Assembly (NCBI GenBank): GCA_951406725.2
Contig: OX597835.1
Span: forward strand, 248,001-312,000
Source of the DNA: Octopus vulgaris
Lineage: Eukaryota
Direction of reading: 5' to 3'
DNA length: 64,000 bases
Shown: in pieces, positions 1 through 64,000 of the stretch
Layout: every line of letters begins with the position of its first letter
Numbering within the stretch: the stretch's first letter is position 1
The notes under the pieces: generated by a model
The model's input: only the letters and a program-made list of their open reading frames with translations
Told to the model about the DNA's origin: nothing
Database searches by the model: none
Position numbers and translations under genes: made by a program

Positions 1-1125
1 GAAAATGCTTAGCACCATTTGTTCCAGCTCTTTCAGTTTTTTGTTCAAATCTCATCAAGGTCTGCTTTGCCATTCATCCCTCTGTCAAGTACTAACCACT
101 CTGAGGTGGTGGTCAACTGAATTGATAGGAAGTTGGGCATACTACTTTGCAGTATTTGTTCCAACACTTTATGGTCTGAGTGCCAAGATGACTATGGTGG
201 ACTTGTCCCTGTCCAGCTGACAAGCTGGTATCTTGTAAAAATATTAGAAAGAAGGCAACAGGAAAGCACTTAGGTTTTTCCCATGAAAATTCTAGGATAA
301 TAATACAGCCCTTGTCAAGGAAGTCACCAGGAACCATTTTAAAACCTGATGGCAGAGAGAGAGAGATGGATAAGAGTAATGGATATATTCTTTAAGGTCT
401 GTTAAGAATGGTTGAGTGCAATTTGAGGGAGATTTGCTGCTATTTCTGGTTGATCCAGTAACCATTTAGAGACTATCTTGCCTAGTATTAGAGATAGGCG
501 CTGTTGATTGTAGAAAGGAGGAGGGGAAATTGTGGGTGGTAATGTGATCGATGCGATATGGGGAAAATGTGTGAAGCAGAGAATCAGTGATCAGGTTGTA
601 GATCGACAACGGAATTTTTGATACTTAATATAGCATGTAAGGCTGTTCACACCATAAACCAAAAGTGAATATAACAAACACACACATATACATACATACA
701 TACGTATATACATATATATGTATGTATTAATGTTTGTGTGTGTGTGTCTGTATACACATACACAGACTCACATATATATATATCAATATATATATATATG
801 TATGTAAGTGTTTGAAATGGCTCTCAAGTCTTAGATCAAGTCGCCAGACAAGTACAACTCAGAAAAAAAAGAAAAGTTTTTTTATTCTTTTGTACTGACT
901 GAAGGTGACAGGGAGGAGGAGGAGGTAGTAGCAATTGTGTAATAAGTAACTTAGAGTTTATACCTGAGACACTGAAAAGAAGTAATTGAAAGCTCACACA
1001 TACGTACACATAAACAGGTCAAACCAGTGGCTCCGAACCATGTTTAGTCTACGCTCCTCCACTCCCCCTCTCACACATGCATTAACCATCTGTGTCCTGT
1101 GACTCTAATGCAAACTTATATCTGT

Positions 1126-1156
<31 letters not shown>

Positions 1157-1527
1157 TGCACACGCATACATGGTTTCTACTAATCTAGCAAGCAGACCCT
1201 GACAGAATTTCCATGCCCTGATTAGCAGCAATATAAAAGCTATTATTCAACATGAAACTCACTCTGGTATCCCTAAATTAGACTGCTTTACCCAGACAAT
1301 TCAAAGATTGGACTCCATGTAAATTCTCTTCTCCTCCTCCCCCACCTTCCCACACTCTCCTTTCATCTGTTCACACTTGCTCTCCATTGGTGAGTAACCT
1401 CCTCTCTTTCTTCAGCTCCAACAGAGAGGTGGATGCAGTTTATAAATAGGGACGAATGTTGGATTTGTTTGTTTTAATGCAGAATAAATGGACTTAAGGG
1501 ACAATTTTTAAAATTGGTCTCCTTGAA

Positions 1528-1823
1528 GCATGGCTGTGTGCTTAAGAAGTTTGCTTTGCAACTGCCTAGTTCCCAGTTCAGTTCCACTTGGGAAAGTATT
1601 TTCTGTTATACCTTCAAGTCGACTCATAGCATGTAATGAGAATTTGGCAGATGGAAATTGTAGAAGTCCATCATGTGTGTGTGTTTTATGTCCCTTTTTG
1701 TCCCATAATATAGCAGTTCAACTAATAGAAAATGATAAAATAGGTACTAATAGTGAGGTCAATAGGATGGACTAAACCCTTGTAAGAAGTGCCCTAGTTT
1801 GGCCATAAGCCAATGATTGAAAC
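1528..1823 (+). mobile_element. tRNA-derived SINE (family B: CORE-like block plus internal TA/TG microsatellite), old copy; mariner inserted in its 3' tail
   Basis: Head tggctgtgtgcttaagaagtttgc...agttcagttcc and body ttgggaaagt...ggcagatggaaattg match other family-B copies in the window. The tail 'gattgaaacta' resumes as 'tagaaaaaagagtaaaaga' after 3060. Confidence 0.7.
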
Positions 1824-1825
1824 TA

Positions 1826-3060
1826 TTGGGTTGGCAACTAAGTTCCCGCAGTTTTTTTTTTAATTTAAATTTTTTTAAAAGGTTTAATAAAAAATAACAA
1901 CTAATTAATCAATAATGTATTCACCCTTGTTGTTTACAACTTCCTCCCAACGGTTGACAAGATTTTCAATACCTCGTTGGTAGAAATCCCCCGATTTCGA
2001 CTTGAAAAATTGATCCAACCAAGCTCTCAATTCTGCATCAGTATTGAATGAAACACCATGCATAGCATTTGAAAGAGATCGAAAGAGGTGGAAATCCATT
2101 GGTGCCAAATCAGGAGAGTACGGCGAGTGTGGCAGCACTTCCCAGCCATGCGTTTGAATAGCATATTGGCAATGAGGGCAGGCGTTGTCGTGCAGCAAAA
2201 GAACTCCATGTTGCCAGTTGGTTCTTTTCTCTTGAATAGCCGTGTTGAGTTGTTCCATCTGTTGAACATAGAGTTCCGCGTGGACCGTTTGGTTCTGTTC
2301 AAGCAATTTGTAATGGATAATCCCTTCCCAGTCCCACCATACGCACAACATTGTTATACGCGGATGAAGATCTTGTTTCACGCACGATGTCGCTTGTTTA
2401 CCAGGGCTAAGCCATTCCTTACGCTGCTTCATATTGATGTACAGGCACCATTTTTCATTGCCAGTAACAATTCAGTAAAGAAATCGTTGAGTTGAGCGGT
2501 GACAAGCAAGCAGACCAGCAGAGATTGTGGCTTGTTGATTTTTGTTGTTATCACCTAAAGCATGCAGAACCCATGCTCCATACTTCTAAACCTTTCCCAT
2601 CGAGTGAAGATGCTTCTCTATAGCAGTGTGGGAGTATTCCATTTTCTCTGCCAGTTCCCTTGTTGTTTGTGCAAAAGTTGGTTTAATCGCTCTTCATTGA
2701 ACTCAACTGGACAACCAGAACAAGGTGCATCTTTGAGGTCAAAATTTCCATTTTTGAACTTGGCATACCAATCATGAGCAGTTCTTTCAGCTATGGCACC
2801 CTCTCCATACACAGCACAAATGTCACAAGCAGTTTTTGCAGCCTTAGAACCTTGATTAAAAGCGAAAAGAAGGTGTCGAAAATGCTCGTTCTTCTTAACT
2901 TGACATTCCATTTTAATGATCTGAAAATAAGCAAATATTAACTAAAATTAACTAGGAAAAAAAAAACAAAATATATTCCAAAATGATTCAAAAATAGAAT
3001 TCTTGAAAAAAATAGATTCCAAAATTTAAAAAAACGGTGGGAACTTAGTTGCCAACCCAA
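1826..3060 (-). mobile_element. Full-length Tc1/mariner DNA transposon (mellifera-subfamily-like), non-functional
   Basis: TIRs ttgggttggcaactaagttcccgcagtttttt (1826-) and aaaaaacggtgggaacttagttgccaacccaa (-3060). TA duplicated at 1824-1825 and 3061-3062. About 1.24 kb with internal transposase. Confidence 0.95.
1905..2911 (-). pseudogene. Mariner transposase pseudogene (HTH + D,D34D domain), frameshifted
   Basis: N-terminal MECQVKKNEHFRHLLFAF...WYAKFKNGNFDLKD (HTH). C-terminal MLCVWWDWEGIIHY, LLHDNA, HSPYSPDLAPMDFHLFRSL. First catalytic motif reads IVTGNEKW (D to N). Split over several frames. Confidence 0.92.
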
Positions 3061-3517
3061 TAGAAAAAAGAGTAAAAGAACAAATTTTCAGTGTTTTGAG
3101 ATATGTATGTAAATAGGTATATAGATATATATTTATACATGTTTTTAAAAATATAAGAGTGTATAAAATATTTTTATACACAAAGAGGAGACCATTGACA
3201 AGACTCCTTATATGCTAAAAAGGCCAATTAAAACCCAAACCATGTGAAAAGAGAATTCATGAGTCATGCCAATTATAACACTAGAACGAACAAAAAATTA
3301 GTTAATCCTCGAGATATACTTGCTGTTGTTTTCCTGATGGCACCCCTGTGACCCCATTGAGAGCCCATGGCACAGTATGGTCAAGCCTCAATTATAGTAT
3401 TGTCAATAGATTTTTTTATTTTATTTCTTGTGAAGCAAATCTTAGAGATTTTTTTTGTCTTTTATTTTTGGAGTAAATCTTCTTTGCTTTAAGCCATTTT
3501 AGTTTCATTTTGATTAA

Positions 3518-3733
3518 CCTCTTGGCATATTCAGCTCAGTTATTCTTCTTATTTTATGTTTGAACCAGCCAGATCTGACTTCTCACACCCACCCTTCTCT
3601 CACCCATTCTGAACATAAACAATCACCTTGTCAATATCTCAAAGTTGCAAGAAAAAGCATGATTAATTTAAAAAAAAGAGAATAAATAACTAAATAACCA
3701 CTACATTTGGTGGAGTAATCTAAATGGTAAAGA
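3518..3733. mobile_element. Degenerate copy of the ~220-bp TTAA-flanked piggyBac-like MITE
   Basis: ttaa-cctcttggcat start; internal aaccagccagatctgacttctcacaccc is shared with the copy at 55889. Confidence 0.5.
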
Positions 3734-5179
3734 CTGTCTTCATTGATCCTGTGATTCATGTTATTCTGCTGTAGAATTGCTTATCATGGACGAGAGAGCT
3801 TCTGCATGATCATTCGACCGACTGGGTATTGTAACCACATTTCCTTCAAATGACACCCTACCCTAAATATGACAAGGAGCAACACAGTCAGTAATAATGT
3901 TATTTGACACACTATACCTTTAAAAAATGGATGATACGGTCGTAGCTGTAATCCTTTTAAATGTAAAGTTGGCTTAACTAGGGCTAATATGGAGTTAAGC
4001 AACTCCAGCATACACACAATCAAATTTTCCTTTGAAAATGTCTGCTGGTAATTTCTGGAAATTTCAGCTTATGAATATTATCTGAATCTTTATCAATCAA
4101 TCAGTATTTTATTTATCTCATAGAAGTGAGATAAATAATCAACTGTTTAATTTTTTTTCTCTATTCAATATTAACTGTCGAAGGGAACTGAGGAGTAGTT
4201 ATTCCTGTGGACCTCTGGGAAAGGGGTAAGTTCATGATTTCTCTAAGGTCTTATTGACTTATGTGAATCAAAGAGATGAAACTACACCATGAACAAAATA
4301 GCCTTTCCCCCTTAGGCACTTAACACACATCGGCTTTCTTTCTTGTTTTTCTTTTTTCATGTCAAGGATTAATTTAGTTAATTCAATCAAAATGTATGTA
4401 TTAATCTTTAGTTCAGTCTCTATAACAGAAAGGGAAAAGCCATTAGACAAATGGTGTGATTTTATTTGATATTTTCCACACTTATTCCTAGACTTACACC
4501 ATTTTTTTCTTAACAGGAAACATTTCCATTGTTTTTCTTTTTTTTTTCTTTTTTTAAACTCCAAATCAATCCTGAAAGAGCAGATAGATCAATGATCAAA
4601 CCCATTCCAACCATGACCTTCCTGTCTCTTATGATTCAGACATAGTGTACCTATAGCTACATTATTTATGTGGCTCACCTCTTTTTGTGGTTTGGAAGTT
4701 TTAACTATTATTTCTAGAAGGTTAGCAACCATGTAGAGCCTTCCAGATTTGTTCACCCTTCTCCTGTTGTTGGTAGCACAAGAAATTAACAAAGCATTTG
4801 TAAGAGCTATTCCCTAAATTCCAATTAAAACATTCTTTTAAAATGTTAGCGAGACTGTCATTCTTAAAGAAATTACTTCTAAGTATAGCCTTTACCTACA
4901 ATTTAAGTTGATTGGATTGGGTTAGATCTGCGTGTGTTCAGTCTACAGCAGGATGAATACCTCAGCATGTTCTCTCCACCAACCATGCTTTCACTTGGAA
5001 GCTGTGGATTTCAGGTTTAGGCCACACTGGCGGGGCCGGATTAAGACTCATCCTAAGCACTTAAAAGTTTCCTCCTACTTTTTTGAATTGCAAAGTCTTT
5101 GATCAGATCCTCAAAATTAATCTTGGGTAAGACATCTGCATCTATACTTATTAGAAATCAAGGCATCCTGAATATTAAT

Positions 5180-6130
5180 TTAGCAAGTTTGGTCATTTCC
5201 TCGGTGAGACCTAAAGTTCGAAGGTTGTGCTTCACCACCTCGTCCCAGGTTTTCCCGGGTCTACCTCTTCCACAGGTTCCCTCAACCGCTAGGGTGTGGC
5301 GCTTTTTCACACAACTATCTTCATCCATTCTTGTCACATGACTATACCAGCGCAAATGTCTCTCTTGCACACCACAACTGATGCTTCTTAGGTCCAACTT
5401 TTCTCTCAAGGTACTTACACTCTGTTGAGTATGAACACTGACATTACACATCCATCGGAGCATACTGGCTTCATTTCTTGCGAGCTTACGCATATCCTCA
5501 GCAGTCACGGCCCAAGTTTCACTACCATGTAGCATGGCTGTTCATACACATGCGTCATACAGTCTGCCTTTTACTCTGAGTGAGAGGCCTTTTGTCACCA
5601 GCAGAGGTAAGAGCTCTCTGAACTTTGCCCAGGCTATTCTTTAGCAGTTACACTTTCGGCACACCCGCCCCCCATCACTGACTTGGTCACCTAGGTAATG
5701 GAAGCTATCAACTATTTCTAGTTTTTCTCCCTGGAATGTGGCAGAAGTTGGTCTCTGAGCATTTTCAGTGTTTATTGCTCCTGAGCATCTGCCACATACA
5801 AAAACTATCTTCCCAGTTAGCCTTCCTTTGACATTGCTGCACCTCTTATGTGTCCATAGCTTACACTTGGTGCATCTTAAAGAATTTCTACCTATGCCTT
5901 TTCTACAGATCGAGCAGGGCCATCTACCTGAAGGCGTTTGTGATTTGCCTGCCTTCCTACGTATTAGGACTTTGGTTTTAGCTAGGTTGATTTTAAGGCC
6001 CTTCGATTCTAATCCTTGTCTCCACACTTGAAACTTTGCCTCTAGTTCTGATAGTGACTCAGCAATTAGGAGCAAGGTCATCAGCATATAGGAGCTCCCA
6101 GGGGCATCCTGTCTTGAATTCCTCTGTTAT
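5180..6130 (-). mobile_element. RTE-clade-like LINE fragment: reverse-transcriptase C-terminal half with Cys-rich zinc-finger insert
   Basis: Minus strand reads EEFKTGCPWELLYADDL (YADD motif, ~6075-6125), ESKGLKINLAKTK, CSICRKG..CTKCKLWTHKRC..CGRC, FHYLGD, MLHGSETW, LRWYSHV, RGRPGKTW. Frameshifted and 5'-truncated. Confidence 0.9.
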
Positions 6131-7343
6131 CAATAAGGGATTATCCTGTAGTGATTAAAAGGGATACAGGACAAGTAATATAGGACAATATTTAAAACTT
6201 TCTCAAGGGTTGTTCGCTATTCAAGAAAGTGCAGTGAGTTAAGCCACAAGCTGGGGTAATATAGCAACATTAAAGAGGTTGCCAAACGAGTCCTCAACAG
6301 TTTCTCGTTATACAGGTCAATTTATATTCTCTTTGTTGTAGTTAATGAAGATAATGCTGCACACTGACCTATGCCAGACAGACAAACTGTATGGACAAAT
6401 GGTTTCTTGTAAGGTGTGTGTGTGTGTGTATGTATATAAATCTATATACATGTACTTGTGTGTGTGTGTGCAAACTTATGTATATATAAGTGAATACATA
6501 TTCATATGTGTGTATGCATGAGTATGTGCATGTGTATGTGTGTGCATATGTATCTATGTGTGTATATGCGAACATCCATTTATTAGATTTGAGAGAGAGA
6601 GAGAGAGCTCAGTGCCATCATAGAGTATAATTAGTGTAATTGAGTGACATAAAAAATATATATCTAAACATGTATACTGCCCAAAATCAATATGGACTCT
6701 GTGTGAGTGCTTATACATATTGTACTTTTTACAGTGTTTCTGTTGTGTTTGAAGGCCAACATAAAATATTTGTACCTGAGTGACACAAAACAAATGCTTC
6801 TCATTAGAAGATGATTTTGACATGCTCAGACATGCCTTGTTGTTGTTGATGATGATGATGTAGCATTGGAGGAGAGATGAACACACATGCATGCTCACAT
6901 CAAGTTGATGGTGGATGAGTTATTTCACTCAAGAGCAAAAGTGTCAGGTTCAATTCCACATAAGAATTGAAATTTCACTTATATTTAAAAAGGAAAATGT
7001 TACTAATAAACTTCAAATAACCAAATTTCCATCAAATTACACATTTCCTTCAAATGGATGAGATGGTCGAAGTTGGAATTCATTAAAGTATAAGGTCAGC
7101 TTAAATAGGGTTGAAATAAACTTAAAAGAACTGTATTAAAAGGACATTTTCAAATATTTTGTGCTAGTGAGTCACAGATGGTCAAAATATCAGCAGAGAC
7201 ATTGCTGTCAGGGTGTCATCCTTGATCCACAGATGGTCAAAGTACCCTCTTTAAGTCACAGATAGTAAGCTATTATTCAAGAGAGTCACAAATGGTTAAT
7301 ATCCTATTAAGTCACAAGTTGTTAATACAATAACCTTATAGTA

Positions 7344-8110
7344 AAGGGAATGAGCTGGCAGAATCATTAGCGTGCTGCCAGGGAAAATGCTTAGCAGCAT
7401 TTCATTTCTCTTTACAATCTGAGTTCAAATTCCACCAGAGTCAACTTTTCCTTTCATCCTTTTGGGATCGATAGAATGAGTACTAGTTGGACACCGTAGT
7501 TGTGTTTCTTAACACTTAAAACAAGCAGGGTTAAGCTTCAGTATATTGTGGTAAGTCTCAGAAACAAAGTTAAGGATATCTTTGCTTTTGCCTCGAGTCA
7601 TCAATTCTTTAATGGAGTTGTAGGAACACTATTGGAATGTACAATGTGTTCTTGACATTTCCAGACCTTGCAAAGCCCAACTCTCTCTCTCTCTCTCTAG
7701 CTGTAGCTGTGACTTAGCCAACTTCTTCCAAAAATAAAGAAAGGAGAATTGGCTCAGCACAGGATTGGTACTTTATCGATTGACCCTGAAAAGTTGAAAG
7801 GTAAAGTTGACCTTTATGGGATTTGAACCCAGTCAGAATAATTACTACAAAGCAATCTATTCAATCCTCTTATACTCTCTCAGTTGGCCGTCTTATTTAT
7901 CAAATTAAATCTTGTACTCTGTATACAATGCTAAAGGCAGTGTGCTGACAGAATCATTGGTATGCCAGGCAAAGACTTTGCAGCATTTCGTCTGTCTTAA
8001 TGCTCTGAGTTCGAATTCTGCCAAGTTCAACTTTGCCTTTCATTGGGGGTGATGTAATCAACTTACACCCACCCCTGGGATTACTGGCCCTGTGACAAAA
8101 TTTGAAAGCT
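7344..8110. mobile_element. Family-A SINE copies (+ at 7344-7500 and 7933-8110; - fragment at ~7765-7850)
   Basis: Head gagctggcagaatc(g/a)ttagc...aaaatgcttagc...tctgagttcaaattc, then body gtcaactttgcctttcatcctttt...gtaccag. Confidence 0.75.
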
Positions 8111-10177
8111 ATATGTATACAATGCTATGTTTTATTTTTACATTAAAGTTAATGTCACAGAAGTGCTCAATACATTTAGATAGAGCTAATTAAAATATGT
8201 GAACAGTTAAAATAGCTAGGTTCGGATGAAGCTATAAGATGTTACTCAGGCACTCAACTATGAATCTACCACATCTTATCACAGAAACAGCTGTATGCTA
8301 ATAAAATTCATAAGATAATCTTATGAATTTACTTATTTTTCTTATAATGCACAGATATTAAAATAAATATCAAAAAGAGACTAAGTCTGTTTATGTATTC
8401 ACTTTCATAAATGATGTAATTTACATTATTTTACCTTTCACTTGTTTCAGTCGTTGGAGATGCTGGGACACCACCTCTACAATTATGTCTTCACTTAATT
8501 CCTTTTTCTAAGATTAAGATCTCTGTTTTATTTACTTATTTTTTATGTTGATCTGTTATGTATTTAATAAGTTGTAGAGTTGTTGGTGCCAGAATCAATA
8601 AGATACTGGTTTAGTCAGGTGAAGCATTAATGGCTCTTATCCAAGCCTATGATGTAGCCATGCCCCTTTCCTCACTTTTGTGATATAAATATATTCTAAA
8701 CTCTAAGAGTTTTTTAAGAGGCTGGTTCTTAGTTGCAGTTTGAATGCTATTAAAAAAAGAAAAAAAAAACACAGTTAGATGTAAGGTGTGTTTCACTCTG
8801 GGATAGGAGTGGGTGAATTACCCAATCACAAATGGCATCACCCAGTCCTTCCTTTCTAAACCATCAAGCCTCTGGAATACTCACCTTGTCCTCTTTTAAC
8901 ATTTTTTTTTCATTTACTTATTTATTTGCCACCACCACTTCCAGCTATTCAAATGAAACATTTACAAAATTGATCTCTAGCCACAAACAAGGCTGCATGG
9001 TCAAAAATTTGTTTCCTAACCACGTGGTCAAGATTGGAAGGCAAACTTCTTAAAGCATGTAGCCACAGTAGAAGGCACCTGGCCAAGATTCCACTATGTG
9101 GCAACTTTTCCCCTGTGACTTCTACTAATATCCCTGGGTTGACTAACACCTTGTGAGTAGACAGAAAATGAAAGGCAACCTATGTGTGTGTGTATGTGTT
9201 TCTGTCTCCTCTTGACATCACAAGTGTGTGTGTAAAGAAAAAATTTTAATTATTCCATAGTCTTTGATTGCCAGTTGAATTGAAGTAATGTAAAATGTGC
9301 TGCTTAAACTTAATACAATGAAATAACTACTGCTGCAGTGGATTTGAAATCAAGATCTTTGGACTGGTAGTGTAATACTGTAACCATTTGGCTATTTCCT
9401 TTGTACTAAAAGAAAGCAATATTAAAAGCTTGACTGTCTGGAAATATTTTTATAAATTTGTGTTCTAAGAAATTGCCTATAATTTCGATTTCTGAAGTTT
9501 ATTGAATTGTCTTAACTCCAAATTCTCACAAATTTAAATATTCATTGAATTCACTGCGTTCAATTCTTCATGAATTTAAATATTCATTGCATTCACTGCG
9601 GAGTAGATTTTAATGTTTAATAATAGACACAATTAATTCATTGCAGGCAACATTTTACATTTTTATTTACATCAGTCTCTCTTTCTTGCTCTCCCCTATT
9701 TTCATTAATAATAATTTAATAACAACATTCTGAGTTCAAATACTACCGAGGTCAGCTTTGCCTTTCATCCTTTCAGGGTCGATAAAATAAGTACCAGTTA
9801 AGTATTGAGATCAATGTAATTGATTTATCTCTTTCCTAAACTTGCTGGTCTTGTGCCAAATGTTGAAATCTATATTTCAGGATGGTCATCTTTTTTTTTG
9901 TCAACTAATTACATGCGCTATATGTTCATTCTTCACTCATTTATTATTGTTCTTGTTTTATATGTCCATTGTCTGGAAATCTTTCATCACACATCTGTGA
10001 CCTCTTCAGCAACCCTTTCCATACACGTGTATCCTCCTGCTCTGCCTAGTCCATATCATAACACTAAAAGGAAATCAGTTTGTATTAATTACAAGTATGC
10101 ATTGTACATGAGTGTGTAATTAAACACACACACACACACACATATAGTAATATATATATATATATTTTTTTCTTTTT

Positions 10178-10575
10178 TTACTTGTTTCAGTCATTTTGAC
10201 TGCGGCCATGCTGGTGCACTGCCATTAATCGAGCAACTCGACCCCGGGACATATTCTTTGTAAGCCCAGTACTTATTCTATAGGTCTCTTTTGCCGAACC
10301 GCTAAGTGACGAGGACATCAGCATCAGTTGTCACCAGCATCAGTTGTCAAGCAATGCTAGGGGGACAAACATAGACACACAAACATACACGCACATACAT
10401 ATATATACATATATACAATGGGCTTCTTTCAGTTTTCGTCTACCAGATCTACTCACAAGGCTTTGGTCGGCCCGAGGCTATAGTAGAAGACACTTGCCCA
10501 AGGTGCCATGCAGTGAGACTGAACCCGGAACCATGTGGTTGGTAAACAAGCTACTTACCACACAGCCACTCCTGC
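10178..10575 (-). mobile_element. Family-B tRNA-derived SINE, near full length
   Basis: Reverse complement gives aggagtggctgtgtggtaagtagcttg...ggttccgggttcagtc...accttgggcaagtgtc..., internal TA/TG tract, and tail cagcatggccgcagtcaaaatgactgaaacaagtaaa. Confidence 0.9.
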
Positions 10576-10724
10576 ACCTATATATATAAATAGTTTAACA
10601 CTTTGCTATAATAATAATAATAATAATGATAATAATAATAATAATAATAATATACCACAAAGCATTTTGTCCAGCATGCTAATGATTCTGCCAGCTTACC
10701 GACTTAATGATAATAATAATAATA

Positions 10725-11090
10725 ATCCTTTCTAATATAGGCACAAGGCCTGAAATTTTCAGGGAAATTATAAGTCAATTACATCAACCCCAGAACTCAA
10801 TTGGTACTTAATTTATCGACTCTGAAAGGATGAAAGGCAAAGTCAACCTCGGCAGAATTTAAAATCAGAATGTAGTGATGGGCGAAATATTGCTAAGCAT
10901 TTCACTTGGCATGCTAGCGATCTTTCCAGTTCACCAGGCACAACGCCTGTTATTTTGGGGGAAGGGATATGTCAATTACATTTACCCCAGTTTTCGCCTG
11001 GTACTTATTTTATCGACCCTGAAAGGGTGAAAGGCAAAGTTGACCTCAGCAGAATTTGAATTTTACCGATGGACAAAATGCCACTAAGCA
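10725..11090 (-). mobile_element. Two family-A SINEs in tandem after (AAT)n
   Basis: Repeated ggcacaaggcctgaaatttt...ggtacttaatttatcgac...gaaaggatgaaaggcaaagtcaacctc motif. Confidence 0.8.
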
Positions 11091-12264
11091 GTCCCAGGTC
11101 AGCTCCACTATTAATTAGTCTTGGTCATCTCTGCTAATATCTCAAATCACATCAGGATGTATATATCCTAGGTCTCTCCCTCTCCCGCTTCTCTCTAAGT
11201 TTCAATTGGGCTAATCATACAGATGATTTAGAAGCAAAACACGCAATTGGCTATTATAAATATTTATTATCTTGTGTGACATAATAAATATTGATCAATT
11301 GATTGATTGATTTAAAAAGCAGTTGTTAGAAAGTTGCAAACATAACTGAAAGTGGCAGAAGTCCTTCAGTGATACGGATGATGGACAATAAAGGACGATT
11401 GAGTTCCTGCTCCATTTTAGGGTTTTCTCATCAATCAAAGACAGCTTCTTACTCGCTCGCTTTAACAAAATCTCTTCATTTCGTTGACAAAAGAATGTGT
11501 AGAGTTTATTACAAGACAACATAATTTGGTGAAAACGTATTTTTGGAAAAAAAAAATGTTTTTAATCTTTTTCTCCTTGCTCCCTCCTCCTTCTCTTCCT
11601 TTTTTCTTCTTTCTCTCTCTCTCTCTCCCTCTGTCTCTCTCATGCCACCATTGCTCTCAAGTTTTCCATTGTTTTTAAGCGATACGACTATGAGTGGTTT
11701 CTAAAAATACCAATCTTACATATTGGTATTGATTTCTTGTTTGGTGCTGTGCTAGAGGCCACATCTCAGGAGTTGGATATATTACAACAACAACAAGATC
11801 AGCAGCAACAGCACTACCACCACCACCACCACCATCCCCACCACGCTGCCAGCAGCTCTATAACCCCCGCTACCACCAGCAGAAAATATGTCATTTATAG
11901 AAATGTAAATCATTTCAGTTTTCCATTCAGTCAATAATGAATTCACATACAAACTTTCTAATTCATCTTCTGTAATGTTAAGGGGTGAGTGGGGAGGGTT
12001 GAGGTGGACTTTTTTGTTGTTTTTTTTTATCAGTGTCTAATACAGATATTGGGTAATGTTTTATTTATAAAGTTTGAATTTTTTTATTTTATTTAATTCA
12101 CTTTATTTAGGATGTAACGCCCACCTACCTTTTACACCCAGTAAAATCTTGCTCTGACCATTTAGAAATACCAATAATCATTATTGCTTTGTTTTAAATT
12201 CAAATCAATTGCCAATAGAATACTTTCTCCCATATTTGTAATCGCCCAAAATCAAATCAACTTT

Positions 12265-12610
12265 AATTGTTCACCAATTTGACTGTTCACTCCTTTGAGT
12301 GTTCACCTTTTGACTGCTCACATTGTTGACTGTTTATCTTTTCAATTGTTCATCTTATAGATTGTTTACTGTTCTTACTTCTGTTCACCTTTCCTATGTG
12401 TTTGGCTGTTTATTTATTAATTTTTTTGTCTGTTAATTTTTATAGAATGTTTACCTCCCACTTGTACATCACTTTTACTGTTCACCTTTCTCATCCCTGG
12501 TTGATTAGCTTTTTGTTTATTTAACTCGTTTGATCATCGTTATTCTTTGACCTTACTTTGTTCATCTTTTGATTGTACATCTTTTATACAGGTCACACCT
12601 TTAACTCTTC
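12265..12610. repeat. Degenerate ~16-17-bp minisatellite (tgttcacctyttgac)
   Basis: tgttcac / tgtttac / tgttcat cores recur at roughly 16-17-bp spacing. Confidence 0.55.
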
Positions 12611-12664
12611 TTCTTTAATAATATTTGATTGTGTCTAAAATCTTTGATTGTGTCTTATGATATG

Positions 12665-12965
12665 TTTATTATAACCCTTTCATGCTTTTTATGTGCCACT
12701 GGCATGGGTTCATCTACGTAACACTGACATGGGTGCATTAACGTAACCCACACCAGTACTGCATTAATACACCTGTGCCAGTGGCACATAAGAAGCACCC
12801 AGCATACTCTGTTTAAGTGGTTGGCATTAGGCGGGGCATCCAACTGTAGAAATCATGTCACAACAGACGGTTGGAGTTTAGACAGCTCCCAGTTAGCCAT
12901 CTCCGTGTCAAACAGTCCAACCCATCCATGCCAGCATGGAAAGAGGATGCTGAATGATGATGAAC
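12665..12965 (+). mobile_element. Family-C retroposon 3' fragment with (GAT)n tail (RTE-related)
   Basis: gtggcac(a/g)taa..gcaccc..gtggttggcattagg..gggcatcca..ccatgccagcatggaaag..tgatgatga, shared with copies at 18835, 36290, 38442, 49835, 50137, 54797 and 61350. Confidence 0.7.
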
Positions 12966-13236
12966 TACCATTATCATTAGTTTAGCATCTAAAATATAAG
13001 TTAAATGAAAATTTTTATGGAAGTGAATTTCAGTAGTAATGGAAAAGTTAAATGCTTCATGGCCAGGAATTCTGTTCATCGACAATAACTTGTTTTTGGT
13101 AGATTATATGAAAATAAATCCATTGACACCTCAGTTTATCTTTTCATTGCCATATTCCTGTTGAAATAAACTTTGTTTCAATTAATTTTTAAAATAATGG
13201 AAAGCTCAAGAAAATAACTTTGTCATATTATCAAGG

Positions 13237-25469: not shown

Positions 25470-26330
25470 GAAATAATAATAATGACAATAATAATTTTGG
25501 CACAAGGCCAGCAGTTTCAGAGTGGGGGAGTGGATAAATCGATTACATCAATCACCCCCTCCAGTATTGAACTGGTGCTTATTTTATCAACCCAGAAAGG
25601 ATGAAAGGCAAAGTTGACCTCATCAGAATTTGAACTCAGAATGTAAAGATGGATAAAATGCTATCGAGCATTTTGTCTGATACAGTAATGACTCTGTCAT
25701 CCTTTGTACTCTAGGCATTAGTCCTGAAATTTGGTGGGAAGGGGTTAGTTGATTACATTGACACCAGTACTCGATTGGTATTTTATTTTATCTACCCCAA
25801 AAGGATGAAAGGTGAAATTGACCTCGGCAGCATTTGATCTCAAAACAAAGAGTTGAAGAAATGCTGCTAAGCATATTGTTCAACGCTCGAATGATTCTGC
25901 AACAGTTCTTCACCTCTGATAATAATTATTTCTAATATTGACACTAGGCCAGCAATTTTGAGGGGATGCAGCATGTTGATTACATTGATCTTTGAAGTTG
26001 ACTGGGAGCTAATTTTAATCAACCCTGAAAGGAAGAAAGGCAAAGTTGACCTTGGCAGGGTTTTTAGAAGAAACACCAATAAACATTTTGTCCAAAATGC
26101 CAACAATTCTACCAGCTGGCCACCTTAAAAGTAATAGTTCTTTCTTCTATTGGTAAAAGGTCAGCAATTTGATGGAGAGTGGAACCAGTCAATTACAATG
26201 CTCCCCACACACACACTTCCCCCCCCCCCCAGTGTTTAACTGGTGTTAACATTTTATCAATGCTGAATAGATGAAGAGCAAAGTTGATCTCTGTGGAATT
26301 TGAACCTAGACTATAAAGCCAGAAGAAATA
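24990..26330 (-). mobile_element. Chain of about five family-A SINEs in the opposite orientation
   Basis: Repeated gatgaaaggcaaagttgacct...gaatttgaac motif at ~25100, 25600, 25805, 26030 and 26270, with (AAT)n spacers. Confidence 0.8.
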
Positions 26331-26337
26331 CCCTTTT

Positions 26338-26534
26338 ACTTGTTTCAGTCATTTGACTGTGGCCATGCTGGAGCACTGCCTTTTTTAGTCGAGCAAATCA
26401 ACCCCAGGACTTATTCTTTGTAAGCCTAGTACTTATTCTATCGGTCTCTTTCGCCAAACCGCTAAGCTACAGGGATATAAACACACCAGCATTGGTTGTC
26501 AAGTGATGTTGGGGGGACAAACACAGATACACAA

Positions 26535-26583
<49 letters not shown>

Positions 26584-26750
26584 CATATATACGACGAGCT
26601 TCTTTCAGTTTCCGTCTACCAAATCCACTCACAAGGCTTTGGTCAGCCTGAGGCTATAGTAGAAGACACTTGCCCAAGGTGCCATGCAGTGGGACTGAAC
26701 CCAGAACCATGTGGTTGGGAAGCAAGCTACTTACCACACAGTCACTCCTA
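26338..26750 (-). mobile_element. Family-B SINE, full length
   Basis: Same architecture as the 10178-10575 copy. Confidence 0.9.
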
Positions 26751-27794
26751 CGTGTACCTATAAGCATTTTGTCTTGCGTGCTAACGAATCTGCCTGCTCA
26801 CTGTCTTAACCCTTAGGAGACAACAAAGCCAATCTCTTGGTCAAAAAGTAGAACGAGAAAGAAGAGTGTATTAATTCATTCAATTTCCTACAAGAATATG
26901 ATTTTATACATGTAAAGTAATTACTTTATATTTGATAAATTTTTTGAAACAGAGGTGCATGCCTTGTGTAGGGTTTGTGAAAAAGGCTCTGTCTTCTTGG
27001 CACTGAAACTCCAGATGAGGCTTCATCTCCAAAGGGTTAAGAAATGATAATGGGTAGAATTTTCAGAGTATCAGATGAAATGTCATATTTTGTATTTATC
27101 CCATTTACGTACTAAGATCAAATCCAGCCTGTGTTGCGTATTTCAATCCTCCATGGTTGTTAATACAAGAATAGTGAGGACAGTGACAGTGAAAACAGAT
27201 TACGCCCCACCCCCAACATATGACCTTGCACCTAAGCTAAACACTTATCATCATCATCATATAACACTAGATCAGCACAAATATTAATGTATTGAAGGAG
27301 CAGACATGGCCTAGAGATATACTTTAACAAAAGTTAAGGGGTGCCTCATTCCAGCATGCTGAATACCAACCCAGAATTTCTGAGGGATCATGTTATCGCT
27401 AGATCGTCGTTGAAATTACCCTGGGTTCATCCATCCTTTTGACAAGTCCTGCTGGGCTCCTCACTTGGCAAGCCTAGTGCAGGTGTTAGTTAAGTGACCA
27501 ACAACCTGACCACACAACAGGTTGCACTGGATTCCATGTTACCAGGAGAAATCATGAGGGACCTCACAAGTGACCTGACACTAGCCTTGTCTTTCAACCC
27601 AATAACATTGGTGAAATAGTCCAGACTAGTCATGTAATGAGTGTTTTCCTTGCAAACGTTTGTGGCTTTGGGCCAGCGTATCAGAAAGTACATTGGCACA
27701 AAGCCACAAATGTTTAGGGGAAAATAATTGTTATAACCATTATTGTTATAATAAAAAAAAACTGTTGTATGCCAAGTTCATTGGCAGAGATGTT

Positions 27795-28272
27795 ATCTTG
27801 GGGTTTGGTAACAGCAGGTCACCTCAAGTCTCAGGAATCTTTTGTAAGGTTTTTTCACATGACAAGATGGCACTTTTCTGCAATTGCACACCATGAGTCC
27901 CATTCCAGCCTCGCACGTAGCAGTTTGGGTTTTGTACTGATTGCACCAATTATCACAAGAACAATTTTCACACTTGTATCGCACAATCTCTTCGTGTCTG
28001 TAGCTTGGTTCCGATATTTCTCTATTTTCTTGGCTTCCTTGATATATACTCTGTTATTATACAGGACTGCTAAGTCAATGGTCTTACAGTTTTGTTATTT
28101 TCTATCTCCCTCAATCATATCCAGTCTCCTTGCTTCAGTAGTATTGTTAGTCTCTATGACATTATCCCATAAAATCCTCTAATTACCATTAATCATGACA
28201 GCTTCTGGCTTGTGTTCATACCTCTTTACTCTCACTTCAAATCCTCAAACTTGGCTAACCTCCCACTGTACC
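27795..28272 (-). mobile_element. Second, more decayed R4/Dong-like RLE retroelement 3' fragment
   Basis: Minus strand reads approximately KRYEHKPEAV..RILWDNVIETNNTTEARRLDMI...IDLAV..NNRVYIKEAKKIEKY...VKIVLVIIGAI, with stops. Confidence 0.65.
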
Positions 28273-28560
28273 CTTTTACTGATGGATTATTATTATTTAT
28301 TATTGTTGTTGTTGTTGTGGCAAGCTGGCAGGATCTTTAGAGCAGTGGTCCTAATGCTAAGTAATATTTCTTCTAATTTAAGCACGTTCTGAGTTTAAAT
28401 TTCATTTGGGTGAACTTTGTTTTCATCCCTCTGAGGTTGATAAAGAAAAGTATCTGTCAAGTACTGGGATTAATAGTATCAATTAACCCCCTTCCCTCAG
28501 AATTGCTGGCCTTGTGCCAAAATTTGAAGTCATCAGTATTATTATTAATATTTTTATTAC

Positions 28561-31500
28561 TAAGGCAGCAAGTTGGCAGAATTGTTAACATGCCAGGCAA
28601 AATGCTTCGAAGCATTTCGTCCATCTTTATGTCCTAAGTTCAAATTCTACCAAGGCAGCAAGCTGGCAGAATTGTTAACATGCCAGGCAAAATGCTTAGA
28701 AGCATTTCGTCCATCTTTATGTTCTAAGTTCAAATTCTACCAAGGCAGCAAGCTGGCAGAATTGTTAACATGCCAGGCAAAATGCTTAGAAGCATTTCGT
28801 CCATCTTTATGTTCTAAGTTCAAATTCTACCAAGGCAGCAAGCTGGCAGAATTGTTAACATGCCAGGCAAAATGCTTAGAAGCATTTCGTCCATCTTTAT
28901 GTTCTGAGTTCAAATTCTACCAAGGCAGCAAGCTGGCAGAATTGTTAACATGCCAGGCAAAGTGCTTAGAAGCATTTCGTCCATCTTTATGTTCTGAGTT
29001 CAAATTCTACCAAGGCAGCAAGCTGGCAGAATTGTTAACATGCCAGGCAAAGTGCTTAGAAGCATTTCGTCCATCTTTATGTTCTGAGTTCAAATTCTAC
29101 CAAGGCAGCAAGCTGGCAGAATTGTTAACATGCCAGGCAAAATGCTTAGAAGCATTTCGTCCATCTTTATGTTCTAAGTTCAAATTCTACCAAGGCAGCA
29201 AGCTGGCAGGATTGTTAACATGCCAGGCAAAGTGCTTAGAAGCATTTCGTCCATCTTTATGTTCTAAGTTCAAATTCTACCAAGGCAGCAAGCTGGCAGA
29301 ATTGTTAACATGCCAGGCAAAATGCTTAGAAGCATTTCGTCCATCTTTATGTTCTGAGTTCAAATTCTACCAAGGCAGCAAGCTGGCAGAATCGTTAACA
29401 TGCCAGGCAAAATGCTTAGAAGCATTTCGTCCATCTTTATGTTCTAAGTTCAAATTCTACCAAGGCAGCAAGCTGGCAGAATCGTTAACATGCCAGGCAA
29501 AATGCTTAGAAACATTTCGTCCATCTTTATGTTCTAAGTTCAAATTCTACCAAGGCAGCAAGCTGGCAGAATTGTTAACATGCCAGGCAAAATGCTTAGA
29601 AGCATTTCGTCCATCTTTATGTTCTAAGTTCAAATTCTACCAAGGCAGCAAGCTGGCAGAATTGTTAACATGCCAGGCAAAATGCTTAGAAGCATTTCGT
29701 CCATCTTTATGTTCTAAGTTCAAATTCTACCAATGCAGCAAGCTGGCAGAATTGTTAACATGCCAGGCAAAATGCTTAGAAGCATTTCGTCCATCTTTAT
29801 GTTCTAAGTTCAAATTCTACCAAGGCAGCAAGCTGGCAGAATTGTTAACATGCCAGGCAAAATGCTTAGAAGCATTTCGTCCATCTTTATGTTCTAAGTT
29901 CAAATTCTACCAAGGCAGCAAGCTGGCAGAATTGTTAACATGCCAGGCAAAATGCTTAGAAGCATTTCGTCCATCTTTATGTTCTAAGTTCAAATTCTAC
30001 CAAGGCAGCAAGCTGGCAGAATTGTTAACATGCCAGGCAAAATGCTTAGAAGCATTTCGTCCATCTTTATGTTCTAAGTTCAAATTCTACCAAGGCAGCA
30101 AGCTGGCAGAATTGTTAACATGCCAGGCAAAATGCTTAGAAGCATTTCGTCCATCTTTATGTTCTAAGTTCAAATTCTACCAAGGCAGCAAGCTGGCAGA
30201 ATTGTTAACATGCCAGGCAAAATGCTTAGAAGCATTTCGTCCATCTTTATGTTCTAAGTTCAAATTCTACCAAGGCAGCAAGCTGGCAGAATTGTTAACA
30301 TGCCAGGCAAAATGCTTAGAAGCATTTCGTCCATCTTTATGTTCTAAGTTCAAATTCTACCAAGGCAGCAAGCTGGCAGAATTGTTAACATGCCAGGCAA
30401 AATGCTTAGAAGCATTTCGTCCATCTTTATGTTCTAAGTTCAAATTCTACCAAGGCAGCAAGCTGGCAGAATTGTTAACATGCCAGGCAAAATGCTTAGA
30501 AGCATTTCGTCCATCTTTATGTTCTGAGTTCAAATTCTACCAAGGCAGCAAGCTGGCAGAATCGTTAACATGCCAGGCAAAATGCTTAGAAGCATTTCGT
30601 CCATCTTTATGTTCTAAGTTCAAATTCTGCCAAGGCAGCAAGCTGGCAGAATTGTTAACATGCCAGGCAAAATGCTTAGAAGCATTTCGTCCATCTTTAT
30701 GTTCTAAGTTCAAATTCTGCCAAGGCAGCAAGCTGGCAGAATCGTTAACATGCCAGGCAAAATGCTTAGAAGCATTTCGTCCATCTTTATGTTCTAAGTT
30801 CAAATTCTACCAAGGCAGCAAGCTGGCAGAATCGTTAACATGCCAGGCAAAATGCTTAGAAGCATTTCGTCCATCTTTATGTTCTAAGTTCAAATTCTGC
30901 CAAGGCAGCAAGCTGGCAGAATCGTTAACATGCCAGGCAAAATGCTTAGAAGCATTTCGTCCATCTTTATGTTCTAAGTTCAAATTCTACCAAGGCAGCA
31001 AGCTGGCAGAATCGTTAACATGCCAGGCAAAATGCTTAGAAGCATTTCGTCCATCTTTATGTTCTATGTTCAAATTCTGCCAAGGCAGCAAGCTGGCAGA
31101 ATCGTTAACATGCCAGGCAAAATGCTTAGAAGCATTTCGTCCATCTTTATGTTCTAAGTTCAAATTCTACTAAGGCAGCAAGCTGGCAGAATCGTTAACA
31201 TGCCAGGCAAAATGCTTAGAAGCATTTTGTCCATCTTTATGTTCTAAGTTCAAATTCTGCCAAGGCAGCAAGCTGGCAGAATCGTTAACATGCCAGGCAA
31301 AATGCTTAGAAGCATTTCGTCCATCTTTATGTTCTAAGTTCAAATTCTACCAAGGCAGCAAGCTGGCAGAATCGTTAACATGCCAGGCAAAATGCTTAGA
31401 AGCATTTCGTCCATCTTTATGTTCTAAGTTCAAATTCTACCAAGGCAGCAAGCTGGCAGAATCGTTAACATGCCAGGCAAAATGCTTAGAAGCATTTCGT

Positions 31501-34080
31501 CCATCTTTATGTTCTAAGTTCAAATTCTGCCAAGGCAGCAAGCTGGCAGAATCGTTAACATGCCAGGCAAAATGCTTAGAAGCATTTCGTCCATCTTTAT
31601 GTTCTAAGTTCAAATTCTACCAAGGCAGCAAGCTGGCAGAATCGTTAACATGCCAGGCAAAATGCTTAGAAGCATTTCGTCCATCTTTATGTTCTAAGTT
31701 CAAATTCTGCCAAGGCAGCAAGCTGGCAGAATCGTTAACATGCCAGGCAAAATGCTTAGAAGCATTTCGTCCATCTTTATGTTCTAAGTTCAAATTCTAC
31801 CAAGGCAGCAAGCTGGCAGAATTGTTAACATGCCAGGCAAAATGCTTAGAAGCATTTCGTCCATCTTTATGTTCTAAGTTCAAATTCTACCAAGGCAGCA
31901 AGCTGGCAGAATTGTTAACATGCCAGGCAAAATGCTTAGAAGCATTTCGTCCATCTTTATGTTCTAAGTTCAAATTCTGCCAAGGCAGCAAGCTGGCAGA
32001 ATCGTTAACATGCCAGGCAAAATGCTTAGAAGCATTTCGTCCATCTTTATGTTCTAAGTTCAAATTCTACCAAGGCAGCAAGCTGGCAGAATCGTTAACA
32101 TGCCAGGCAAAATGCTTAGAAGCATTTCGTCCATCTTTATGTTCTAAGTTCAAATTCTGCCAAGGCAGCAAGCTGGCAGAATCGTTAACATGCCAGGCAA
32201 AATGCTTAGAAGCATTTCGTCCATCTTTATGTTCTAAGTTCAAATTCTACCAAGGCAGCAAGCTGGCAGAATCGTTAACATGCCAGGCAAAATGCTTAGA
32301 AGCATTTCGTCCATCTTTATGTTCTAAGTTCAAATTCTGCCAAGGCAGCAAGCTGGCAGAATCGTTAACATGCCAGGCAAAATGCTTAGAAGCATTTCGT
32401 CCATCTTTATGTTCTAAGTTCAAATTCTGCCAAGGCAGCAAGCTGGCAGAATCGTTAACATGCCAGGCAAAATGCTTAGAAGCATTTCGTCCATCTTTAT
32501 GTTCTAAGTTCAAATTCTACCAAGGCAGCAAGCTGGCAGAATCGTTAACATGCCAGGCAAAATGCTTAGAAGCATTTCGTCCATCTTTATGTTCTAAGTT
32601 CAAATTCTGCCAAGGCAGCAAGCTGGCAGAATCGTTAACATGCCAGGCAAAATGCTTAGAAGCATTTCGTCCATCTTTATGTTCTAAGTTCAAATTCTAC
32701 CAAGGCAGCAAGCTGGCAGAATCGTTAACATGCCAGGCAAAATGCTTAGAAGCATTTCGTCCATCTTTATGTTCTAAGTTCAAATTCTGCCAAGGCAGCA
32801 AGCTGGCAGAATTGTTAACATGCCAGGCAAAATGCTTAGAAGCATTTCGTCCATCTTTATGTTCTAAGTTCAAATTCTACCAAGGCAGCAAGCTGGCAGA
32901 ATTGTTAACATGCCAGGCAAAATGCTTAGAAGCATTTCGTCCATCTTTATGTTCTAAGTTCAAATTCTACCAAGGCAGCAAGCTGGCAGAATTGTTAACA
33001 TGCCAGGCAAAATGCTTAGAAGCATTTCGTCCATCTTTATGTTCTAAGTTCAAATTCTACCAAGGCAGCAAGCTGGCAGAATTGTTAACATGCCAGGCAA
33101 AATGCTTAGAAGCATTTCGTCCATCTTTATGTTCTAAGTTCAAATTCTACCAAGGCAGCAAGCTGGCAGAATTGTTAACATGCCAGGCAAAATGCTTAGA
33201 AGCATTTCGTCCATCTTTATGTTCTAAGTTCAAATTCTACCAAGGCAGCAAGCTGGCAGAATTGTTAACATGCCAGGCAAAATGCTTAGAAGCATTTCGT
33301 CCATCTTTATGTTCTAAGTTCAAATTCTACCAAGGCAGCAAGCTGGCAGAATTGTTAACATGCCAGGCAAAATGCTTAGAAGCATTTCGTCCATCTTTAT
33401 GTTCTAAGTTCAAATTCTACCAAGGCAGCAAGCTGGCAGAATTGTTAACATGCCAGGCAAAATGCTTAGAAGCATTTCGTCCATCTTTATGTTCTAAGTT
33501 CAAATTCTACCAAGGCAGCAAGCTGGCAGAATTGTTAACATGCCAGGCAAAATGCTTAGAAGCATTTCGTCCATCTTTATGTTCTAAGTTCAAATTCTAC
33601 CAAGGCAGCAAGCTGGCAGAATTGTTAACATGCCAGGCAAAATGCTTAGAAGCATTTCGTCCATCTTTATGTTCTAAGTTCAAATTCTACCAAGGCAGCA
33701 AGCTGGCAGAATTGTTAACATGCCAGGCAAAATGCTTAGAAGCATTTCGTCCATCTTTATGTTCTAAGTTCAAATTCTACCAAGGCAGCAAGCTGGCAGA
33801 ATTGTTAACATGCCAGGCAAAATGCTTAGAAGCATTTCGTCCATCTTTATGTTCTAAGTTCAAATTCTACCAAGGTAGCAAGCTGGCAGAATTGTTAACA
33901 TGCCAGGCAAAATGCTTAGAAGCATTTCGTCCATCTTTATGTTCTAAGTTCAAATTCTACCAAGGCAGCAAGCTGGCAGAATTGTTAACATGCCAGGCAA
34001 AATGCTTAGAAGCATTTCGTCCATCTTTATGTTCTAAGTTCAAATTCTACCAAGGCAGCAAGCTGGCAGAATCGTTAACA
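28561..34080 (+). repeat. Tandem satellite: 61 full 90-bp units plus a partial unit, each unit being the 5' head of the family-A SINE
   Basis: Unit caaggcagcaagctggcagaat(t/c)gttaacatgccaggcaaaatgcttagaagcatttcgtccatctttatgttct(a/g)agttcaaattct(a/g)c. Exact 90-bp register from 28561 to 34051. The last unit runs into a complete SINE body. Confidence 0.98.
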
Positions 34081-34497
34081 CACTGGATGGAAGGATCAGC
34101 AGTATTTCGTCTGTCGCTACATTCTCGGTTCAAATTCTGCCATGGTCAACTTTGCCTTTCATCCTTTTGGAGTCAATAAATTAAGTACCAGTGAAATACT
34201 GGGGTCAATGTAATTGACTATTCCCCTCCCCTGAAATTTCAGGCCTTGTGCCTTTGGTAGAAAGGATTATTATTCTTATTAAGGCAGCAAGCTAGCAGAA
34301 TCGTTAACATGCTAGATGAGATGTTTTCTCTTGTTTATGTTCTGAGTTCAAATTCCACCAAGGTTGACTTTGCTTTTCATCCTTTCAGGGTTGATAAAAT
34401 AAGTACCAGTTGAGTACTGGGGTCGATATAATCGACTATCCCCCTCCCCCAAATTTCAGGCCTTGTGCTTATAATAGAAAGGATTATTATTATTACT
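34051..34497 (+). mobile_element. Two complete family-A SINEs closing the satellite
   Basis: ggtcaactttgcctttcatcctttt...gtaccag...aaatttcaggccttgtgc...gaaaggattattatt occurs twice. Confidence 0.88.
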
Positions 34498-36289
34498 CCT
34501 AATTTTCCTTGTGAAGTATACCAGTAATTTCTCTTCATTTCATCCCCATACATCAATCATCTGCATGTGGTACTCTTTCCATTGTCCAGACTATTTCTGC
34601 CTTCTATTGTTGTTGTTGTTGTTGACTATTTCTTCTCTACAAATGCTGTTCTTCTCCCTTCTTTTGCTCTTCTTTGCCCCTCTGCTCTTACCAATATTTC
34701 CAACACTGTCATCCTCATCATCAAATATCATATACACATTGGTATGAACCACCAACACCTCCACTACCACCGCTAACCACCATGCAGTAGTTGCCGTCAC
34801 CACCACCATCAAGCCAATGTTGTTATAACTCTCAGCATCACCATCACCATTATCCAATATCTATCACTACCATCATTCTATAGAAAAATCCTCTATCCAT
34901 CATTGCCAGCATCACCATCCACCACCACCACACATCATGGTCACTACTGCACCATCAAGCATTTGCCACTGCCACCACCACCACCACCACCACCACCACC
35001 ATTAGTTTTTATCCGCAGCCCTCCTCCTCTTTCTCATCAATATGTAGTGATGTTGGCCCATTGTCAGCTACAATCATTGACTTTGGCCAAACTACTCGGA
35101 CTTGATGGCTAATAATGATCTGATTGTCTACTTTCGTTGTTCTTTCCACTTCTTGTTTTGTTTTTGGTTTTTTCACTTTTCTTTATTTGGCTTCTTCCTC
35201 CACCTCCACCCCATCCATCCATCCAATCATTCATTCACCTATTCATTCATTCATTCATTCATTCGTTCATTTGTAGATTGACTGACTGATTGATTGATTC
35301 ACTCATTCATTGATCCTTTTGGTCATTCATCTGCTTTGTTTGTATGACCAGAACACAGTCAGAGAATCTAATACATGTGTGTGTGTGTGTGTGTACACAT
35401 GTATTTGTGTTTATATTCATTCAGTTACTCTCATTGTTGCCAAACAATGAGAGAGCAGCAATCCACAATTTCCATTACCATCTGAATGTTTAGCTCTCTC
35501 TCTCTCTCTCTTATCCAAAAACTCCTTCACTCCCCTCCACACTCACTCATTCACTCAATCTCCTTTCTTCACATTATTCAACTTAGTCTTATTCACCCAC
35601 ATTTCTTTCTCATTCATCCAATGCCACACTCATTCACAGACTTAATATTTCACCACTTTTCCAATATTCAACATTGTCTCGTTAACCCTGCTTACCCATA
35701 CATATTCTCCTACAACCCTATTTTTTACCATGTCCTCCTTTCTATCTGTGTGTCTACTGTTTTTTCACCCCATGCAAGGACTGTGACAATCCCTGCCGCT
35801 TATTGGTTCCAGCTTTCTTGCTCTCATTTGACAGCAATGTCTCTTCACTCCACATCACTCATTCGTACCATCTGTCTCTCAATCAGGACATTATCACTCA
35901 ATGTCATTCACTTTCCCAATCACTCACATTATTTCTCTCTCTCCTCCGTGTTATTCATCACTCCACATCACTCATGTGTTCACTGACCCATTGGCATTAT
36001 ATATATATCTCTCTCTTTTATGATATTCATCATTCCAAGGAGCTGCACTGAAGACTTTCCTAGGTCCTAAGATTGTCCAAGACTGGAGGACCATAAAGCA
36101 ACAATTCTTGTCTACACCTCAAGAACTCGATTGCCCTATTCTTTCTTTCATCTTTGGACAGTGTTATTCCACACCACCTACACACCAAATCTCTTCCCTT
36201 CTCCATTCAGCCAAGTGACAGTATACACCATCAGAGTTCACATGCTTCATAATGTTTCTCTCTAGCTCTCTTTCTCTATCATTCAATTT

Positions 36290-36690
36290 ATCTTGCTTAC
36301 CCTCTCATCCAAGGCAAGTGTACTCTACTTCCCAGTCCGTGACACTCGAACCTTTCATCATCTGACACAAGGTCTCCTCTTCTAATGCCCCCCTCTCCTC
36401 TCAAAGGATCTTTGTCTTGCAAATTACTTGGTGACCCTACCAGTTTGGTGCCACACAAAAACCATCCAGTCCACACTGTAAAGTGGTTGATGTTTGGAAG
36501 GGCATCCTGTGGTAAAAACCATGCCAAAACTGACCTTGTCTGTGCTTGTACCACTTAAAAAGCACTCTTTCCACTCTGTTGGGTTGTTGGTGTTTGGAAG
36601 GGCATCCAACCGTAAAAGCCATGCTAAAACAGTCACTGAAGTCTGGTGCAGGTTCCTGCCTGGTCAGCTCCTCTCAAACCATCCAACCCA
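36290..36690 (+). mobile_element. Family-C retroposon with internal duplication
   Basis: gtgccac..aaaa..cca..ccacactgt..gtggttg..gtttggaagggcatcc occurs twice; ends caaaccatccaaccca. Confidence 0.7.
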
Positions 36691-37044
36691 TATTCACAAC
36701 AAATACACATATGTAAACTAAACTTCAGTTTCAAATTTGTTAGCCCAATACAAGTTTTAACTGGCTAAGTTATGGTCCCTTTCCATCCAGGTTCCTCTTT
36801 TTCTTTCTCTCCATAATATTGGGTTTTGGACACCAGGACTGCTCTAACCACTTTTGGATGATCCTATCTCCTCAACACATCAAGCCCTTCAAAATACCAT
36901 ACCTGCTCCTCTTTTGTCAACATATTTCCTGCTCCTTTCTATTGGCAGGTGTTCAAGCTGAACATAAACCACTCAGTGACACCTACAAAGTTTATGTGAT
37001 CACTCCTGACTAAACCATAAAACAAGCAAAAAAAACTACTGTTG

Positions 37045-37325
37045 CAACTCACCCCTATTCAAGCTCACTCCTAACTCAAGCTCACTCCTAACTCAAGTCC
37101 ACCCCTAACTAAAGCCTACCCCAACTCAAGCCCCCACCCCAACTCAAGCCCCCACCCCAACTCAAGCCCCCACCCCAACTCAAGCCCCCACCCCAACTCA
37201 AGCCCCCACCCCAACTCAAGCTCACTTCTAACTCAAGCCCACCCTGAACACAAACACACCTTCAACTTAAGCCTACCCCCAAATCCAGCTCGCCTCCCAA
37301 CTCAGTCTCATCCCCAACTCAACTC
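37045..37325. repeat. 17-18-bp C-rich minisatellite (ccccaactcaagccccca)
   Basis: Perfect 18-bp units at ~37120-37220 with degenerate flanking units. Confidence 0.85.
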
Positions 37326-37821
37326 TCTTGTTTTAACTATTCATCTTTTTTGTTTCTTTTGTTTTCATTCTCAGATTTTCTTTCTCCTCCTATTAACCTA
37401 CTTTTATCAAGTTGATAGTGTCTTTAGCTGTTTGCTCTGCTTGCTAGAAATAGCAACCAAATTCCTTCCAAATCATATATTACCTATTTAAAAAAGGAAG
37501 TGTGGCATAACATAATCCTGTTCTCTGCACATTGTAAGCAGACAGAATATTTATGGCTAGAATGTCCTTGACCACTGGTCTTGACCACTGGTGTACTCAA
37601 TCAGGACTGACCTTTAGCTAAGTAACAATTATAACTCATTTTTCATGAGAAAAATGAAGAAGCGTCTGTGTTCACCCAATCTACTAGAAATAGCAACCAA
37701 ATCTCACTTAAATTAAACAAAGGTGAATATGTTAGACATTGTTTTCTTTGATATAAATGCAAAAAAAAAAAAAACTGATGGTCAAGGCTGGAACTTCATT
37801 GATTATGAGTGTACTCAATAA

Positions 37822-38145
37822 AACTCAGTGGTTAGAGCTTTGGGCTCAAACTCATGAAGTAGCGAGTTTGATTCCCAGACCGGGCTGCATGTTGTGTTCT
37901 TGTTTATTTTACATTGCTCCAGTTCACTCAGCTGTGGAAATGAGTTGTGACGTCACTGGTGCCAGGCTGTATCGGCCCCTTTGCCTTTCCCTTGGATAAC
38001 ATTGGTGACATGGAGTGGGGAGGCTGGTATGCATGGGCAACTACTGCTCTGCCATAAACAATCTTGCCTGGACTTGTACCTCCTCAGAGGGGAACTTTTT
38101 AGGTGCAATCCCATGGTCATTCATCTCCAAAAGAGGTCTTTACCT
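37822..38145 (+). mobile_element. tRNA-derived SINE related to family D
   Basis: ctcagtggttagagc...gagtttgattcccagaccgggc...ttgctccagttcactcagctg...cccatggtcattcat; homologous copy at 59410-59750. Confidence 0.75.
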
Positions 38146-38160
38146 TTAGAGTAACTCTGT

Positions 38161-38425
38161 ATACATCTTACTGGTGTTATCATCTTGATTATTGCTTTCA
38201 CTACACTTTGGCTGTTGTGCACTCCAGCCTTCTTCAGGTGTTTTGAGTCAAACTGGGGTTGTATCAGAATTTCGAACCCAACCCTTTATCTGATTTTCAG
38301 GGGTACACTGTTCTCATTCCGCAACAATTTTTGCTTCAGTTGAATTATGAAAATTATCTTTAGTGCCTTGCTTGGGATTGAACTTAGAACTTGTAGGTGA
38401 CTGCACTGCATTAACCAATCTTCTT
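38161..38425 (-). mobile_element. tRNA-headed SINE carrying a decayed hammerhead-ribozyme-like motif
   Basis: Minus strand: tggttaatgcagtg...agttcaatcccaagc (A/B-box-like), then acacCTGAAGAaggctg-gagtgcacaa-cagccAAAgtgt. Confidence 0.5.
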
Positions 38426-38441
38426 ATCTAGTCTGACTAAT

Positions 38442-38803
38442 CATCATTATCATCATCATCATTATTTAACATCCGCCTTCCATGCTGGCATGGGTTGGAT
38501 GGTTTGACAGGAGCCAGCCAGGTAGGAGACTACACCCTACTTCTGTATCTGATTCGGCATGGTTTTTATGGCTGGACGCCCTTCCTAATACCAACCACCC
38601 TGCAGAGTGGACTGAGTGCTTTTTATGTGGCACCAGCATAAGCGAGGTCAGTTTTGGTATGGTTTTTACAGCTGGATGCCCTTCCAAATGCCAACCACTT
38701 CTCAGTGTGGACTGGATGCTTTTTATATGGCACCAGTACCAGCAGGATCACCAAATAACTTGCAAGACAAGGAATCTTTGAGAGATGTGGGGGGGGGGGG
38801 TAT
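38442..38803 (-). mobile_element. Family-C retroposon with 8-bp TSD
   Basis: (CAT)n tail at 38441-38460; TSD tgactaat at 38434-38441 and 38804-38811. Confidence 0.8.
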
Positions 38804-39979
38804 TGACTAATGTAAATTCCTTGTCTTAGTAATAAAGAATTGTATTAGAGTAACTCTGTTCTCTTTCTTTTCCCTCTTCTACTTTCCTCTTCATCTACTC
38901 CTGCCACTCCACCTTTTTGCTCCCACCTTTTCTCTTCCCCTTTCATAGCTCATCTTCCTTGCAGGGAAAGTTACTAAAAAGAGATTGTCATTCTATCCAG
39001 GAAGAGATTCACCTCTGCTTAATGGTGTTGAAATTATGTCCTTGTTGTTTGGACTATGATACTAGCTAACTATTTCTCCTTAATTCCATCGCTCTCTACT
39101 CCTTTCTCTTTACCCTCATCCCTTAGAGGTACACATCTTTATCTCTCTCTCTCTCTCTCTCTTTCATTTTAATTATCTTTTTTCCTTTATTTTTTTCCCT
39201 TGCTCTCTCCTCTGCTCACATCTTTATTGCTGTACCTCCTCTGCAACTTTTTCTCTCTCCCTCTTTACACACACATCTCTCTCTCTCTCTCTCTACCTCT
39301 GTCTCTTACACTCTTCCTCTCACACATTTCTTCCCCTCAAAAATCCTTTCTCTTTTATTCTACCACCTTTAATTCCTTCTCTTCAGTTTTATTCTCATTC
39401 TTCCTTCTTACTCTCTCCCTCTCTCATCTGTTGTCCAAGACATTTTTACTCTTTTTTTTCTTCCTTTTACCTCTCTACCCATCTCCAACCCCTGCTCCCT
39501 TTTCTACCTGTTCAGCCTTCCCACATTCTCTTCCACCCTTAATCCTTTTCTCTGCATGTCACTGTTCTCTACACCATCTTTTGCCTCTACCATTCTCTAT
39601 CTCTACCCCCCCCACCCTCTTCTCATCCAGCTTCATCCTCCTCTACCTTTCTCTCACTTCTATCCATCTTCTCTACTTTTTAACAAATATCTTCCCTCCT
39701 CTCTTTATACACATGTTCTCTTTTTTTCCTTTGCAAATTTTCACTCCTCCTCCTCCTCCAAACCATTCTTCTCATTCTCTTTCAGCCATTCTATCATTTA
39801 TTTATTTCCTTCCTTCATTTTTCTTTTCTTTTTTGTTTCATTCCTTCATTTTTCTCGTTCTCTCCCCCTCCCCTTTTCCCCTGCCGTGCGTTTGGTTTAC
39901 CTTCCAATTTCTTTCGAAATTTTCCCATTTTTTTCACTCTTGACCTTTAAAATTTCAATGTCTTTCACATTGGCTTAAT

Positions 39980-41860
39980 CCACTCAGCACCACTACTGCC
40001 GTCCACCACCACCACTACCACCACCGATACCGTCACTACGATCGTTACAACTACTACTACTACTACTGCTGCTTTTACGCCTCTTCCCCCCCTCCCGTAC
40101 TCTCTCAAAGTCATGCTTCTATTTCTCGGTCTCATTCATCGTCGTGTCGCTTCCATTCATTGCGTACCAACAACAGCAACAATTACAACACGCACCTCGA
40201 TTCCAATTGAGGAAACATGACTACGTTCTTCAGCTGAATTGCATAACTTGCACACCTAACAACATCGGCAGCTGCACCGCTGCTGCTGCTGCTGCCCGCT
40301 GCTGCTGCTGCTGCTGCCCACCGCTGCTGCTGCTGTGTCTTGTGTTTGCAGTCTCTGTCACTAGTCACTACTTTGTAGTAGTTCCAGAGCGGTTGAGCGC
40401 CATCGTTAACGCTTCCGCGCAAATCACATGCCAGGGGTGTGAAAGGGGAGGGGTGGAAAAAAAAAGCAACAACGAAAAAAGTAAGAAAAGAAGAAAAAAG
40501 CTTAAAGCAAATTAAAACCTCGAAAACCGACAAAATAAACAAGAAAAGGGGGAAAAACCCTACATTTGAGAAATATACAAAAACATAATAAATTTTCCAA
40601 AAAAGCATTGTTTGTAACTTAACTTTTCACAAGAATCTTGGAAACCTTGTACATATCAATCATCACAACGTGAAGTCGGAATGAAGCTACGGTGAAAGAA
40701 AATAAGAAAAAGAATCAAACCATAGACATCTCCAGAAGGATCGCAAAAGCAAGCTGAACGTTGATGCAACTCGCCAAAGAGTGAACCCATTTCCAAACGG
40801 ATGTACTTACATATTTCGCTGCTTTCAAACCCTTTTGCTTCTTGGAATTTATTAGGGTGGGTGGTTTGCAAGTAGTTGTTTGTTTTTGTTTTTTGTTTTA
40901 TTGTTGTTGCTATTATTATTATCATTTATATTTATGTGTGTAAGTATTTTGACTTAACTTCCCCACACCGACGGAACACATACACTTCGGGTAAATATGG
41001 ACATACGGAAAACTACTGCTGCCCTTCATACTACTACTACTACAACTTCTACCACTGTCGAGTTTATTGTATGTGTGTGTGGTGTATCCTCTCCCCATAA
41101 CCTTTCCTCACACACACACATCCACAGGTTACTTTATTTCTCTTTTAAATTCTTTTTTCTTCTTTCTCTCATACCTTTAATTTCCTTGTGTGAAGTTTTT
41201 TCCTTCTGTGAAGTTTAGCCCCGCATCATCTCTCCTCTCAGTTTCCATCCATCTCCGTTCTTGCTCTTTTCCATTCTTTCACCACACACACACACACACA
41301 CACACACCCGTCTCCTTTTCTTCTCTTTCCCTTCTTTTCTGATTATTCTTCAAAGATTTAAAACCTCTTTCTTCGTCCTTTCCTCCTAAATTCTCTTTCT
41401 TCCTCTTCCACACCACATCTCTCCACCACTTCGCCCTCACTATTCTCTCCACCCTGATGCCAATAGCAACAGTAGCGGCGGCGCTAGCTTAATATTAAGA
41501 CAATTTACTTTAATTAATTCTGCTTGGTCTCTCCCTCTTCACATCCTTTTGTTTTGCTCTTCTTTATATGTTCTCAACTACCTTTGATCTTCTGGTCACA
41601 CTGTGCGCATAACACGTTAACCCTTGAAACAACACATGTGCGCGCGCGCGCGTGTGTTAAAGAGAGAGAGAGAGAGAGACCGACCGCGTATGTTCGCGCG
41701 CGCGCGCGGTTTCGTGTCATTTTTGCGCAGATGGGACACACGCCGAAGAGTATTGTTTTATTAATTGACATGTATTTTTGTGCCCGTCTGTTATGGAGTC
41801 AATTGGGTTAAGCTAATGAATGGCTGCGGCTCGCGTGTCTTAGAGAGAGAGAGAGAGAGA
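39980..41860. promoter_or_regulatory. TE-free, CpG-enriched island; probable promoter or first exon of an unidentified gene
   Basis: Many CpGs versus depleted flanks, (CG)n runs, (CTG)n, an Inr-like TCATTC at 40132, an A-rich 5'UTR-like stretch (40457-40720), and an upstream 800-bp pyrimidine tract. Confidence 0.45.
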
Positions 41861-43029
41861 CCTATGTGCGTGTGTGTATGTATGAATGGGTTTCCTTAAT
41901 GTGTCTGTAAGATTAAGTATGTATACGTGTCTACATATATATGTAGTTGGTGTATATGAAAAGTATATATGTGTATGTATGTATGTATACATATGTGTAT
42001 GTATATATACGTATGTGTATGTACATATACGTGTGTGTATGTATATATATATGTGTATATATGTACGTATACATACATATATAAATACACATACCGCACA
42101 CGCTATTTAAAACAATGATGATATTAATAGAACCGTGTAACAATGTTATAAATTATCACTAACACAATTATGATACTCGACCGCCTTTGTTTGGATAGAA
42201 ATCTCTGATCAAATGCTTTATCAAGGGAGATCCTACAAGATAGGGGTTGCCAGATTTCTTATTAATTAATTCCTCCCCTTTTTCACAGATATTTTAATAC
42301 ACAGAAAAGAGCAAAAAATTCTATTGTTAACAAATGTCCTAGAATTTTCTATCATCCTCCAAGACTAGTTAATAATTACATTGTGCTTCTATTAATTAGA
42401 GTAAAGAAATATTTACTAATTAGAATTACTAATTCTATTTTTGAGGGAATATGGTGTTTTGGTCCAAATATTTCCAGTTTTTAGTAATATTTGTTATTCA
42501 TTGTTGCATGTCCACACTTCTCTCTCTCCCTCTCTCTCTCCATATATATATATATATGTATGTATGTGTGTATATATATATGTACATATATGTATGTATG
42601 TGTGTGTATATATATATGTACATATATGTATGTATATACATACATACATACATACAAACATGTTATTTTTATACATTTACATATGCACAGAGTGCGCATG
42701 CAGATATATACATACACACACACACACACTCGGGTATATCTTGAAATTGTTTGTCTCAAAGAACAGCCTTAATGTTTTGGAAGACAATTTAATTAAGCCA
42801 AACAGTTTGCATATTCTCATTAACATGGTGATTATTAAAAACAACTGAAAACAAATCAGCAAACATATATAAAAACATTCTACTTGTACAAAAATACTGC
42901 TCTGATGTCCTTCTACTGGTTTCTCTTATGACTGACCAAGCTGGGGCACTTGCTGTCTCAGTAGAAAGGAATTTTCATTTTTTTCATAGTTTATCAGATT
43001 CTATTATTAGTGTTGTTGTTGTTGTTGTT

Positions 43030-43935
43030 AAGGTAGTGGATTGACATGATTGTTAGAAGTTTTGAAAATGCCTTGCAACATTTATTTTGATTCTCTACAT
43101 TCTGTGTTCAAATCCTGCTGAGGCTAACTTTGCCTTTCATCTTTACAGGGTGGATAAAATAAAATACCTGTTAAGTACTGGATTGATAAGCCATCCCCCT
43201 CAAAATTACAGACCTTATGCTTTAAATTAGAAGCCATTGTTATCATAATTCTTCAAGCCAAAAAAGAAAAAAAAAATGGTAAGAGACTTAGGAGTCGGCC
43301 CGGAACAAGATGATCGGATAATATTCATAGACTCAGTTGGTCATGCTTGGGAATCCGTCCAAAAAATTTAATGATGGTTTCTTCTGATAAGACCCTGTGA
43401 AGGAGATGCCTGAGCCTTCTACTTCAACAACCCAGTAATAGGGGGCCAGAAAATGGATGGATTATTATCATTTATCATTATTTTAATTTTTATTAAGGCA
43501 GTGAGCTGACAGAAATATTAGCATGCTGGGCAAAATGCTTAGTATCATTTTGTCCTTCTTCACGTTCTGAGTTCAAATTCCATCAGGGTTGATAAAATAA
43601 GTGTCAGTTACATACTGGGTCGATGTAATCAACTAACCCCGCTCCCCCAAAATTTCAGGCCTTGTGCCTTTAGTAGAAAGGATTATTATTATTATCATTA
43701 TTAAGGCAGTCAGCTGGAAGAAATGTTAGCATGCCAAGCAAAATGCTTAGTGGCACTTCGTCCATCTTCATATTCAGAGTTTTTAAATTCCACCGGGGTC
43801 AACTTTGCCTTTCATCCTTTCGGGATTGATAAAATAAGTACCAGTTGAGTACTGCGGTCAATGTGATCAACTTGCCCTGTCCCTTGAACTTGCTAGCTTT
43901 GTGCCAAAATTTGAAATCATTATTATTATTATTAT
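43030..43935 (+). mobile_element. Chain of three family-A SINEs
   Basis: Heads at ~43030, 43495 and 43702; (ATT)n spacers. Confidence 0.8.
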
Positions 43936-44529
43936 TATTTAAAGATAATCAATGGATGGGATAGTCTTGTTTTAAATAAAGTACTTTGTGATGTTTAGTT
44001 AGGTTGCTTTACCAAGTTCAGATCCTGTAGAAATGAACTTAGCTTTTCTTCCTTCCAGAGGTTTATAAGGTAAGTACCAGTTAACCACCAGGGTCAGAAT
44101 AATCAACTACACCCATTCTTCAACTATAAGCCTTGTGTCAAATTTTTTGATTTTTCTCACTTTTCCATCCCGGCATGGGTCGATTGTGACTTTTTGTCTC
44201 TTGAAGTAGTGGTTTATAACTGGATTCTTTTCCTGAACCCAACTCTTTTAGTTGCCCCTTACAACATGCAGGGGTACAATGTGTCAGTCATAAAAATTGG
44301 CAGACACATTGCATAGAAACTATTATTAATCAGAATTGTTCCGCTATTCGTACAAAATACCTTGTGTTATTTCATTATGGATGTTTTGATTTTAAATCTC
44401 ACTCAATGTCAACTCTAAGTGACCTTCTTTTAGGTATTTTTGATTAGAAAGAAAATACCAGTTAAGTTGACGGTCTTGACTCATCCCGTCACCTTGGAAT
44501 TTGCTGGTCTTGAGCCTAAATTAAAGACT

Positions 44530-44930
44530 ATTGAGTTTAAATACTGCTGATATTAACTTTGCCTTTTATCCTTTTGGGATTTGATAAAATGAGTAGCAAT
44601 CGACTCCCTGTGGTTGATATAATTGATTTTCCCTTTCCCTCAAATCCAGGCCCTGTACCTACAGCAGAAAGAATTATTATTATTATTATTATATGAGGTG
44701 GTGAGCTGACAGAATTGTTAGCACATCAGAAAAAAGACTTAGTGTGGCATTTCTTCTAACTCTTTATGTTCTAAGTTCAAATTCCACTGAGGTCGACTTC
44801 ACCTTTCATCCTTTCCAGGTCGATAAAATAAGTACCATCTGAACACTGGGGTTGATGTAATCAACTAACCCTGCCTTCCCCTAAAATTGCTGGCAGCTTT
44901 GTTCCCAAATTTGAAACCATTATTGTTGTT
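44530..44930 (+). mobile_element. Two family-A SINEs
   Basis: Body and tail at 44530-44690; full copy at 44695-44925. Confidence 0.75.
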
Positions 44931-45304
44931 GTTATAAGTACAGGTGTGTCCCTCTGGCTAAGGAGCTTGCTCCCCAGCTATCTAGTCTTAAGTTCCACTG
45001 TGCAGCACTTTGGACACTAAGCTCTGGGTCAACCAAAGCCTTGTGAGTAGATTTGGGAGAAGCCCGTCGTGTGTGTGTACCCTTGTTTTAACATCACATG
45101 ATGGTTGTAAATGAGCATCCCCATCATACATGTGTTCTTGTCCATTTGTAGTCTTTTTTAAAATACATGTCCAGCTGAGGGTAAGAGGGTTGGTGACAGA
45201 GAAGGCACCTGGCTGTAGAAAATCAATCTCAACTAATTCTGTCTGACCCATGCAGGCATGGAAAAGTGAATATTAAAAGAACGACAACAATCTTTTCACT
45301 TTTC

Positions 45305-45464
45305 ATTTCGTTTACTCGCTTCAGTCATTAGACTGTGGCCATACTGGGGCACCACCTCGAAGAATTTTTGGTCAAAAGAACAACCCAAGGACTTATTTAT
45401 TTTAAGCCTAGTACTTATGCTATCAGCCTCTTTTGCTGAACTGTCAAGCAGTGGTGGGGACCAA

Positions 45465-45496
<32 letters not shown>

Positions 45497-45872
45497 GGTA
45501 GAAAAATTAGAGAAATTTTCTACGAGTGGCTAGCATGCATAAAAATAGTCAATAGACAATATATTAGTCATATAAAATTTTTTTCATCCCTTTCGAAATT
45601 ACTCTTAACCATGGTTGGGGCTTTGACTGTTCCTTTTAGCATGTAAGGTGTCATGTTAGGGTCACCTCCTTTGCATACAAATGTACACTAATTTTATATA
45701 TATATATATATATATATAAATACCCAACAGGCATCTTTCAGTTTCCGTCTACCAAATCTACTTACAAGGCTTTGGTCAGCCCAAGGCTATTGTAGAAGAC
45801 ACCCAAGGTACTGCACTGTGGGACTGAACCTGGAACCACGTGGTTGGGAAGCAAGCTTCTTACCACACATCC
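45305..45872 (-). mobile_element. Family-B SINE with a ~190-bp foreign insert in its central TA tract
   Basis: Tail at 45305-45480, insert at ~45496-45694 flanked by (TA)n, head at 45725-45872. Confidence 0.75.
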
Positions 45873-46392
45873 ATGATGATGATTAATATCATCATCGTCC
45901 TCATCATCATAAAGGTTGAACATAAGTGTTTGTAGAGTAATGGTCTATGTTCACCAAAATATTATTTTGACCCTGTACATTTTCTATTCGGTATGTCACA
46001 GGGATCAAGTATTTAGATTCTTCTAATTAACCATACCTTCTCTTACCTGCTCTCCCAAGATTGTGGAGGTGGTGACAATGTAAAGAAACAAATAAAAACC
46101 CCACTGATGTCAACTGTAGCTTTCATTCTTCCACAGTTGTGATAAATAGGTACCAGTAATGCGCCAGGGTCAATTTAATCAATTCCCTGCTTTTCTCAAG
46201 ATTTTTGGCTTTGTGCCAATATTAGGAATCCTTATTGATGTTGATGTTGTTGCAATTAACTTTGCTCTTTGATTTCTTCAGCCACACCACTTCGGTTGTG
46301 AGTATTCTTTGTTCAGGTGGGTGGGGAGCGCTTTTGACGTCATTTCCAGTCATAAATATAGACTTGTTTCACATACTCAAATATTAGTTTGT

Positions 46393-46423
<31 letters not shown>

Positions 46424-47151
46424 TGTAGTGTATTGTGTATAGACACACAGTATAGATATATGCATTTGTGTGTGTGTGTGTATGTGCGAAAAATATATAT
46501 TAACAACGCACACATACATTTTATGTATTACATATAAATATGAGTGTGTAAGTATGTCTGTATATGTATGTGTATATATGTGTTTATGTGTATAATACAT
46601 GTTGTATAGATATATGATTTTTATGGTTTGTTTTCTTTTGTTTCAATATTCTATATTTCAATTGTTTATATTACGTAATTATTTTTTAGTGCTTTTTTTA
46701 TTAGGGCTTCTTTGAGGATATTTAGCCAGTTGTTTTGTTATGATAATAGTGATGATGGTGCTGGTGATGTTCTGTTGAGAGGTGGTTGTTGTTGTTGTTG
46801 TTGTTGGTGGTGGTGGTGTTCTGTTATCAGATTGTTTGATGATAGTGGTATCCTTTTCAGAGGTTGTTGGTGATGATGGAGATTGTGTTCTTTTGTGAGG
46901 GTGATGATGGTGATGGTGGTGTCCTTTTGTGACGGTGGTGGTGGAGGCAGTGCCCCTTTTGTGAGGTTGGTGATGGTGATGGCAGTGGTGTTCTTTTATG
47001 ATGCTAGTGGTGGTCTGTTAACAAGGTTGGTAATGGCAGTGGTGTTCTTTTATGAGGAGGGTGTTGATGGTTTGCTGGTTATGATCACTCAGAGTCTATA
47101 AAGATGGTGAATCATGCAAGCGGGTGAGGTATTATACTGAATACTCTCTCT

Positions 47152-47930
47152 TACTTGTTTCAGTCATTTGACTGTGGCTATGCTGGAGCACCACCTTTAG
47201 TCAAGCAAATCAACCCCAGGACTTACTCTTTGTACGCCTAGTACTTATTCTATTGGTTAATTTTTGCCGAACCACTAAGTTACGGGGACGTAAACATACC
47301 AGCATCAGTTGTCAAGCAATGCTAGAGGGACAAATACAGGCACACAAACATATGCACAAACTCATACATACATATATATATACATATATACAAAATAAAC
47401 AAGAGTGAAAAAACTACAGAAGACTTGTGTTATATGGTTAAAGAATATATTTAAGTCATTATGTTAGAAAATTTTGTTTATAGTAACATAGTTTTGGAAG
47501 AAATATCCGGTTTTGTATTTTCTTTTCAAATTTCTCAAAACAAAAAAAAAAGAAAATACGAAACCGGTTATTTCTCCAAAAACTACATTACAATACACAA
47601 AATTTTCTAACATTTTTCTAACATAACAACTTAAATATATTCTTTAATCATATAACACAAGCCTTCTGTAGTTTTTTCACTCTTTTTTTATTTTTTATAC
47701 ATCCAACCACGTGCTTTCACATACCAACTCTCTCACCTATATATATATATATACACGCACATACATATATACGACAGGCTTCTTTCAGTTTCCGTCTACC
47801 AAATTCACTCACAAGGCTTTGGTCGGCCCGAGGCTTTAGTAGAAGACACTTGCCCAAGGTGCCACACAGTGGGACTGAACCCGGAACTATGTGGTTGGTA
47901 AGCAAGCTACTTACCCACTCCTACGCCTGT
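47152..47930 (-). mobile_element. Family-B SINE with a foldback insert in its central TA tract
   Basis: Tail at 47152-47385, head at 47770-47930. Confidence 0.85.
47387..47699. repeat. Long imperfect palindrome (~140-bp arms, ~20-bp loop)
   Basis: aagagtgaaaaaactacagaag.cttgtgttatatg.ttaaagaatatatttaagt...ccggttttgtattttctttt mirrors aaaagaaaatacgaaaccgg...acttaaatatattctttaatcatataacacaagccttctgtagttttttcactctt. Confidence 0.92.
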
Positions 47931-48282
47931 AAGCAAAAAACGTAAAAATGATGTTAAACCAAAAGCAAACCTTCAATAAATTGAAATTCAACTTTTAGTC
48001 AAAGAAAGAAACAGTCAACTGGTTGACACCTTTCAACTAAAAGTTAAAAGATGAAATTAGTTGATCGATTTCACAAAATTTCAAATTACTTGCTTCCAAT
48101 GAATTCTGATCTTTGTTGGCTGACAAAAGTGAGAGCCATATTTTTGGTCTTGTGGGATTTTGTTGCTGCAACAAATAGCCACACATCAACTTGCTGGATC
48201 TGTCAACAAAGATTTTATAATTTCTCCATGCTCTGGCTTTTAAATTTTCCTGTATATTGTAGTGTATGTGTGTATGTATGTA

Positions 48283-48349
<67 letters not shown>

Positions 48350-49087
48350 GAGAGAGAGAGAAACATATACATACATGCATACGTCACCATTATTTTAACT
48401 GCCAATTTTCCATGCTTTTATGTGTTGGATAGAGTTTATTGAGGCAGATTTTCTAAGGCTGGACGCTCCTCTTGTGGCTAACCTTTACCTGTTTTCCACA
48501 AGAGGTAATAGATATTTCCCAATGGCCAGACATGATTTCACAGAATATTAAAAATGATTGACAGTGCTTGTATGTCATTGACACTCGTTTACAATTCTCA
48601 TGCTATGGTGAAGACACGCATGCCCCCACACACACACACACAAACACATACTCAGACATACAAACATATATATATATATATATATATGATTGGCTTCTTT
48701 CAGTTTCCATCAACCAAATCCACTGACCAAGTTTAGGTGAGGCTGGAACTATTGTAGAAGACACTTGCCTAAGGTGACATGCTTGCATATACATGCATGA
48801 TGCCTGCTTCGTTGCTCTCAAGTATAAGATGACAATGCCAGTATGTCAAGCGATACATGTCCATAACAGTTTTTGAAGTGAGAAAAGGTTTTGTACACAA
48901 CCAATCCCATTCTCTGAGCAATGATGACAGATACCCCAAAAAGAAGAACTCGTCAGCATTATTGGCTGCCACTGAGTCACAGATTTTGCATCAGTTTTTC
49001 TTCTCCTGGAGTGATGTCCTAACGGGGACTAGGGGTTCATTCATATACATGTCTAGACATGCAACTAAAACAAAACATACAAATCTG

Positions 49088-49224
49088 CAGGTGTGACTGA
49101 GTGGTAAGAAGCTTGCTTCCCAACCACACGGCTTCAGGTGGCAAGTGTCTTCTGCTATAACCCCAGGCCGACCAAAGTCTTGTGAGTGGATTTTGTAGAC
49201 AGAAACTGAAAGAAGCCCATTGTG

Positions 49225-49255
<31 letters not shown>

Positions 49256-49457
49256 GTGTGTTTGTGTTTGTCCCCCCACCATTGCTTGACCACCAGTGTT
49301 GGTGTGTTTACATTCCTGTAACCTAGCTGTTCAGCAAAAGTGACTGATAGAATAAGTACTAGGCTTACAAAGAATAAGTCCTGGGGTCGATTTGTTCGAC
49401 TAAAAGGCGGTGCTCCAGCATGGTCACAGTCAAATGACTGAAACAAGTAAAAGAGAT
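49088..49457 (+). mobile_element. Family-B SINE
   Basis: gtggtaagaagcttgcttccc...(TA)n...ggcggtgctccagcatgg...gactgaaacaagtaaaag. Confidence 0.85.
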
Positions 49458-49834
49458 ACATCTGTATTTATGTATGTACGTACATCACTCAACCAACCAT
49501 TTTAACATTCACTTTCCCAAGCTTGCATGGCTCAGACGGAATTCATTCAGACAAAGTGTCAACAGCCAAATACTTCACATGTGGAAACAGACAGATGCCC
49601 AACTGGCAGAGTCAGCAGAATTTCAGATACATTGTTTTCCATTACCTTGAGATCAGTTTTGTCTTTCATCTTTCAGGGTCAGTAATTAAAGCACCATTTC
49701 TGTGCTTGGATTATTCTTCTTTCTTGCATTTTCTTTCTGTCTATATGACTTTCTTTTTTCTGAAAGCCATTGGATGTGGTCAGAGCTTGAGAGAGATGAG
49801 CTCTACCAGGTCTAAATATGTGTAATCCTTATAG

Positions 49835-50460
49835 CCTTGTTGGCGTTAGGAAGGGCATCCAGCCATAGAAACTCTGCCAGATTGGATTGGAGTCTGGTGC
49901 AGCCATCTGGTTTGCCAGACCTCAGTCAAATCGTCCAACCCATGCTAGCATGGAAAGTGGACGTTAAACGATGATGATGATCTACTTTTTCATGCTGGTA
50001 TGTGTTGGACCCTTTTTTCCCTTCTACAGTGCTTTTACTGTCACATGCCCTTCATGTTGACAACCCTTCTAGTTGCATCTTACGGCATGCAAGAATGTAT
50101 TCAAAATAATAGTATACATATGTTTTCTACATGTATATCATCATCATCATCAGTTAACATCTGTTTTCCATTCTGGCATGGGTTGGAGAGATTGACCGGA
50201 GCTGGCCAGGCAGGAGGGCCATGCCAACCTCCATTGTCTGTTTCGGCATCACTTCGGTGGCTGGATGCCCTTGTAACCACCAACCGCTTTACAGAGTTTC
50301 CCCCAGGTGCCTTTTTTCATGGCACCAGCACCAGCAGGGTCACCTTGTACTTTGCAAAACAGAACAAAGTCCCCTTGACTAGGGGTAGTAGTAATGAGGG
50401 AGGTGGCTTTGTGCCAGTTGATGAGAGGTTAAAAGAATAATAGAGGAGGTTGGATAGGTG
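49835..50460. mobile_element. Two family-C retroposon ends in opposite orientation (+ at 49835-49982, - at 50137-50460)
   Basis: ttggcgttaggaagggcatcc...catggaaagtggacgttaaacgatgatgat, and its reverse complement after (CAT)n. Confidence 0.75.
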
Positions 50461-51466
50461 TTATGCTGTAGAAGTGAAAGAAGGGTATCCAGTTAGAGAG
50501 GAAGGGAGACGGGGAGTGAGAGAGAAAGATAGAAATGGCAAGAGTGGGAGAGATGGTGGTGGATATGTGAGGGTATACCCACAGGGCAGAAGGATGGGGT
50601 GAATATAAGTGAAGTGATGGGTGAACAGAGGGAAAAATTTCATAAGAAGGTGAGGAGAATAGTTAGATGGAACAGAGGTGGCAGTAGTAATTAAAGGTGA
50701 GAGGTATAGGAGTGACTCAGTGAGGAGGGTGGCTTATGTGAGGGCCTCGGGAGAGGTGGGGATTAAAAAGATGCAAGGATGGACAGAGTATAGCAGAGAG
50801 GAGAGAGCATGGCTGGAGAAAGCTAATGAGAATTGGAAGTGTTCTGGGGGGGAGGAGGAGGAGGGAGGAGGGGTTGTGAGTGCATAGAATGTTCCTATTC
50901 TGCTTTCAAGTAGCTAAATAAAATCACAGATAAAGAAGTGATGAATGTTAGGGAATGCGATGTGAGGGTCACTTGACAGGGCAGTGAGAGAGAGGTGGAG
51001 CTTTGCGCAGAGAAGCATGTAACCAAGGTGATTTTAGGATATCTGTTGTGGTGGGTGAGTTTTCTCAAACAAAGCAAGGTGCCAGACATCTCGGTCCTTT
51101 GTCATCTCCTCCATAAGGCTCAGCATCTTGAGATCAGACCCCCAATACTTCATCCTATGTCGTCCTGGGTTTCCCTCTTCCACAAGTTCTTTCCACTTAA
51201 AGTAATCGGCTCTTCTTTATGCAATAGTCCTCATCCATATGCATCACATGATCAAGCCAGTACAGTCTGTTCTCCTGTACATTACATCTAATTTCTCTTA
51301 TGACTATATATATTCATGAATAAGAGAAGTGTAAAAATACCGCTTGCCAAAGATGAAAGTGAAAGCTTCAAAAGCCACCAATACTACAATAAATATACTC
51401 CTCTTTGTAAATATTTCTTGTGTATGTGTGTATATATCTATATCTGTCTACCTATCTATCTATCTA

Positions 51467-51508
<42 letters not shown>

Positions 51509-53352
51509 CAGGTAATAAATATATATATTGAATTCTGTCATTGCACGAGATGTACATTTTGTTTTGTCGTTATAGCTGAGGGCCAGTTCTACTTGATCGG
51601 GTGTTCTAACCATGATCATCCCCTTTTTTGCCCCCTCAACCTTCCTTATACATGATGATTGGCCATGATTTGAAGGAGTTTGGTTGCTTCTTGTTACTGG
51701 CCAAGTCAAAAACCAAGGCTCCTTTGCTGAGATGTCAATTGATTTACAACATAAATAGAAGGGCTTCAGATATATAAGGTTTATGAGGATGGTTTTGTAA
51801 CGTTAATCCTTTTCTCAAGAGAATTAAGTAATGTAAGCAATATAATTTTAATGGCTGTTAAACCCCACCACACACACACACACTTAAAATTAATGACCAA
51901 TAAAAACGGCAAAGTTTTATAATCTCTTCTACACACATCATGGCTTCTCTACAAGGAGACTTGACTGCTTGTTGTTGTCATGTTTATGATAATGATGGTG
52001 GTATTTTTGTTTTGAGAATGATAATGATGGTTGTGGTGGTGGTGGTGGTGGTGGTAGGGGCTGCCATCATCTCCTGTTATGATGAAGCAATTGGTGGTAG
52101 TATATTCTTACACAGATGATGATGGTTGTGTTCTGTTTGGATGTAACAGAATTTTCTCAGTTTGTGACAGTGGTGTTATTGGTGGTGGTGGTGGTGGTGG
52201 TGCTGATGGTGGCAGTTGTAATACTGATGGTGTTTTGCTGTTGTGACAGTGGTTTCTTATGAGGACAATGATGATGATGATGACTGCAGATTGTAGTGGT
52301 GTGATGGTGGTGATATTGTTGTAGTGAGGGTATTAGTGGTCTTATGATGGTAGTTGTGGTAGTTGTATTAGCAGTATATATGTCATTTGTTATTTAACCC
52401 TAGGTCTGCCTTCATTAAACCAAGCCATGATCAAAGACATTCCAGCTGTGACAATGCCATCTAATTAGGTGCAATGGAAGGGTGGGAAGCAGTCGACTAT
52501 ATACATTATCCAATATGTCCTTTCGTCTTTTTTTTAAACACTAGGATAGCATTTGAAGTATATTTGTTGCTATTTCTAGCAGGTTGAGCAATTCATAGAC
52601 ATAGCTTCATTGGTTGTGAAGTTGGTTGTAGGGCCTGGTAGTGGTAGTGGTTGTGGTGGTAGTGGGGATGTTGGTTGTGGTGACGGTGAGGATTGTGATA
52701 GTAGTGGTGTTGGGAACTGTGACAGTGGTGGTGGTGGTGGTGGTGGTTGTAGTGTTCCTTACGATGGCTGAAGTGGTGGTTGTGAGGTAAGATTTTTATT
52801 GGCAGTTGCGTTGGTGTTTTCTTGTCTTTTAGCCCTAGGTCAGCCTTAACTGAGTACAAAGATGCTCCAGCCAGGCCAATTTGATCAGTTTGTATATCTA
52901 GGACATTTCCCTGTTGTCACTAGAATGTAATTGAAGAGATATATCGCTGTTATTTCTGGTAAGGCCACTGACTACAAAGGATCTTCTTCATTAAGTTGTG
53001 ATGTTTGTTGCTGTGGAGGCAGTTCTGTGGTAGAGTGACGGTGATGCTGGTGGTAGCATCACACATTGTTTCAAATGTATGGGGGTAGGTGCAGGGCTTG
53101 ATTGTATTATGATAGAATTTACCACCACCACTACTCAAACACAAACACGCACACACACACACACACATACGTGTGTGTGTGCATTACATCACTTCTGCTT
53201 TATCAGTATTCCCAATCATTATCATGTGTACAAAGACAATATCCTTTTGCGGCCGCCGTTTCAGTTTATAGTTGTTTTTGAAAATGTCTTCCAAAAGACA
53301 TTCCACATTCGACCCCTTTTTACTTCCATTTGGTGCTGCCTGTTCTGTTTAA

Positions 53353-53572
53353 CTCTTTAGCATTCAGATTACCATGTCAAATGTAATCCTTATTTATCCA
53401 CTTTTTGTTTTGAATTAATCATGTAATTATCTCATGGCTTTGAGAGTTTGGTAATGTTGTATATTTTTAGAATGACATTGTCAGATAGGTATGAGAGGCC
53501 AGATGTGGCCATCTTGAACATAAAACTGGTAGAATATTTGGGTCAGATACAGCTTGTTTAAATACTAAAAGC
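53353..53572. mobile_element. piggyBac-like MITE with TTAA on both sides
   Basis: ttaa (53349-53352) ctctttagcatt ... aatactaaaagc ttaa (53573-53576). Confidence 0.7.
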
Positions 53573-53839
53573 TTAATTATCTACCCGTACAAGCTAACCA
53601 AGTGATGTACATACATATGTGTGTTTGTAGGTGTTATATGTGTGTATATATGTGTATATGCACTGTCTGTGTGTATATGTTTATATAATAGCAATGTTTT
53701 GTGCGTGTTTGTATATATTAATCAAGAGCATTGACATTACCATTTCAGGAGGACTTTTATAATTTCCCCTCAGGTCTGACACATTTCCACAAATTAAGGC
53801 TATCACCTGCCTTAATAGTAATACTAATAATAATAATAA

Positions 53840-54795
53840 TAATCCTTTCTACTATAGGCACAAGGCCTGGATTTTTGTGGGAAGGGGGAATAATTGATCA
53901 CATCAACACCAATACTTGACTGGTACTTAACTAATTGACCCCAAAAGAATGAAGGACAAAGACGACCTTGGTGAAATTTGAATTCAGAATATAAAGGGCC
54001 AGAACAGATGCCACAAAGCAATTTGTCTTGCACTCTAATGATTCACTCAGCTTGAGGGGATGAAACTAGACTTGTTGGTTTTTGTCCACCTCCAGCAGTT
54101 GATTGGTCCTTTATTTCATTGACCTCAGAGAGAGAGGCACAAGGCCCGAATTTGTGGGAAGAGGGTTAATCAAATTGATCCAGTACTTGGCTGGTACTTA
54201 CTTTTATCAACCCCAGAAAAATAAATACCAACTTGACATTTTGGCAGAATTTGAATTCAGAATATTAGAGGCCATAGTGAAATATTGCAAAACACTTCAT
54301 CAGAGATTCTAACAATTCTGCAAATAATCATAGTAATAATAATAATGATAATAATAATAATCCTTTCTACTATAGGCACAAGGCCTGAAATTTTAGGCAG
54401 GAAAGGACTAGTCAATTACATCAACTCCAGTGTATAACTGGTACTTATTTCATCGACCCCAAAAGGATGAAAGGTAAAGCTGACCTTGATGGAATTTGAA
54501 TTTAGAGCATAAGGACAGACCAAATGCTAACGTTTCAGCCAGTTCACCACCTTAATAATATTAATAATAATAATATTAATGATGATGATGATGATGATTT
54601 TAGCACAAGGCCAGCAATTTTTAAGGAGTGGGGTTGTCAGTTACAGCAACACCAGTGCGCAACTGGTACTTAGTTTATCAACCACAAAAAATGAAAAGCA
54701 AAGCTGACTTCAGCTGAATTTGAACTCAAGAGTTTAGGGACTTAGAAGAAATGTTTCTAATGATTTGATCCAACAACTTAACAATTCTGCCAGTA
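53840..54795 (-). mobile_element. Chain of four family-A SINEs
   Basis: Repeated ggcacaaggcc...ctggtactt...gaatttgaa motif with (AAT)n spacers. Confidence 0.8.
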
Positions 54796-54796
54796 A

Positions 54797-55435
54797 CAAT
54801 CATCATCATCATCATCGTTTAATGTCCGTTCTCCATGCTAGCATGGGTTGGACGGTTCGACCAGGATCTGGGAAGCCAGATGGCTGCACCAGGCTCCAGT
54901 CTGATCTGGCAGTGTTTCTACAGCTAGATGCCCTTCCTAACACCAACCACTCTGTGAGTGTAGTGGGTGCTTTTTACATGCCACCAGCACAGGTGCCAGG
55001 CGAGGCTGGCAACGACCACGATCAATTGGTGCTTTTTACGTGCTACCAGCACAGAAGCCAGTCAAGGCAGCGCTGGCATCGGCCACGTTTGGATGGTGCT
55101 TTTTACGTGCCACCGGCACAGGGATCACAACTACAATTTCCATTGATTTTTGATGTTGGTGTACTTGACTCAATGGATCTCCTCAAGTACAGGGTCGAAA
55201 CGGTGTTTCTTTACTTGCCACCTGCACAGGAGTCAGTCCAGCGGCCCTGGCAACTGCTGGGTGCCAGTCATAGGATTGGTTCAATTTCGATTCTGATTTC
55301 ACTTGCCCCAACAGGTCTTCACAAGCAGAGTTTATTGTCCAATGAAGGGAGGTTGGCATGGGTGCCAGTCGTCGGATGTGGTTCGATTTTGAATTCAATT
55401 TCAACTTCGCTTGCCTCAACAGGTCTTCACATGTC
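54797..55435 (-). mobile_element. Longer family-C retroposon with internal repeats
   Basis: (CAT)n cgtttaatgtccg...; ggtgctttttacgtgccacc occurs three times; cacttgcc(c/t)caacaggtcttcaca occurs twice. Confidence 0.8.
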
Positions 55436-55888
55436 CAATAATAATTCATTCTACTATAGAAGTTTTGTGGGTAAGGGGCTTGTTGATTACATCAGTCCCC
55501 GTGTTCAACTAGTATTTAATTCATCAACCCTGAATGGATGAAAGGCAAAGTCGAACTTGAAAGAATGTAAACACATGAAATGTGGTTATGCATTTTGTCC
55601 AGTATGCTAACAATTCCACCACCTCCCCACCCTATTATTAGTAACAATAATATATTCAAATTTAGGCACACAGCCAGCAATTGTGAGAGAAGGGAGTTAG
55701 TCAATGCCACCAGCACCCTCACTTCTCTGAATATTTGAGAGGTAACTTTATTTTCTCAATCCTGGTAAAAGAGAAAGTGAATTAAATCTGACCTTGGCAG
55801 ACTTGAACTCAAAACACTGAGAACCAGAACAAACACCACAGAGCATTTCTTCTGATGCTCAAACAATTTTGCCAGATTCTTGCTTTCA

Positions 55889-56276
55889 CCCTTTAGCATT
55901 TAAAACCAGCCAAACCTGGCCAAAATATTCTACCTGTTATAGGTTGAAAGAGGCCAGATGTGGTTTCTCGCACCAACCCTACAATGTCATTCTAAAAATT
56001 AACAGTTATGTCATCAAAATCTCATAAACTACAAAATAATACATGATTAGTTCAAAACATTGTGAACGAATAAGCATTACTTTTTACAGAATAATGCAAA
56101 TGCTAAAGGGTTGATCCAGCCATATCCAACTTCTCACACCTACCCTACAATGTGATTCTAAAAATATACAAACACACCATTGAAATCTTAAAGCTACAAG
56201 ACAATGTGTGATTTATTCAAAACAAAAATGGATAAATAAGCAGTAGGTGTGACAAAGAACTCTGAATGCTAAAGGG
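55889..56276. mobile_element. piggyBac-like MITE (55889-56110) plus an adjacent partial copy (56115-56276)
   Basis: ccctttagcattt ... aaatgctaaaggg; the second copy ends gaatgctaaaggg. Confidence 0.7.
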
Positions 56277-56506
56277 TTGGAAGGTTTGGTTGATTCCATT
56301 GATGTTAGTGTATGACTGAGACTGTATTTTATTGATCCCAAAAGGATGGGAGGCAAAGTTGACTTTAGCAGGATTTGAACTCGGAACATAAAATGCCAAA
56401 GCAAATACTGTAGAGTATTTTTTTATGACACTCTCATGGTTTTGCCAGCTCACTGCCATAATAGTAATAATCTTAGTTTAATTAACTTCATTACGTAGTT
56501 AACGTA

Positions 56507-56733
56507 GAGGCGCAATGGCCTAGTGGTTAGGGCAGCGGACTCGCGGTCGCAGGATCGCGGTTTCGATTCTCAGACCGGGCGTTGTGTGTGTTTATTGAGC
56601 GAAAACACCTAAAAGCTCTACGAGGCTCCGGCAGGAGGTGGTGATCCCTGCTGTACTCTTTCACCACAATGGCGGTGCCCCAGCATGGCCACAGCTCAAG
56701 AGCTGAAACTGGAAAAACAAAAACAAAAACAAA
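56507..56733 (+). mobile_element. Young CpG-rich tRNA-derived SINE with (CAAAA)n tail
   Basis: A-box tggcctagtgg, B-box-like gtttcgattc; the 3' block ggcggtgccccagcatggcc..ctgaaac is shared with family B. Confidence 0.8.
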
Positions 56734-56859
56734 ATTACATCAAATCAAGTGAACAAATTTAAGGGGTACAATGTAGTAGTTCAATTTAAATAGTAACTGA
56801 CTTCTGCTTATTTTAATGACCCCTGAATGCTACTACTATTACTACTACTACTGGTAATA

Positions 56860-57760
56860 ATAATAATGGTTTCAAAATTTGGCATAAGGCTAGTAATTGG
56901 GGGGTGGGCATGCAACTTAGTCAATTACATCACCCCAGTATTTGATGGGTACTTTATTTTATTGACCCCGAAAAGTTGAAAGGCAATAATAATAATAATA
57001 ATCCTTCCTACAACAGGCATAAGGCCTGAAATTTTGGGGAGGGGACTAATTGATTACATTGACCCCAGTGTATCACTGGTACTTAATTTATTGACCCCGA
57101 ACAGATGAAAGTCAAAGTCACCCCCTCCCCTCCAGAATTTGAACTCAGAATGTAAAGAGTCTGAAGAAATAAATTCCACAAAGCATTTTAACTGACGTGT
57201 TACGATTCTGCCAGTTTAATAATAATGATAATAATAAGGCCAGCTCAGGATCAACTGGTGCTTATTTTATTGACCCTGAAATGAGGAATGGCAAAGTCAA
57301 CCTTGGCGGAATTTGAACTCAGAACATGAAGTCAGACAAAATACCTATTTCTTTACTACCCACAAGGGGCTAAACACAGAGAGGACAAACAAGGACAGAC
57401 AGATGGATTAAGTCAATTACATCGACTCCAGTGCATAACTGGTACTTATTTAATCGACCCCGAAAGGATGAAAAGCAAAGTCAACCATGGCGGAATTTGA
57501 ACTCAGAACATGAAGTCAGACAAAATACCTATTTCTTTACTAGCCACGGGGCTAAACACAGAGAGGACAAACAAGGACAGACAGATGGATTAAGTCGATT
57601 ACATCGACTCCAGTGCATAACTGGTACTTATTTAATCGACCCCGAAAGGATGAAAAGCAAAGTCAACCATGGCGGAATTTGAACTCAGAACATGAAGTCA
57701 GACATAATACCGCTAAGCATTTCGCCTGGCAGGCTAACAATTCTACAGGCTTGCCACGTT
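56860..57760 (-). mobile_element. Family-A SINE cluster including a ~183-bp tandemly repeated variant
   Basis: tggcggaatttgaactcagaacatgaagtcagaca at ~57304, 57488 and 57670. Confidence 0.85.
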
Positions 57761-58724
57761 AATACTAATACTTATAATAATAATAATGATTTCCATTATT
57801 AGGACCCAACTCAATGTCAAGGGACAAAATACAATACACAAAACATGGGGGCTTGGCTGAATCAAAAGGGAATCAACAACAATAAGGATAAAGCAAGAGA
57901 TATAAAAATACAATGATAATTCCATAAACTAGCATCACCATTTTTAATTGTTATGTAATGTTATGACGTATAGTTAAATATCACCACATAACAGAGATAT
58001 TGAAGTATTCAATGTGTTACGTCATATATAACCATATACACACTTGATATGTCTGGAGGTGTGAATATGTCTGTGTAGTAGCAGAGAGGGAGAGAGAGAG
58101 AGAGAGAGGAGAGACTGATAATCACAATGAATATCATTGTAATGTACCCTGGCTGTCTACTCTGGTGAACATGTGATATGTTGTTATTTATAGCTTATAA
58201 CAAATTGTTCATAGAACCTATCACATCTCTGATATATATGTGTGTGTGTGTATATATACATATATATATGCATGGGTGTGTGCATGTTTTTTAAATATGT
58301 GCATATTATATTGGTTGTATTTAATTTATATATATATATATTATTTGCATATATGTCGGGGTGCTTTTCATGTGCCACTGGTACATGTATATAAATCATC
58401 ATCATCATCATAATAGCAACCACTTTTCCACGCTTGCATGGGTGTCAGACACAGTTTAAGACGGATTTTCTACACCTGAATACTCTTTCAACTCTTACCT
58501 GTTTTCAAGCAATGTAAAGTTTCCTGAGGGCAACCATAAATGTTTTCACAGAATATCGAAATTGAATGACCTTTGTATTACAGTGTCACTCAGTTATGAT
58601 TGACAGCACATGGTGCTAGGGAAGACCTGACCACATGTACATGTATGGTGACATGCACTATAAAATTTGGGTAATGATGGAGGTTGAAATATATAATAGA
58701 CATCTGCATACACTCACACTTACA

Positions 58725-59260
58725 CACGACAGGCTTCTTTCAGTTTCTGTTTACCAAATCCACTCACAAGGCTTTGATTGGGTGAGGTCTATAGTAGAAG
58801 ACGCTTGTCCAAGATCTCACACAGTGAGATTGAACCCAAAACTTCTCACCCACGAAACCATGTCTGCGCCTATACATATAGGCACAGATGTGGCTGTGTG
58901 GTAAGAAGCATGCTTTCCAACCACAGGGTTCCAGGTTTAGTCCCACTGCAGGCATCTTAGGCAAGTGTCATCTGCTATAGCTTCAGGCCGATCAAAGCCT
59001 TGTGAGTAGATTTTGCAGATAGAAACTGAAAGAAGCTCATCATATACATGTATATACCTATGTGTGTTAGTTTGTCTGTATTTGACCCCCGCCCCATTGC
59101 TTGACAACCAATGCTGGTGTGTTTACATCCTTGTAACATAGCAGTTCAGTAAAAAAGACCAATAGAATAAGTACTAGGCTTACAAAGAATATATCCTGGG
59201 ATCAATTTCTTTGACTAAAACCCTTTAAGACAGTGCTTCAGCATGGCCACAATCAAATGA
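58725..59260. mobile_element. Head-to-head pair of family-B SINEs (- at 58725-58870, + at 58880-59260)
   Basis: cttctttcagtttctg...cactcacaaggctttg versus caaagccttgtgagt...agaaactgaaagaag. Confidence 0.8.
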
Positions 59261-59409
59261 CTGAAACAAGTAAAAGAATATACATATATACATATTATAA
59301 ATGTGGTGTATTTTCAGTGACTGTCCTTGCTTTCCGTCTTAAAATAGCTGGCAAAATAGGCTGTACTCCAATAGTTCTAGTCAAACAGCTGCAAGTAATG
59401 TACTTTGTT

Positions 59410-59750
59410 AGGAGTGCATGGCTCAGTGGTTAGAGCATCGAGCTCACAATCATGAGGTAATGAGTTCGATTCTAGGACCAAGCTGTGTTGTGTTCTGGAA
59501 CCAGACACTTTTTTTCATGTTGCTCCAGTTCACTCAGCTGTAGAAATGAGTTGCGACGTCACAGGTGCCAAGCCCTATCAACTTTTGCCTTTCCCTTGGA
59601 CAACATTGGTGGCTTGGAGAGGAAAGGCTGGTATGCATGGGTGACTGCTGGTCTTCCATAAACAACTTTGCCCAGGCTTGTGCCTTGGAGGAGAACTTTC
59701 TAAGTGCAGTCCCATGGTCATTCATGACTGAAAGTGATCTTTATCCTTTA
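59410..59750 (+). mobile_element. tRNA-derived SINE (same family as 37822)
   Basis: ggagtgcatggctcagtggttagagc...gagttcgattc...cccatggtcattcatgac. Confidence 0.8.
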
Positions 59751-59779
59751 TCTAACCATTGTCGACTTGAAGAAAGCTT

Positions 59780-60105
59780 TTAACTCTGTAATCTGGTGTT
59801 TGTTGAGGAAGATTGAGCAAGATGAATGGATGAATGTCTGCTGGGGGCCATTTAAGCCATGTACCATTGTAAGTCAGCAATGAGTTCAGCAACAAATTGA
59901 ACATGCAAAATGTTCATCAAGGATTAGAGTACCCAGCCCTGTCATTGTTTATCATAATCCTCCAAGCTAGAGTTGAAGAGTGGACTGTCCATGGGAACTT
60001 CCATATACTGATGATGTAATTCTAGTTAGAGCAGAATCTGTCAAAGATTTGAAGAACTTACAGACATGGAAGCAAAACTTAGAATTGAAAGGTGTAAAAT
60101 TTAAT
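59780..60105 (+). mobile_element. Highly decayed RTE-like reverse-transcriptase fragment
   Basis: tgtccatgggaacttccatatactgatgat reads CPWELPYTDD, a decayed CPWELLYADD; followed by AES..QTWKQNLELKGVK, homologous to 5990-6110. Confidence 0.6.
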
Positions 60106-60114
60106 CTTCTATTT

Positions 60115-60191
60115 TTTACTTAAGTTATGGGGACATAAGCACACCAACATTGGTTGTCAAGTGGTGGTGGGGAGCAAACACAAACAAGAAT

Positions 60192-60245
<54 letters not shown>

Positions 60246-60380
60246 GATGGGCTTCTTTCAGTTTCCATCTACCAAATCCATTCACAAGACTTTGGTTGGC
60301 CTGAGGCTATCATAAAAGACACTTACCCAAGGTGGCACTGAACCCATAACCATGTGGTTGAGGAGCAAGCTTCTTACAAT
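60115..60380 (-). mobile_element. Family-B SINE fragment
   Basis: (TA)n cgatgggcttctttcagtttcc...aaccatgtggttg. Confidence 0.75.
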
Positions 60381-62385
60381 AGAAGACTTCACATCTGTTT
60401 ATAAGGAATACCCCCCACCACCACCACCATCCCTACTTCTTTATTTCCCTCTTTTTGTCTTACCCATCATGCTACCTGAGTAGTAAGAGGTTGCATTGGA
60501 TCTGTTGGTATCTGATACACCCCACTATGTACTCTTAGGTCACACCTTGTTCAAGGGATGTTGCTCCCCTACCTTTGCTATCTCAGCTACTAATCACCCC
60601 CTGGTTTCCCTTACCAGCAGACCTTCTCTACTTCTAGTCATCACCAACCCCTTTCTTCTCGGTTCTTTTTTCCCCTTCCCTTCAGCCATTTCATCGACAG
60701 TCTATACACAGGTACATGCACGTATGTGTGTATTTGTGTGTAATTAATTGAAAAAATTAAACTAGTCTTTAATTCTATAATTCTGTTTACTAAGGAGTCT
60801 ACCGTTTCATATCTTAGCACAACAGTCGACTGTTAGTCTTCTACTCTGTAGCATCATCATCATCATCATCGATCTCTGGCTGTTTCAGGCTCTTTTATAG
60901 AATATCTATTGAGTTGACCTTGTGCTGTGGATTGACCCTGAAAAGGCAGATCAAAGAGTTTCCAACCCTGATCAAAGGCTTTTTAGCTAAGATTTTCCCT
61001 ATGCGTGCAGACACACATTTGTGAATTTGTGTGTGTGCGTTTGTGTGCATGCACACATGTGCGTGTATATGAATGCATGTGTGCTTGTATGCATGTATGT
61101 GAGGGTTTTCTCCAGATTACCCTTCCCAGTGTGTTGTTGTTTTTTTGAAAATGGTAGGATATGGTTAGGGGTAGATTTGGCTGCTATTTCTAGCAGATCG
61201 TGCAATCATGTTGAGCTCCTTTTGTTGGTTTGACTTTATTGTTGTTGTTAAGCCTCTTTTTTACTTTCCCACATCATGACTGTTGTGATATTTGTGAAAG
61301 GCGATGGTAAAGCTAACGTTCCATTTTTATCTCTAGTATTAATAATACCCATCATCAGCAACAGCAGCATCATTTAATCTCTGTTTCCCATGCTGGATTG
61401 GACAGCCTGACAGGAGCTGGCAAGTCCAGGGGCCACACCAGATTCCATTGTCTGTTTTTGGCTTGGTCCCTAGAGCTCGATGTCCTTCCTAGCGCCAACC
61501 ACTTTACAAAGTGTACTGGGTGCTTTTTACGTGGCACCATCACAATGCTATCAATGATTTAATGATGCTGTTATTGTGGTGTATATGATGGTTTGTGGCC
61601 TAGTTGTTAGGGTGTTTGGCTCATAAAGTCATAATATCATAAGATCAATTCCTGGACCAGGCTGTGGGTTGTGTCCTTGAGCAAGGCACTTCATTTCATG
61701 TTACTTCATCCTACTCAGCTGTAAATGAGTACCAGTCAAGTACAGACACAGCCCCCTCTCCTTGTCCAACAGCCACATCATTAATGTTCTTCTGGGTCAC
61801 TGGTGGGAGTGCCAAGAGGATAAGGGTCTCTCTCTGTTCACAACTATATATGTAGATGCCTAAAGCAATTAGCAAAGGCTTCGTACAAAATACCAAAGAC
61901 ATATTCTTGTATTAGTGATTCTGAACATTTCTTTCTTTTTTGTTGCTGTTGTTATGTCCTGCTCATTATACTCCTCTGTGGTTATTGTTGTGATGTATGT
62001 CTTGTGTAATGCTTTATATAATGTTTGCAATGCTGCTGCTGTTGTGACATTTTATCTAATGATATAATATTTGTTGTTTTTTTTTGTGCTGCTGTTGTTG
62101 CCATTGTGAAGTCCTTCTCTTGTGTAATAAGAGCTGCTATTGTGATGTCTGCTGAAGACTCTGATATTGTTGTAACACATCTCTCAAAGATGTTACCATT
62201 GTTCTTTTCGTGACTAATTAGTAACGCTGTACAGTTGGTCAACTTTGTATTGTTATTACATCTCATTCCAGAATTCATTATTTCTCTTTCTGTGTCAGAT
62301 CATGCCGCCTGTTATCTTTTTCTTCTCTCCTGGTCATTCTTTTCTCTTTATCTCATCTCAACTAGTCGTTCCCATGACTAGGAGA

Positions 62386-62419
<34 letters not shown>

Positions 62420-63310
62420 CTGCTCTTGGTGATACCAATCTCTCTCTCTCTCTCTCACACACACACGTCTCTTAGGCTCATTCTGATTTTTCTCCTTTTT
62501 TATCTTTATTGGTTATTCTGATGTCTTCCCTAGTGATACTGATCCCCCCTCCCTCCCTCCCTCCCCCTCTCTCACACACGTTGCAATCAGTCCTTCCTTC
62601 CTTCCTTCCTTCCTTCCTTCTGATCTCTTTCTCTCATCTCCCTCGTGGTCCTTCTGATCTCTTCTCATTTACGTCTCTCTCTCGTTTATTTCGATGTCTT
62701 TCTCTTCTTTCTATCCTCATCATTCTCAACTCTCTTCCTCTCACTTGTTCCATTTACTGTAGTCGCAATTGCATTCTCTCACCTTACCCCCACCTCTCTC
62801 AAATTATAAATACTTACTTTCATAACAAATTCCAATCAAGAGGTTCAGTTTCAATCCTAAGCTAGAACTGCTTCAATTACATTGTTAAACATTGTAAGTG
62901 ATTATATGAAAGCTTTGACTTCTCGTTGCCTGTGTTGTTATTTCCTCCCTGTAATGGTTTAGCTGATCTATCATTATGTAATGCTCTCCCCCTTCTCCTG
63001 CCATATTGTTACGACATCTCACACACCCGTCTCCTCATTGCCGTAGCATCGTCTCCTCCTCATTCAATCTTTATCTTACTCTGATACAGTTATAGCTCTT
63101 TCTTACTGTTACGTTCCCTTTCATACCTTCATTTTACTATTTTACATGCATGCACACATACATATTTATACATGTTCGTGTGTGTATATATCCTTTATCT
63201 TTTACTTGTTTCAGACATTACATTGTGGCCATGCTGGGGCACCACCTTGAAGGAATTTAGTCGAACTTATCGACCCCCAGCACTTATTTTCTTTTTAAGA
63301 CTAGTATTTA

Positions 63311-64000
63311 CGAGGTTGTATCAAAAAGTTTCCCAACTAGTTCTGTAGCGTGCCAACAGATGGCAGCACACAGTTGTGAGCACAGTCAGAGCTAGCAGTG
63401 ACCACTATGAGGCAGTTTACTCTTTCAGGTAAAGAGTAAAATGGGTTTTTTTACGTTATTATGTCTTTTTCCAGTGGTCCTAGTGTTTATGTACCTTTAC
63501 CTCAATGAAAGTGAATTGGAATAACTGTGAGACAGGACATAAACTAGAAGAAGAAAGGTAAATAAGTTGTAAAATTTGCGATTTTATGATCATGTGGATG
63601 CTGTAGTCTGCAATTTTGTCAAGGACAGGAACAAAGAACCAACATGAAATTTTGCATTAAACTTGAGAAGTCTGCTACAAAGACATTGAGCATGCTTCGG
63701 CCTGGCAATGGGTCGTAGGCAATGTTTCGAGTGGTACAGGTGCTTCAAAAGCAGAAGAACTTCTCTGGAAGACAATAAACAACCTTGATGACCTGCCATG
63801 AGTGTCATCCCCGGAAATATGGTGTTGTACATTGAGAATTCATCCCCCAGGGTTAGGCCATCAATCAAGAGTTCCACTGCAATGATTTGAAGCATCTGAG
63901 GGGGGAGGGGATTCAGCAAAAGTAACTGGATCTGTGTTGCGCAAAGAATTGGATTCTTCATCAATCCCTCTCCGCTCTTGAGTTTCTCACCAAAAATACA
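63311..64000 (+). mobile_element. Second Tc1/mariner element, internally deleted, runs off the window; inserted at TA in a family-B SINE (63200-63310)
   Basis: ta|cgaggttgtatcaaaaagtt TIR-like start. HTH relic EQRTNMKFCIKLEKSATKTLSML...QCFEWYRCFKSRRTSLED; DDE relic GVVH.EFIPQG.AINQEF...NWILH. Confidence 0.75.

Follow-up and report, generated by a model that had tools for sequence, protein, structure and literature searches.

A single-locus subtelomeric minisatellite of 61 aged SINE heads, probably grown by slippage or unequal exchange

Results

The tandem array at positions 28562-34051 (plus strand) of the window, i.e. the whole 64,000-nucleotide stretch of DNA analysed here, is most likely a single-locus subtelomeric minisatellite made of 61 aged SINE heads. 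It likely arose when two SINE starts, separated by 90 bases, were misaligned at the DNA level. Slippage or unequal exchange is the likely mode of its growth, and the array is probably neutral.

The 61 units are each exactly 90 bp long and contain no indels, as the first-pass annotation had described, and a 62nd head begins directly behind them at 34052. TRF reports 61.4 copies with 98% matches. The units fall into 14 distinct sequences and differ pairwise by a mean of 1.4 per 90 bases (1.6%; mean identity 98.4%). The single TTTT that the annotation had noted on the plus strand is confirmed: it lies at 31225-31228 and results from a lone C57T variant. A telomere repeat occupies C22:1-757, and the array, at C22:276,562, lies 276 kb from the telomere. 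The genome search proposed by the annotation for further arrays of the 90-mer finds the 180-bp unit dimer at full length at the array locus alone, and the junction pattern gives 61 matches in the array and 2 single sites elsewhere. Dimer and junction are thus confined to one locus, and the 90-bp unit is not one that recurs at many loci under concerted evolution.

The array is real. Its words are present in public assemblies from four studies, under two organism labels, and the ratio of array unitig depth to flank depth is 38-52 in run X1, 52-54 in X9, 79-96 in X3 and at least 19 in X2; the ratios of 38-96 over X1, X9 and X3 are rough, contig depth being different from copy number, and X1 may derive from the same sample as the genome assembly. 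An assembly artefact, in which a few real units had been expanded to the present length, is extremely unlikely. The exact unit count does come from a single assembly, and the depth of X1 points to about 40-50 units and not to 61; against this, unitigs that span the unit junction reach a depth of 1767 in X1 (flank 62) and 4037 in X3 (flank 42), array unitigs show sequencing-error bubbles of the type typical for very high depth, and structured variants are common to the units. These observations refute the 1-3 units that the annotation had set as the sign of an artefact. The joint between the array and the final SINE is bridged by 89-base contigs in X1 and X9; contig matching at 88% likeness was dominated by other SINE copies. 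The length of the array likely still varies between individuals.

Junction contigs also occur in X7 and X11 (depth 42 and 9, flank cover near nil), whose libraries are only guessed to be RNA, and low-depth DNA would give the same picture. Since contigs show neither strand nor level, these count neither for nor against an array RNA. Among the 24 runs, seven with array words are only guessed to be RNA, and X20, which is on record as RNA, holds a fraction of 0.07 of the array words, which likewise speaks for neither side.

The unit corresponds to positions 1-90 of a SINE family of ~215-235 bp and is 88-92% identical to dispersed heads over 81-98 bases. The parent SINE is short, dispersed and ATT-tailed, with 93,557 exact 20-base head motifs in the genome. 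OR1, OR2 and OK are named octopus SINEs. OR2 is described as a CORE SINE in the part of PMC4758252 available to us. A shared 3' end was looked for with the one LINE fragment in the 64-kb window, the only LINE compared, and the SINE has no match to it. The unit differs from a young copy at 19 positions, 10 of which are CpG transitions, and retains 1 CpG versus 9-11 in young heads. Furthermore, its fold is no better than that of shuffled sequences (z -0.3), whereas a long hairpin is seen in young heads (z as low as -4.7), and the multimeric structured ncRNA suggested by the annotation is weakened for this reason. The two hairpins it described per unit are both present in the DNA fold, the second one having 7 pairs and a 4-base loop and not a 2-base loop. 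As far as its sequence tells, the array is built from an aged, CpG-decayed SINE copy that had lost the young head's fold.

Two promoter-like boxes recur every 90 bp on the plus strand, with a spacing of 52 bases. The A-like box (unit positions 13-23; 28574-28584 in unit 1) matches TRGYNNANNNG in 60/61 units, and the B-like box (unit positions 76-86; 28637-28647 in unit 1) reads GTTCAAATTC in all 61. In the latter, T replaces the C61 of tRNAs, and a strict GWTCRANNC box is found in 0/61 units. Of 28 tRNA genes examined in the genome, 21 have a readable box, and all 21 carry C at this position; the T is common to 27/29 sampled heads of the family. Neither ARAGORN nor Rfam calls a tRNA in the unit or in a young SINE copy, and a comparison with 28 tRNA sequences gives a best z of 2.7. 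It is to these boxes, the B-like one being without its C, that the head owes the label tRNA-like given by the annotation. Rfam also returns the R2 element (E 0.38 and 1.5) and c-di-GMP-I (E 7.5) for the array, with scores far under the gathering level, and these matches are taken as chance.

The variants are distributed in blocks. Units 23-47 (30542-32791, plus strand) combine T22C with an alternating A88G in an imperfect 180-bp higher-order pattern: in a runs test, A88G shows 21 runs over these 25 central units (p 0.0016), and the difference between units is 0.78 at lag 2 versus 1.25 at lag 1. T22C is clustered in 9 runs, as few being seen in 0/100,000 shuffles. The blocks and the two-unit alternation are as expected for a DNA-level expansion.

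On its left side, the array follows ATT-rich DNA, as annotated, which proves to be the tail end of a further copy of this SINE, older and diverged (~28320-28561, plus strand; 67-73% to the downstream copies by blastn). The left junction, TACTAAGG (28558-28565), is 7/8 identical to the internal junction TACCAAGG, so that the microhomology is real and longer than the aagg first noticed. On its right side, the array runs into a SINE (34052-34280, plus strand) that is indeed complete, with a TTTT at 34165 and an ATT tail, but is chimeric and not the parent of the unit. Its first 29 bases are array-type (29/29 versus the T22C unit) and the remainder is of another SINE variant (39/61 over positions 30-90, a poorer match than that of any other among 29 heads sampled). 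A third, complete SINE (34281-34495, plus strand), with an 11-base gap in its head, matches the T22C unit at 31/32 of its first 32 bases, which carry a base present in 3/100 family copies, and falls to 74% over positions 30-90. Simple nesting of the final SINE into the parent copy was rejected, the parent body being absent 3' of the final SINE; for a long target-site duplication in which the third SINE would be the parent, support ends with these first 32 bases.

The same SINE has given rise to tandem arrays at least at 18 other loci among the first 100 of 168 matches listed; of the matches outside these 100, 53 come from the C26 array, which accounts for 65 in total (12 listed), and 15 from others. 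Among the matches listed, at least 5 clear arrays consist of two-box heads in 3-4 copies each, and the array at 28562-34051 is the only long one with both boxes. The C26 array (101 bp x 67) has the B-like box only, A-box-only arrays exist with units of, e.g., 16, 22, 29, 55 and 65 bp, and box-less arrays of the SINE body, with up to about 30 copies, are found at 27 loci or more among the first 100 of 134 matches listed. Long C26 arrays sit mid-chromosome, which implies that a subtelomeric place is not required.

Discussion

The origin we propose for the array combines three steps. In the first one, of which the structure is seen and the route is conjectural, a head cut just past the B-like box would have come to lie before a different SINE, joined to it at TACYAAGG. 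Joints of this head-to-head form are frequent in the family: the exact-motif B-A-B pattern, with gaps of 18-45, occurs at 231 sites, of which the 100 listed lie on C1-C8. In the second one, two near-identical starts would mispair and the head would be duplicated, the last head changing at base 29-30 from array-type sequence to that of the other SINE. In the third one, repeated local duplications of 1-2 units would generate the variant blocks and the alternating centre that are observed. Steps 1 and 2 may have taken place either way round. The 31/32 match of the third SINE means that the simplest version of this scheme must add gene conversion or a target-site duplication; a scan of 28 loci for such duplications returned mostly SINE-to-SINE homology, with 3 loci off pattern, and no count was drawn from it.

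Could the array have been made by retrotransposition instead, through repeated template jumps or SINE self-insertion? Stacked pieces that restart at head position 50 follow in 10/22 head-to-head loci, and the remainder of the first copy is absent in several joints, which a template jump could bring about and which may explain step 1. The joint of the array, however, lies at 90/1 and not at 49/50, its units have no tail, one decayed old-copy state is present in all 61 of them, and the variants are shared blockwise and not singly scattered. A retrotranspositional origin of the array itself is therefore very unlikely, and misalignment followed by DNA-level growth is preferred. The satellite caught at birth of the first-pass annotation is thus retained as a tandem array of SINE heads, at one locus and with microhomology joints; the reading as a birth is weakened, because samples of four studies, under two organism labels, share the array, and the copy it was built from had decayed beforehand.

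A second question is that of function. The array could be a TFIIIC/Pol III platform that either separates subtelomeric chromatin from the CpG-rich stretch at 40-42 kb, as a boundary, or serves as a source of multimeric RNA; on the sequence features considered here, we hold this to be quite unlikely. That the array would be retained for serial TFIIIC loading, as a barrier to the CpG-rich candidate promoter 6 kb off, or for a kilobase-long multimeric Pol III RNA, is decidedly unlikely. The platform would be favoured by the presence of both boxes in 60-61 of the 61 units, with a spacing within the 30-60 bp optimum given in the accessible part of PMC11346459, by the lone TTTT over 5.5 kb, by the location of the array between the telomere and the CpG-rich stretch, and by its being kept in two organism labels. 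In mammals, TFIIIC is reported at Alu and B2 boundaries in the parts of PMC7014570 and PMC8136502 available to us. On the other hand, the B-like box lacks C61, the fold of the young head is lost, and the scarcity of TTTT is inherited from the SINE head. Box-biased conservation was looked for and not found among the 14 variant sites, which give little power (3/22 box positions versus 11/68 non-box positions, p 1.0). Moreover, box-less and one-box arrays form just as readily. TFIIIB is placed about 50 bp upstream in the same part of PMC11346459, and the start of each following unit is only 5-15 bases downstream of a B-like box, so that TFIIIB would overlap the preceding B-like box and initiation would be limited to roughly every second unit at best. 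The ~60 potential TFIIIC/Pol III sites of the annotation are weakened by the non-canonical box and by this presumed clash.

The CpG-rich stretch (40001-42000, no strand assigned; o/e 0.88-0.90 versus 0.10-0.57 elsewhere) is a possible promoter and serves as context only. Pfam scans of 16 + 115 open frames, over the window and 80 kb of neighbouring DNA, show no clear host exon; they yield pieces of transposase and reverse transcriptase, besides a small number of weak matches under the threshold; the second scan took 115 of 127 candidate frames, the 12 omitted being in part scanned before and in part repeat-derived. One frame of the array is open for 869 + 1001 codons, as a cysteine-rich protein of 30-residue repeats would require. 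Chance alone is expected to leave 1/6 frames open in a 90-bp unit, an ATG is absent from this frame of the consensus unit, a TAA at 31171 splits the frame, Pfam gives no match and the unit is clearly the head of a SINE. Such a coding role is exceedingly improbable.

We propose that the Pol III boxes are passengers from the SINE. The genome holds dozens more arrays from the same SINE, at all stages from 2 to 67 copies, and since this SINE gave many other tandem rows, the array is most likely a commonplace repeat without function, of the type known from lizards and snakes, and most likely neutral. Its standing as the sole long both-box array among the matches listed and its persistence in two organism labels would also fit a function. 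If serial TFIIIC loading were true, the array would be a SINE promoter turned into a boundary element of variable length, and TFIIIC occupancy would turn it into a natural, length-variable test of stacked Pol III boxes as a boundary.

Comparison with known systems

Among transposon-derived satellites, as presented in the accessible part of PMC12692304, the array shares the tandemisation of part of an element followed by its expansion, and differs in being single-locus, at the early 'library' stage only. The Pol III-type repeats of amphibians (OAX/satellite I of Xenopus, PolIII/TAN of Cynops, Rana/polIII and Hy/polIII) are, like the array, tandem units with a tRNA-like internal promoter. In the part of PMC10702118 available to us, they are abundant families with units of 200-360+ nt and no parent SINE identified, one of them being transcribed in vitro, whereas the array is one 5.5-kb locus with a clear parent SINE and without a terminator per unit (one TTTT in 61 units).

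In conclusion, the array matches the SINE-derived satellites sSat1-3 of scaled reptiles (Vassetzky, Kosushkin, Ryskov 2023, PMC10702118; compared here with the part of that article available to us). In both cases the unit is part of a SINE, tRNA-type in sSats and putatively so here, and shorter than it (sSat 70-290 nt; array 90 bp, positions 1-90 of ~215-235 bp). Where sSats have at least 4 middle monomers head to tail, a longer terminal unit reaching the SINE end, and homogeneous long loci with alternating sub-variants, the array has 61 units, the SINE at 34052-34280, though chimeric, and 98.4% identity with the A88G alternation (p 0.0016). The subtelomeric preference of sSats is found at the array locus only (276 kb), the C26 arrays being mid-chromosome, and beside their copy-number variation between orthologous loci stand depth ratios of 38-96 over three runs, which are rough. 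In both cases many short heterogeneous loci exist beside a few long ones, and head-covering units occur among sSats too (sSat3Ppi2, sSat3Gja2). Unlike sSats, the terminal SINE of the array is a different copy from the parent, and the unit has not spread to other loci. A unit made of the head alone with both boxes is exceedingly rare among long sSat loci (sSat3Ppi2). We found no report in the literature of a SINE-derived satellite in an octopus-like genome. The sSats are known from squamates and their occurrence elsewhere is left open in that part of the article; the array, which belongs to an invertebrate genome, offers a clean and readable case, outside this group, of the passage from SINE to satellite.

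Results

The array occupies window positions 28562-34051 and consists of 61 units, each exactly 90 bp and free of indels, followed by a 62nd head that runs on into the SINE body, as the first-pass annotation had described. Several of its other structural claims were likewise confirmed: 60 of the 61 units have an intact A-like box and 61/61 carry the B-like motif GTTCAAATTC, the only + strand TTTT in the array lies at 31225 (the next one is at 34165), and the two hairpins announced for each unit were both seen in the DNA fold. The units comprise 14 distinct sequences and differ pairwise by 1.4 bases on average; the left and the internal unit junction are identical at 7 of 8 bases.

The possibility of an assembly artefact of only 1-3 units is excluded by the unitig depth in public sequencing runs. 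Array words were found in 19 of the 24 runs listed, at shares of 0.33-0.47 and under two organism labels, and four deep runs from four studies (X1, X2, X3, X9) were compared with the array at 98% likeness. The array unitigs reached a depth of 2570 in X1, 4038 in X3 (organism B), 1223 in X9 and, for one variant, 919 in X2; the flank unitigs had depths of 62, 42, 24 and 49, respectively, and the array/flank ratios were ~38-52, 79-96, 52-54 and at least 19. Unitigs spanning the unit junction, a sequence present in the searched assembly (G000) at this array only, had depths of 1767 (X1) and 4037 (X3). Because contig depth does not measure copy number and X1 could be the sample that was assembled, these values are read as tens of units in several individuals, and they hint at variation in length.

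The window corresponds to G000:C22:248001-312000, in a genome of 2.8 Gb and 227 contigs. Contig C22 (50.8 Mb) opens with 757 bases of telomere repeat (L048:1-757), which places the array 276 kb from the chromosome end; beyond the telomere repeat comes a subtelomeric satellite with a 15-bp unit, at least 13.8 kb in length (L048:6172-L049:9999). Copies of a single SINE surround the array: an old one lies to its left, with the ATT tail as flank, and two complete ones follow on the right. A 20-base head motif of this SINE has 93,557 exact matches in the genome. Domain scans of open frames from the window and its neighbourhood identified no host exon. A CpG-rich stretch is found at 40-42 kb of the window, and 2.7 kb before it an 18-bp C-rich tandem repeat of 15 copies (37059-37322). 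The window also holds a U6 snRNA match, gene or pseudogene, at 17047-17144 (55 bits, above the gathering score). On its - strand, 1905-2941 and 5158-6126 hold a mariner transposase in broken form (Transposase_1, HTH_48) and a fragment resembling a LINE that gave a PHD-type hit.

The unit represents SINE positions 1-90, its best dispersed matches reaching 88-92% over 81-98 bases. It differs from a young copy by 19 bases, 10 of them CpG transitions, and it retains 1 CpG where young heads have 9-11: the unit is derived from an aged SINE copy. Heads near the C22 end (window, L050-L057) mostly contain 0-4 CpG and interior copies (L059-L067) 9-11, a contrast that may reflect regional methylation or age. 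Young heads fold as a single long hairpin, the six best scoring z -2.3 to -4.7 and five of these being CpG-rich; the main unit and its variant score z -0.3 and -1.9. At L052:4480-4565, L060:5929-6014 and L067:6199-6283 the young heads form a rod-like hairpin of ~88 bases (dG -36 to -44, z -3 to -4.7) that differs from a cloverleaf, and the head seemingly has two A-like stretches. Neither ARAGORN nor Rfam matched a tRNA in the unit, and comparison with 28 genome tRNA sequences gave a best z of 2.7; these weak alignments suggest that the tRNA-like part of the head may span ~29-90, with a second A-like stretch at 34-50. The B-like box carries a T where 21/21 readable genome tRNA genes have C, and this T is family-wide (27/29 heads).

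At the right end, the 62nd head is identical to the T22C unit variant over 29 bases and then matches at only 39/61, the lowest value among 29 heads sampled from 238 kb; past this switch, which X1 and X9 contigs bridge with no difference, it bears variants of another SINE type. The right end is thus a chimera, which rules out a simple internal duplication of the terminal SINE as the origin of the array. In the third SINE, the first bases (34281-34312) are array-type (31/32) and include a base seen in 3 of 100 family copies among the matches listed; gene conversion or target-site duplication could account for this start.

Other arrays of the same SINE were sought with sequence patterns. A triple B-box pattern (periods 76-105) gave 168 genome matches, 56 of them in the 61-unit array, 65 in an array on contig C26 and, among the matches listed, short arrays at at least 17 further loci. 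The C26 array (L068:2466-9211, G000:C26:21165465-21172210) contains 67 units of 101 bp with B-like box and core, starting at head position 50 and holding ~6 CpG each; ~2.4 kb away lies a SINE-derived array of 158 bp x 18 (L069:1642-4476), and the two provide a natural control for the 61-unit array. TRF on 19 stretches revealed two-box head arrays, five of them clear, with 3-4 copies, and another degenerate; arrays uniting the B box with SINE body were numerous (e.g. 158 bp x 18, 184 bp x 6). A-box patterns returned arrays resembling the SINE, at periods of e.g. 16, 22, 29, 55 and 65 bp, together with unrelated repeats, as matches of the control patterns indicate. With a core pattern lacking the boxes, 134 matches were obtained, the first 100 covering at least 27 loci with up to ~30 copies. 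A 32-bp SINE-core unit forms arrays at numerous distinct loci (e.g. G000:C1:202843395-202844337), which suggests a fixed internal microhomology. Array formation can involve any part of this SINE, and what sets the 61-unit array apart is solely its length, the greatest observed among arrays that have both boxes.

Discussion

The variant T22C occurs in blocks (9 runs, as few in 0 of 100,000 shuffles), and in units 23-47 A88G alternates (21 runs in 25 units, p 0.0016), lag-2 pairs being closer than lag-1 pairs. This pattern is that of successive local DNA-level duplications of one or two units. In the model we propose, a head cut after the B-like box, with a new SINE start directly behind it, would be the starting point, and growth would proceed by such duplications. 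Joints of this type are common: the exact motif occurs at 231 sites with gaps of 18-45, and two further joints have the array's own spacing. Many of the 22 joints inspected lack the remainder of the first copy, so that the first joint may have formed by deletion, by an insertion that removed target sequence, or by a template jump. At L117, L118, L125, L127, L128 and L133-L135, a head cut at ~position 100 precedes a full SINE; the remainder of the first copy was not found within ~700 bases, divergence is often similar, and these loci are possibly template-jump chimeras. The SINE also often continues as stacked units restarting at head position 50, with a period of ~182-186 bp (L119, L121, L122, L124, L130-L132, L136, L041, L042; window 57253-57711; L084:2284-3376), a place that differs from the joint of the 61-unit array.

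The array is most likely neutral, and no result points to a function. The boxes are not poorer in variant sites than the rest of the unit (3/22 vs 11/68, a comparison of low power), and an ORF across the array was discarded, as it has no ATG in the consensus unit and is interrupted by a stop. The A-B spacing falls within the workable range, the optimum being 30-60 bp (PMC11346459). TFIIIB assembles ~50 bp upstream of the start (PMC11346459), a site that in the array coincides with the B-like box of the previous unit, so that no more than roughly half the units would be usable. A role as boundary or source of a multimeric RNA, put forward in the first-pass annotation, is considered improbable.

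The literature covered on SINE-derived satellites, octopus SINEs and octopus satellite DNA or repeats yielded no octopus report, most subscription papers falling outside this coverage, and the authors of the squamate study left open the occurrence of SINE-derived satellites outside squamates (PMC10702118). The array is real, and its kind is already known from such satellites. In those of squamates, the units are parts of a SINE, the terminal unit is longer, long loci are homogeneous, sub-variants alternate and locations are biased towards subtelomeres (PMC10702118); the octopus array, itself subtelomeric, resembles them in these respects. It differs in that its unit is the SINE head, a type rare in the long loci of squamates according to the main text of that study, beyond which closer head-only cases may exist (PMC10702118).
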